Source: Escherichia coli (GTDB taxonomy: Bacteria > Pseudomonadota > Gammaproteobacteria > Enterobacterales > Enterobacteriaceae). Taken from it: 64,000 nt of DNA. The stretch is from assembly GCF_003018235.1 (NCBI RefSeq), contig NZ_CP027437.1; one strand, 5' to 3'. Below, piece by piece: positions 1-64,000 of this stretch. The translations under genes and the position numbers were made by a program. Numbering within the stretch: position 1 is the stretch's first letter; each line of letters opens with the position of its first letter. Under the pieces are notes generated by a model, which worked only from the letters and a program-made list of their open reading frames with translations, searched no databases and had not been told where the DNA came from.

Positions 1-368
1 ATCCTATCGTTGGTGTGGACTTTCTTCAGGGCGATTTTCGTGATGAACTGGTGATGAAAGCACTGCTGGAGCGCGTTGGCGACAGCAAAGTCCAGGTTGT
101 CATGTCCGATATGGCACCAAACATGAGCGGAACACCGGCGGTGGATATCCCCCGTGCCATGTATCTGGTGGAACTGGCGCTAGAAATGTGTCGTGATGTA
201 TTAGCGCCAGGTGGCAGTTTTGTAGTGAAGGTGTTCCAGGGCGAAGGTTTCGATGAGTATCTAAGGGAAATTCGCTCCCTGTTTACGAAGGTCAAAGTTC
301 GTAAGCCGGACTCTTCTCGTGCACGTTCGCGGGAAGTGTATATTGTAGCGACCGGGCGTAAACCCTAA
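1..368 (+). CDS. rlmE: 23S rRNA U2552 2'-O-methyltransferase, C-terminal part (5' end lies outside the window)
   Basis: ORF 15..368 in frame back to the window start; translation matches the RlmE/FtsJ C-terminus; immediately upstream of ftsH as in E. coli. Confidence 0.85.
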
Positions 369-467
369 CCGGGAGATTTCAGACGAAAGTTTGAAAGATG
401 CTGGATATAGAGTATCCTGACGCTGTTTTTAACACAGTTGTAATAAGAGGTTAATCCCTTGAGTGAC

Positions 468-2402
468 ATGGCGAAAAACCTAATACTCTGGCTGGTCATT
501 GCCGTTGTGCTGATGTCAGTATTCCAGAGCTTTGGGCCCAGCGAGTCTAATGGCCGTAAGGTGGATTACTCTACCTTCCTACAAGAGGTCAATAACGACC
601 AGGTTCGTGAAGCGCGTATCAACGGACGTGAAATCAACGTTACCAAGAAAGATAGTAACCGTTATACCACTTACATTCCGGTTCAGGATCCGAAATTACT
701 GGATAACCTGTTGACCAAGAACGTCAAGGTTGTCGGTGAACCGCCTGAAGAACCAAGCCTGCTGGCTTCTATCTTCATCTCCTGGTTCCCGATGCTGTTG
801 CTGATTGGTGTCTGGATCTTCTTCATGCGTCAAATGCAAGGCGGCGGTGGCAAAGGTGCCATGTCGTTTGGTAAGAGCAAAGCGCGCATGCTGACTGAAG
901 ATCAGATCAAAACGACCTTTGCTGACGTTGCGGGCTGCGACGAAGCAAAAGAAGAAGTTGCTGAACTGGTTGAGTATCTGCGCGAGCCGAGCCGCTTCCA
1001 GAAACTCGGCGGTAAGATCCCGAAAGGCGTTCTGATGGTCGGTCCTCCGGGTACCGGTAAAACGCTGCTGGCGAAAGCGATTGCAGGCGAAGCGAAAGTT
1101 CCGTTCTTTACTATCTCCGGTTCTGACTTCGTCGAAATGTTCGTCGGTGTGGGTGCATCCCGTGTTCGTGACATGTTCGAACAGGCGAAGAAAGCGGCAC
1201 CGTGTATCATCTTTATCGATGAAATCGACGCCGTAGGCCGCCAGCGTGGCGCAGGCCTGGGCGGTGGTCACGATGAACGTGAACAGACTCTGAACCAGAT
1301 GCTGGTTGAGATGGATGGCTTCGAAGGTAACGAAGGTATCATCGTTATCGCCGCAACTAACCGTCCGGACGTTCTCGACCCGGCGCTGCTGCGTCCTGGC
1401 CGTTTCGACCGTCAGGTTGTGGTTGGCTTGCCAGATGTTCGCGGTCGTGAGCAGATCCTGAAAGTTCACATGCGTCGTGTACCATTGGCACCCGATATCG
1501 ACGCGGCAATCATTGCCCGTGGTACTCCAGGTTTCTCCGGTGCTGACCTGGCGAACCTGGTGAACGAAGCGGCACTGTTCGCTGCTCGTGGCAACAAACG
1601 CGTTGTGTCGATGGTTGAGTTCGAGAAAGCGAAAGACAAAATCATGATGGGTGCGGAACGTCGCTCCATGGTGATGACGGAAGCGCAGAAAGAATCGACG
1701 GCTTACCACGAAGCGGGTCACGCGATTATCGGTCGCCTGGTGCCGGAACACGATCCGGTGCACAAAGTGACGATTATCCCACGCGGTCGTGCGCTGGGTG
1801 TGACTTTCTTCTTGCCTGAGGGCGACGCAATCAGCGCCAGCCGTCAGAAACTGGAAAGCCAGATTTCTACGCTGTACGGTGGTCGTCTGGCAGAAGAGAT
1901 CATCTACGGGCCGGAACATGTTTCTACCGGTGCGTCCAACGATATTAAAGTTGCGACCAACCTGGCACGTAACATGGTGACTCAGTGGGGCTTCTCTGAG
2001 AAATTGGGTCCACTGCTGTACGCGGAAGAAGAAGGTGAAGTGTTCCTCGGCCGTAGCGTAGCGAAAGCGAAACATATGTCCGATGAAACTGCACGTATCA
2101 TCGACCAGGAAGTGAAAGCACTGATTGAGCGTAACTATAATCGTGCGCGTCAGCTTCTGACCGACAATATGGATATTCTGCATGCGATGAAAGATGCTCT
2201 CATGAAATATGAGACTATCGACGCACCGCAGATTGATGACCTGATGGCACGTCGCGATGTACGTCCGCCAGCGGGCTGGGAAGAACCAGGCGCTTCTAAC
2301 AATTCTGGCGACAATGGTAGTCCAAAGGCTCCACGTCCGGTTGATGAACCGCGTACGCCGAACCCGGGTAACACCATGTCAGAGCAGTTAGGCGACAAGT
2401 AA
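468..2402 (+). CDS. ftsH: ATP-dependent zinc metalloprotease FtsH (HflB)
   Basis: ORF 459..2402; N-terminus [16 protein letters not shown]; Walker A GPPGTGKT; zinc-binding HEAGH motif; 644 aa from the ATG at 468. Confidence 0.97.
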
Positions 2403-2434
2403 GTTCCCGCATCAGATGACTGTATTTGTACCGA

Positions 2435-2466
2435 AAACCCCGGGGCGTGCTCCGGGGTTTTTTCTT
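2435..2466 (+). terminator. Rho-independent terminator after ftsH
   Basis: GC-rich hairpin ccccggggcgtgctccgggg followed by a T-run. Confidence 0.6.
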
Positions 2467-2491
2467 ATCAATTCATACTAGGGATAACACC

Positions 2492-3340
2492 ATGAAACTC
2501 TATGCCCAGGGCACTTCACTGGACCTTAGCCATCCTCACGTAATGGGGATCCTCAACGTCACGCCTGATTCCTTTTCGGATGGCGGCACGCATAACTCGC
2601 TGATAGATGCGGTGAAACATGCGAATCTGATGATCAACGCTGGCGCGACGATCATTGACGTTGGTGGTGAGTCCACGCGCCCAGGGGCGGCGGAAGTTAG
2701 CGTTGAAGAAGAGTTGCAACGTGTTATTCCTGTGGTTGAGGCAATTGCTCAACGCTTCGAAGTCTGGATCTCGGTAGATACATCCAAACCAGAAGTCATC
2801 CGTGAGTCAGCGAAAGTTGGCGCTCACATTATTAACGATATCCGCTCCCTTTCCGAACCAGGGGCTCTGGAGGCAGCTGCAGAAACCGGTTTACCGGTTT
2901 GTCTGATGCATATGCAGGGAAATCCAAAGACCATGCAGGAAGCCCCGAAGTATGACGATGTCTTTGCAGAAGTGAATCGCTATTTTATTGAGCAAATAGC
3001 ACGTTGCGAGCAGGCGGGTATCGCAAAAGAGAAATTGTTGCTCGACCCCGGATTCGGTTTCGGTAAAAATCTCTCCCATAACTATTCATTACTGGCGCGC
3101 CTGGCTGAATTTCACCATTTCAACCTGCCGCTGTTGGTGGGTATGTCACGAAAATCGATGATTGGGCAGCTGCTGAACGTGGGGCCGTCCGAGCGTCTGA
3201 GCGGTAGTCTGGCTTGTGCGGTCATTGCCGCTATGCAAGGCGCGCATATCATTCGTGTTCATGACGTCAAAGAAACCGTAGAAGCGATGCGGGTGGTGGA
3301 AGCCACTCTGTCTGCAAAGGAAAACAAACGCTATGAGTAA
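2492..3340 (+). CDS. folP: Dihydropteroate synthase
   Basis: ORF 2426..3340; N-terminus [32 protein letters not shown] from the ATG at 2492; 282 aa. Confidence 0.95.
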
Positions 3341-4670
3341 TCGTAAATATTTCGGTACCGATGGGATTCGTGGTCGTGTAGGGGATGCGCCGATCACCCC
3401 TGATTTTGTGCTTAAGCTGGGTTGGGCCGCGGGTAAAGTGCTGGCGCGCCACGGCTCCCGTAAGATCATTATTGGTAAAGACACACGTATTTCTGGCTAT
3501 ATGCTGGAGTCAGCACTGGAAGCGGGTCTGGCGGCTGCCGGTCTTTCCGCGCTCTTCACTGGCCCGATGCCAACACCGGCCGTGGCTTATCTGACGCGGA
3601 CTTTCCGCGCAGAGGCTGGGATTGTGATATCTGCATCGCATAACCCGTTCTACGATAATGGCATTAAATTTTTCTCTATCGACGGCACCAAACTACCGGA
3701 TGCAGTAGAAGAGGCCATCGAAGCGGAAATGGAAAAAGAGATCAGCTGTGTTGATTCGGCAGAACTGGGTAAAGCCAGCCGTATCGTTGATGCTGCGGGT
3801 CGCTATATCGAGTTTTGCAAAGCCACGTTCCCAAACGAACTTAGCCTCAGTGAACTGAAGATTGTGGTGGATTGTGCAAACGGTGCGACTTATCACATCG
3901 CGCCGAACGTGCTGCGTGAACTGGGAGCGAACGTTATCGCTATCGGTTGTGAGCCGAACGGTGTAAACATCAATGCCGAAGTGGGGGCTACCGACGTTCG
4001 CGCGCTCCAGGCCCGTGTGCTGGCTGAAAAAGCGGATCTCGGTATTGCCTTTGACGGCGACGGCGATCGCGTGATTATGGTTGACCATGAAGGCAATAAA
4101 GTCGATGGCGATCAGATCATGTATATCATCGCGCGTGAAGGTCTTCGTCAGGGCCAGCTGCGTGGTGGCGCTGTGGGTACATTGATGAGCAACATGGGGC
4201 TTGAACTGGCGCTGAAACAGTTAGGAATTCCATTTGCGCGCGCGAAAGTGGGTGACCGCTACGTACTGGAAAAAATGCAGGAGAAAGGCTGGCGTATCGG
4301 TGCAGAGAATTCCGGTCATGTGATCCTGCTGGATAAAACCACTACCGGTGACGGCATCGTTGCTGGCTTGCAGGTGCTGGCGGCGATGGCGCGTAACCAT
4401 ATGAGCCTGCACGATCTTTGCAGCGGCATGAAAATGTTCCCGCAGATTCTTGTTAACGTGCGTTACACCGCAGGTAGCGGCGATCCGCTGGAGCATGAAT
4501 CAGTCAAAGCTGTGACCGCAGAAGTTGAAGCGGCGCTGGGTAGCCGTGGACGTGTGCTGTTGCGTAAATCCGGCACCGAACCGTTAATTCGCGTGATGGT
4601 GGAAGGTGAAGACGAAGCGCAGGTGACTGAATTTGCACACCGCATCGCTGATGCAGTAAAAGCCGTTTAA
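3333..4670 (+). CDS. glmM: Phosphoglucosamine mutase
   Basis: 445-aa ORF; [15 protein letters not shown]-terminus and active-site SASHNP motif; overlaps the folP stop. Confidence 0.97.
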
Positions 4671-4689
4671 AGCGTTAGATAACTGGCTA

Positions 4690-4717
4690 AAAAGGCGGCG
4701 ATTGTCGCCTTTTTTCT
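4690..4717 (+). terminator. Rho-independent terminator after glmM
   Basis: Hairpin ggcggcgattgtcgcc followed by tttttt. Confidence 0.55.
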
Positions 4718-4897
4718 CAGCGAACACATCGGTTTTGCTGTTTTTTTCCGCAGTTGATACAATGCGATAAAATTGCCCTTGCGAAGGTCATTCGCTTTGG
4801 TTAGTATTCACACCCGCTTCAGTGGGAAAGATTAAAAATTCCCGCTTTATTGGTTGAAGCATTGGTACGCGGCAACTCCGCAAGGAACAGGTTGATT

Positions 4898-5230
4898 ATG
4901 TACGAAGCTCTTTTAGTAGTTTTCCTTATTGTGGCAATTGGCCTTGTTGGTCTGATCATGCTGCAGCAAGGTAAAGGCGCTGATATGGGAGCCTCCTTCG
5001 GAGCAGGCGCTTCCGCTACGCTGTTTGGTTCAAGTGGTTCTGGTAACTTCATGACCCGCATGACGGCGCTGCTGGCAACGTTATTCTTCATCATCAGTCT
5101 GGTGCTGGGTAACATCAATAGCAATAAAACCAATAAAGGTAGCGAATGGGAAAACCTGAGTGCGCCGGCGAAAACCGAACAAACTCAGCCAGCTGCTCCG
5201 GCTAAGCCGACCAGCGATATCCCGAACTAA
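4898..5230 (+). CDS. secG: Preprotein translocase subunit SecG
   Basis: ORF 4850..5230; known N-terminus MYEALLVVFLIVAIGLVGLIMLQQGKGA from the ATG at 4898; 110 aa. Confidence 0.93.
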   Translation: MYEALLVVFLIVAIGLVGLIMLQQGKGADMGASFGAGASATLFGSSGSGNFMTRMTALLATLFFIISLVLGNINSNKTNKGSEWENLSAPAKTEQTQPAAPAKPTSDIPN

Positions 5231-5244
5231 AAAGTAGTATCCGT

Positions 5245-5331
5245 GCCGAGGTGGTGGAATTGGTAGACACGCTACCTTGAGGTGGTAGTGCCCAATAGGG
5301 CTTACGGGTTCAAGTCCCGTCCTCGGTACCA
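5245..5331 (+). tRNA. leuU: tRNA-Leu (leuU type)
   Basis: 87-nt sequence GCCGAGGTGGTGGAATTGGTAGACACGCTACCTTGAGGTGGTAGTGCCCAATAGGGCTTACGGGTTCAAGTCCCGTCCTCGGTACCA read directly; long variable arm; encoded CCA end; directly downstream of secG. Confidence 0.95.
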
Positions 5332-5344
5332 AATTCCAGAAAAG

Positions 5345-5368
5345 AGACGCTGAAAAGCGTCTTTTTTC
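5345..5368 (+). terminator. Rho-independent terminator after leuU
   Basis: Hairpin agacgctgaaaagcgtct followed by tttttt. Confidence 0.6.
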
Positions 5369-5405
5369 GTTTTATAGGCCAAGCAAAATATTCTTAATTT
5401 GATAA

Positions 5406-6359
5406 CTATTTGCCCAGGCATAAATCTGTTTCATCTAGTTTGAAATCTGTAATTTCTAACTTTTGCATTATTACCGGAAGCACTTGGTGAATTATTCTCA
5501 TGCCAGTGAGGATCTCGTTCATGTATATATCTGGATGAATGCGCGATTTATTGAAATCGAAACTTTCGGCTTCTGCTGCAACGCTAAGTTGGTCAGCGGT
5601 GTTATAAACCATTTCCAGAAGTTCGGCTCTTAACGGGATTCCCGCCCTGAATGCCATCATCTTGAGTTGATTCAACCAATTTTCGTAGTCTTTTTTAACT
5701 CTATAACGAAATTCTTTAAAGTTTGATGCAACAGGAGTATCAATTTCAATTTTGCATGCAGCAAGTGATATCAATGAACTCTGAATATTGATGGCTTCGC
5801 TTGAATAGACATCTAAATCGTCGTCCTGAATCAACTCATCAACATATGCTATGTAGAAACCATAAACATCATTCAGAGCATGATAAATATCATTAATTAC
5901 AGAACAATGAGCATTGCTCTCTAATATCTCCCAAAAAGCCTCTTCTTCGTCAGCATTATCGTCGTCAATATTAAGTCCTTCAGGAAAGGGAAGAGGTGTA
6001 GGAAAACCTATTCGCTTTAATACATCAATTGTTTCTTCAACCAAAAAGCCATCTTCGTCAGTAAGAGGTCGTGTTATATAACCCGTTTCAGCATCCTCCA
6101 TAGCTCGTTGAGCAAGAAAATGGATAAGCCGATCCCATTTCTCAGCATTCTCGACTGAGCCCGTCCATTCAACTAGTTGAGGAGAATAATCTCCTATTTG
6201 TGTAATATTTCTGAACTTTTTTTCCATATCAGCAGACATGTGTTCCCCTTTTTTCCATTTGCTAATTTGTGTTGAGGAAACACCTAAGTGGCTTGCTAAA
6301 TCTTTTTGAGTGCATTTCAGAGTATGTAATGCGAGGCGTACAAAATATTCACCATTCAT
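5406..6359 (-). CDS. HTH (XRE/Cro-CI-like) domain protein with an uncharacterised acidic/helical C-terminal domain, 317 aa
   Basis: Intact 317-aa ORF with an AAGGAA Shine-Dalgarno about 7 nt upstream of the ATG; N-terminal helix-turn-helix signature TQKDLASHLGVSSTQISKWKKGE; no catalytic motif recognised downstream; visibly AT-rich compared with flanking core genes; sits where K-12 has yhbX. Confidence 0.7.
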   Translation of the reverse strand: MNGEYFVRLALHTLKCTQKDLASHLGVSSTQISKWKKGEHMSADMEKKFRNITQIGDYSPQLVEWTGSVENAEKWDRLIHFLAQRAMEDAETGYITRPLTDEDGFLVEETIDVLKRIGFPTPLPFPEGLNIDDDNADEEEAFWEILESNAHCSVINDIYHALNDVYGFYIAYVDELIQDDDLDVYSSEAINIQSSLISLAACKIEIDTPVASNFKEFRYRVKKDYENWLNQLKMMAFRAGIPLRAELLEMVYNTADQLSVAAEAESFDFNKSRIHPDIYMNEILTGMRIIHQVLPVIMQKLEITDFKLDETDLCLGK

Positions 6360-6370
6360 CGGTCATTCCT

Positions 6371-6446
6371 TTTACTGAGAATAAAAACATAAAGTAAAAA
6401 TAGAATGCGCTGAAATTTACTTTATTTCATTTGGATTTTACTTTAA
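6371..6446. promoter_or_regulatory. Putative operator/promoter repeat array upstream of the HTH gene
   Basis: TTTACTTTAT at 6416-6425 and TTTACTTTAA at 6437-6446 (21-bp spacing), an inverted copy ATAAAGTAAA at 6389-6398, and a half-copy TTTACT at 6371-6376 next to the RBS. Confidence 0.35.
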
Positions 6447-6495
6447 TTCCGGATTCGGACACTGTGGCCCCTAAACACGGTCACATCTCTTAGCC

Positions 6496-6525
6496 GTAAA
6501 AAAGGCCGCATTTGCGGCCCTTATC
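6496..6525 (-). terminator. Rho-independent terminator downstream of argG
   Basis: Hairpin ggccgcaaatgcggcc followed by a T-run when read on the minus strand. Confidence 0.55.
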
Positions 6526-6540
6526 ATGAAAGCACTGAGA

Positions 6541-7899
<1,359 letters not shown>

Positions 7900-7935
7900 T
7901 TAATTAACTGATGATGAGCCTGGATTTCCGCTCTC

Positions 7936-7976
7936 ACTGAATTTTTATGCAAAATAAATGAGTTTTCATTTAATCA
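7936..7976. promoter_or_regulatory. Putative ArgR boxes in the argG control region
   Basis: AT-rich imperfect palindromes TGAATTTTTATGCAAA and AATGAGTTTTCATTTAAT about 50-90 bp upstream of the argG start, resembling the ARG-box consensus. Confidence 0.4.
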
Positions 7977-8109
7977 TCTTTTATCGGAGACAGGAAGAGT
8001 TTAGTGTGTTTTTTGTAAAATAATGCGCTTAAGGGAGAGCAGGAGAAGGCAAAAGTATTCAACAAATGAAAGTGAACTGGATATTCATTCACGTGATTAG
8101 CAATAAACG

Positions 8110-8139
8110 TTGACAAAATGTGGTATGGATCACTATAAT
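8110..8139 (+). promoter_or_regulatory. Sigma70 promoter for the metY-rimP-nusA-infB operon
   Basis: Consensus TTGACA (8110-8115) and TATAAT (8134-8139) with 18-bp spacing, about 90 bp upstream of tRNA-fMet. Confidence 0.5.
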
Positions 8140-8231
8140 GCCTGCAGATTTTACGTCCCGTCTCGGTACACCAAATCCCAGCAGTATTTGCATTTTTTAC
8201 CCAAAACGAGTAGAATTTGCCACGTTTCAGG

Positions 8232-8308
<77 letters not shown>

Positions 8309-8431
8309 CTTTCCCTTAGAGTCCTTTTTCAAATATACTGTGAAGACTTCGGCCTTCGTAGTGGGATTTGAAAAAATCCTTCTGGAAAGTGCTCCAGACC
8401 GCAGTTGCGGTTATAGGGTTCAGTTATATAA

Positions 8432-8456
8432 AGCCCCGATTTATCGGGGTTTTTTG
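8432..8456 (+). terminator. Attenuator/terminator hairpin in the metY-rimP leader
   Basis: Hairpin agccccgatttatcggggt followed by tttttt. Confidence 0.5.
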
Positions 8457-8514
8457 TTATCTGACTACAGAATAACTGGGCTTTAGGCCCTTTTTTTATG
8501 TCTTGGGGGTGGGC

Positions 8515-8967
8515 TTGTCCACATTAGAGCAAAAATTAACAGAGATGATTACTGCGCCAGTTGAGGCCCTGGGTTTTGAACTGGTTGGCATCGAATTTAT
8601 TCGCGGTCGCACATCCACACTGCGCATCTATATTGATAGTGAAGATGGCATCAATGTTGATGATTGTGCTGATGTGAGCCACCAGGTAAGTGCTGTGCTG
8701 GATGTTGAAGATCCCATCACCGTTGCTTATAACCTGGAAGTCTCCTCACCGGGTCTCGATCGCCCACTGTTCACGGCTGAACACTACGCCCGTTTCGTCG
8801 GAGAAGAGGTGACTCTGGTTCTCCGCATGGCGGTACAAAACCGTCGTAAATGGCAGGGCGTTATCAAAGCGGTAGACGGTGAAATGATCACAGTTACCGT
8901 CGAAGGTAAAGATGAAGTGTTCGCGCTGAGTAATATCCAGAAGGCGAACCTGGTTCCCCACTTTTAA
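8515..8967 (+). CDS. rimP: Ribosome maturation factor RimP
   Basis: ORF 8503..8967; matches RimP (..[27 protein letters not shown]..); start is probably a non-ATG codon (TTG 8515 or GTG 8509), so the start is uncertain. Confidence 0.88.
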
Positions 8968-8994
8968 TAGTCTGGATGAGGTGAAAAGCCCGCG

Positions 8995-10482
<1,488 letters not shown>

Positions 10483-10506
10483 TAAACTGTAGCAGGAAGG
10501 AACAGC

Positions 10507-13179
10507 ATGACAGATGTAACGATTAAAACGCTGGCCGCAGAGCGACAGACCTCCGTGGAACGCCTGGTACAGCAATTTGCTGATGCAGGTATCCGGAAGT
10601 CTGCTGACGACTCTGTGTCCGCACAAGAGAAACAGACTTTGATTGACCACCTGAATCAGAAAAATTCAGGCCCGGACAAATTGACGCTGCAACGTAAAAC
10701 ACGCAGCACCCTTAATATTCCTGGTACCGGTGGAAAAAGCAAATCGGTACAAATCGAAGTCCGCAAGAAACGCACCTTTGTGAAACGCGATCCGCAAGAG
10801 GCTGAACGCCTTGCTGCGGAAGAGCAAGCGCAGCGTGAAGCGGAAGAGCAAGCCCGTCGTGAGGCAGAAGAATCGGCTAAACGCGAGGCGCAACAAAAAG
10901 CTGAACGTGAGGCCGCAGAACAAGCTAAGCGTGAAGCTGCTGAACAAGCGAAACGTGAAGCTGCGGAAAAAGACAAAGTGAGCAATCAACAAGACGATAT
11001 GACTAAAAACGCCCAGGCTGAAAAAGCCCGCCGTGAGCAGGAAGCTGCAGAGCTCAAGCGTAAAGCCGAAGAAGAAGCGCGTCGTAAACTCGAAGAAGAA
11101 GCACGTCGCGTTGCTGAAGAAGCACGTCGTATGGCGGAAGAAAACAAATGGACTGATAACGCGGAACCGACTGAAGATTCCAGCGATTATCACGTCACTA
11201 CTTCTCAACATGCTCGCCAGGCAGAAGACGAAAGCGATCGTGAAGTCGAAGGCGGCCGTGGCCGTGGTCGTAACGCGAAAGCTGCGCGTCCGAAGAAAGG
11301 CAACAAACACGCTGAATCAAAAGCTGATCGTGAAGAAGCACGCGCAGCAGTACGTGGCGGTAAAGGCGGAAAACGTAAAGGTTCTTCGCTGCAGCAAGGC
11401 TTCCAGAAGCCTGCTCAGGCCGTTAACCGTGACGTAGTGATCGGCGAAACCATCACCGTTGGCGAACTGGCGAACAAGATGGCGGTTAAAGGCTCTCAGG
11501 TCATCAAAGCGATGATGAAACTGGGCGCAATGGCAACCATCAACCAGGTTATCGATCAGGAAACCGCACAGCTGGTTGCTGAAGAGATGGGCCACAAAGT
11601 TATCCTGCGTCGTGAAAACGAGCTGGAAGAAGCGGTAATGAGCGACCGTGACACGGGTGCAGCGGCTGAACCGCGCGCGCCGGTTGTGACCATCATGGGT
11701 CACGTTGACCACGGTAAAACCTCTCTGCTGGACTACATTCGTTCAACGAAAGTGGCCTCTGGCGAAGCGGGCGGCATTACCCAGCACATTGGTGCATACC
11801 ACGTTGAAACTGAAAACGGCATGATCACCTTCCTGGACACCCCGGGGCACGCCGCGTTTACTTCAATGCGTGCTCGTGGTGCGCAGGCAACGGACATCGT
11901 AGTCTTGGTTGTTGCTGCCGACGACGGCGTAATGCCGCAGACCATCGAAGCAATCCAGCACGCGAAAGCGGCGCAGGTTCCGGTGGTCGTTGCAGTGAAC
12001 AAGATCGATAAACCAGAAGCCGATCCGGATCGCGTTAAGAACGAACTCTCCCAGTACGGCATCCTGCCGGAAGAGTGGGGCGGTGAAAGCCAGTTCGTAC
12101 ATGTGTCTGCGAAAGCGGGTACTGGTATCGATGAGCTGCTGGACGCTATCCTGCTGCAGGCGGAAGTTCTGGAACTGAAAGCGGTACGTAAAGGCATGGC
12201 GAGCGGTGCGGTTATCGAATCCTTCCTCGATAAAGGTCGTGGTCCGGTTGCTACCGTTCTGGTACGTGAAGGTACTCTGCACAAGGGCGATATCGTTCTG
12301 TGTGGCTTCGAATATGGTCGTGTTCGTGCGATGCGTAACGAACTGGGTCAGGAAGTGCTGGAAGCGGGTCCGTCCATTCCGGTGGAAATCCTCGGCCTGT
12401 CCGGCGTTCCGGCTGCGGGTGATGAAGTTACCGTTGTACGTGACGAGAAGAAAGCGCGTGAAGTTGCACTCTATCGTCAGGGTAAATTCCGCGAAGTTAA
12501 ACTGGCGCGTCAGCAGAAATCTAAACTCGAGAACATGTTCGCCAACATGACCGAAGGCGAAGTTCACGAAGTGAATATCGTCCTGAAGGCAGACGTACAG
12601 GGCTCTGTGGAAGCTATCTCCGACTCCTTGCTGAAACTGTCTACTGACGAAGTTAAAGTGAAGATCATCGGTTCTGGCGTAGGTGGTATCACCGAAACCG
12701 ACGCTACCCTGGCTGCGGCGTCCAACGCCATCCTGGTTGGCTTCAACGTACGTGCTGATGCCTCTGCACGTAAAGTGATTGAAGCGGAAAGCCTGGATCT
12801 GCGTTACTACTCCGTCATCTATAACCTGATCGACGAAGTGAAAGCGGCAATGAGCGGTATGCTGTCTCCGGAACTGAAACAACAGATTATCGGTCTGGCG
12901 GAAGTTCGTGACGTATTCAAATCACCGAAATTTGGTGCCATCGCAGGTTGTATGGTTACCGAAGGTGTGGTTAAACGTCACAACCCGATCCGCGTTCTGC
13001 GCGACAACGTGGTTATCTACGAAGGCGAGCTGGAGTCCCTGCGCCGCTTCAAAGATGACGTTAACGAAGTCCGTAACGGTATGGAATGTGGTATCGGCGT
13101 TAAGAACTACAACGATGTCCGCACTGGCGATGTGATCGAAGTATTCGAAATCATCGAAATCCAACGTACCATCGCTTAA
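10507..13179 (+). CDS. infB: Translation initiation factor IF-2
   Basis: 890-aa ORF; charged repetitive N-terminal region; GTPase motifs GHVDHGKT and DTPGH. Confidence 0.97.
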
Positions 13180-13194
13180 GGTTTTTAGGGTTCC

Positions 13195-13268
13195 ATGCGG
13201 GATAAGGCGTTTACGCCGCATCCGGCATGGATTGCCTGATGCGACGCTGGCGCGTCTTATCAGGCCAA
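13195..13268. repeat. REP (repetitive extragenic palindromic) element pair
   Basis: gcgggataaggcgtttacgccgcatccggca and tgcctgatgcgacgctggcgcgtcttatcaggcc, typical E. coli REP units in the infB-rbfA spacer. Confidence 0.6.
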
Positions 13269-13303
13269 CGTGAACAGCCCTTCCACCTGAAATTAATTTT
13301 AAA

Positions 13304-13327
13304 AAGGGGCTAACAGCCCCTTTTTTG
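13304..13327 (+). terminator. Rho-independent hairpin upstream of rbfA
   Basis: Hairpin ggggctaacagcccc followed by tttttt. Confidence 0.55.
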
Positions 13328-13342
13328 TCAGGAGAATTTATT

Positions 13343-13744
13343 ATGGCGAAAGAATTTGGTCGCCCGCAGCGCGTAGCGCAGGAAATGCAAAAAGAGATCG
13401 CTCTCATCCTGCAGCGTGAAATTAAAGATCCTCGCCTGGGCATGATGACCACCGTTTCCGGTGTCGAAATGTCTCGCGACCTGGCGTATGCCAAAGTATA
13501 TGTGACGTTCCTCAACGACAAAGATGAAGACGCGGTTAAAGCGGGCATCAAAGCGCTGCAGGAAGCTTCTGGTTTCATCCGCAGCCTGTTGGGGAAAGCG
13601 ATGCGCCTGCGTATCGTGCCGGAACTGACCTTCTTCTACGACAACTCGCTGGTTGAAGGGATGCGCATGTCAAACCTGGTGACCAGCGTGGTCAAACATG
13701 ACGAAGAACGTCGTGTTAACCCGGACGACAGCAAGGAGGACTAA
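13343..13744 (+). CDS. rbfA: Ribosome-binding factor A
   Basis: ORF 13325..13744; known N-terminus [20 protein letters not shown] from the ATG at 13343; 133 aa. Confidence 0.93.
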
Positions 13745-14688
13745 TGAGTCGTCCTCGTCGTCGCGGTCGCGACATTAACGGCGTGTTGTTGCTGGATAAA
13801 CCGCAGGGTATGTCCAGCAACGATGCGCTGCAAAAAGTGAAACGGATTTATAACGCCAACCGTGCCGGGCATACCGGTGCGCTGGACCCGCTGGCAACTG
13901 GCATGTTGCCAATTTGCCTCGGGGAAGCGACGAAGTTTTCCCAGTATCTGCTGGACTCCGACAAACGCTATCGGGTGATTGCGCGTCTTGGACAGCGTAC
14001 CGATACGTCTGACGCCGATGGACAAATCGTTGAAGAACGTCCGGTAACCTTTAGCGCAGAGCAACTGGCGGCGGCACTGGATACTTTCCGTGGCGATATC
14101 GAACAGATCCCATCGATGTATTCAGCACTGAAATACCAGGGCAAAAAACTGTACGAATATGCGCGTCAGGGCATTGAAGTACCGCGTGAAGCGCGCCCGA
14201 TTACCGTTTATGAATTGCTGTTTATTCGCCACGAAGGCAATGAGCTGGAGCTGGAAATTCACTGCTCAAAAGGCACTTATATCCGCACCATTATTGATGA
14301 CCTGGGTGAAAAACTCGGTTGTGGCGCGCATGTTATTTACCTGCGTCGTCTGGCGGTAAGTAAATATCCGGTTGAACGGATGGTGACCCTGGAACATCTG
14401 CGTGAACTGGTTGAGCAAGCCGAACAGCAGGATATTCCGGCTGCGGAGTTACTTGATCCATTACTGATGCCAATGGACAGTCCAGCTTTGGACTACCCGG
14501 TGGTGAATCTTCCGTTAACGTCTTCTGTTTACTTCAAAAATGGTAACCCGGTTCGTACATCCGGTGCGCCGCTGGAAGGACTGGTTCGCGTTACAGAAGG
14601 TGAGAACGGCAAGTTTATCGGTATGGGCGAAATTGACGATGAAGGCCGCGTCGCGCCTCGTCGCCTGGTGGTTGAATACCCGGCGTAA
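13744..14688 (+). CDS. truB: tRNA pseudouridine-55 synthase
   Basis: 314-aa ORF; [11 protein letters not shown] catalytic motif; start overlaps the rbfA stop. Confidence 0.97.
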
Positions 14689-14740
14689 TGTTAACCGTCT
14701 TGCGATAACAGGTCGCTACGAGTAGAATACTGCCGCTTAA

Positions 14741-15106
<366 letters not shown>

Positions 15107-15123
15107 TTCTTGCGAGTTTCAGA

Positions 15124-15150
15124 AAAGGGGGCCTGAGTGGCCCCTTTTTT
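15124..15150 (+). terminator. rpsO terminator hairpin
   Basis: Hairpin gggggcctgagtggcccc followed by tttttt. Confidence 0.65.
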
Positions 15151-15352
15151 CAAGCTGACGGCAGCAATTCACTGGAAACTAATGTATTGTTGCTATGAAT
15201 GATCTTCCGCTGCAGAGGTTCGCGCGGCTAATGAGAGGCTTTACCCACATAGAGCTGGGTTAGGGTTGTCATTAGTCGCGAGGATGCGCAGAAGATCGGG
15301 TATTAACACCAGTGCCGTAAGGTACTGTCTAAGAAAGAGAAAGGATATTACA

Positions 15353-17488
15353 TTGCTTAATCCGATCGTTCGTAAATTCCAGTACGGCCAACACACCGTG
15401 ACTCTGGAAACCGGCATGATGGCTCGTCAGGCTACTGCCGCTGTTATGGTTAGCATGGATGACACTGCGGTATTTGTTACCGTTGTTGGCCAGAAAAAAG
15501 CCAAACCAGGCCAGGACTTCTTCCCACTGACCGTTAACTATCAGGAGCGTACCTACGCTGCTGGTCGTATCCCGGGTAGCTTCTTCCGTCGTGAAGGCCG
15601 CCCAAGCGAAGGCGAAACCCTGATCGCGCGTCTGATTGACCGCCCGATTCGCCCGCTGTTCCCGGAAGGCTTCGTCAACGAAGTTCAGGTTATCGCCACC
15701 GTGGTTTCTGTTAACCCGCAGGTTAACCCGGATATCGTCGCGATGATTGGTGCTTCCGCAGCACTGTCTCTGTCTGGTATTCCGTTCAATGGTCCGATTG
15801 GTGCTGCCCGCGTAGGTTACATCAATGACCAGTACGTACTGAACCCGACTCAGGACGAACTGAAAGAGAGCAAACTGGATCTGGTTGTTGCCGGTACTGA
15901 AGCCGCTGTACTGATGGTTGAATCTGAAGCTGAACTGCTGAGCGAAGACCAGATGCTGGGCGCAGTAGTGTTCGGTCATGAACAACAGCAGGTTGTTATT
16001 CAGAACATCAATGAACTGGTGAAAGAAGCCGGTAAACCGCGTTGGGACTGGCAGCCGGAGCCGGTAAACGAAGCGCTGAACGCGCGCGTTGCTGCACTGG
16101 CTGAAGCTCGTCTGAGCGATGCTTACCGTATCACCGACAAACAAGAGCGTTATGCGCAGGTTGATGTCATCAAATCTGAAACCATCGCGACGCTGCTTGC
16201 TGAAGACGAAACCCTGGACGAAAACGAACTGGGTGAAATTCTGCACGCTATCGAGAAAAACGTTGTTCGTAGCCGCGTACTGGCAGGCGAACCGCGTATC
16301 GACGGTCGTGAAAAAGATATGATCCGTGGTCTGGATGTGCGTACTGGCGTGCTGCCGCGTACTCACGGTTCTGCGCTGTTCACCCGTGGTGAAACTCAGG
16401 CGCTGGTTACCGCAACGCTGGGTACTGCTCGTGACGCGCAGGTTCTTGATGAACTGATGGGCGAACGTACCGATACCTTCCTGTTCCACTACAACTTTCC
16501 TCCGTACTCCGTAGGCGAAACCGGCATGGTCGGTTCTCCGAAGCGTCGTGAAATTGGTCACGGTCGTCTGGCGAAGCGCGGCGTGCTGGCAGTCATGCCG
16601 GATATGGACAAATTCCCGTACACCGTACGTGTAGTGTCTGAAATCACCGAATCCAACGGTTCTTCTTCTATGGCTTCCGTGTGCGGCGCGTCTCTGGCGC
16701 TGATGGACGCAGGTGTGCCAATCAAAGCTGCCGTTGCGGGTATCGCAATGGGTCTGGTGAAAGAAGGCGACAACTACGTTGTACTGTCTGACATTTTGGG
16801 CGACGAAGATCACCTGGGCGATATGGACTTCAAAGTTGCAGGTTCCCGCGACGGTATCTCTGCACTGCAGATGGATATCAAAATTGAAGGTATCACCAAA
16901 GAGATCATGCAGGTTGCGCTGAATCAGGCTAAAGGTGCGCGTCTGCATATCCTGGGCGTAATGGAACAGGCGATCAACGCGCCGCGCGGCGATATCTCTG
17001 AGTTCGCTCCGCGTATCCATACCATCAAGATCAACCCGGACAAGATCAAAGACGTTATCGGTAAAGGCGGTTCTGTTATCCGTGCTCTGACCGAAGAAAC
17101 TGGCACCACCATCGAAATCGAAGATGACGGTACTGTGAAAATCGCAGCGACCGACGGCGAGAAAGCGAAACATGCTATTCGTCGTATCGAAGAGATCACT
17201 GCAGAAATCGAAGTGGGCCGCGTCTACAATGGTAAAGTGACCCGTATCGTTGACTTTGGCGCATTTGTTGCCATCGGCGGCGGTAAAGAAGGTCTGGTAC
17301 ACATCTCTCAGATCGCTGACAAACGCGTTGAGAAAGTGACCGATTACCTGCAGATGGGTCAGGAAGTACCGGTGAAAGTTCTGGAAGTTGATCGCCAGGG
17401 CCGTATCCGTCTGAGCATTAAAGAAGCGACTGAGCAGTCTCAACCTGCTGCAGCACCGGAAGCTCCGGCTGCTGAACAGGGCGAGTAA
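15353..17488 (+). CDS. pnp: Polynucleotide phosphorylase
   Basis: ORF 15266..17488; PNPase sequence begins [21 protein letters not shown] at the TTG at 15353 (E. coli pnp uses a UUG start); RNase PH, KH and S1 domains. Confidence 0.95.
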
Positions 17489-17499
17489 GGTTGCCATTT

Positions 17500-17526
17500 G
17501 CCCTCCGCTGCGGCGGGGGGCTTTTA
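17500..17526 (+). terminator. Hairpin after pnp
   Basis: GC-rich hairpin ccctccgctgcggcgggggg followed by ctttt. Confidence 0.5.
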
Positions 17527-17596
17527 ACCGGGCAGGACGCCTTGTTAGCAACCGGGAACAGGACGTTCATTCAACCGTGGTCTTCGGGAGTGGGAA

Positions 17597-18481
17597 ATGA
17601 AGCCTTTTTTGCGCTGGTGTTTCGTTGCGACAGCACTTACGCTTGCAGGATGCAGTAATACTTCCTGGCGTAAAAGTGAAGTCCTCGCGGTACCATTGCA
17701 ACCGACTTTACAGCAGGAAGTGATTCTGGCACGTATGGAACAAATCCTTGCCAGTCGGGCTTTAACCGATGACGAACGCGCACAGCTTTTATATGAGCGC
17801 GGAGTGTTGTATGATAGTCTCGGTCTGAGGGCATTAGCGCGTAACGATTTTTCGCAAGCGCTGGCAATCCGACCAGATATGCCTGAAGTATTCAATTACT
17901 TAGGCATATATTTAACGCAGGCAGGCAATTTTGATGCTGCCTATGAAGCGTTTGATTCTGTACTTGAGCTTGATCCAACTTACAACTACGCGCACTTGAA
18001 TCGCGGGATCGCATTATATTACGGCGGTCGTGACAAGTTAGCGCAAGATGATCTGCTGGCGTTTTATCAAGACGATCCCAATGATCCTTTCCGTAGTCTG
18101 TGGCTTTATCTCGCCGAGCAGAAGCTCGATGAGAAGCAGGCTAAAGAAGTGTTGAAACAGCACTTCGAAAAATCGGATAAGGAACAGTGGGGATGGAACA
18201 TTGTCGAGTTCTACCTGGGCAACATTAGCGAACAAACGTTAATGGAAAGGCTCAAGGCGGACGCAACGGATAACACCTCGCTCGCTGAGCATCTCAGTGA
18301 AACCAACTTCTATTTAGGTAAGTACTACCTAAGTCTGGGGGATTTGGACAGCGCCACGGCACTGTTCAAACTGGCGGTTGCCAACAACGTTCATAACTTT
18401 GTTGAGCACCGATACGCATTGTTGGAATTATCGCTCCTGGGCCAGGACCAAGATGACCTGGCAGAATCGGACCAGCAATAG
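17597..18481 (+). CDS. nlpI: Lipoprotein NlpI (TPR repeats)
   Basis: 294-aa ORF; lipobox LAGCS in the signal peptide; TPR-like repeats. Confidence 0.95.
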
Positions 18482-18660
18482 CTGACGTACACATCAGCCC
18501 GTAATCTTTTTTGATTGCCATCACCTTAACGGGTGAGGGCGTTGTTGTTCGTTAATACACCTACTTTGAGCCGGTTCACACTTTTCAATGAAAATTGCTG
18601 ATCAATTTCATGATGAGTTATGTAGACTGGCCGCCATTAATTTTGAGGCACACGTACTAC

Positions 18661-20550
18661 ATGGCTGAATTCGAAACCACTTTTGCAGATCTGGGCCTGA
18701 AGGCTCCTATCCTTGAAGCCCTTAACGATCTGGGTTACGAAAAACCATCTCCAATTCAGGCAGAGTGTATTCCACATCTGCTGAATGGCCGCGACGTCCT
18801 GGGTATGGCCCAGACGGGGAGCGGAAAAACTGCAGCATTCTCTTTACCTCTGCTGCAGAATCTTGATCCTGAGCTGAAAGCACCACAGATTCTGGTGTTG
18901 GCACCGACCCGCGAACTGGCGGTACAGGTTGCTGAGGCAATGACGGATTTCTCTAAACACATGCGCGGCGTAAACGTGGTTGCCCTGTACGGCGGCCAGC
19001 GTTATGACGTGCAATTACGCGCCCTGCGTCAGGGGCCGCAGATCGTTGTCGGTACTCCGGGCCGTCTGCTGGATCACCTGAAACGTGGCACTCTGGACCT
19101 TTCTAAACTGAGCGGTCTGGTTCTGGATGAAGCTGACGAAATGCTGCGCATGGGCTTCATCGAAGACGTTGAAACCATTATGGCGCAGATCCCGGAAGGT
19201 CATCAGACCGCTCTGTTCTCTGCAACCATGCCGGAAGCGATTCGTCGCATTACCCGCCGCTTTATGAAAGAGCCGCAGGAAGTGCGCATTCAGTCCAGCG
19301 TGACTACCCGTCCTGACATCAGCCAGAGCTACTGGACTGTCTGGGGTATGCGTAAAAACGAAGCACTGGTACGTTTCCTGGAAGCGGAAGATTTTGATGC
19401 GGCGATTATCTTCGTTCGTACCAAAAATGCGACTCTGGAAGTGGCTGAAGCTCTTGAGCGTAACGGCTACAACAGCGCCGCGCTAAACGGTGACATGAAC
19501 CAGGCGCTGCGTGAGCAGACACTGGAACGCCTGAAAGATGGTCGTCTGGACATCCTGATTGCGACCGACGTTGCGGCCCGTGGCCTGGACGTTGAGCGTA
19601 TCAGCTTGGTAGTTAACTACGATATCCCGATGGATTCTGAGTCTTACGTTCACCGTATCGGTCGTACTGGTCGTGCGGGCCGTGCTGGCCGTGCGCTGCT
19701 GTTCGTTGAGAACCGTGAGCGTCGTCTGCTGCGCAACATTGAACGCACCATGAAGCTGACCATTCCGGAAGTTGAACTGCCGAACGCAGAACTGCTGGGC
19801 AAACGTCGTCTGGAAAAATTCGCCGCTAAAGTACAGCAGCAGCTGGAAAGCAGCGATCTGGATCAATACCGTGCACTGCTGAGCAAAATTCAGCCGACTG
19901 CCGAAGGCGAAGAGCTGGATCTCGAAACTCTGGCCGCCGCACTGCTGAAAATGGCACAGGGTGAACGTACTCTGATTGTTCCGCCAGATGCGCCGATGCG
20001 TCCGAAACGTGAATTCCGTGACCGTGATGACCGTGGTCCGCGCGATCGTAACGACCGTGGCCCGCGTGGTGACCGTGAAGATCGTCCGCGTCGTGAACGT
20101 CGTGATGTTGGCGATATGCAGCTGTACCGCATTGAAGTGGGCCGCGATGATGGTGTTGAAGTTCGTCATATCGTTGGCGCGATTGCTAACGAAGGCGACA
20201 TCAGCAGCCGTTACATCGGTAACATCAAGCTGTTTGCTTCTCACTCCACCATCGAACTGCCGAAAGGTATGCCGGGTGAAGTACTGCAACACTTTACGCG
20301 CACTCGCATTCTCAACAAGCCGATGAACATGCAGTTACTGGGCGATGCACAGCCGCATACTGGCGGTGAGCGTCGTGGCGGTGGTCGTGGTTTCAGTGGC
20401 GAACGTCGTGAAGGCGGTCGTAACTTTAGCGGTGAACGCCGTGAAGGTGGTCGTGGTGATGGTCGTCGTTTTAGCGGCGAACGTCGTGAAGGCCGCGCAC
20501 CGCGTCGTGATGACTCTACCGGTCGTCGTCGTTTCGGTGGTGATGCGTAA
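18661..20550 (+). CDS. deaD: Cold-shock DEAD-box RNA helicase DeaD/CsdA
   Basis: ORF 18595..20550; [13 protein letters not shown] from the ATG at 18661; motifs [19 protein letters not shown]; repetitive arginine/glycine-rich C-terminal tail. Confidence 0.95.
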
Positions 20551-20593
20551 TCATCGCTAAACAGCGAACACAATCTGTAAAATAATATATACA

Positions 20594-20624
20594 GCCCCGA
20601 TTTTTACCATCGGGGCTTTTTTTC
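20594..20624 (+). terminator. Rho-independent terminator after deaD
   Basis: Hairpin cagccccgatttttaccatcggggct followed by ttttttt. Confidence 0.6.
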
Positions 20625-20631
20625 TGTCTTT

Positions 20632-20660
20632 TGTACTCGTGTACTGGTACAGTGCAATAC
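20632..20660. promoter_or_regulatory. Putative TrpR operator in the mtr promoter
   Basis: TGTACTCGTGTACTGGTACAGTGCA contains repeated GTACT half-sites resembling the trp operator consensus, about 50 bp upstream of mtr. Confidence 0.45.
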
Positions 20661-20703
20661 ATAACAACGCAGTCGCACTATTTTTCACTGGAGAGAAGCC
20701 CTC

Positions 20704-21948
20704 ATGGCAACACTAACCACCACCCAAACGTCACCGTCGCTGCTTGGCGGCGTGGTGATCATCGGCGGCACCATTATTGGCGCAGGGATGTTTTCTCTGC
20801 CTGTGGTCATGTCCGGGGCGTGGTTCTTCTGGTCAATGGCGGCGCTGATCTTTACCTGGTTCTGTATGCTGCATTCCGGCTTGATGATTCTGGAAGCTAA
20901 CCTGAATTATCGAATCGGTTCTAGCTTTGACACCATCACCAAAGACCTGCTCGGCAAAGGCTGGAACGTAGTCAACGGCATTTCCATTGCCTTTGTGCTC
21001 TATATCCTGACTTACGCCTATATTTCTGCCAGCGGTTCGATTCTGCATCACACCTTCGCGGAGATGTCGCTGAACGTCCCTGCACGGGGAGCGGGTTTTG
21101 GTTTTGCACTACTGGTGGCGTTTGTGGTGTGGTTGAGCACCAAAGCGGTCAGCCGGATGACAGCAATTGTGCTGGGGGCGAAAGTCATTACGTTTTTCCT
21201 CACCTTCGGTAGCCTGCTGGGACATGTGCAGCCTGCGACATTGTTCAACGTCGCCGAAAGCAATGCGTCTTATGCACCGTATCTGCTGATGACGCTGCCA
21301 TTCTGTCTGGCATCGTTTGGTTATCACGGTAACGTGCCGAGCCTGATGAAGTATTACGGCAAAGATCCGAAAACCATCGTGAAATGCCTGGTGTACGGTA
21401 CGCTGATGGCGCTGGCGCTGTATACCATCTGGTTGCTGGCGACGATGGGCAACATCCCTCGTCCGGAGTTTATCGGCATCGCCGAGAAGGGCGGTAATAT
21501 TGATGTGCTGGTACAGGCGTTAAGCGGCGTGCTGAACAGCCGTAGCCTGGATCTGCTGCTGGTCGTGTTCTCAAACTTTGCGGTAGCGAGTTCGTTCCTT
21601 GGCGTAACGCTGGGTTTGTTTGACTATCTGGCAGATCTGTTTGGTTTTGACGACTCTGCCCTGGGCCGCTTTAAAACGGCGTTGCTGACCTTTGCCCCGC
21701 CTGTTGTGGGTGGCCTGCTGTTTCCTAACGGATTCCTGTACGCCATTGGTTATGCTGGCTTAGCGGCTACCATCTGGGCGGCAATTGTTCCGGCGCTGTT
21801 GGCCCGCGCATCGCGTAAACGCTTTGGTAGCCCGAAATTCCGCGTCTGGGGCGGCAAGCCGATGATTGCGCTGATTCTGGTGTTTGGCGTTGGCAACGCA
21901 CTGGTGCATATTTTATCGAGCTTTAATTTGCTGCCGGTGTATCAGTAA
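20704..21948 (+). CDS. mtr: Tryptophan-specific permease
   Basis: 414-aa [36 protein letters not shown]; aromatic amino-acid permease family. Confidence 0.95.
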
Positions 21949-21984
21949 TCAGCGGTGCCTTATCCGACATTTCTGCTGCCTACA

Positions 21985-22020
21985 CAATGCCTGATGCGCT
22001 TTGCTTATCAGGCCTATATA
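21985..22020. repeat. REP element
   Basis: gcctgatgcgctttgcttatcaggcctat palindromic unit between mtr and yhbW. Confidence 0.5.
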
Positions 22021-22064
22021 GGACAGCGTTGCCAGCCCGATAAGGCTTCCCGCGTTAAGACACA

Positions 22065-23072
22065 CTATCCCAACAACTCTTCCTTCACATCCATCGCCAG
22101 CTCAAACGAATGCAGGCGCGCCTGGTGGTCGAAAATCTGCCCGTTAACCATAATCTCATCGGCGTCGGTTTCGCGCAGGATCGACTGCAAGCCGTGACGC
22201 ACTTTCGCTTTATCGCCCACCAGCGACATACTCAGCGCCTGCTGCACGCCATACTGCTCGGACGGTGACCAGAACTGATCCATATTTTGAATCGGCGGCG
22301 GTAGTTGCCCGGTTTCGCCACGGCGTAGTTTCACAAAGGCTTGCTGCATTGAGGTAAAGAGAAATTCAGCGTCGCGGTTGCTGTCGGCGGCGATAATATT
22401 GATGCACACCATCGCATACGGTTTTTCCAGCCGTGCCGACGGTTTGAAGTTGCTGCGATAAAGATGCAGCGCCTGGAACAACATATCCGGCGCGAAGTGT
22501 GAGGCAAACGCAAACGGCAGACCAAGCTGCGCCGCCAGTTGCGCGCTGTAAAGGCTGGAGCCTAACAACCACACGGGGATTTTCTCGCCATAGCCCGGTA
22601 CCGGGCGCACATGCGGATTGGGATCGCGGGCGTCAAACCAGTCCACCAGCTCCGCGACATCGCGGGGGAAATTATCAATATCGCCGCTCATATGACGACG
22701 TAGAGCCATCATGGTTCGCTGGTCACTACCCGGAGCACGGCCCAGCCCCAAATCGATTCGCCCCGGATAGAGCGTATTGAGCGTGCCGAACTGTTCGGCG
22801 ATCACCAACGGTGAGTGGTTTGGTAACATCACGCCGCCGGACCCCAGATGCAGCGTAGTGGTATTCGCCGCCAGATAGCCAATCAATACTGATGTTGCAG
22901 CACTGGCAATACCGGTCATATTGTGGTGTTCAGCCAGCCAGTAGCGATGATAGCCGCGCTTTTCAGCCAGACGGGCGAGGTCGAGAGAGTGGGAGAACGC
23001 TTCTCGCGCTGAAGAACCTTCGGGAATGGGGGCCAGATCGAGTAGCGAAAACGGAATGGTTTTATCAGTCAT
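22065..23072 (-). CDS. yhbW: Luciferase-like (LLM class) flavin-dependent monooxygenase
   Basis: 335-aa [29 protein letters not shown]; bacterial luciferase fold family. Confidence 0.9.
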
Positions 23073-23152
23073 AACAGCTCACTTTGTTACCGATTAATCT
23101 TTAATACTGCATTAAAGAGTAGTTAAAGTTGTTAACAAAGTGAGCTATATAC

Positions 23153-24031
23153 TTACGCTTGCAGCTCCAGCCCGGCCAGCCGCCGCCAGTAGCCGTTACA
23201 ATCGCTGTTTGCCGTCAACGGCAGTGGTGCAGCGCCATTTTCATTGGCGCGGAAGGCGTCGAGCATTGCGAAAGTGTCAGTACCCTGCGGTGACAGGCGG
23301 ACCACATCGACCAGCCCCTGCATGGATGTCAGCTCGTTACCGAGGTTGTAAACGTAGCCGCTCATGGTCTGAATGCCATTGAGTACAAACACTTGTTGGT
23401 TTTCCTGCGATAGCACGTTGCGCCCGTTCGGATACTTAATGCAGCAGGTTTCACACTCATCTTTCGGGCGGTCTTCCGAACGCGCGGTAAAGCAGCGGGC
23501 GGAGTAGGCCAGCGGCAGATGACCGTAGCTCAGGACTTCCACTTCAAACTGGTTGCGAATGCCCAGCTCATCGCACTGATTAAGCAGATTCACCAACCAG
23601 TCGCGGGAAAGCTCCACCGGCATACACCAGCGCATCATGCCCTGTTTGAGCAATATTTTCAGTGTCACCGCGTTGTAGCAGTTCAGCGCGTGCCCGGCGA
23701 CGAACGGCAGTTTGCGTTCAGCACACATATTCACCACGCCGAGATCGCTGGCTTCAATCAGAAACTCACCGTTTTCAACATAGCGCTTCAGTTCGCCCAG
23801 TTCCGAGGATGCCTGCACCAGCGCCAGCGTGGAGAGCACAATCTGCTTACCACTTCCGGCGAGCGATTTTGCCATCTCCAGCCAGTCGCCAACTTTGGTT
23901 GCCCGGCGCTTGCTACAGACCGCTTCACCAAGATAAATCACGTCGGCGCTGCTGGTGGCGGCCTGCTGATAAAATTCTTCCAGCGTCTCTTTTGGCCAGT
24001 ACCACAGCACTGGCCCTAAGGAATATTTCAT
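23153..24031 (-). CDS. ubiV: U32-family protein, anaerobic ubiquinone biosynthesis (UbiV/YhbV)
   Basis: ORF 23153..24049; known N-terminus MKYSLGPVLWYWPKETLEEFYQQAA from the 7th codon; 292 aa. Confidence 0.9.
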   Translation of the reverse strand: MKYSLGPVLWYWPKETLEEFYQQAATSSADVIYLGEAVCSKRRATKVGDWLEMAKSLAGSGKQIVLSTLALVQASSELGELKRYVENGEFLIEASDLGVVNMCAERKLPFVAGHALNCYNAVTLKILLKQGMMRWCMPVELSRDWLVNLLNQCDELGIRNQFEVEVLSYGHLPLAYSARCFTARSEDRPKDECETCCIKYPNGRNVLSQENQQVFVLNGIQTMSGYVYNLGNELTSMQGLVDVVRLSPQGTDTFAMLDAFRANENGAAPLPLTANSDCNGYWRRLAGLELQA

Positions 24032-24039
24032 TGCTTTTC

Positions 24040-25035
24040 TCACTGCCATTTACGGTGATACGCGCCAAGGGTGGTCTGCGTGCCTTCGGACATCGACCCG
24101 AGCGTCTCCATCCACGCGCTTTGCGGTACGAAGTTTTGCGGATCGGCCTTACAACGGTCGATAGCCTGACGCCAGACTTTCGCCACCTGGCTGACATACG
24201 CCGGGCTACGCTGGCGGCCTTCAATTTTCACCGAAGCAATATTCGCTGCCATTAACTCCGGCAGCAGTTCCAGGGTATTGAGACTGGTGGGTCCTTCCAG
24301 CGCGTGATAGCGCTCGCCGTCCACCAGATAACGCCCTTTACACAGCGTCGGATAACCTGCGTTTTCGCCGTCCTGATAACGGTCGATCAGCACTTCGTTC
24401 AGGCGGGATTCCAGCCCCTGCGGCGTTTGCTGCCAGCGCACGAAGCGAGCCGGAGAACATGCACCGACGGTGTTGGGCGATTCACCCGTCAGATATGACG
24501 ACAGATAGCAACGGCCTTCCGACATAATGCACAGGCTGCCGAAAGCAAAGACTTCCAGTGGTACAGGCGTGACCCGCGCCAGTTGTTTCACCTGATGAAT
24601 CGACAACACGCGCGGCAGCACCACGCGTGCAACGTCAAAATGGCGATGATAAAAGTTAATCGCCTCTTCATTGGTCGCCGAAGCCTGCACTGACACATGA
24701 CGCTCAATATGCGGGTAACGCTCGGCGGCGTACTCCAGCATGGCGAGGTCGGCGAGGATCAGCGCGTCGGCACCCAGCTGCGCCGCCATATCCACGGCGC
24801 GCTGCCAACGGGCGTAACCGTCCGGATGCGCAAAAGTGTTAATCGCGATGTGAAGTTTGCGGCGATGTTGATGGACAAAACTCACCGCTTCCTGCAATTT
24901 TTTCTCGGTAAAGTTAAGGCCGGCGAAGTGACGGGCATTGGTATCATCTTTTAGCCCGATATAAACAGCATCTGCGCCGTTTTCGATGGCCGCCTTAAGC
25001 GCCGGGAGATTTCCGGCAGGGCAGAGCAGCTCCAT
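24040..25035 (-). CDS. ubiU: U32-family protein, anaerobic ubiquinone biosynthesis (UbiU/YhbU)
   Basis: ORF 24040..25062; known N-terminus MELLCPAGNLPALKAAIENGADAVYIG; 331 aa. Confidence 0.9.
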   Translation of the reverse strand: MELLCPAGNLPALKAAIENGADAVYIGLKDDTNARHFAGLNFTEKKLQEAVSFVHQHRRKLHIAINTFAHPDGYARWQRAVDMAAQLGADALILADLAMLEYAAERYPHIERHVSVQASATNEEAINFYHRHFDVARVVLPRVLSIHQVKQLARVTPVPLEVFAFGSLCIMSEGRCYLSSYLTGESPNTVGACSPARFVRWQQTPQGLESRLNEVLIDRYQDGENAGYPTLCKGRYLVDGERYHALEGPTSLNTLELLPELMAANIASVKIEGRQRSPAYVSQVAKVWRQAIDRCKADPQNFVPQSAWMETLGSMSEGTQTTLGAYHRKWQ

Positions 25036-25243
25036 AATTTTTCCTGAAGGTTGCGCTATCAAAACGCAAAAATGTTAACGAACTGGGATTTTAGTTAACC
25101 TTGCTGCGACAATTTTTGATTTAAGGCAGTTAAAGTTGTATTGGTGGTAGCAGCAATTTCATATGGAATTGTTGATTTATACCGCTATGTTATTTTTCTG
25201 ATATGGCAAAATAGGATGATTGTTGAAACAGGGAGTAAAACTC

Positions 25244-25768
25244 GTGTTGGATAAACTGCGTTCCCGTATTGTGCATTTGGGGCCATCTCTGTTGAGTGTA
25301 CCGGTAAAACTGACGCCATTTGCGCTAAAACGCCAGGTTCTTGAGCAGGTCTTAAGCTGGCAATTCCGTCAGGCGCTGGATGATGGCGAGCTGGAGTTTC
25401 TTGAAGGCCGCTGGTTAAGTATTCATGTGCGTGATATTGACCTGCAATGGTTTACCTCGGTGGTGAATGGCAAACTGGTCGTTAGCCAGAACGCGCAAGC
25501 TGATGTGAGTTTTAGTGCCGACGCCAGCGATCTGCTGATGATTGCGGCGCGTAAACAAGATCCGGATACGCTCTTCTTCCAGCGTCGGCTGGTGATTGAA
25601 GGCGATACGGAGCTGGGGCTGTATGTGAAAAACCTGATGGACGCCATTGAACTGGAGCAAATGCCGAAAGCCTTACGCATGATGCTGCTGCAACTGGCGG
25701 ATTTTGTTGAGGCGGGAATGAAAACCGCGCCTGAAACCAAACAGACATCGGTAGGTGAACCATGCTAA
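25244..25768 (+). CDS. ubiT: SCP2-domain protein UbiT (YhbT)
   Basis: ORF 25220..25768; probable GTG start giving MLDKLRSRIVHLGPSLLSVPVKL; divergent from ubiUV. Confidence 0.85.
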   Translation: MLDKLRSRIVHLGPSLLSVPVKLTPFALKRQVLEQVLSWQFRQALDDGELEFLEGRWLSIHVRDIDLQWFTSVVNGKLVVSQNAQADVSFSADASDLLMIAARKQDPDTLFFQRRLVIEGDTELGLYVKNLMDAIELEQMPKALRMMLLQLADFVEAGMKTAPETKQTSVGEPC

Positions 25769-26265
25769 TTCGAGTAGAAATTCCCATTGATGCGCCGGGT
25801 ATTGATGCCCTGCTGCGTCGTTCATTCGAAAGTGATGCGGAAGCGAAGCTGGTTCACGATCTGCGTGAAGATGGCTTTCTGACGTTGGGGCTGGTGGCGA
25901 CAGATGACGAAGGTCAGGTCATTGGCTATGTGGCATTTAGTCCGGTTGATGTGCAGGGCGAAGACCTGCAATGGGTCGGCATGGCACCGCTGGCGGTAGA
26001 TGAAAAATACCGTGGACAGGGGCTGGCACGCCAACTGGTCTATGAAGGACTCGATTCGCTCAATGAGTTCGGCTATGCCGCAGTGGTGACGCTGGGCGAT
26101 CCGGCGCTGTACAGTCGTTTCGGCTTTGAACTGGCGGCTCATCACGATCTGCGTTGCCGCTGGCCGGGCACTGAAAGCGCCTTCCAGGTACATCGTTTAG
26201 CGGATGACGCGCTGAACGGCGTAACCGGTCTGGTTGAGTATCACGAGCATTTCAATCGCTTTTAA
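25762..26265 (+). CDS. yhbS: GNAT-family N-acetyltransferase YhbS
   Basis: 167-aa ORF; GNAT acetyl-CoA binding region (..[15 protein letters not shown]..). Confidence 0.9.
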
Positions 26266-26554
26266 TCTCCGGGGTTTGCAGGCTGCTCAACAGCTCTGCA
26301 AACCCTGCGCCTTCCGCTACCAGACGTTCTTTTTGCCGTTTGGTCAGTTGCTTAACGCGATATTCTGCCCGTAACGCCAGCGAACGATCGCCCACTGGCG
26401 CGGAAAACGCCAGCGTTAGTTCTCCTTTCCCGCGCAGTGCTTTCGCCCCTTTGCCGCTTTGGTGCTGCTGATAGCGGCGTTCGACATCTGTGGTGATCCC
26501 GGTATAAAGCTTATTGTCGGCGGTACGGATCAAGTAAAGAAACCAGGGTGTCAT
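26252..26554 (-). CDS. yhbQ: GIY-YIG domain protein YhbQ (UPF0213)
   Basis: 100-aa ORF with [28 protein letters not shown], a GIY-YIG nuclease-like motif. Confidence 0.9.
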
Positions 26555-26604
26555 CGTCTGCGTCGCATGTTAAGGTCAGGCCCACAGTATAAAAGAGAAC
26601 AGCA

Positions 26605-27027
26605 ATGGAAACACTCACCGCCATCAGCCGTTGGCTGGCAAAACAACATGTTGTCACCTGGTGTGTGCAGCAGGAAGGGGAACTCTGGTGCGCTAATGCC
26701 TTTTATCTTTTTGATGCGCAGAAAGTCGCCTTCTACATTTTGACGGAAGAAAAAACGCGCCACGCGCAGATGAGTGGGCCGCAGGCTGCGGTTGCCGGAA
26801 CGGTAAACGGTCAGCCGAAAACGGTAGCGTTAATTCGCGGCGTGCAATTTAAAGGCGAGATCCGCAGGCTTGAAGGTGAGGAAAGCGACCTCGCACGCAA
26901 GGCGTACAACCGTCGCTTTCCGGTTGCCAGAATGCTGTCGGCCCCGGTATGGGAAATCCGGCTCGATGAAATCAAATTCACCGACAACACGCTGGGCTTT
27001 GGTAAAAAAATGATTTGGCTACGTAAC

Positions 27028-27048
<21 letters not shown>
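26605..27048 (+). CDS. yhbP: Pyridoxamine 5'-phosphate oxidase-like (FMN-binding split barrel) protein YhbP
   Basis: 147-aa [31 protein letters not shown]. Confidence 0.88.
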
Positions 27049-27558
<510 letters not shown>

Positions 27559-27559
27559 A

Positions 27560-28309
<750 letters not shown>

Positions 28310-28381
28310 TTATTCCCAAGAATTGATAGTGAGCGTAATATTCACGCGCTCAATTATCATAACTTATTCCTGGGGAATGCT

Positions 28382-29422
28382 ATGACTGGTCAGTCTTCAT
28401 CTCAGGCGGCAACGCCCATTCAGTGGTGGAAACCCGCGCTTTTCTTTCTCGTTGTCATTGCTGGTCTCTGGTATGTGAAATGGCAACCTTACTACGGCAA
28501 AGCGTTTACTGCTGCCGAAACCCACAGTATCGGTAAATCTATCCTTGCGCAGGCTGATGCTAATCCGTGGCAGGCGGCGTTGGATTACGCGATGATCTAT
28601 TTCCTCGCGGTATGGAAAGCGGCGGTGCTGGGCGTACTGCTCGGGTCGTTGATTCAGGTGCTGATCCCGCGTGACTGGTTGCTGCGTACGCTTGGGCAAT
28701 CGCGCTTTCGCGGCACGCTGCTGGGAACGCTGTTTTCGCTGCCGGGCATGATGTGTACCTGCTGTGCGGCTCCGGTCGCGGCGGGAATGCGTCGCCAACA
28801 GGTGTCGATGGGCGGTGCGCTGGCATTCTGGATGGGGAATCCGTTGTTAAACCCGGCGACGCTGGTGTTTATGGGGTTTGTCCTCGGCTGGGGGTTTGCG
28901 GCGATTCGTCTGGTGGCGGGGCTGGTGATGGTGTTGCTGATTGCGACGCTGGTGCAAAAATGGGTACGTGAAACACCGCTAACGCAGGCACCGGTCGAAA
29001 TTGACATACCGGAAGCGCAGGGCGGATTTTTTAGCCGCTGGGGCAGGGCGCTATGGACGCTTTTCTGGAGTACGATCCCGGTTTACATCCTTGCAGTACT
29101 GGTGTTGGGTGCCGCTCGCGTCTGGTTATTCCCCCATGCTGATGGTGCTGTCGATAACAGCCTGATGTGGGTGATTGCGATGGCGGTAGCGGGATGCTTG
29201 TTTGTCATTCCCACGGCGGCAGAAATTCCAATTGTACAAACGATGATGCTGGCAGGCATGGGAACCGCTCCGGCGCTGGCATTGTTGATGACGCTCCCGG
29301 CGGTGAGTTTGCCGTCACTGATTATGCTGCGCAAAGCGTTCCCGGCGAAAGCCTTATGGCTGACAGGGGCGATGGTGGCAGTGTCTGGTGTGATTGTCGG
29401 CGGGTTGGCGCTGTTGGCCTAA
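28382..29422 (+). CDS. yraQ: Putative permease YraQ (multi-pass membrane protein)
   Basis: 346-aa hydrophobic ORF. Confidence 0.9.
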   Translation: MTGQSSSQAATPIQWWKPALFFLVVIAGLWYVKWQPYYGKAFTAAETHSIGKSILAQADANPWQAALDYAMIYFLAVWKAAVLGVLLGSLIQVLIPRDWLLRTLGQSRFRGTLLGTLFSLPGMMCTCCAAPVAAGMRRQQVSMGGALAFWMGNPLLNPATLVFMGFVLGWGFAAIRLVAGLVMVLLIATLVQKWVRETPLTQAPVEIDIPEAQGGFFSRWGRALWTLFWSTIPVYILAVLVLGAARVWLFPHADGAVDNSLMWVIAMAVAGCLFVIPTAAEIPIVQTMMLAGMGTAPALALLMTLPAVSLPSLIMLRKAFPAKALWLTGAMVAVSGVIVGGLALLA

Positions 29423-29454
29423 GATGTTGGATGCTCCTGAATACAGCACTGGAC

Positions 29455-29500
29455 GGTCCCCTCTCCCCTTTGGGGAGAGGGTTAGGGTGAGGGGAACAGG
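29455..29500. repeat. Short interspersed palindromic repeat (boxC-like)
   Basis: cccctctcccctttggggagagggttagggtgagggg, a motif I recognise as recurring in E. coli intergenic regions; the family name is uncertain. Confidence 0.4.
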
Positions 29501-29543
29501 TCGGCTAAGATGTGAATATTTACTTCAACGACCGATCAATGGC

Positions 29544-30119
29544 TTATTTAATAAACGTAAACGCCGTAGTTACCCGCTTCACGCCGCTCACCCGGCTGGC
29601 AATATCTGCCGCCGCTTTCGCTTCACTTTCAGTCACCAGCCCCATCAGGAACACTTCACCGTTTTCGGTGGTCACTTTCACGTTGGACGATTTCACCAGG
29701 TCGCTGGTTAAGAGCTGCGAACGTACTTTGGTGGTGATCCACGTATCGTTAGACGCTTCGCCCAGACCAATCGGCTGGCCCTGACGAATCTCGTTATACA
29801 CTTCGTTGGCACCGTCTACGCCCATAGCAATCTGTTTGGCGCGAGCCGAAAGTTCAGCGTTTGGTGACTGCCCAACCAGTAGCACTTTGCCCTGATAGGC
29901 CGTGACATTAATGCGCGCTTCTTTCTTAATTTGTTCGTCTTTCGACAATGCGCTGTTCACGCGCACTTCCAGGGTACCATCGTCCACCTGGGTGCCGACA
30001 CTGCGTGGGTCAGTTGCGGCTTTGGTACCTACAGCAGCGGTACCCACTACGGCAGCGGCAACACAACCTTGCAACAGCAGCGCGGAAAGAAGGACTGCGA
30101 TTGGCGATAATGCCTTCAT
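29544..30119 (-). CDS. dolP: Outer-membrane lipoprotein DolP (YraP), dual BON domains
   Basis: 191-aa ORF with lipobox LLQGCV and two BON-like repeats. Confidence 0.92.
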   Translation of the reverse strand: MKALSPIAVLLSALLLQGCVAAAVVGTAAVGTKAATDPRSVGTQVDDGTLEVRVNSALSKDEQIKKEARINVTAYQGKVLLVGQSPNAELSARAKQIAMGVDGANEVYNEIRQGQPIGLGEASNDTWITTKVRSQLLTSDLVKSSNVKVTTENGEVFLMGLVTESEAKAAADIASRVSGVKRVTTAFTFIK

Positions 30120-30128
30120 GTATTCTCC

Positions 30129-30719
30129 TTAAACATCCTGGTGAGGGAAAAGCGTGTTATCGATCAGATCGCACAGGCAATTTACCGTCAGCATATGCAT
30201 TTCCTGAATGCGAGCACTACGATGCGAAGGAATGCGGATCTCCACATCCTGTGGCCCTAACAAACCTGCAAGTTCACCGCCGTCATAGCCGGTTAATGCC
30301 ACAATGGTCATATCACGCGTAACGGCAGCTTCTACCGCTTTTACAATATCGCGGCTGTTGCCACGGGTGGAAATGGCTAACAATACATCTCCCGCATGAC
30401 CCAGCGCCCGCACCTGTTTTGCATACACTTCATCATGTAAGCGATCGTTGGCAATCGCCGTTAAGACAACATTATCAGTATTTAGTGCAATGGCAGGTAA
30501 GCTGGGCCGCTCCGTTTCGAAACGGTTGATCATGCTGGCAGCAAAATGCTGTGCATTGGCAGCGGAAGTTCCATTACCACAACAGAGGATTTTGTTGCCA
30601 TTGAGCAGAGACTGAACCAGCGTCATAGCTGCACGCGAGATGGCATCCGGAAGCGCCTCTGCCGCCGCAATTTGAGTTTGAATGCTTTCAGTGAAGCAAG
30701 CTTTAATTCTTTCTTGCAC
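30129..30719 (-). CDS. diaA: DnaA initiator-associating protein DiaA (SIS domain)
   Basis: 196-aa [30 protein letters not shown]; phosphoheptose-isomerase-like SIS fold. Confidence 0.92.
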
Positions 30720-30738
30720 GCTAATCCTTAAACCTTAA

Positions 30739-31134
30739 TTATGAGTGGTCATTAAAGGCATCCTTAATCCACTCAACCTCATTCCCGGTGAAGGCTACCA
30801 CATCGAACCGGCAATCCACAGTATCAAAACTCCCATTATGACGCGCGAGCCACAAGCGGGCAGTCTGTAATAATTTGTGTTGTTTGCTGCGGGTCACACT
30901 GGCTGCCGCGCCGCCATAAAGCGCAGAGCGGCGGTAACGCACCTCGACAAAAACGGTGGTCCGGCCTTCACGCATTATCAGATCGATCTCGCCGCCACGC
31001 TCGTTCACGTTAGCGGCGATAAACCGCAGTCCTTTGCCTTCCAGCCAGCGACGCGCTTGTGCTTCCCACGCATCGCCGGTCTGTTTGGTGGTTAACTGGC
31101 GGGGACTACCTGACCTTGTTGGTACTGTAGCCAT
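30739..31134 (-). CDS. yraN: UPF0102 protein YraN (endonuclease-like fold)
   Basis: 131-aa ORF; overlaps the lpoA 5' end as in E. coli. Confidence 0.9.
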
Positions 31135-33128
31135 GATAACTTCCTGTTAATTACGCAATCCGGGTTAGCCGTCAGACTTCCGGTATTACCGTTGATTTCA
31201 AAACCCTGAACCTGGCGCATTTGTGAGAAATGATTTGCCAACGACCAGGCATCGACGCCCATCGCATACATGCGAGCCAGCGAATAATCGTTGTTCACCG
31301 CGCTGAGCGCCTGCTGCATTAACGGCAGATTACCGCCTGCCAGCATCGGGATTTCGCTGTACTGCAAGCCTTCCATCTCCAGACGGAAATCCGGGCCTGC
31401 GGTGCCTTGTGCGCTGCGGGAACTGGCGTACAGCGTTGCACCGCTCTGGCTACCGTTACGCATGGCGATCATCGGTTTGATAAAAGCGATTTCACCCGGC
31501 GTTGCCACAATGTACACCGCATCGACACGACCGCCATTATTGGTGAACTGGTCATCGGTTGGCGTGGTTTGCAACGTTGGATTGTTGGTTGTCATGCCGG
31601 AGTCGGTTGTTTCTCTGGGAGTAATCGGGCTACCCGTTAAAGCGATACCCGAACCGCCGTTAACACCCGCGCGTAATTCGCTGGTGGAACCAAATTTTTG
31701 TTGCAGAACGGTGCCGCCACCCAGTTTCTGCCACTCTTGCGCAAACGCATTGGCTACGCGATCGCCCAATGAACTACGTGGGATCAGCACCAGCGGCGCT
31801 TGTTTACCCTGGTCACGAATATGACGCGCTGCATCGCGCGCTTCGTCTTCTGGTGAAAGCGCGAAGTAACAAATATTGACGCGGTTTTCGATATTCTCCG
31901 GCTGGTTCAGTGCCAGCACGTTCAGCGGGGTGTTGCTCTTCAGCAACTCTTCAACGTTATTTTTCAGCAACGGACCGACCACAATACTCGCGCCATCTTG
32001 TTGGACCTGGCTTAAGATCTGGCTAAGTGGTTGTGATGATGTATCGTAGATTTTCAGCTCTGCGGATGGATTCGCGGGTGCGCTTACCGCTGCGGTGGTT
32101 GCCGCCGGGGCGCTTACAGGCACCGGCTGGGCCGCAGGTTGTTCACCGGTCAGATCGCTAACCGAGGCTTGTGCCGGGCTGGCAACGCCATCCACGGTTT
32201 GCGGCTGAGGTTGTTCTGCTACGTCTGCGGCAGGTGCGGCAGCTACCTGAGCCGCCACTGGCTGAGTGCCGATATTTTTCGCCGCTTCAAAGCCTTGCTG
32301 AATAGTGCGACCAAATACCGCTGCCTGGCCATTCAGTGGCAAAAGCAGGGCGATTTTGTTGGTCGATGCGGGTTTAAACGCTTTTACGTTAACCAACTGC
32401 GTTGGCAGCATTTTCGCGCCCGGGTTGTTCGGATAACGTTTCTGCCAGTCGGCGATCCCGGCTTTCATCATGTCGGGATCGTTACGGTTATCAAACCAGA
32501 TGCGCTGCAGATCCAACCAGCCTTGCAGAATATTTTCGTCGGCATTGATCACCAGCGTATTCGCCTGTTCCTGAGTCATGGAGGAGAGCGCCTGCCAGGT
32601 GGCGTCAATATTCTGCTGCTTTTCTTTCGCACCGAGCAGCGGTTCCTGAGCAATTAACGCGCGCAGTAAATCAATGGAAGGACGCCCCTGGCTGGCATCG
32701 ATTTTTGCCTGCCAGTAACGCGCTTGCTGGTTTTGTTCTAAATCTGCAGGTGTGATTTTCGCCAGCAAGTTTTGCGCGCCAGCAAAATCTTTCTGCGCCA
32801 GTTTAATCTCTGCCGCCAGCAGTGTTTTCTCGCGACGCTGAGAATCGTTCAGTTCTTGCGGTAGTTGGTTAAACAACTCCACCGCCTGTCCGGTTTTACC
32901 TTCTTTCACCAGTGCACGAATGGCGAGTAATTGCCAGTTGATCCTGGTATCATCAGAACTTTGCTGCATCTGTTGCAGGTAAAAGGCAGAATCAGCCTGC
33001 GCCGTGCCCTGCATATAAGCAGTGGACTGATCGGGAGTATGGGTGCCACAACCGGCGAAAATCAGGGCTGCCAGAACAACAGGCAGACAACGCGCGGCTT
33101 TCAAACGAGAAAATGTTGAGGGTACCAT
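31092..33128 (-). CDS. lpoA: Penicillin-binding protein activator LpoA (YraM)
   Basis: 678-aa ORF; lipoprotein signal [10 protein letters not shown]; TPR-like N-domain and periplasmic-binding-protein-like C-domain. Confidence 0.93.
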
Positions 33129-33191
33129 AATGTATCCAGTGATATTTTTTTACGCAATGCTCAATATTAAATCGGCAATACGGACGACACA

Positions 33192-34055
33192 ATGAAACAA
33201 CACCAATCGGCGGATAATTCTCAGGGCCAGCTTTACATTGTACCGACGCCAATCGGCAATCTGGCGGATATCACCCAGCGTGCGTTGGAGGTATTACAGG
33301 CCGTTGATCTGATTGCCGCCGAGGATACGCGTCACACCGGTTTATTGCTGCAACATTTTGGGATTAATGCTCGGTTGTTTGCGCTGCACGACCATAACGA
33401 ACAACAAAAAGCCGAAACGCTGCTGGCGAAGCTGCAAGAGGGGCAAAACATTGCGCTGGTTTCCGATGCCGGAACGCCGCTAATTAACGATCCTGGCTAC
33501 CATCTGGTGCGTACCTGCCGTGAAGCGGGGATTCGCGTGGTGCCGCTACCCGGGCCGTGTGCTGCTATCACTGCGTTAAGCGCCGCGGGTTTACCATCCG
33601 ATCGTTTTTGTTATGAAGGCTTTTTACCTGCCAAATCAAAAGGCCGCCGTGATGCGCTAAAAGCCATTGAAGCGGAGCCGCGCACGCTGATTTTTTATGA
33701 ATCTACCCACCGTCTGTTAGATAGCCTGGAAGATATCGTTGCGGTATTAGGCGAATCCCGCTACGTGGTTCTGGCGCGTGAGCTAACCAAAACCTGGGAA
33801 ACCATTCACGGCGCGCCCGTTGGCGAGCTGCTGGCGTGGGTAAAAGAAGATGAAAACCGTCGCAAAGGCGAAATGGTGCTGATTGTCGAAGGCCATAAAG
33901 CGCAGGAAGATGACCTGCCTGCTGATGCCCTGCGCACGCTGGCGCTGCTACAGGCAGAACTGCCGCTGAAAAAAGCGGCGGCGCTGGCCGCAGAAATTCA
34001 CGGCGTGAAAAAAAATGCGCTGTATAAGTATGCGCTGGAGCAGCAGGGAGAGTGA
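33192..34055 (+). CDS. rsmI: 16S rRNA C1402 2'-O-methyltransferase RsmI
   Basis: 287-aa ORF; tetrapyrrole-methylase-like motif [15 protein letters not shown]. Confidence 0.93.
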
Positions 34056-34158
34056 TATCTCTCCGTGGCCCCGTTTGAAGAACCCATGGGCCGCCTGCTA
34101 AACAATCAGTCTTTTTAGTGAATACCGCCGTAAATCCTCGCTCCGTGCGGACTGACCA

Positions 34159-35115
34159 TCAGGGAGCTAGTTGCGTGGTATAGTTGGCAGCGACCCAACG
34201 ATAACCCTTGCTGTTGCTTTTAACATGCCCCAGGCCAGGGAATGAGATATGGGCAGCTGCCACCCAGTAACCACCCTGAGCCGCATGTTTTAATACTCGC
34301 TCACGGGTTTTTACCGCTTGCTGTTGATCCACATCGAAATGTATCGCCACGTGAGGATCCGGCATCTGCACTGCTTTGGCATGAATAATATCACCCCACA
34401 ACACTAGCGTCTGGCCTTCACTCTCCACTGTGTACATCACGCTTCCAGGTGTATGGCCGGCCGTTGAGGTGGCCGTAATGTCTGCAAATACCGTTGCCGG
34501 TGCGATAAAGGTTTTCAGCTGACCTGCGTTGATCACTGGGCGGATGGTCTGCTCCGATTCGACAAAGGTGTGCTTCTGACTCTCTTCTACTTTCGAGGCA
34601 TTCGCCGGATTAAGCCAGAAATCCGCATCTTTCTGCTCAACGAATACCTGGGCGTTAGGGAAAGCTGGTTTGCCCTGACGGGAGATGCCACCAGAGTGGT
34701 CGGCATGAATATGCGTCAGCAGCACGGCATCAATGGTTTCAGCCGGATAGCCAGCAGCTGCCAGGTTCTCAAGCAGTTGGCCTCCATTGTTGCCAAACAG
34801 ATCGCCCGCACCGGCATCAATCAACACGCGTTGCTGACCATTATCAATAACAAATGCATTGATTGAAGTCTCCGTATGGGGTGTCAGAGAATCCTTTGCC
34901 AGTTGCTGGCGCAGTTTATCGGCAGGAATGTGGGTGAGTAATTTATCTAGCGGAATTGTCACCGTGCCGTCGGAGACGGCGGTAATACGTAGTTTGCCCA
35001 ATATCATGCGGTAATAGCCCGGTGCTTGTGTATCAGGAGGGGGCACAGGTATAGGCGTTGCTAACGCATTTACGGAGAGTACCAGTGAGGTCACCAGAGT
35101 CAGCAAAAGTTTCAT
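34159..35115 (-). CDS. Secreted metallo-beta-lactamase-fold hydrolase (function unassigned)
   Basis: 318-aa ORF; N-terminal signal peptide MKLLLTLVTSLVLSVNALA; MBL zinc motif THIHADHSGG (HxHxDH); divergent from the LysR-type gene. Confidence 0.8.
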   Translation of the reverse strand: MKLLLTLVTSLVLSVNALATPIPVPPPDTQAPGYYRMILGKLRITAVSDGTVTIPLDKLLTHIPADKLRQQLAKDSLTPHTETSINAFVIDNGQQRVLIDAGAGDLFGNNGGQLLENLAAAGYPAETIDAVLLTHIHADHSGGISRQGKPAFPNAQVFVEQKDADFWLNPANASKVEESQKHTFVESEQTIRPVINAGQLKTFIAPATVFADITATSTAGHTPGSVMYTVESEGQTLVLWGDIIHAKAVQMPDPHVAIHFDVDQQQAVKTRERVLKHAAQGGYWVAAAHISFPGLGHVKSNSKGYRWVAANYTTQLAP

Positions 35116-35196
35116 TCTATCCTCGATAAGTTCTGTTATTACAGTACGGGCACCAGTATCCTTTTGCGGATAACATCATTCAAATTGATTAATATA

Positions 35197-36132
35197 ATGA
35201 ACTCTATCAGAGAAAATGATTTAAACCGGGTCGACCTCAACCTGCTAATCGTGTTCCTGGTGCTACATCGAGAGGGGGAGCGTTTCACGTGCAGCCAACA
35301 AGTTACACTTGGGGCAGCCAGCAGTCAGTGGCGCGCTGGCACGGCTGAGAGAAATGTTTAACGACCCGTTATTTGTGCGCACGGCAAAGGGGATGGCACC
35401 GACACCACGTGCACAAGATCTGGTTACGGCACTACTGCCGGTGATGGATCAAATGCAGCAGGTGATTTTTCAAAGGCCAGTTTTTACCCCAGAACAGGAT
35501 CAGCATACGTTTCGCCTGGGGATGAGTGACTGGGTCGAACGCTGGCTGATGCCTGGAATGATGGCAGATATAGCCCAAATGGCACCCGGGATTCGCTTAC
35601 AAGTCACGGCATCCGATCCTTTCCAGGATGGCGAAAAAGTGCAACAGGATAAGGTGGACGTAGCAATCTCCGTCGTGGAGCAGGTGCCCGCCGGAGTGGA
35701 ACGAGAAGTGATCACTCAAATGGGTTTTTGTACGATGTGGCATCCGCTCCAGTTATCTATCACTTCACCGTTAACCCTTGATGTATATACTGAAACCGAC
35801 CATCTTTTGGTCTCTTATCGCGGTGCAAGCAGTAGCTCTATCGATCTGATTTTGGCTGACTGCGGGCGTGGGAAGTGCGTTACGTCACGCCAAATTTCTC
35901 ATCGTTACCGTTGATGTTGAGACAGATACCGGCTTTAGCGACCGTACCGCAGGGGCTGGCAGAAGGTTGGGTAGCCGATTATGGGTTGCAATTTGCCGAT
36001 GTCCCACTCGAGGTTCCTGCTTTTACGCTCTCTCTACTCTGGAATAAGCGGCGTAATAATGATGAGGCGCTGCGCTGGTTACTAGAGAAATTACGTGCAC
36101 GAATGCAGGGCTGGGAGATGTTTTCAGAATGA
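35197..36132 (+). pseudogene. LysR-family transcriptional regulator interrupted by two frameshifts
   Basis: Three consecutive ORFs carry the pieces of one LysR protein: HTH in frame 1 (35164..35361), substrate-binding domain in frame 2 (35309..35914), C-terminus back in frame 1 (35875..36132); the first shift coincides with a G-run at 35311-35314. Confidence 0.65.
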
Positions 36133-36384
36133 GTTTGAAAACGTAACAATGTGAACAGAAAATAAGGGCTTTCTAAATTAAATAATTCCTGTTGAATATC
36201 ATCGTTAGCGACAACATCATCCACGACTACCAGCAGATTTGCACCGATGGTGGATGTTCAGGTCACGCCAACCTGGCCATGAACCAGAAGGTTATCAATA
36301 CGGGTTAAGAGAATATTGAGTAATGTCATAGTCTTATCTCCTGTTATCCTTGTCGCCTTTCATTTTTCGTTCTTTTGGCGGCAA

Positions 36385-36413
36385 TAAAAAAGGCAGATAA
36401 TTAATTATCTGCC
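36385..36413 (-). terminator. Rho-independent terminator of the PTS/C-S lyase operon
   Basis: Hairpin ggcagataattaattatctgcc followed by a T-run on the minus strand. Confidence 0.55.
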
Positions 36414-36420
36414 CTGTGGT

Positions 36421-37593
36421 TTATGCGATTTTTTGCATCCTTTCTAATGCTTGTTCAAGCCAGTATCTTTGGGTGCCGAAGTTTAAACGTAAGTAGTTTT
36501 CACCGTTTTGCACATAATGGCTGCCATCTTCAATAATGACTCCAGCGTTGCGGGCAAAATGATTGACCCATTCGGTCGCGGAGCGTCCACTTTCACTGAC
36601 ATCAATCCATGCCAGATATGACGATTCTGGTGTCATCATTTTCCATTCAGGAAAATGCGTCTTGAGGGCATCATTAAGCCAGTGGGAGTTATTGCGTAAA
36701 TAGATATTTAATGCATCCAGCCACGGTCTTGCATGCTGATAAGCCAGTGTAATTCCCCAAACGCCAAAAATATTCGGCGAAGTGATTGAGTTCATTTCCA
36801 GTCTCTGGCGAAAACGCTGCCTCAATCCTTTATTCGGAATGACTGAGTAAGATGTTTTCAGTCCCCCTAGGTTAAAGGCTTTATTTGGTGATGTTAGCAG
36901 GACCAGATTATCGTGATCGGCACATCCGGTAGCCAGGCAACTGACAAACTCGCCTTCCAGCAGGTGCTCGGCATGGACTTCATCCACGACCAGAATGACG
37001 CCGTAACGTTTACATAAGTCCGAAACCTGGCGAATCTCATCTGCCGTCCAGATTCGCCCGGAAGGGTTATGTGGAGAGCAGAAAAACCATAGTTTAGGTT
37101 TATGAAGTTTAAGCTGATCTTCAACCAGCGAAAAATCCAGTTGATAACGGTTATCCGCAATGCTTAACGGATTTGCCAGCACTTTAACCCCCTGGCGCTC
37201 TGTTGCCATGGCAAAAGGGTCATAGACTGGCGTATTCATCATGACGCTATCGCCCGGCTGGCAGAACGCCTGAACCATATAGTGCAGCGTTGAGACAGTA
37301 CCATAGGTTAGGGTGATCCAATTCTGCTCGATACTTACGTGGTGACGATCGCGCTGGAAGCCTATCACGGCCTCATAAAACTCATTAAAGGCGTATGTGT
37401 AGCCGAAAGTTCCGTGCTCAACAATCCGTTGAAAACCGTCAATTACCGCTGGTGGCGAAGTAAAATCCATATCAGCGATCCAAAGAGGGATAAAATCTTC
37501 TGCAACCGCACCGAAGCGTGAGCAGACAAACTGATGATCCCATTTGCGGCACTTGTCGCTTTTACGCTCGATAATTCTATCGAAATCGAACAT
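36421..37593 (-). CDS. PLP-dependent C-S lyase (MalY/PatB-family class I/II aminotransferase fold)
   Basis: 390-aa ORF resembling MalY/PatB cystathionine beta-lyases (..LLTSPNKAFNLGGLK.. PLP-lysine region); clearly diverged from K-12 MalY, so a paralogue. Confidence 0.85.
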   Translation of the reverse strand: MFDFDRIIERKSDKCRKWDHQFVCSRFGAVAEDFIPLWIADMDFTSPPAVIDGFQRIVEHGTFGYTYAFNEFYEAVIGFQRDRHHVSIEQNWITLTYGTVSTLHYMVQAFCQPGDSVMMNTPVYDPFAMATERQGVKVLANPLSIADNRYQLDFSLVEDQLKLHKPKLWFFCSPHNPSGRIWTADEIRQVSDLCKRYGVILVVDEVHAEHLLEGEFVSCLATGCADHDNLVLLTSPNKAFNLGGLKTSYSVIPNKGLRQRFRQRLEMNSITSPNIFGVWGITLAYQHARPWLDALNIYLRNNSHWLNDALKTHFPEWKMMTPESSYLAWIDVSESGRSATEWVNHFARNAGVIIEDGSHYVQNGENYLRLNFGTQRYWLEQALERMQKIA

Positions 37594-37605
37594 TTTTAAC
37601 TCCTG

Positions 37606-39177
37606 TTAAATTAAAGCTTCAAGGCCCGTTTTCACACTTTGAACTTGCGGGCCAATAATTACCTGCACACTGTGAGCATCCAGTACAACCACCGACAGGG
37701 CACCTGCATTCTTTAACGTGGCTTGATCCACTTTCGACATATCTTTCACCACCAAACGTAAACGAGTAATACAGTTATCCAGTGAATCAATATTTTCTTT
37801 TCCGCCAAGCGCACTCAAAATCACAGCATGATCATATTTAGATTTGCCTCGTGCTTTTGAATTTGCTGCAACAGCCTGTGCTGCATCCTCAGATGAGTCT
37901 TCACGGCCTGGGGTTTTAATATCATGCTTAAGGATGTACCAACGGAAAACAAAGAAATAAATAGCAAACCAAACAATACCCACCGGAAGTATTAAATACC
38001 ATTTAGTAGAAGTACCCTGCATGATACCAAATATTAATAAATCCAAAATCCCGCCATCAGTATTACCGATAGTCACGCCCAGGATTGCCATAACCATTAA
38101 GGCCAGACCGGACATGATAATATGGAATATATACAACGCAGGAGCAATAAAGAGGAATAAAAACTCAATTGGTTCAGAAATGCCAGTAACAACAGATACT
38201 AATACGCCTGAAAGCAGTAAGCCTTTAATTACAGGACGATTTTCTGGTTTGGCTGTACGATAAATTGCGTAAGCCACAGCAGGCAAACCAAACATAAAGG
38301 TTGGCATAAAGCCTTGGGATAAAAACGCAGTAACATGTGGGCTAAAGGGAAGACCGGCTTTTAATTCTGCATAGAAAATATTGAGTGCTCCGGCAACTTC
38401 ATGACCGTCGACAATTTCTGTACCGCCCGCAGGTGTGAAGCGAACCATTGCAAGCAAGATATGATGTAGCCCGAAAGGCTTAAGCAAAAGCACACCAACG
38501 CCATAAAGGAACGGGCCGAATACGCTGGTACTTTGAATAATGTGGCCAATACCAGCAATACCCATTGCAACATAGGTCCAGAGCAAAGGAATGGCCTGGC
38601 CTACTAATGATAATGTTAGCGAAGTGATGATGGGTACGAAGCGGATACCGCTAAAGAAGGCAAAGGCATCATGTAATACAGTATCCTGAAAACGTTCGTG
38701 GAGAAAATAAGTTATTACCCCGGCGATGATGCCACCTAAAACGCCCATCTCTAAGGTTTGAATACCTAATACTACAGATTGACCAACCTGCTTCATCGTG
38801 GCAGCATCGGCAAGTTGATGGGTAACAGTGAGATAATAATTAATACTCATGTTCATTAGCATATAGCCAACAAAACCTGAATATGCGCCTACTGCTTTAT
38901 TTCTCTTTGCCATTCCTAATGGAATTGCAATAGCAAACATAACAGGTAGATAAGTAAATGCAAAGCCACCTACCATTGCAATAAAGCCAAATGTAAGTTG
39001 GGTAAGCTCACCACCTAAAAAGGGGAAGTTATTAATTGTTGAGGGGCTGGTTACTGAACTACCTATACCTAACAGAAGTCCCATAAAAGCGAGTAATGAT
39101 ACTGGGAACATAAATGTTTTCCCTAAACTTTGGAAAAACTCCCAGACCCGTGACTTTATAGACTTTTCCTGTGTCAT
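37606..39177 (-). CDS. PTS glucose-family EIICB component (MalX/PtsG-like)
   Basis: 523-aa ORF; multi-pass EIIC domain plus C-terminal EIIB domain with phosphorylation-site motif NCITRLRL; co-directional with and 13 bp upstream of the C-S lyase gene. Confidence 0.85.
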   Translation of the reverse strand: MTQEKSIKSRVWEFFQSLGKTFMFPVSLLAFMGLLLGIGSSVTSPSTINNFPFLGGELTQLTFGFIAMVGGFAFTYLPVMFAIAIPLGMAKRNKAVGAYSGFVGYMLMNMSINYYLTVTHQLADAATMKQVGQSVVLGIQTLEMGVLGGIIAGVITYFLHERFQDTVLHDAFAFFSGIRFVPIITSLTLSLVGQAIPLLWTYVAMGIAGIGHIIQSTSVFGPFLYGVGVLLLKPFGLHHILLAMVRFTPAGGTEIVDGHEVAGALNIFYAELKAGLPFSPHVTAFLSQGFMPTFMFGLPAVAYAIYRTAKPENRPVIKGLLLSGVLVSVVTGISEPIEFLFLFIAPALYIFHIIMSGLALMVMAILGVTIGNTDGGILDLLIFGIMQGTSTKWYLILPVGIVWFAIYFFVFRWYILKHDIKTPGREDSSEDAAQAVAANSKARGKSKYDHAVILSALGGKENIDSLDNCITRLRLVVKDMSKVDQATLKNAGALSVVVLDAHSVQVIIGPQVQSVKTGLEALI

Positions 39178-39314
39178 TTAATAGACTCCTTGATTTTTAT
39201 AAGCATAGTTTCAAGGTCATGAAAAAGTAATCATGACCTTTTATATTTGTGAGGTAAGTTGTTTTTTATTGTCTGAATACAGCTGCTAAGAAACTGTTAT
39301 TCACATATTTTTAA

Positions 39315-40184
<870 letters not shown>

Positions 40185-41339
40185 TTATGCCTGCCACGGA
40201 TGAATGATTACGCCTTGCACCACGCGGTTAACGGTGCCACTGGCTGATGGGGTATCCGGCGTATTGCCCATGTGCAGCGACTGCATCAGTGCAAACGTCT
40301 GGGCGTACATCAGGAAGCAAAATGCCTGCTCAACGTCGATAAAGTGACGGGACGGCGGCAGGATGATATGTGGACCGGCGGTAATAACGTCGTTGCTTTC
40401 CGCGGCGATAGCGATTACGCGCATCGCCTGGTTGTCACGACGAAGTTCAGCCAGCAGATCAAGATCATACTGGCGGGTGTAAGGGTGGCTGGAGACAAAT
40501 ACCACCACCAGCGTTTCGTTATCGACCAGCGATTTTGGTCCATGACGGAATCCGGTCGGGGAATCATAAAAGGCCGCCAGTTTACCCGCCGTCAGTTCCA
40601 GTACTTTCAGCGCCGACTCGCGTGCTGCGCCCTGTAAGCCACCGCTGCCGAGATAAACGATCCGTTTCCACGGTGCGTAACCAAACACACCTTCGCTGAA
40701 ATCGCTCAGTGAGGTTAGGATCGCCTGGCAACGATCCGCCACGTCGCGGAAGCTCTGGCTGTTGATCGTCTCAGGTGCGAAAACCGCGAGGCAGCTGGCC
40801 ATCATGGTGGTAATGCTGCTGGTCATCGCAAAGCCGCGATCGTGCGTTTCTGCGGGCATCAGCAGGGCAAACGCGTTGTCGCTGTTGATCGCGTTTTGGT
40901 AAAGAGCGCCCGCTTCGTTGCAGGTGATCGGCAGGTGATAGCACTCGGGTACAAATTGATTTGCCAGTTCCACGGCGGCGACGCTTTCCGGGCTGTTGCC
41001 GGATCGACCGAAGGAGATCAACAGCAGCGGATGAGCTGGATTCAGGTAGTCCATCGGATTGGTGACCAGATCGGTGGTCGGTACGGCGCTGAAGTTTTTA
41101 CCGGTATGGCTGGCGAGCCACGGCGCGATGATGTCACCGATAAATGCCGAGGTTCCGGCTCCGGTCAGGATTACCCGCAGATTCTCTTTGCGCAGTAACG
41201 GTTCAAGGAAGTTATTGAGCGCGGAACGTAGCGCGTCGATGTTGGTGAGTGAACGGATCCATGCGCGAGGCTGATGGCGGATCTCTTCTTCAGTCCATGT
41301 ACCGGTTGCGGCAGCAGCAGGGGTGTAATTTTCTGGCAT
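40185..41339 (-). CDS. agaS: Galactosamine-6-phosphate deaminase/isomerase AgaS (tandem SIS domains)
   Basis: 384-aa ORF MPENYTPAAAATGTWTEEEIRHQPRAW. Confidence 0.93.
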   Translation of the reverse strand: MPENYTPAAAATGTWTEEEIRHQPRAWIRSLTNIDALRSALNNFLEPLLRKENLRVILTGAGTSAFIGDIIAPWLASHTGKNFSAVPTTDLVTNPMDYLNPAHPLLLISFGRSGNSPESVAAVELANQFVPECYHLPITCNEAGALYQNAINSDNAFALLMPAETHDRGFAMTSSITTMMASCLAVFAPETINSQSFRDVADRCQAILTSLSDFSEGVFGYAPWKRIVYLGSGGLQGAARESALKVLELTAGKLAAFYDSPTGFRHGPKSLVDNETLVVVFVSSHPYTRQYDLDLLAELRRDNQAMRVIAIAAESNDVITAGPHIILPPSRHFIDVEQAFCFLMYAQTFALMQSLHMGNTPDTPSASGTVNRVVQGVIIHPWQA

Positions 41340-41379
41340 AACTCAATCCTTAGTCTGATGAACTTGACGTCGGGCGTTG

Positions 41380-41500
41380 TCGCTTTCGCTTACCTTTCGT
41401 TTCATTTCACTTGGTGATGTCTTTCGTTGATTAAAATCTATAGAAAAGAAACTGAAAGTTCAATGGAGAAAAAAGAAATAAAACGAAATTTGTGATCATT
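41380..41500. promoter_or_regulatory. agaS promoter region with AgaR-type operator repeats
   Basis: Clustered CTTTCGTTTC/GAAACGAAA-like half-sites (ctttcgcttacctttcgtttcatttcac, tctttcgttgat, aaaacgaaatttg), same motif family as the kbaZ-agaR spacer. Confidence 0.4.
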
Positions 41501-41556
41501 GAAAGAAAAGACAAGGGAAGATTAAAGGATGGCGTGATGACGTTGCTATGTTCACC

Positions 41557-41615
41557 GATTGCCGGATGCGGCGTACCGTAGGTCAAAGAAGACGCGTCAG
41601 CGTCGCATCCGATAC
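41557..41615. repeat. REP-like palindromic element
   Basis: gccggatgcggcgta ... gacgcgtcagcgtcgcatccg in the agaA-agaS spacer. Confidence 0.4.
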
Positions 41616-41688
41616 CCTGCACAGAGCACAACGAAAGAAAAAGAAAGGCCTTACGGGGGAAGTGAAGGCCCAATAAAGGAGCAAACCA

Positions 41689-42822
41689 TCAAAACGAAGC
41701 TAATTGACCCTGAATCCAGATTTGTTGCACATGCAGCCCGCTATCCAGCGCAACGATGCTGGCGCGTTTGCCCGGTTTAAGCGATCCCAGAACATCATCA
41801 ACACCCAGCATTTGCGCCGGATGCAGCGACGCCATATGGATGGCTTCGGCAGGCGTTACACCCGCCAACTCAACCATGTTGCGCACTGCCGCATCGACAG
41901 ACAGCGTACTGCCCGCCAGCCCACCGGACGCGGTACGGACAACGCCACCGTGCATCTGCACTTCTTCACCACATAACGTATAGCGACCATCCGGCATCCC
42001 GGCTGCCTGCATCGCGTCGGTGATGAGCACGATTCTCTCTTTTGCACAGCAACAACACAGCGACATCGCCGCCGGATGCACATGATGACCATCGGCTATC
42101 AGTTCCAGCCAGGCGCGCTTGTCCGTTAATCCCGCACCAACCATTCCCGGTTCGCGGTGATGTAAACCTGTCATCCCGTTATAGCAATGCACCAGGCCGT
42201 CGGCACCAGCGTCAAACGCGGCACGGGTTTGTTGCCAGGTCGCCGCGCTATGCCCCAGCATCACCCGTACGTTTTGCTGTTTAAGATGGCGGATGGCCTG
42301 CAATGCCCCTTCTTTTTCCGGTGCCAGCGCTACCACGCGCAAGGTGTGCTGAGAAACGGCAATCAACTGATCCAGCTCGGCAATTTCCAGCTCGCGAAAC
42401 AGCTCCGGCGGATGCGCGCCTTTATTCTGCGGCGTGAAGTATGGTCTTTCGAGATAACTCCCCAGCACTTGCGCACCAGGTCCGCCGCGTTGGCAACGTT
42501 GAGCAATACGTTTCAGCGCCGCATGAATGGTATTAAGCGGCGCGGTTACGGTGGTCGGTAACCAACTGCCGACACCTTCGCGTGCCTTGTGCATTGCCAG
42601 CTTGTCGAGCACATCCGGCGCGTCATCCATTACATCAACGCCCGCACCACCGTGTACATGGGTGTCGATGTAAGCGGGGCAGAGCAGTTCCGCATCGCGT
42701 TCAGTCACGCCCACTGGAATCGGTTCGATTGCTGCGATTACACCGTCAGCAATACGCAACTGATGGTCATCGAGCCATCCCTCTTCAGTCAGCAGCCTTC
42801 TGGCGCGCAGAACGTGTGTCAT
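41689..42822 (-). CDS. agaA: N-acetylgalactosamine-6-phosphate deacetylase AgaA (full length)
   Basis: ORF 41689..42843; NagA-like amidohydrolase; start taken as MTHVLRARR (ATG at 42822), which overlaps the agaF stop in an ATGA arrangement; full length here, whereas I recall agaA being truncated in K-12. Confidence 0.88.
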   Translation of the reverse strand: MTHVLRARRLLTEEGWLDDHQLRIADGVIAAIEPIPVGVTERDAELLCPAYIDTHVHGGAGVDVMDDAPDVLDKLAMHKAREGVGSWLPTTVTAPLNTIHAALKRIAQRCQRGGPGAQVLGSYLERPYFTPQNKGAHPPELFRELEIAELDQLIAVSQHTLRVVALAPEKEGALQAIRHLKQQNVRVMLGHSAATWQQTRAAFDAGADGLVHCYNGMTGLHHREPGMVGAGLTDKRAWLELIADGHHVHPAAMSLCCCCAKERIVLITDAMQAAGMPDGRYTLCGEEVQMHGGVVRTASGGLAGSTLSVDAAVRNMVELAGVTPAEAIHMASLHPAQMLGVDDVLGSLKPGKRASIVALDSGLHVQQIWIQGQLASF

Positions 42823-43253
42823 ATTCCTTCCTCGACCGGACATTCTTCATGGCAGCGGCCTAACTCGTCCACCAAACTGGTCAGCCCACGGTGTCCACAC
42901 TCCAGCGCCTGCACACGGAACTCTTCACCGCTTAACCCTTCGCGCTCCAGCACCATCTCCAGTAGCAGTTGCAAATTGGTGCCGGTGATCACTTCACAGC
43001 CCGGTTTTTGCATCGCCAGCGTTGAAGCTACGCGAAACGGCGTGCCGCCCAGCAAATCCGTCAGAAAAACAATGCCGTCTTCACAATCGAGTTGGGCGAT
43101 GGCCTCTTCAAGCTGCGATGTAAGCAGCGCGGTGCTTGAGGTTTCGGGAAAATCGATGGCAATAAACTGCGATTGCTCGCCGAGGATTTGCTTCATTGCT
43201 TTTTCTATGCCACTGGCAAACCCGCCATGCCCTGTCAAAATAATACTTAACAT
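42819..43253 (-). CDS. agaF: PTS EIIA component, mannose family (AgaF)
   Basis: 144-aa ORF MLSIILTGHGGFASG with the EIIA-Man phosphohistidine region. Confidence 0.88.
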   Translation of the reverse strand: MLSIILTGHGGFASGIEKAMKQILGEQSQFIAIDFPETSSTALLTSQLEEAIAQLDCEDGIVFLTDLLGGTPFRVASTLAMQKPGCEVITGTNLQLLLEMVLEREGLSGEEFRVQALECGHRGLTSLVDELGRCHEECPVEEGI

Positions 43254-43270
43254 CTAATACCTCATTGTAT

Positions 43271-44155
43271 TTAAAGGAAATGGCAGAATTTACCGACGAT
43301 GCCGAGAACCACGGTAACTGCAATCAGGCGCAGCGGACTCCAGCCGCGGCGTACCAGCCAGAACATGGTCAGGGTGTAGACCAGCGGTAAGAAGGCTGGC
43401 ATCAGTTTGTCGATAACATCAGCCTGTAACTTAACCACTGCGTCGCCAGCGGTGATTTCCAGCGTGGTGCTTAAACGAACATAGGTTGCCACCAGCGCGC
43501 CGATTACCGTCATCCCAACGATTGACGCAGCATGGCCGACTTTTTGGGTATTCGCTTTAATGAGTGGAATCGCCGCCACGCCCATGCGGTAAGCATAATG
43601 CGCCAGACCAAAACGCAGCCCCAGGTGTACCACGTTGAACAGCACAATAAAGACGACTGCGCCAAGAATAGAGCCTTGTAGCGCGAGGCTTGCGCCTATC
43701 CCGCCACAAATCGGCAGTAGCGTCAGCCAGAACATCGCATCGCCAATCCCGCCGAGCGGCGCACCGACGGCAATTTTGGTGCTCTGAATACTGTTAACGT
43801 CCTGCTTAGAACGCTCCATCGCAAGGATAATGCCGATAACAAACGTCACCAGAAACGGATGGGTATTGAAGAAACCCATATGCCCTTTCATGGCGCGCGC
43901 CAGGTCGCGTTTATTAGTGTGGATCTTTTTCAGAGCAGGCAGCAGACCGTACAACCAGCCGGAAGCCTGCATACGCTCGTAGTTAAAAGACGCTTGTAAC
44001 AGCATGGAACGCCAGGCGACGCGGTTGATATCTTTTTTCGTCAGCTCTGCGCCAATGCTCTGATCTTCATACACGTTTTCATTGACGCCTGTCAGCAGTG
44101 TTTCTTCGTTTTCACTGACGTTCGGCAGGGTGGTTTGATTAGATGCCATCTTCAA
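43271..44155 (-). CDS. agaE: PTS EIID component, mannose family (AgaE)
   Basis: 294-aa membrane ORF; EIID family. Confidence 0.88.
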   Translation of the reverse strand: MKMASNQTTLPNVSENEETLLTGVNENVYEDQSIGAELTKKDINRVAWRSMLLQASFNYERMQASGWLYGLLPALKKIHTNKRDLARAMKGHMGFFNTHPFLVTFVIGIILAMERSKQDVNSIQSTKIAVGAPLGGIGDAMFWLTLLPICGGIGASLALQGSILGAVVFIVLFNVVHLGLRFGLAHYAYRMGVAAIPLIKANTQKVGHAASIVGMTVIGALVATYVRLSTTLEITAGDAVVKLQADVIDKLMPAFLPLVYTLTMFWLVRRGWSPLRLIAVTVVLGIVGKFCHFL

Positions 44156-44918
44156 ATTCCTCTTTCTGTGCCGCAGGTTGAGTCGGTTCAGGAGATTTAC
44201 GCAGCAGATCGATCAGCGCCATCGCCAGCGCGGCGGCAGCAATAGCCAGCACCGGTAACTTGAGCCAGGCTGCGGCAACAAAGCCCAGGATGAAGTAGGG
44301 GATGTAGACGTTTTTCATCATGATTTTCAGCAGCACGGCAAAACCGATTGCTGGCATGATGCCGCCCGCGACGCCGAGGCCGTCGATTAATCGTTGCGGC
44401 AGGACATCAATGATGGTTTTGGCATGTTCTGCGCCGAAGTAGATAGGCAGGAAAGCGCAGAGAAAATAGAAAGTGCCGAGTGCCAGCAGTGCCAGATAGT
44501 TCACGCGTTCAATGCCGCGAGTATCGGCGTTCTCCGCCATCCGGTCGCAGCGGGACATTACGCCAGACATCACCGAGAACAGGAAGGTAATCCCCATCTG
44601 TACTGCGACAGCGAAAGGTACGGCGACACCGACCGCGACATCGGGTTTCACGCCAGTAGTAATGGCAAACGCCGTGCCGACGATAGTACCGATAATCACG
44701 TTAGGCGGTTGTGCGCCTGCCAGCGGGGCCAGCCCCATCCACACCAGTTCCAGCGTACCGCCGGTTAAAATACCGGTATGCAGATCGCCAAGTACCAGCC
44801 CGACTAACGGGCCGAGGACCACCGGGCGGTGCATATGGGTTAAGCCGTTAAACATATCCAGGCCAGCGATAAAGGCGATAATGCCCAACGCGAATGCCTG
44901 CAACAGACTGATTTCCAT
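44139..44918 (-). CDS. agaW: PTS EIIC component, mannose family (AgaW, full length)
   Basis: 259-aa hydrophobic ORF MEISLLQAFALGIIAFIAG. Confidence 0.88.
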   Translation of the reverse strand: MEISLLQAFALGIIAFIAGLDMFNGLTHMHRPVVLGPLVGLVLGDLHTGILTGGTLELVWMGLAPLAGAQPPNVIIGTIVGTAFAITTGVKPDVAVGVAVPFAVAVQMGITFLFSVMSGVMSRCDRMAENADTRGIERVNYLALLALGTFYFLCAFLPIYFGAEHAKTIIDVLPQRLIDGLGVAGGIMPAIGFAVLLKIMMKNVYIPYFILGFVAAAWLKLPVLAIAAAALAMALIDLLRKSPEPTQPAAQKEEFEDGI

Positions 44919-44928
44919 GATGAATCCC

Positions 44929-45402
44929 TCAAAGTAATTTAAAGAGGTCCACAGCAGGCTCTGTCGGGACGCCCTGAACGAAGCATTCCACCCCAGCGGC
45001 TTTCAGGTCGTTAAATGCTGCGATATCGCCCGCATCCACAGAAACCGTTTTGGCGATTTGTTGCTTGCCATTGGCGTAGTGCATATTGCCAACGTTAATG
45101 CGATTCACCGGAACGCCACCTTTCACCAGCGTCAGGAAATCGGCAGGTGTTTTACAAACCAGCAGGATTTTCTGTCGATCGGCGGCGCGATGAATGTTGT
45201 CGATGACTTTTTGCAGCGTCCAGAAACGTACGGCGATCCCTTCTGCCAGTACCATTTCCATCAGGTTTTGTTGTACCGGATCTTCGGCAACCTCATCGTT
45301 GGCTACCAGCACCAGATTTGCCCCCGCAAATCCGACCCACTGAACGCCGACCTGACCGTGAATCAAGCGTTCATCAATCCGGCTTAAAATAATATTTGGC
45401 AT
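44929..45402 (-). CDS. agaV: PTS EIIB component, mannose family (AgaV)
   Basis: ORF 44929..45438; start at MPNIILSRIDERLIHGQVG (EIIB-Man phosphohistidine loop); 157 aa. Confidence 0.88.
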   Translation of the reverse strand: MPNIILSRIDERLIHGQVGVQWVGFAGANLVLVANDEVAEDPVQQNLMEMVLAEGIAVRFWTLQKVIDNIHRAADRQKILLVCKTPADFLTLVKGGVPVNRINVGNMHYANGKQQIAKTVSVDAGDIAAFNDLKAAGVECFVQGVPTEPAVDLFKLL

Positions 45403-45424
45403 AGCGTGTTCCTCTTTGTTTTGC

Positions 45425-46705
45425 TTATTGGCCTTCACAGGCTGTGTGGTACTGCGCCAGGATGTCCTGAATATGGTTGATAATGAGTTCCCGTGGCGTC
45501 GGTTGCAGCTCGCCGGAGCGAACTTTCACGTATTGCAGCGGCAGATACTGGCTGATGAGCGGCAGCGGAATCGGTGAATCCGCCAGATTACGAACCAGAT
45601 GGGCGAAAGCGTCATCAATCTGGCTGTCCGGCCAGTAATAGCGCACGCGATCCGAGTAGCTATAACCACGCGCCAGACGACGCGCGTTGCCGTCACCGTG
45701 GTAGTGGCTTTGCCAGTATTCCGGGCGGTCGAGCATCACGTTTTCCAGCACCTGACGCAGACCGGAACAGGCTTTCGCTGGTACCAGTTCTTCTTCAATC
45801 GCCGCCAGAGAAAAAAGGGCTTCACGCAGGGCGAAGGTCAGCGCCGGGCCAACTTTCAGAATGGCAAAGTGGTCAATCACCAGCTGGCGCAACGATTGCG
45901 GCGTTTGGTAATCGGTAGAGTGCGCTTCGAAAATCAGCGTTTCGTAGTTTTCGACCATCTGGCTTAATGCGGTCGCTTTAGCTGGCTGATAATCAATAAC
46001 GTTGGTGTGATCGAATTCGACGCCGGGTTGAACCACCAGGGCAATAATGCGTGGCCAGATGGCATTCAGGCCCTGCTTTTCAAAGGCGTGGCGATGGGCT
46101 TCCAGTGTGGCGCGGGCGGCATCCGGCGTGGTGACCGCCAGCTCGCTTAAGGTTTCATGCGCGCCGCCAGGTACCGGTACTTCGGTACCAATGACATACT
46201 CCAGATCGGCCGCGCCAAAATGTTCACGGCAGGTTTCTTCCGCCACTTTCGCCAGACGAGCGGCGCGTTCGGCCACGATGTCATCAGTTAAGGGAATCGG
46301 ATCGTCCTGACAGGACATGCTGCAATCAAGGTGAATTTTTTTGAATCCTGCCGCCACGTAGCTTTTAATCAAATCATCGGCATTGGCCATTGCCTGAGCG
46401 GCAGGCAGGTTTTGCCAGCGGTTTGGCCCCAGATGGTCGCCACCCAGAATCAACGCATCCTGTGGGAAATTCAACGAGTCGGCGAGCTGACAAACAAAGC
46501 CGCGAAAATCGGCGGGCGTCATTCCGGTATAACCGCCGAACTGGTCCACCTGATTGGAGGTTGCTTCAATCAGTAACGGTGTTTGGTTTGCACTGGCGTA
46601 GCGGATTGCAGCTTCCAGCACCAGCGGATGTGCGGAACAAACGGCATAAATCCCATTTGTTTTGCCCTCTTTGTGCTGTCTCACCATTTCTGTCAGATGT
46701 TTCAC
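45425..46705 (-). CDS. kbaZ: Tagatose-bisphosphate aldolase accessory subunit KbaZ (AgaZ)
   Basis: 426-aa [40 protein letters not shown]. Confidence 0.93.
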
Positions 46706-46953
46706 TTTCCTCTCCAGTTCAGATTACTGCGATATTAATCTTTCGTTTTGTTTCAGTTGATACTGCGCCATGGTGAGATAAAAATAAAACGAAAGATAAT
46801 AGTTTTCTGATCTGATTCACAAAAGAAACATAATGAAAGCCACTGAAACGAGAGTAGCTTGCGCCAATGGGTAAGGTGGGCTTGCATTTGCTTAATAGAA
46901 AGGCGTTAATAGGCAAAACGAAATGAAACGAAAGTTTTACGAAAGGACTTACT
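46706..46953. promoter_or_regulatory. Divergent kbaZ/agaR promoter region with AgaR (DeoR-type) operator repeats
   Basis: Repeated CTTTCGTTT/AAACGAAAG motifs (ctttcgttttgtttcag, aaaacgaaagataa, aacgaaatgaaacgaaagttttacgaaagg). Confidence 0.5.
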
Positions 46954-47763
46954 ATGAGTAATACCGACGCTTCAGGCGAGAAGCGAGTGACAGGCACCAG
47001 TGAGCGACGAGAGCAGATCATTCAACGCCTGCGCCAGCAAGGAAGTGTGCAGGTTAACGATCTGTCGGCATTGTATGGCGTATCTACTGTGACGATCCGC
47101 AACGATCTGGCGTTTCTGGAAAAGCAGGGGATCGCTGTGCGTGCCTATGGCGGCGCGTTGATCTGCGATAGCACGACGCCGTCAGTCGAGCCATCAGTGG
47201 AAGATAAAAGCGCGCTGAACACCGCAATGAAACGCAGCGTTGCGAAAGCTGCCGTTGAGTTGATTCAGCCAGGTCATCGGGTAATCCTCGATTCCGGGAC
47301 CACCACTTTTGAGATTGCTCGTCTGATGCGCAAGCACACTGACGTAATTGCGATGACCAACGGTATGAACGTGGCTAATGCGTTGCTGGAAGCGGAAGGC
47401 GTTGAGCTGCTGATGACCGGCGGGCATTTGCGCCGTCAGTCGCAATCTTTTTACGGCGATCAGGCTGAACAATCGCTGCAAAATTACCACTTCGATATGC
47501 TGTTTCTTGGCGTAGATGCGATCGATCTGGAGCGCGGCGTCAGCACGCATAATGAAGATGAAGCCCGTTTAAACCGTCGGATGTGCGAAGTTGCGGAACG
47601 GATCATCGTGGTCACCGATTCCAGTAAGTTCAATCGTTCCAGTTTACATAAGATCATTGATACTCAACGTATCGACATGATCATTGTTGATGAAGGCATT
47701 CCTGCGGATAGTCTGGAAGGACTGCGAAAGGCTGGGGTTGAAGTGATTCTGGTCGGGGAGTGA
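46954..47763 (+). CDS. agaR: DeoR-family repressor AgaR
   Basis: 269-aa ORF; N-terminal HTH ([35 protein letters not shown]) and DeoR C-terminal sensor domain. Confidence 0.93.
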
Positions 47764-47817
47764 GAAAGGGTGCCCGCTGGTCAACACGAATGCGTTCGGC
47801 GGGCATTGTGAACACCA

Positions 47818-48282
47818 TCAATGGGTTTCTTCTGTCTCTCGGGTGAGGGTTTCCCAGTCGGCAGGAGGATGTCCTCTTTTTAACATTTTGCTGAATACGG
47901 TATAGGCATCTGTTTTTTTACCGTAGGTGCGCAGAGTGTTTTCATCGTTCATCCATCCCAGAATGATGACTTTCTCTTTTTCACTATAACGAAAGAAGAG
48001 ACGATAACGACCAGCACCAAATTTTACCCGTGACCAGTCTTTATTTTTCCCAGAGCCTAACGACTTGCCATGACGGAATGCCGGTGATGATGGATTGACC
48101 GTGATATGCTCCTCAATCACTTTATGGACTACCGCCAATAACTTTGTGGCGGCTTTTCTCTGATAATTTTCAGGATCTTTTCCCTTTAATATCTCGACTT
48201 CGGCAACTAAAGCGTCGTAGGTTTCCTGAAAACAGGGATGAGCATATAGCGCCCAACCATTAACCCTTTGTGGAAAATCCAT
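47818..48282 (-). CDS. yhaV: Type II toxin YhaV (ribosome-dependent mRNA interferase)
   Basis: 154-aa ORF MDFPQRVNGWALYAHPCFQETYDALVAEVE; stop/start overlap with prlF. Confidence 0.93.
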   Translation of the reverse strand: MDFPQRVNGWALYAHPCFQETYDALVAEVEILKGKDPENYQRKAATKLLAVVHKVIEEHITVNPSSPAFRHGKSLGSGKNKDWSRVKFGAGRYRLFFRYSEKEKVIILGWMNDENTLRTYGKKTDAYTVFSKMLKRGHPPADWETLTRETEETH

Positions 48283-48617
48283 TATTCGTCGTCGCCAATC
48301 TCATCATCAATGTTGACGTCCAGGCCAGCGACCAGTTTCTTTCCTTGCTGAATGTTGAATGGACGAGTTTTTTGCGGGTTGTTCTGGATATCTGCATCCA
48401 GAAAACGCAAAAATGCATTCATGGTATGATCCTCCTGTTCATCTCCCAGTCGGCACATAAATACTTGCCCACCAGGCAGAATTTCGTAATGAATGCTGTC
48501 CTGGCCTGGCTTCAGTTTTAAGGCCTCACGCACTGGCGCGGGGATAGTTGTTTGTCCGCGTATCGTGACCTTTGATTCAGTGGTCAGTACAGCGTGAGAG
48601 CGAGCATTAGCGGGCAT
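48282..48617 (-). CDS. prlF: Type II antitoxin PrlF (SohA), AbrB/SpoVT-fold
   Basis: 111-aa ORF MPANARSHAVLTTESKVTIRGQTTIPAPVREAL with acidic C-terminus. Confidence 0.93.
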   Translation of the reverse strand: MPANARSHAVLTTESKVTIRGQTTIPAPVREALKLKPGQDSIHYEILPGGQVFMCRLGDEQEDHTMNAFLRFLDADIQNNPQKTRPFNIQQGKKLVAGLDVNIDDEIGDDE

Positions 48618-48765
48618 GATTCACTGTCCTTTTACAGCCTGTTTTCTGCTCAAATTATAAGCTTGAACTAAGGTAATGCAAATGCATTATTAATGGACGT
48701 GGGGACTTTAAACAATAAAAACATGGCACTAAGGCCATGTTTTGCGAGGGACGTTCCAAAAGAAA

Positions 48766-50337
48766 TCAGGTCACCGGTGCCGGGTTAAACACCGCCAGCT
48801 GGTTATGCAGTCCCCATTGATCTGAGAAGGTTTTCTTCTTCCCGCTGGCGACGTCGAGAATAAAGTGGAACAACTTCCAGCCCACCTCTTCAATAGTTTC
48901 TTCGCCAGTAGCGATGGTGCCCGCATTAATATCCATTAAATCAAACCAGCGGTTCGCCAGCTCGGTGCGGGTCGCCATTTTAATGACGGGTACCGCCATC
49001 AGGCCGTACGGCGTACCGCGACCGGTCGTAAACACTTGCACGGTAATCCCTGAAGCCACCTGTTGTGTGCCACAGACAAAATCGCTGGCTGGCGTCGCGG
49101 CGTAAATTAATCCGCGTTTAGTCGGGCGTTGACCGGGCGACAGCACTTCAACAATTGCACTTTTACCCGATTTAGCAATGGAGCCGAGCGCTTTCTCCAC
49201 CACGTTTGCCAGACCGCCTTTCTTGTTGCCCGGCGAAGGGTTGGCGCTGCGGTCGGTTTTTCCCATATTGAGATAGTTATCGTACCACTCCATCTCCTCC
49301 AGCAGCCGTTTGCCGACCTCTTTGTTCACTGCGCGTGGTGTCAGCAGATGGATCGCGTCACGCACTTCCGTGACTTCTGAAAACATCACCGTTGCGCCGC
49401 AGCGCACCAGTAGATCAGACGCATACCCAACCGCCGGGTTTGCCGTTACGCCAGAAAACGCATCGCTGCCGCCGCACTGCATGCCGACAACCAGTTCTGA
49501 AGCCGGACAGGTTTCTCGCTGCCGTTGATTCAGTTTGTGCAAATGGCGTTCGGCGACCTGCAAAATATCCTCGACCATGGACTGAAAGCCGACATGCTTT
49601 TCATCCTGCAAACTGACAATGCTGGCGCTTTCTACTGGAATAGCTTGCACATCATCTGTTCCAGTCAGCAGGCGCTCAGGCTGCAACTTTTCACAACCCA
49701 GACCAATCACCATTACTTCGCCGCCAAAGTTAGGGTTCAGCGAAATATTGTGGATGGTACGAATAGGCACAACTGCCGCCGGTGCGTTAATCGCCACGCC
49801 ACAGCCGTACAAATGATTCAGCCCCACCACGCCATCGACGTTCGGGTATTTCGGTAGCAGATCGCGTTCAATGATTTTTACTACATAGTCCACCACGCCT
49901 GCCACACAGTGGACGCTGGTGGTGATGCCGAGCAGGTTTTTGGTGCCCACGCTGCCATCGGCATTGCGATAGCCCTCAAAGGTGTATCCTTCCAGTGGCG
50001 GTAAGGGTTCCGGGACTTTGGTTGCCAGTGGCAGCGTGTGTAACGGTGGCGCTTCCGGTAGCACAACCATTGATTCGTCGATCCAGCTTCCGCGTGGGAT
50101 TGCGCGCACGGCGTAACCAATCACTTCGCCATAACGAATAATTTCACCATTAGCCGGAATGTCCAGCAATGCGACTTTATGCCCCTGGGGAATATGTTCA
50201 ATTAATTCCAGCCCATCCGGAAAACGCGTTCCTGCTTTCAGGCCATTATCATTAACAATAATTGCCACATTATCTGTGTCGTGAACTTTTATATAAAACG
50301 CAGTTGGCGTTTCTTGTCTGATTTCGATGTTGGCCAT
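48766..50337 (-). CDS. garD: Galactarate dehydratase
   Basis: 523-aa [31 protein letters not shown]. Confidence 0.95.
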
Positions 50338-50711
50338 TGTGCAATATTCTCCAGCCAGGGGTTATTAAAATGAGGACCTGGTCTCATTTAAAAATAAATG
50401 ACTTCATTGGGTGAAATAAGAATGTCAGGAGTTTAAAGGCAGAAATGTGATCAATGTCAATCATTTCAGGGATTGCAGTGCCGCGCGGTAAGGTAAAGCG
50501 CAAATCTGTGCTTTAGCGCGCAACCTTATGTGCATATGCTCAAAATAATATTTAAATAGTATTAATTAAATTAGCATTTGCACAATGATTATTATTCTCG
50601 CGCTGCTTATACTAATTCCCGAGTTCATTGCCGTAACGGCATAAATAAAACTCATAAATAACACCTTCCCCATAATAATAAAAATCAGCATAAGTACCCG
50701 AGGTAAATAAA

Positions 50712-52046
50712 ATGATTCTGGACACCGTTGACGTAAAAAAGAAAGGCGTGCATACCCGCTATTTAATATTACTGATTATTTTTATTGTTACCGCCGTTAA
50801 CTACGCCGATCGTGCAACGCTGTCTATTGCTGGTACCGAAGTGGCAAAAGAGTTGCAGTTAAGTGCGGTTTCGATGGGTTACATCTTCTCTGCTTTTGGC
50901 TGGGCCTACTTGCTGATGCAAATCCCCGGCGGCTGGCTGCTTGATAAGTTTGGTTCGAAAAAAGTTTACACCTACAGCCTCTTTTTCTGGTCGCTATTCA
51001 CCTTCCTGCAAGGCTTTGTTGATATGTTCCCGCTGGCCTGGGCAGGGATCTCCATGTTCTTTATGCGCTTTATGCTGGGGTTCTCGGAAGCGCCATCATT
51101 CCCGGCGAACGCCCGTATTGTCGCCGCCTGGTTCCCAACGAAAGAACGTGGTACTGCCTCCGCCATCTTTAACTCGGCGCAATATTTCTCGCTGGCGCTC
51201 TTTTCGCCGCTGCTTGGCTGGCTGACTTTCGCCTGGGGCTGGGAGCACGTCTTTACCGTTATGGGGGTAATTGGTTTTGTGCTGACGGCGCTGTGGATCA
51301 AGTTGATTCATAACCCGACAGATCACCCACGTATGTCTGCGGAAGAGCTGAAGTTTATCTCAGAAAATGGCGCGGTGGTCGATATGGACCACAAAAAGCC
51401 GGGCAGTGTGGCAGCAAGCGGTCCCAAACTGCATTACATCAAGCAATTGCTCTCTAACCGCATGATGCTGGGCGTATTTTTCGGACAATATTTTATCAAC
51501 ACCATCACCTGGTTCTTCCTCACCTGGTTCCCAATTTATCTGGTGCAGGAAAAAGGCATGTCGATTCTGAAAGTGGGTCTGGTCGCCTCGATTCCGGCAC
51601 TGTGTGGCTTTGCGGGCGGCGTGCTGGGAGGTGTCTTCTCGGATTATCTGATCAAACGCGGTTTGTCCCTGACCCTGGCACGTAAGCTACCGATTGTGCT
51701 GGGAATGTTGCTGGCTTCCACCATCATCTTATGTAACTACACCAACAACACCACGCTGGTGGTCATGCTGATGGCGCTGGCTTTCTTTGGCAAAGGATTT
51801 GGTGCGCTGGGCTGGCCGGTAATTTCTGACACCGCGCCGAAAGAGATTGTTGGCCTCTGCGGCGGCGTCTTTAACGTCTTTGGCAATGTTGCCTCCATTG
51901 TCACTCCACTGGTGATTGGCTATCTGGTAAGTGAACTGCACTCCTTCAATGCAGCACTGGTTTTCGTGGGATGTTCAGCGCTGATGGCGATGGTCTGCTA
52001 CCTCTTTGTAGTTGGCGACATTAAACGTATGGAATTGCAGAAATAA
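50712..52046 (+). CDS. garP: Galactarate/glucarate/glycerate MFS transporter
   Basis: 444-aa ORF; 12-TM MFS protein; divergent from garD. Confidence 0.93.
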   Translation: MILDTVDVKKKGVHTRYLILLIIFIVTAVNYADRATLSIAGTEVAKELQLSAVSMGYIFSAFGWAYLLMQIPGGWLLDKFGSKKVYTYSLFFWSLFTFLQGFVDMFPLAWAGISMFFMRFMLGFSEAPSFPANARIVAAWFPTKERGTASAIFNSAQYFSLALFSPLLGWLTFAWGWEHVFTVMGVIGFVLTALWIKLIHNPTDHPRMSAEELKFISENGAVVDMDHKKPGSVAASGPKLHYIKQLLSNRMMLGVFFGQYFINTITWFFLTWFPIYLVQEKGMSILKVGLVASIPALCGFAGGVLGGVFSDYLIKRGLSLTLARKLPIVLGMLLASTIILCNYTNNTTLVVMLMALAFFGKGFGALGWPVISDTAPKEIVGLCGGVFNVFGNVASIVTPLVIGYLVSELHSFNAALVFVGCSALMAMVCYLFVVGDIKRMELQK

Positions 52047-52061
52047 GCAAAGGTATAAGCG

Positions 52062-52832
52062 ATGAATAACGATGTTTTCCCGAATAAATTCAAAGCCGCA
52101 CTGGCTGCGAAACAGGTACAAATTGGTTGCTGGTCAGCACTCTCTAACCCGATTAGCACTGAAGTTCTTGGTTTGGCTGGGTTTGACTGGCTGGTGCTGG
52201 ATGGCGAACATGCGCCAAACGATATCTCCACGTTTATTCCGCAGTTAATGGCCCTGAAAGGCAGCGCCAGCGCGCCAGTAGTGCGAGTGCCGACCAACGA
52301 GCCGGTAATTATTAAGCGTCTTCTGGATATCGGTTTCTATAACTTCCTGATTCCTTTTGTAGAAACAAAAGAGGAAGCAGAGCAGGCGGTGGCATCAACC
52401 CGTTATCCACCGGAAGGCATTCGCGGCGTCTCCGTTTCTCACCGCGCCAATATGTTTGGCACCGTGGCGGATTATTTCGCTCAGTCGAACAAGAACATCA
52501 CCATTCTGGTCCAGATAGAAAGTCAGCAGGGCGTAGATAACGTCGATGCCATTGCCGCTACCGAAGGCGTAGACGGTATCTTCGTCGGCCCCAGCGATCT
52601 GGCTGCGGCATTAGGCCATCTCGGCAATGCCTCGCACCCGGATGTACAAAAAGCAATTCAGCATATTTTTAACCGTGCCAGTGCGCACGGCAAACCCAGC
52701 GGTATCCTCGCACCGGTCGAAGCCGATGCGCGTCGTTATCTGGAATGGGGTGCGACGTTTGTGGCTGTCGGCAGCGATCTCGGCGTCTTCCGCTCTGCCA
52801 CTCAGAAACTGGCTGATACCTTTAAAAAATAA
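52062..52832 (+). CDS. garL: 5-keto-4-deoxy-D-glucarate aldolase
   Basis: 256-aa [27 protein letters not shown]; HpcH/HpaI aldolase family. Confidence 0.95.
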
Positions 52833-52867
52833 CCACCACCGCAACAAGAGAGATGATTGATATGACT

Positions 52868-53752
52868 ATGAAAGTTGGTTTTATTGGCCTGGGGATTATG
52901 GGTAAACCAATGAGTAAAAACCTTCTGAAAGCAGGTTACTCGCTGGTGGTTGCTGACCGTAACCCAGAAGCTATTGCTGACGTGATTGCTGCAGGTGCAG
53001 AAACAGCCTCTACGGCTAAAGCGATCGCTGAACAGTGCGACGTCATCATAACCATGCTGCCAAACTCCCCTCATGTGAAAGAGGTGGCGCTGGGTGAGAA
53101 TGGCATTATTGAAGGCGCGAAGCCAGGTACGGTATTGATCGATATGAGTTCTATCGCACCGCTGGCAAGCCGTGAAATCAGCGAAGCTCTGAAAGCGAAA
53201 GGCATTGATATGCTGGACGCCCCGGTGAGCGGCGGTGAACCGAAAGCCATCGACGGTACGCTGTCAGTGATGGTGGGCGGCGACAAGGCTATTTTCGACA
53301 AATACTATGATTTGATGAAAGCGATGGCGGGTTCCGTGGTGCATACCGGGGAAATTGGTGCAGGTAACGTCACCAAACTGGCGAATCAGGTCATTGTGGC
53401 GCTGAATATTGCCGCGATGTCAGAAGCGTTAACGCTGGCAACTAAAGCGGGCGTTAACCCGGACCTGGTTTATCAGGCAATTCGCGGTGGGCTGGCGGGC
53501 AGTACCGTGCTGGATGCCAAAGCGCCGATGGTGATGGACCGCAACTTCAAGCCGGGCTTCCGCATTGATCTGCATATTAAGGATCTGGCGAATGCGCTGG
53601 ATACTTCTCACGGCGTCGGCGCGCAACTGCCGCTCACAGCTGCGGTTATGGAGATGATGCAGGCACTGCGTGCAGATGGTTTAGGAACGGCGGATCATAG
53701 CGCCCTGGCTTGCTACTACGAAAAACTGGCGAAAGTCGAAGTTACTCGCTAA
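52868..53752 (+). CDS. garR: Tartronate semialdehyde (2-hydroxy-3-oxopropionate) reductase
   Basis: ORF 52853..53752; MKVGFIGLGIMGKPMSKNL Rossmann motif from the ATG at 52868. Confidence 0.93.
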   Translation: MKVGFIGLGIMGKPMSKNLLKAGYSLVVADRNPEAIADVIAAGAETASTAKAIAEQCDVIITMLPNSPHVKEVALGENGIIEGAKPGTVLIDMSSIAPLASREISEALKAKGIDMLDAPVSGGEPKAIDGTLSVMVGGDKAIFDKYYDLMKAMAGSVVHTGEIGAGNVTKLANQVIVALNIAAMSEALTLATKAGVNPDLVYQAIRGGLAGSTVLDAKAPMVMDRNFKPGFRIDLHIKDLANALDTSHGVGAQLPLTAAVMEMMQALRADGLGTADHSALACYYEKLAKVEVTR

Positions 53753-53848
53753 TGACGTCGTGCCCGGATGGCGTATTGCAATCCGGGCCTGGAATCCAGG
53801 CCGAATAAGAGAAACGCCCTCCGGCGTCATGTGGTAACAGGCATAGGT

Positions 53849-54994
53849 ATGAAAATCGTAATCGCCCCAGACTCTTATAAAGAAAGTTTATCTGCCAGCG
53901 AGGTTGCGCAGGCGATAGAAAAAGGATTTCGGGAAATTTTTCCTGATGCACAGTACGTTTCTGTTCCGGTTGCCGACGGTGGCGAAGGAACGGTGGAAGC
54001 GATGATTGCAGCCACCCAGGGTTCCGAACGTCACGCCTGGGTTACAGGGCCGCTGGGCGAGAAAGTGGATGCCAGTTGGGGGATCTCCGGCGATGGCAAA
54101 ACCGCGTTTATTGAAATGGCGGCGGCCAGTGGGCTGGAGCTGGTACCTGCGGAAAAACGCGATCCACTCGTGACCACTTCACGCGGCACAGGCGAGTTAA
54201 TCCTGCAGGCGCTGGAGAGCGGTGCAACAAACATTATTATCGGCATTGGCGGCAGCGCTACAAATGATGGCGGCGCAGGCATGGTACAGGCGCTGGGGGC
54301 GAAATTATGCGACGCCAACGGCAATGAAATTGGTTTTGGCGGCGGTAGTCTTAATACTCTGAATGATATTGATATTTCCGGCCTCGATCCGCGCTTAAAA
54401 GATTGCGTCATTCGCGTCGCTTGTGATGTCACCAATCCGCTGGTGGGTGATAACGGCGCATCGCGCATCTTTGGCCCACAAAAGGGAGCCAGTGAAGCGA
54501 TGATTGTCGAGCTGGACAATAACCTCTCTCACTATGCCGATGTCATTAAAAAAGCGCTGCATGTTGATGTGAAAGATGTCCCCGGCGCAGGAGCTGCGGG
54601 CGGTATGGGCGCGGCGCTGATGGCGTTTCTTGGTGCAGAACTGAAAAGTGGTATTGAAATAGTCACTACGGCGCTGAATCTGGAGGAACATATTCACGAT
54701 TGTACGCTGGTGATCACCGGTGAAGGGCGTATTGACAGCCAGAGTATTCACGGCAAGGTTCCGATTGGCGTCGCAAACGTGGCGAAAAAGTACCATAAAC
54801 CGGTGATTGGCATTGCGGGTAGCCTGACCAATGATGTTGGCGTTGTACATCAGCATGGCATTGATGCGGTCTTCAGCGTATTGACCAGCATTGGTACGTT
54901 GGACGAAGCATTCCGCGGGGCTTATGACAATATTTACCGTGCTTCACGTAATATCGCCGCGACACTGGCGATTGGAATGCGCAACGCGGGGTGA
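53849..54994 (+). CDS. garK: Glycerate 2-kinase
   Basis: ORF 53768..54994; MKIVIAPDSYKESLSASEVAQAIEKGF from the ATG at 53849; 381 aa. Confidence 0.93.
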   Translation: MKIVIAPDSYKESLSASEVAQAIEKGFREIFPDAQYVSVPVADGGEGTVEAMIAATQGSERHAWVTGPLGEKVDASWGISGDGKTAFIEMAAASGLELVPAEKRDPLVTTSRGTGELILQALESGATNIIIGIGGSATNDGGAGMVQALGAKLCDANGNEIGFGGGSLNTLNDIDISGLDPRLKDCVIRVACDVTNPLVGDNGASRIFGPQKGASEAMIVELDNNLSHYADVIKKALHVDVKDVPGAGAAGGMGAALMAFLGAELKSGIEIVTTALNLEEHIHDCTLVITGEGRIDSQSIHGKVPIGVANVAKKYHKPVIGIAGSLTNDVGVVHQHGIDAVFSVLTSIGTLDEAFRGAYDNIYRASRNIAATLAIGMRNAG

Positions 54995-55026
54995 CAAGGG
55001 CGCGCAAACCCTCTATACTGCGCGCC

Positions 55027-55403
<377 letters not shown>

Positions 55404-55413
55404 GTTTTACGTA

Positions 55414-55438
55414 AAAACCCGCTTCGGCGGGTTTTTGC
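55414..55438 (+). terminator. rnpB terminator
   Basis: Hairpin aaaacccgcttcggcgggttttt. Confidence 0.65.
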
Positions 55439-55509
55439 TTTTGGTGCACAGGGTAAGATGAATAAATATCTACGGTATTAATAATAGACTTTGTAAGAAG
55501 TTATTAAGT

Positions 55510-56697
55510 CTATATTGCATTTAAAAGGTCGTAATTATACGTATAGTCCTCTCTGGTAAAATATTGATTCTCTGAGTTATAAGCTTCATATGTATTATAT
55601 TTTACGACTTCAAAGCAATTGTCTGAAGAATTTTCGTCTTTCTCGAGTGTATTATCTGGAAGGAATTCCTCTGAGCTAGAGTCCTCTATGTTTAAATCTG
55701 TATTGTAATTAATTTTTGGATCGATTAGATAAGCATTTCCTTTGACGCTTTCATAATCTTTAATGATTATATCGATGTAATAATCTATTTTTTCTGATGA
55801 GAATGCTTTCATCTCTGGTAATCTAATTCTGTTCAAGTAATTGTTAATTTTCGATGAGCTTTTATATATTTCTTTTGTTAATTCATTTTCTAATTCATCT
55901 GTTAGAGTTGCTCTTGGTATAGATTCTATAATTGCAAGTCTCATAATTTTTAATTGTTCTTCGGTAATATCCCCAAGCGCATTTAAACAACTTTCGACAA
56001 GCTTAATTTTTTCTTCAGAATACATATCGCTAATGCTTGTTATAACAGGCGTTATTTTTAGTAAATAATCCCAGGAGATTGTGGCGTTTTGTGTTGAACT
56101 AACGAAATTTACCTGAAACATGTTGGCATTAGTAAAATCTGTGTCATCCAATTTAAAAGGATTTAAAATTGTATTGGCCATATGTTTATCTGTAAAATCA
56201 TAAAGTTCTAAATCGACATTCCGTAAGTCCAGAGAGGATAGATCAACTATACCTCCAGTCCCACAACTAAAGATTACGTTCAACCTCCTGATTTCATTGT
56301 AAATGTCTTTCAATGGGCAATTAACATTGATATTGCCTGTGGATATTTCCTGGTTTTTTAACGGTTCATTAATGGTAAGTTCACAGGTATTGTCTGATCG
56401 TTGAATAATTCGGGCGTTATAACCTAAAAAATCCAGACGAAGAGACGAGTCATTATAAAGAATTACATTTTGTAAGTACGCTAATTCTTTTTGAAAATCA
56501 CCAGTGATAATGCATTTCCCACCTGGTTGTAACGCGTTAAGTAAAGTGACCATTTGAACAGAGGTCTGTTTTAGTTTTTCTATGCCTGGTGCTAGTGCTT
56601 CGAGGTTATTTCCTATGGGGCTTTCAGGAAGATCATTCATTTTTCGACGGGCTAAATCACAACTAATATCATTACCAATTGATGAAACAGGGGACAT
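55510..56697 (-). CDS. yhaC: Uncharacterised pentapeptide-repeat-containing protein YhaC
   Basis: 395-aa ORF; very AT-rich; central run of pentapeptide-like repeats (DLSSLDLRNVDLELYDFTDKHMANTILNPFKLDDTDFTNANMF); position next to rnpB matches K-12 yhaC. Confidence 0.85.
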   Translation of the reverse strand: MSPVSSIGNDISCDLARRKMNDLPESPIGNNLEALAPGIEKLKQTSVQMVTLLNALQPGGKCIITGDFQKELAYLQNVILYNDSSLRLDFLGYNARIIQRSDNTCELTINEPLKNQEISTGNINVNCPLKDIYNEIRRLNVIFSCGTGGIVDLSSLDLRNVDLELYDFTDKHMANTILNPFKLDDTDFTNANMFQVNFVSSTQNATISWDYLLKITPVITSISDMYSEEKIKLVESCLNALGDITEEQLKIMRLAIIESIPRATLTDELENELTKEIYKSSSKINNYLNRIRLPEMKAFSSEKIDYYIDIIIKDYESVKGNAYLIDPKINYNTDLNIEDSSSEEFLPDNTLEKDENSSDNCFEVVKYNTYEAYNSENQYFTREDYTYNYDLLNAI

Positions 56698-56718
56698 TAT
56701 TTTATCCTTTATAAATAA

Positions 56719-57288
56719 TCAATAAAAATCATTATTAAAATGATCGGGTGAAAAAAAGAGAATTTGCCAACAATCTGAAGGAATGGCTGTTTTATTAAAG
56801 TACGTAGGGGGGGTTAAGATGGCTTCTTTTCGGGTGAATTTTGCACAATACTTAGAAATCGTCTCCTTAATATATTCCAGCTCTTTTTTATTGACGACTG
56901 AGCAAGTACATTGTTCACCAAAAGGTGCAAAAGTGCCTACATCTAATGTTTGTATGATGTAATCGTCATGTTCTCCTGTAGAAATATCTATGATGAATGG
57001 ACTCATATTTTCCGGTTGGATTCGGATCATGACAGAAGGAATATCGCCTTGATAGAAATTCAATGCAGTAATTGCAGATAATACTCTCCGCAGTTCATTA
57101 CTTATACTGTAAATTTTATTAACGTCATTGGTGGAGACAATTTCTGCAAACTTTCTTTTTACCGTCCAATAATCAATATTTCTATTGTGATTGTTAACCA
57201 CTGCGTGCATTGGCGGGATTGAAGGGTGAAAAATATGTGCAATTGGGAAGCCTTTCATTGATGCCTGCCTTGTCATCATGACAAACAA
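56719..57288 (-). CDS. yhaB: Uncharacterised protein YhaB
   Basis: 189-aa AT-rich ORF immediately downstream of yhaC on the same strand; start is uncertain. Confidence 0.75.
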   Translation of the reverse strand: MFVMMTRQASMKGFPIAHIFHPSIPPMHAVVNNHNRNIDYWTVKRKFAEIVSTNDVNKIYSISNELRRVLSAITALNFYQGDIPSVMIRIQPENMSPFIIDISTGEHDDYIIQTLDVGTFAPFGEQCTCSVVNKKELEYIKETISKYCAKFTRKEAILTPPTYFNKTAIPSDCWQILFFSPDHFNNDFY

Positions 57289-57513
57289 TAATAGATGCTT
57301 ATTTTCCTCGCAGGGTTCTTTCGCACTATCAAAAAACGCTCATTTACCCGGCGTTACAGTAAACGAAGCAACATTCTGTGGCCTACGCCGATCAAAAGCT
57401 CTGTGAAAATTTCCCTTGTTGTCTTTGTCTGACCTTATCGCGGCGACCAGCAATTATTCGTTTTGTGATCCTCAACACAAAATGCTATTCGTCACCTATG
57501 AGGGGAGAAGAAT

Positions 57514-57858
57514 TTATGGAAAACGATTGCATTCACAAAATGACGTCCTGTCAGAAGAGAAAAAGTTGACGTTAATCAATTGTTCGAGATGATCAATATT
57601 TGTATTCGAAATTTTAAAATATTGATAAAATAAATGTTTGTTCTCCAACAAATAGCGTGAAAAAATGTGACGTGCCGCATTATTTATCGCTGAAAATGAT
57701 TTATTTATAATAAAATTTGAGAACTTGCTCATTAAATTTAACTCAAAATTTGCCTGGTAATTATCCGGTAATTGCTTGAAATATGGTCTCAGCCCCTTTT
57801 TTGTATTAACCACATAACGAATGATGTTATCGCCATAAAATATGGTTATCCCCGTCAT
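57514..57858 (-). CDS. tdcR: tdc operon activator TdcR (ORF here is longer than I recall for K-12)
   Basis: ORF 57514..57870 divergent from tdcA, about 190 bp upstream; AT-rich; assignment is by position; boundaries uncertain. Confidence 0.45.
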   Translation of the reverse strand: MTGITIFYGDNIIRYVVNTKKGLRPYFKQLPDNYQANFELNLMSKFSNFIINKSFSAINNAARHIFSRYLLENKHLFYQYFKISNTNIDHLEQLINVNFFSSDRTSFCECNRFP

Positions 57859-58046
57859 TTTTTTTGACAAAAATCAGGGTTTATGCTGATTTTTATACTT
57901 TAACTTATTGATATATAAAGATATTTAATTGGAATAACGATACCATGGAAAGTATTGAAAGTTAATTTGTGAGTGGTCGCACATATCCTGTTCATTTCAT
58001 TTTGATACACTTCATGCCGTCAATGAGGTAATTAACGTAGGTCGTT

Positions 58047-58985
58047 ATGAGCACTATTCTTCTTCCGAAAACGCAGCACCTGGTAGTCTTTCAGGAAGTC
58101 ATTAGAAGTGGCTCTATCGGCTCGGCTGCAAAAGAATTAGGGTTAACTCAACCGGCCGTCAGTAAAATCATTAACGATATTGAAGATTATTTTGGCGTGG
58201 AATTAGTGGTGCGGAAAAATACCGGTGTAACATTAACACCTGCCGGTCAATTGTTACTCTCCCGTTCCGAATCCATTACCCGTGAAATGAAAAATATGGT
58301 TAATGAGATAAGCGGTATGTCTTCTGAGGCGGTGGTGGAAGTCTCATTTGGTTTTCCTTCATTGATTGGTTTTACTTTTATGTCCGGGATGATCAACAAG
58401 TTCAAAGAGGTGTTCCCGAAAGCGCAGGTTTCTATGTATGAAGCGCAACTGTCTTCGTTCTTACCGGCAATCCGCGACGGTCGACTGGATTTTGCGATTG
58501 GTACGTTAAGCGCAGAAATGAAGCTTCAGGATTTACATGTTGAGCCGCTGTTCGAGTCCGAGTTTGTGCTGGTAGCCAGTAAGTCCCGAACATGCACCGG
58601 CACCACCACGCTGGAGTCGTTGAAGAACGAACAGTGGGTGTTGCCACAAACCAATATGGGGTACTACAGCGAGCTGCTCACCACGTTACAAAGAAATGGC
58701 ATCAGTATTGAAAACATCGTTAAAACCGACTCAGTCGTGACAATTTATAATCTTGTTCTCAATGCTGATTTCTTAACTGTAATTCCTTGTGATATGACAT
58801 CACCTTTTGGTTCTAATCAATTTATTACTATTCCGGTTGAAGAAACATTACCTGTGGCACAATATGCCGCGGTATGGTCGAAAAATTATCGTATTAAAAA
58901 AGCAGCATCGGTTTTGGTGGAATTAGCCAAAGAGTATTCATCTTATAATGGGTGTAGACGAAGGCAATTAATTGAAGTTGGTTAG
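58047..58985 (+). CDS. tdcA: LysR-family activator TdcA
   Basis: 312-aa ORF MSTILLPKTQHLVVFQEVIRSGSIGSAAKELGLTQPAVSKIINDIE (LysR HTH). Confidence 0.95.
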   Translation: MSTILLPKTQHLVVFQEVIRSGSIGSAAKELGLTQPAVSKIINDIEDYFGVELVVRKNTGVTLTPAGQLLLSRSESITREMKNMVNEISGMSSEAVVEVSFGFPSLIGFTFMSGMINKFKEVFPKAQVSMYEAQLSSFLPAIRDGRLDFAIGTLSAEMKLQDLHVEPLFESEFVLVASKSRTCTGTTTLESLKNEQWVLPQTNMGYYSELLTTLQRNGISIENIVKTDSVVTIYNLVLNADFLTVIPCDMTSPFGSNQFITIPVEETLPVAQYAAVWSKNYRIKKAASVLVELAKEYSSYNGCRRRQLIEVG

Positions 58986-59083
58986 TTATTTGTTTTTATT
59001 TAAACATAAATAATCCACCTGTCTGTTTTGCAGGTGTCGGTTACGGTTACCTACATATTTAATTCAGGCTAAGAGGTTTTATA

Positions 59084-60073
59084 ATGCATATTACATACGA
59101 TCTCCCGGTTGCTATTGATGACATCATTGAAGCAAAACAACGACTGGCTGGGCGAATTTATAAAACAGGCATGCCTCGCTCCAACTATTTTAGTGAACGT
59201 TGCAAAGGTGAAATATTCCTCAAATTCGAAAACATGCAGCGTACCGGTTCATTTAAAATTCGTGGCGCATTTAATAAATTAAGTTCACTGACCGATGCGG
59301 AAAAACGTAAAGGTGTAGTGGCCTGTTCTGCGGGCAACCATGCGCAAGGGGTTTCCCTCTCCTGCGCGATGCTGGGCATCGACGGTAAAGTGGTGATGCC
59401 AAAAGGCGCGCCGAAATCCAAAGTAGCGGCAACGTGCGACTACTCTGCAGAAGTCGTTCTGCATGGTGATAACTTCAACGACACTATCGCTAAAGTGAGC
59501 GAAATTGTCGAAATGGAAGGCCGTATTTTTATCCCACCTTATGATGATCCGAAAGTGATTGCTGGCCAGGGAACGATTGGTCTGGAAATTATGGAAGATC
59601 TCTATGATGTCGATAATGTGATTGTGCCAATTGGTGGTGGCGGTTTAATTGCTGGTATTGCGGTGGCAATAAAATCTATTAACCCGACCATTCGTGTTAT
59701 TGGCGTACAGTCAGAAAACGTTCACGGCATGGCGGCTTCTTTCCACTCCGGAGAAATAACCACGCACCGAACTACCGGCACCCTGGCGGATGGTTGTGAT
59801 GTCTCCCGCCCGGGTAATTTAACTTACGAAATCGTTCGTGAATTAGTCGATGACATCGTGCTGGTCAGCGAAGACGAAATCAGAAACAGTATGATTGCCT
59901 TAATTCAGCGCAATAAAGTCGTCACCGAAGGCGCAGGCGCTCTGGCATGTGCTGCATTATTAAGCGGTAAATTAGACCAATATATTCAAAACAGAAAAAC
60001 CGTCAGTATTATTTCCGGCGGCAATATCGATCTTTCTCGCGTCTCTCAAATCACCGGTTTCGTTGACGCTTAA
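59084..60073 (+). CDS. tdcB: Catabolic L-threonine dehydratase
   Basis: 329-aa ORF; PLP-lysine motif SFKIRGA. Confidence 0.95.
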
Positions 60074-60091
60074 TTAATTCGTTGAGGATAG

Positions 60092-61426
<1,335 letters not shown>

Positions 61427-61451
61427 TCCGTAACTCAGGATGAGAAAAGAG

Positions 61452-62660
61452 ATGAATGAATTTCCGGTTGTTTTGGTTATTAACTGTGGTTCGTCTTCAA
61501 TTAAGTTTTCCGTACTCGATGCCAGCGACTGTGAAGTATTAATGTCAGGTATTGCCGACGGTATTAACTCGGAAAATGCATTCTTATCCGTAAATGGGGG
61601 AGAGCCAGCACCGCTGGCTCACCACAGCTACGAAGGTGCATTGAAGGCAATTGCATTTGAACTGGAAAAACGGAATTTAAATGACAGTGTGGCCTTAATT
61701 GGCCACCGCATCGCTCACGGCGGCAGTATTTTTACCGAGTCCGCCATTATTACCGATGAAGTCATTGATAATATCCGTCGCGTTTCTCCACTGGCACCCC
61801 TGCATAATTACGCCAATTTAAGTGGTATTGAATCGGCGCAGCAATTATTTCCGGGCGTAACTCAGGTGGCGGTATTTGATACCAGTTTCCACCAGACGAT
61901 GGCACCGGAGGCTTATTTATACGGCCTGCCGTGGAAATATTATGAAGAGTTAGGTGTACGCCGTTATGGTTTCCACGGCACGTCGCACCGCTACGTTTCC
62001 CAGCGCGCGCATTCTTTGCTGAATCTGGCGGAAGATGACTCCGGCCTGGTCGTGGCGCATCTTGGCAATGGCGCGTCAATCTGCGCAGTTCGCAACGGTC
62101 AGAGTGTTGACACTTCAATGGGAATGACGCCGCTGGAAGGCTTGATGATGGGGACCCGCAGTGGTGATGTCGACTTCGGGGCGATGTCCTGGGTCGCCAG
62201 CCAAACCAACCAGAGCCTGGGTGACCTGGAGCGCGTAGTGAATAAAGAGTCGGGATTATTAGGCATTTCCGGTCTTTCTTCGGATTTACGTGTTCTGGAA
62301 AAAGCCCGGCATGAAGGTCACGAACGCGCGCAACTGGCAATTAAAACCTTTGTTCACCGAATTGCCCGTCATATTGCCGGACACGCAGCCTCATTACGTC
62401 GCCTGGATGGAATTATATTCACCGGCGGAATAGGAGAAAATTCAAGTTTAATTCGTCGTCTGGTCATGGAACATTTGGCTGTATTAGGCGTAGAGATTGA
62501 TACAGAAATGAATAATCGCTCTAACTCCTGTGGAGAGCGAATTGTTTCCAGTGAAAATGCGCGTGTCATTTGCGCCGTTATCCCAACCAACGAAGAAAAA
62601 ATGATTGCTTTGGATGCCATTCATTTAGGCAAAGTGAACGCGCCCGCAGAATTTGCATAA
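61452..62660 (+). CDS. tdcD: Propionate/acetate kinase TdcD
   Basis: ORF 61440..62660; [21 protein letters not shown] acetokinase signature from the ATG at 61452. Confidence 0.93.
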
Positions 62661-62693
62661 TTTAGTTGAAGTATTGTAGAGAGATTATTTTTC

Positions 62694-64000
62694 ATGAAGG
62701 TAGATATTGATACCAGCGATAAGCTGTACGCCGACGCATGGCTTGGCTTTAAAGGTACGGACTGGAAAAACGAAATTAATGTCCGCGATTTTATTCAACA
62801 TAACTATACACCGTATGAAGGTGATGAATCTTTTCTCGCCGAAGCGACGCCAGCCACCACGGAATTGTGGGAAAAAGTGATGGAAGGCATTCGTATCGAA
62901 AACGCAACCCACGCGCCGGTTGATTTCGATACTAATATTGCTACCACCATTACCGCTCATGATGCGGGATATATTAACCAGCCGCTGGAAAAAATAGTGG
63001 GCCTGCAAACGGATGCGCCATTAAAGCGTGCGCTGCATCCGTTCGGTGGCATTAATATGATTAAAAGTTCATTCCACGCCTATGGCCGTGAAATGGACAG
63101 TGAATTTGAATATCTGTTTACCGATCTGCGTAAAACCCATAATCAGGGCGTATTTGATGTTTACTCACCAGATATGCTGCGCTGCCGTAAATCGGGTGTA
63201 CTGACTGGTTTGCCAGATGGTTATGGCCGTGGGCGCATTATCGGTGACTACCGCCGCGTGGCGCTGTATGGCATCAGTTATCTGGTGCGTGAACGCGAAC
63301 TGCAATTTGCCGATCTCCAGTCCCGTCTGGAAAAAGGCGAGGATCTGGAAGCCACCATCCGTCTGCGTGAGGAGCTGGCAGAGCATCGTCATGCGCTGTT
63401 GCAGATTCAGGAAATGGCGGCGAAATATGGCTTTGATATCTCTCGCCCGGCGCAGAATGCGCAGGAAGCGGTGCAGTGGCTCTACTTCGCTTACCTGGCG
63501 GCAGTGAAATCGCAAAATGGCGGCGCGATGTCGCTGGGTCGCACGGCATCGTTCCTCGATATCTACATTGAGCGCGACTTTAAAGCTGGCGTACTCAATG
63601 AGCAGCAGGCACAGGAACTGATCGATCACTTCATTATGAAGATCCGTATGGTGCGCTTCTTGCGTACGCCGGAATTTGATTCGCTGTTCTCCGGCGACCC
63701 AATCTGGGCGACGGAAGTGATCGGCGGGATGGGGCTGGACGGTCGTACGCTGGTGACCAAAAACTCCTTCCGCTATTTGCACACCCTGCACACTATGGGG
63801 CCTGCACCGGAACCTAACCTGACCATTCTTTGGTCGGAAGAATTACCGATTGCCTTCAAAAAATATGCCGCGCAGGTGTCGATCGTCACCTCTTCCTTGC
63901 AGTATGAAAACGACGATCTGATGCGTACTGACTTCAACAGCGACGATTACGCGATTGCCTGCTGCGTCAGCCCAATGGTGATTGGTAAGCAAATGCAGTT
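62694..64000 (+). CDS. tdcE: 2-ketobutyrate/pyruvate formate-lyase TdcE (N-terminal part; 3' end beyond the window)
   Basis: Open frame from the ATG at 62694 to the window end (MKVDIDTSDKLYADAWLGFKGTDWKNEINVRDFIQ...), PFL-family N-terminus; absent from the ORF track because no stop codon falls inside the window. Confidence 0.92.
   Translation, partial: MKVDIDTSDKLYADAWLGFKGTDWKNEINVRDFIQHNYTPYEGDESFLAEATPATTELWEKVMEGIRIENATHAPVDFDTNIATTITAHDAGYINQPLEKIVGLQTDAPLKRALHPFGGINMIKSSFHAYGREMDSEFEYLFTDLRKTHNQGVFDVYSPDMLRCRKSGVLTGLPDGYGRGRIIGDYRRVALYGISYLVRERELQFADLQSRLEKGEDLEATIRLREELAEHRHALLQIQEMAAKYGFDISRPAQNAQEAVQWLYFAYLAAVKSQNGGAMSLGRTASFLDIYIERDFKAGVLNEQQAQELIDHFIMKIRMVRFLRTPEFDSLFSGDPIWATEVIGGMGLDGRTLVTKNSFRYLHTLHTMGPAPEPNLTILWSEELPIAFKKYAAQVSIVTSSLQYENDDLMRTDFNSDDYAIACCVSPMVIGKQMQ

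Follow-up and report, generated by a model that had tools for sequence, protein, structure and literature searches.

Taken as a whole, the 758 bp between yhaB and tdcA (positions 57289–58046) are best explained as the promoter region of the tdc operon together with, on the opposite strand, the open reading frame of tdcR, the length of which depends on the 5′ end that an annotator chooses. We give this account a probability of about 85%. The discrepancy in length is an ordinary annotation-boundary matter at the 5′ end of the gene and a known feature, visible in public records. The tdc operon is relevant to the use of serine and threonine in the gut. Here, the window denotes the complete stretch of 64,000 nucleotides of Escherichia coli DNA that was analysed. 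The spacer has a G+C content of 34.2% compared with 50.7% for the window, in agreement with an earlier sequence-only reading that described an AT-rich region of about 760 bp. In that reading the divergent frame was assigned to tdcR, and its length, which exceeds the roughly 72 codons given for the K-12 gene, was attributed either to a longer regulator in this strain or to a different boundary in the K-12 annotation.

The tdcR frame lies on the minus strand (57514–57870) and is indeed open for 118 codons, from a TTG at 57870 to the stop codon TAA at 57514–57516. It spans 119 codons from stop to stop and has a G+C content of 30.3%. The first in-frame ATG is codon 5 (position 57858; ATG5) and gives a version of 114 amino acids (57514–57858), a GTG at codon 20 (position 57813) gives 99 amino acids, and the second in-frame ATG is codon 47 (position 57732; ATG47) and gives the version of 72 amino acids (57514–57732) that is annotated by RefSeq/PGAP and as b3119 in K-12. 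The earlier count of 114 codons is correct but had been attached to the second in-frame ATG, from which only 72 codons remain. The 46 codons upstream of ATG47 (57733–57870, minus strand) form an N-terminal 'extension' to which the difference in length is due and which overlaps conserved non-coding blocks of DNA. When the sequence is read directly, a good Shine–Dalgarno sequence is absent both at ATG5 and at ATG47. The case is a reminder that the longest open frame need not be the annotated gene, and the same holds for yhaB.

The identity of the frame is clear. The NCBIfam profile NF008507 ('transcriptional activator TdcR') is an equivalog of 72 positions with a curated cut-off of 100 bits. It matches the 118-residue translation with 165.7 bits, residues 47–118 aligning with profile positions 1–72, and the 72-residue form with 168.2 bits. 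The frame is divergent from tdcA, lies upstream of it and is located between tdcA and yhaB, as in the genomic definition of TdcR. RefSeq likewise annotates tdcR at the matches listed, and the original assignment was right.

Alignment of the spacer with that of K-12 MG1655 gives 14 substitutions and no indels over 758 bp. The upstream stop, the TTG, both ATG codons and the stop codon are all present in K-12 as they are in the window, and K-12 therefore has the same 118-codon frame, as do all other intact copies from E. coli that were compared. Its tdcR gene (b3119, NP_417589.4; NC_000913.3 3267380..3267598) encodes 72 amino acids, in agreement with the length of roughly 72 codons given in the earlier reading. 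Because the extent of the frame and the position of the stop are identical and only the annotated start differs, the proposal of a longer regulator in this strain fails on the criterion that the earlier reading itself had set, and is refuted. The proposal of a different boundary in the K-12 annotation holds, with the boundary being the start (the internal ATG at codon 47) and not the stop. It is extremely improbable that the regulator became truly longer than that of K-12 through a change in sequence such as a lost stop or a frameshift: both flanking stops are homologous in K-12, and the only prior basis for this idea was the length of 72 codons given for K-12.

The choice of start can be followed through the databases. 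The frame of K-12 itself is on record under TdcR names as 114 and as 72 amino acids, and the name is carried by calls of 118/119, 114, 120, 99 and 72 amino acids. PGAP places a 219-nucleotide tdcR gene in 17 of 17 other E. coli records, one of them being a pseudogene with an internal stop, and the 114-residue call is used in thousands of GenBank E. coli records. The 72-residue translation of the window is also found exactly in E. coli records. Of 5426 complete E. coli genomes, 5392 have a match to the spacer, and every row among the matches listed carries a tdcR annotation. The best match among these 5426 genomes has 98.9% identity, and the exact spacer allele is therefore absent from that collection. 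Literature searches on the TdcR start site, b3119 and orphan genes returned nothing relevant. Schweizer & Datta are said to have reported a TdcR of 99 amino acids in 1989, and Hagewood et al. reportedly mapped the transcription and translation starts of tdcR in 1994; neither statement is used as evidence here.

Comparison across Escherichia favours the 72-residue form. A scan with TdcA using one genome per species provided 64 loci. Only E. coli proper and Escherichia sp. MOD1-EC7003 have the 114-codon frame in intact form. ATG5 carries a mutation in E. whittamii, Escherichia sp. E1V33, 'E. coli' SCPM-O-B-8794, 'E. coli' E69 and E. albertii, and the extension is broken there by a 1 nt insertion at 57859 and a 1 nt deletion near 57803. 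ATG47 is kept in all Escherichia lineages compared except for E. albertii, where it is ATA, and in E. whittamii and E1V33 no start codon of any type precedes the ATG47 equivalent in the core frame. In the multi-genus alignment, the ATG5 and ATG47 triplets are poorly conserved in other genera. Since ATG5 and the extension are lost in sister lineages that keep ATG47, the 72-residue form is the only one common to the Escherichia species in which the frame is retained. From this comparison, we infer that ATG47 (57732) would be the start used in vivo.

For E. coli proper one may argue instead that the real product has 114 amino acids, starts at ATG 57858 and is annotated too short at 72, and we consider this unlikely. 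Part of its support also counts against our best explanation: ATG5 and the whole 114-codon frame are retained in 19 of 19 E. coli sampled (one with a premature stop further downstream) and in MOD1-EC7003. Within the frame, the extension is the least polymorphic part (4 of 126 nt), the length of the whole frame is unusual (p = 0.03) and thousands of records carry the 114-residue call. In addition, the predicted tdcR promoter is situated upstream of ATG5, so that ATG5 would be the first AUG of the mRNA, which counts against 72 amino acids. On the other side stand the loss of ATG5 and of the extension frame in the five lineages named above and the lack of a good Shine–Dalgarno sequence. All four polymorphisms in the extension are non-synonymous and the AlphaFold2 pLDDT is only 40–53 in the N-terminal part. 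Moreover, the conservation of the extension is independent of the frame and is common to genera that do not have it.

This last point follows from a multi-genus alignment of 62 Enterobacteriaceae spacer sequences, 55 of which are from non-Escherichia genomes without a tdcR frame. Codons 6–15 of the long frame coincide with the block GTTATCGCCATAAAATATGGTTATCCCC (GTTATC-N13-GTTATC; 57826–57853). It does not vary among any of the Escherichia compared and lies 221–224 nt from the tdcA ATG in Citrobacter, Salmonella, Kluyvera, Raoultella and Leclercia, all without an equivalent frame. This block is probably an upstream control element of tdc. The same alignment contains conserved blocks at 57859–57878, 57774–57786 and 57660–57672, as well as a conserved palindrome block at 57464–57482. 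The distances of blocks from the tdcA ATG are fixed across genera at 76–80, 221–224 and 581–584 nt, and collectively the blocks most likely represent upstream control elements of the CRP-dependent tdc promoter. The good conservation of the extension in E. coli thus stems from the non-coding DNA blocks on which it lies. An Rfam scan of 56500–58600 at E ≤ 1 yielded just a chance-level OmrA-B match (21 bits compared with a gathering score of 40), and the conservation is therefore not explained by any known RNA.

A tblastn search with the 118-residue frame returned matches in Citrobacter, Salmonella, Kluyvera and Enterobacter that start at residues 1–3. Those in Citrobacter, Salmonella and Kluyvera first looked like support for the long form. 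This support was rejected because the frames are broken, the start codons are missing and the similarity is confined to the conserved DNA blocks.

The tdc promoter is marked by a CRP site, TGTGAGTGGTCGCACA (57968–57983, plus strand), which matches 9 of 10 half-site positions and is located 64–79 nt upstream of the tdcA ATG. Its conservation at 76–80 nt from the tdcA ATG extends over 63 loci, the window among them. A CRP-dependent promoter is taken here to be one with a site of the type TGTGA-N6-TCACA at an activating distance from the transcription start; the site itself is confirmed as real at the sequence level and its distance class is inferred. A second CRP-type palindrome, TGTGATCCTCAACACA (57464–57479, plus strand), lies 35 nt beyond the tdcR stop, 504 bp from the first site when measured from centre to centre. 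Its half-sites and its distance of 581–584 nt to the tdcA ATG are kept in at least 25 loci from several genera, with the N6 spacer being variable. These two sites are the only matches to TGTGA-N7-CACA in the 64 kb window, where 0.69 are expected.

The region had also been credited with dependence on IHF. A match to the IHF consensus, TATCAATAAGTTA, is present at 57901–57913 on the minus strand, about 140 nt upstream of the tdcA ATG, and its TTGATAT core is conserved in other genera; a further match is found at 57615–57627. Such matches occur in the window at about the chance rate (four compared with 2.8 expected).

Shimada et al. (2014; PMC3946193) reported that RNA polymerase and H-NS bind in this spacer and also predicted a K-12 tdcR promoter, TTTAAA-16-TATAAA. 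The equivalent in the window is TTTATA-16-TATAAA (57892–57919, minus strand), which as a prediction only would be positioned upstream of all candidate starts. A promoter scan gave no σ70-like site on the tdcR strand at the threshold of the tool, and a terminator scan gave no terminator.

Within the spacer, 70 bp between the CRP site and the tdcR frame (57890–57959) vary most: 19 of 70 sites are polymorphic in 19 E. coli, compared with 2–6% in the stretches on either side. The tdc operon is recurrently hit by adaptive IS5 insertions in mouse colonization, and an IS5 insertion and an A-to-C change (K-12 positions 3265168 and 3265132, respectively) rise in frequency in E. coli colonizing old mice (PMC7518454). 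By approximate coordinate conversion these positions correspond to about 57967 and 58003 in the window. On this approximate mapping the IS5 insertions fall just upstream of the CRP site and hit neither version of tdcR, and the A-to-C change falls in the presumed −10 region of the tdc promoter.

The adjacent gene tdcA (58047–58985, plus strand, ATG at 58047) is the first gene of the operon and encodes its LysR-type activator. Its product contains the HTH_1 (PF00126, 2.7e-19) and LysR_substrate (PF03466, 1.2e-33) domains expected of a LysR-type regulator. TdcA is nearly invariant: other Escherichia lineages show no more than 6.5 non-synonymous differences over 936 nt. On the other side of the spacer, yhaB (56719–57288, minus strand) shows a start ambiguity resembling that of tdcR: the longest frame, from TTG 57288, has 189 amino acids and the RefSeq gene, from ATG 57258, has 179. 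Together with yhaC it is absent from the rnpB–tdcA spacer in E. whittamii, Citrobacter and Enterobacter and is a remnant in E. albertii and in six of 19 E. coli sampled. YhaC (55510–56697) is encoded by an unusually variable gene and has 87.8% identity to K-12 YhaC.

The tdcR frame bears no mark of selection at the protein level. Estimated by NG86 counting and not by a likelihood model, dN/dS of the 72-codon core compared with other Escherichia lineages is 0.54–0.93 in frame and 0.27–0.97 in the off-frames; for five of these lineages the values are 0.54–0.76 and 0.40–0.97, respectively. In the same genomes the tdcA control gives 0.01–0.03 in frame and 3.9–8.7 off-frame, with dS of 0.08–0.50. 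The polymorphism sample of 19 E. coli genomes contains 12 DNA haplotypes of tdcR, which encode 12 distinct proteins. Polymorphic sites in the core are distributed over codon positions 1, 2 and 3 as 10, 7 and 4; if 60% were expected at position 3, the probability of four or fewer would be 0.00016. Polymorphic codons change the amino acid in 15 of 19 cases in the core and in four of four in the extension (19 of 23 in total), one of them creating the stop of the PGAP pseudogene. Internal stops are thus found in one E. coli and, additionally, in SCPM-O-B-8794, and the start is lost in E. albertii. Neither dN/dS nor codon positions reveal a frame-specific synonymous excess in tdcR of the kind left by purifying selection, and across the 62 Enterobacteriaceae spacers there is no coding signature in any frame on either strand.

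Searches at the protein level agree with this. A Pfam scan of the tdcR frame finds no domain, and a PDB profile search with TdcR finds no relative (best E = 0.98). The AlphaFold2 model (mean pLDDT 41, pTM 0.31) is too poor, and for this reason no fold search was made. A DNA-binding domain of the helix–turn–helix kind is recognized in TdcR neither by sequence nor by fold. An exhaustive HMMER search of 1.84 billion representatives gives no credible TdcR homologue outside Escherichia; apart from two sequences, its matches are fragments from that genus. One sequence of 117 amino acids (P0052) aligns end to end with the 114-residue TdcR at 30% identity and was rejected as a homologue; it resembles TdcR translated from reads with A-to-G conversion and is probably an assembly artefact in public data. 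A weak repetitive match (P0056) was set aside.

Among 5000 dinucleotide-shuffled versions of the 758 bp, 3.0% contain an open frame of 119 codons or more and 52% one of 73 codons or more; the tdcR frame exceeds chance only modestly. The absence of indels is no evidence of coding, because genera that lack the frame also preserve the spacing of the blocks. On the sequence comparisons made here, TdcR would at best be a young, weakly constrained, Escherichia-restricted peptide.

These observations raise the possibility, which we regard as somewhat doubtful, that neither length of tdcR is maintained as a protein-coding gene and that the frame is an Escherichia-specific one inside a conserved regulatory spacer of about 580 bp. 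The positive effect reported for 'tdcR' would then come from the DNA itself, for example through multicopy titration of H-NS or another factor or through deletions acting in cis, or else an RNA would be responsible. The dN/dS values, the codon-position counts, the internal stops, the missing homologues, the poor model and the shuffles all point in this direction. Against it, 18 of the 19 E. coli sampled as well as E. whittamii, E1V33 and E69 have an intact frame, and the full 119 codons are somewhat longer than chance predicts. Young lineage-specific proteins may also function at dN/dS near 1, and the data are NG86 counts and 19 genomes. The literature as cited in PMC9426608 has TdcR as a trans-acting activator of tdcABC, and PMC4797297 gives it as the single member of a transcription factor family. 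It is because the published genetics, as cited there, report a trans-acting activator that we keep the proposal tentative. Equally tentatively, a frame that evolves like non-coding DNA in a spacer of fixed length, which is conserved in Enterobacteriaceae without the frame and has a CRP-type site on either side (504 bp apart), may mean that the 'tdcR' effects are due to cis-regulatory DNA or to a very young de novo peptide.

RefSeq, GenBank and the transcription-factor lists consulted, in which it has stood for decades, label TdcR a 'DNA-binding transcriptional activator' despite the lack of codon-level constraint, of a domain and of a homologue outside the genus. The contrast between this label and the DNA blocks beneath it that are conserved across genera is worth a short note to curators, and if tdcR were not a real gene, the model of how the tdc operon is regulated would have to be revised. 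Only two points seem to us worth passing on: the missing coding signature of tdcR and the conserved architecture of the spacer with its fixed distances.

Under the preferred reading, a promoter spacer with tdcR on its opposite strand and a 5′ end set by annotation, the window compares with known loci as follows. The rnpB–tdcA spacers of Citrobacter, Salmonella, Enterobacter, Raoultella and Kluyvera have the CRP site, the GTTATC block and the distal palindrome in common with the window, with no intact tdcR-like frame and no conserved start codons. Unlike the window, these relatives lack yhaB and yhaC, so that the spacer runs to rnpB and is 686–1118 bp in length. K-12 has tdcR at the same locus with the same neighbours (yhaC-yhaB-tdcR/tdcABC…), the same frame and the same stop. 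Six point substitutions, all non-synonymous, separate K-12 from the window within the frame and nothing structural does; the two proteins differ in four residues in the 72-residue part and in five over the 118-codon frame. The 114-residue 'DNA-binding transcriptional activator TdcR' of GenBank (P0071, 19 contigs) is letter for letter the 114-residue translation of the window, and the chosen start codon is the sole difference between these records and the RefSeq model.
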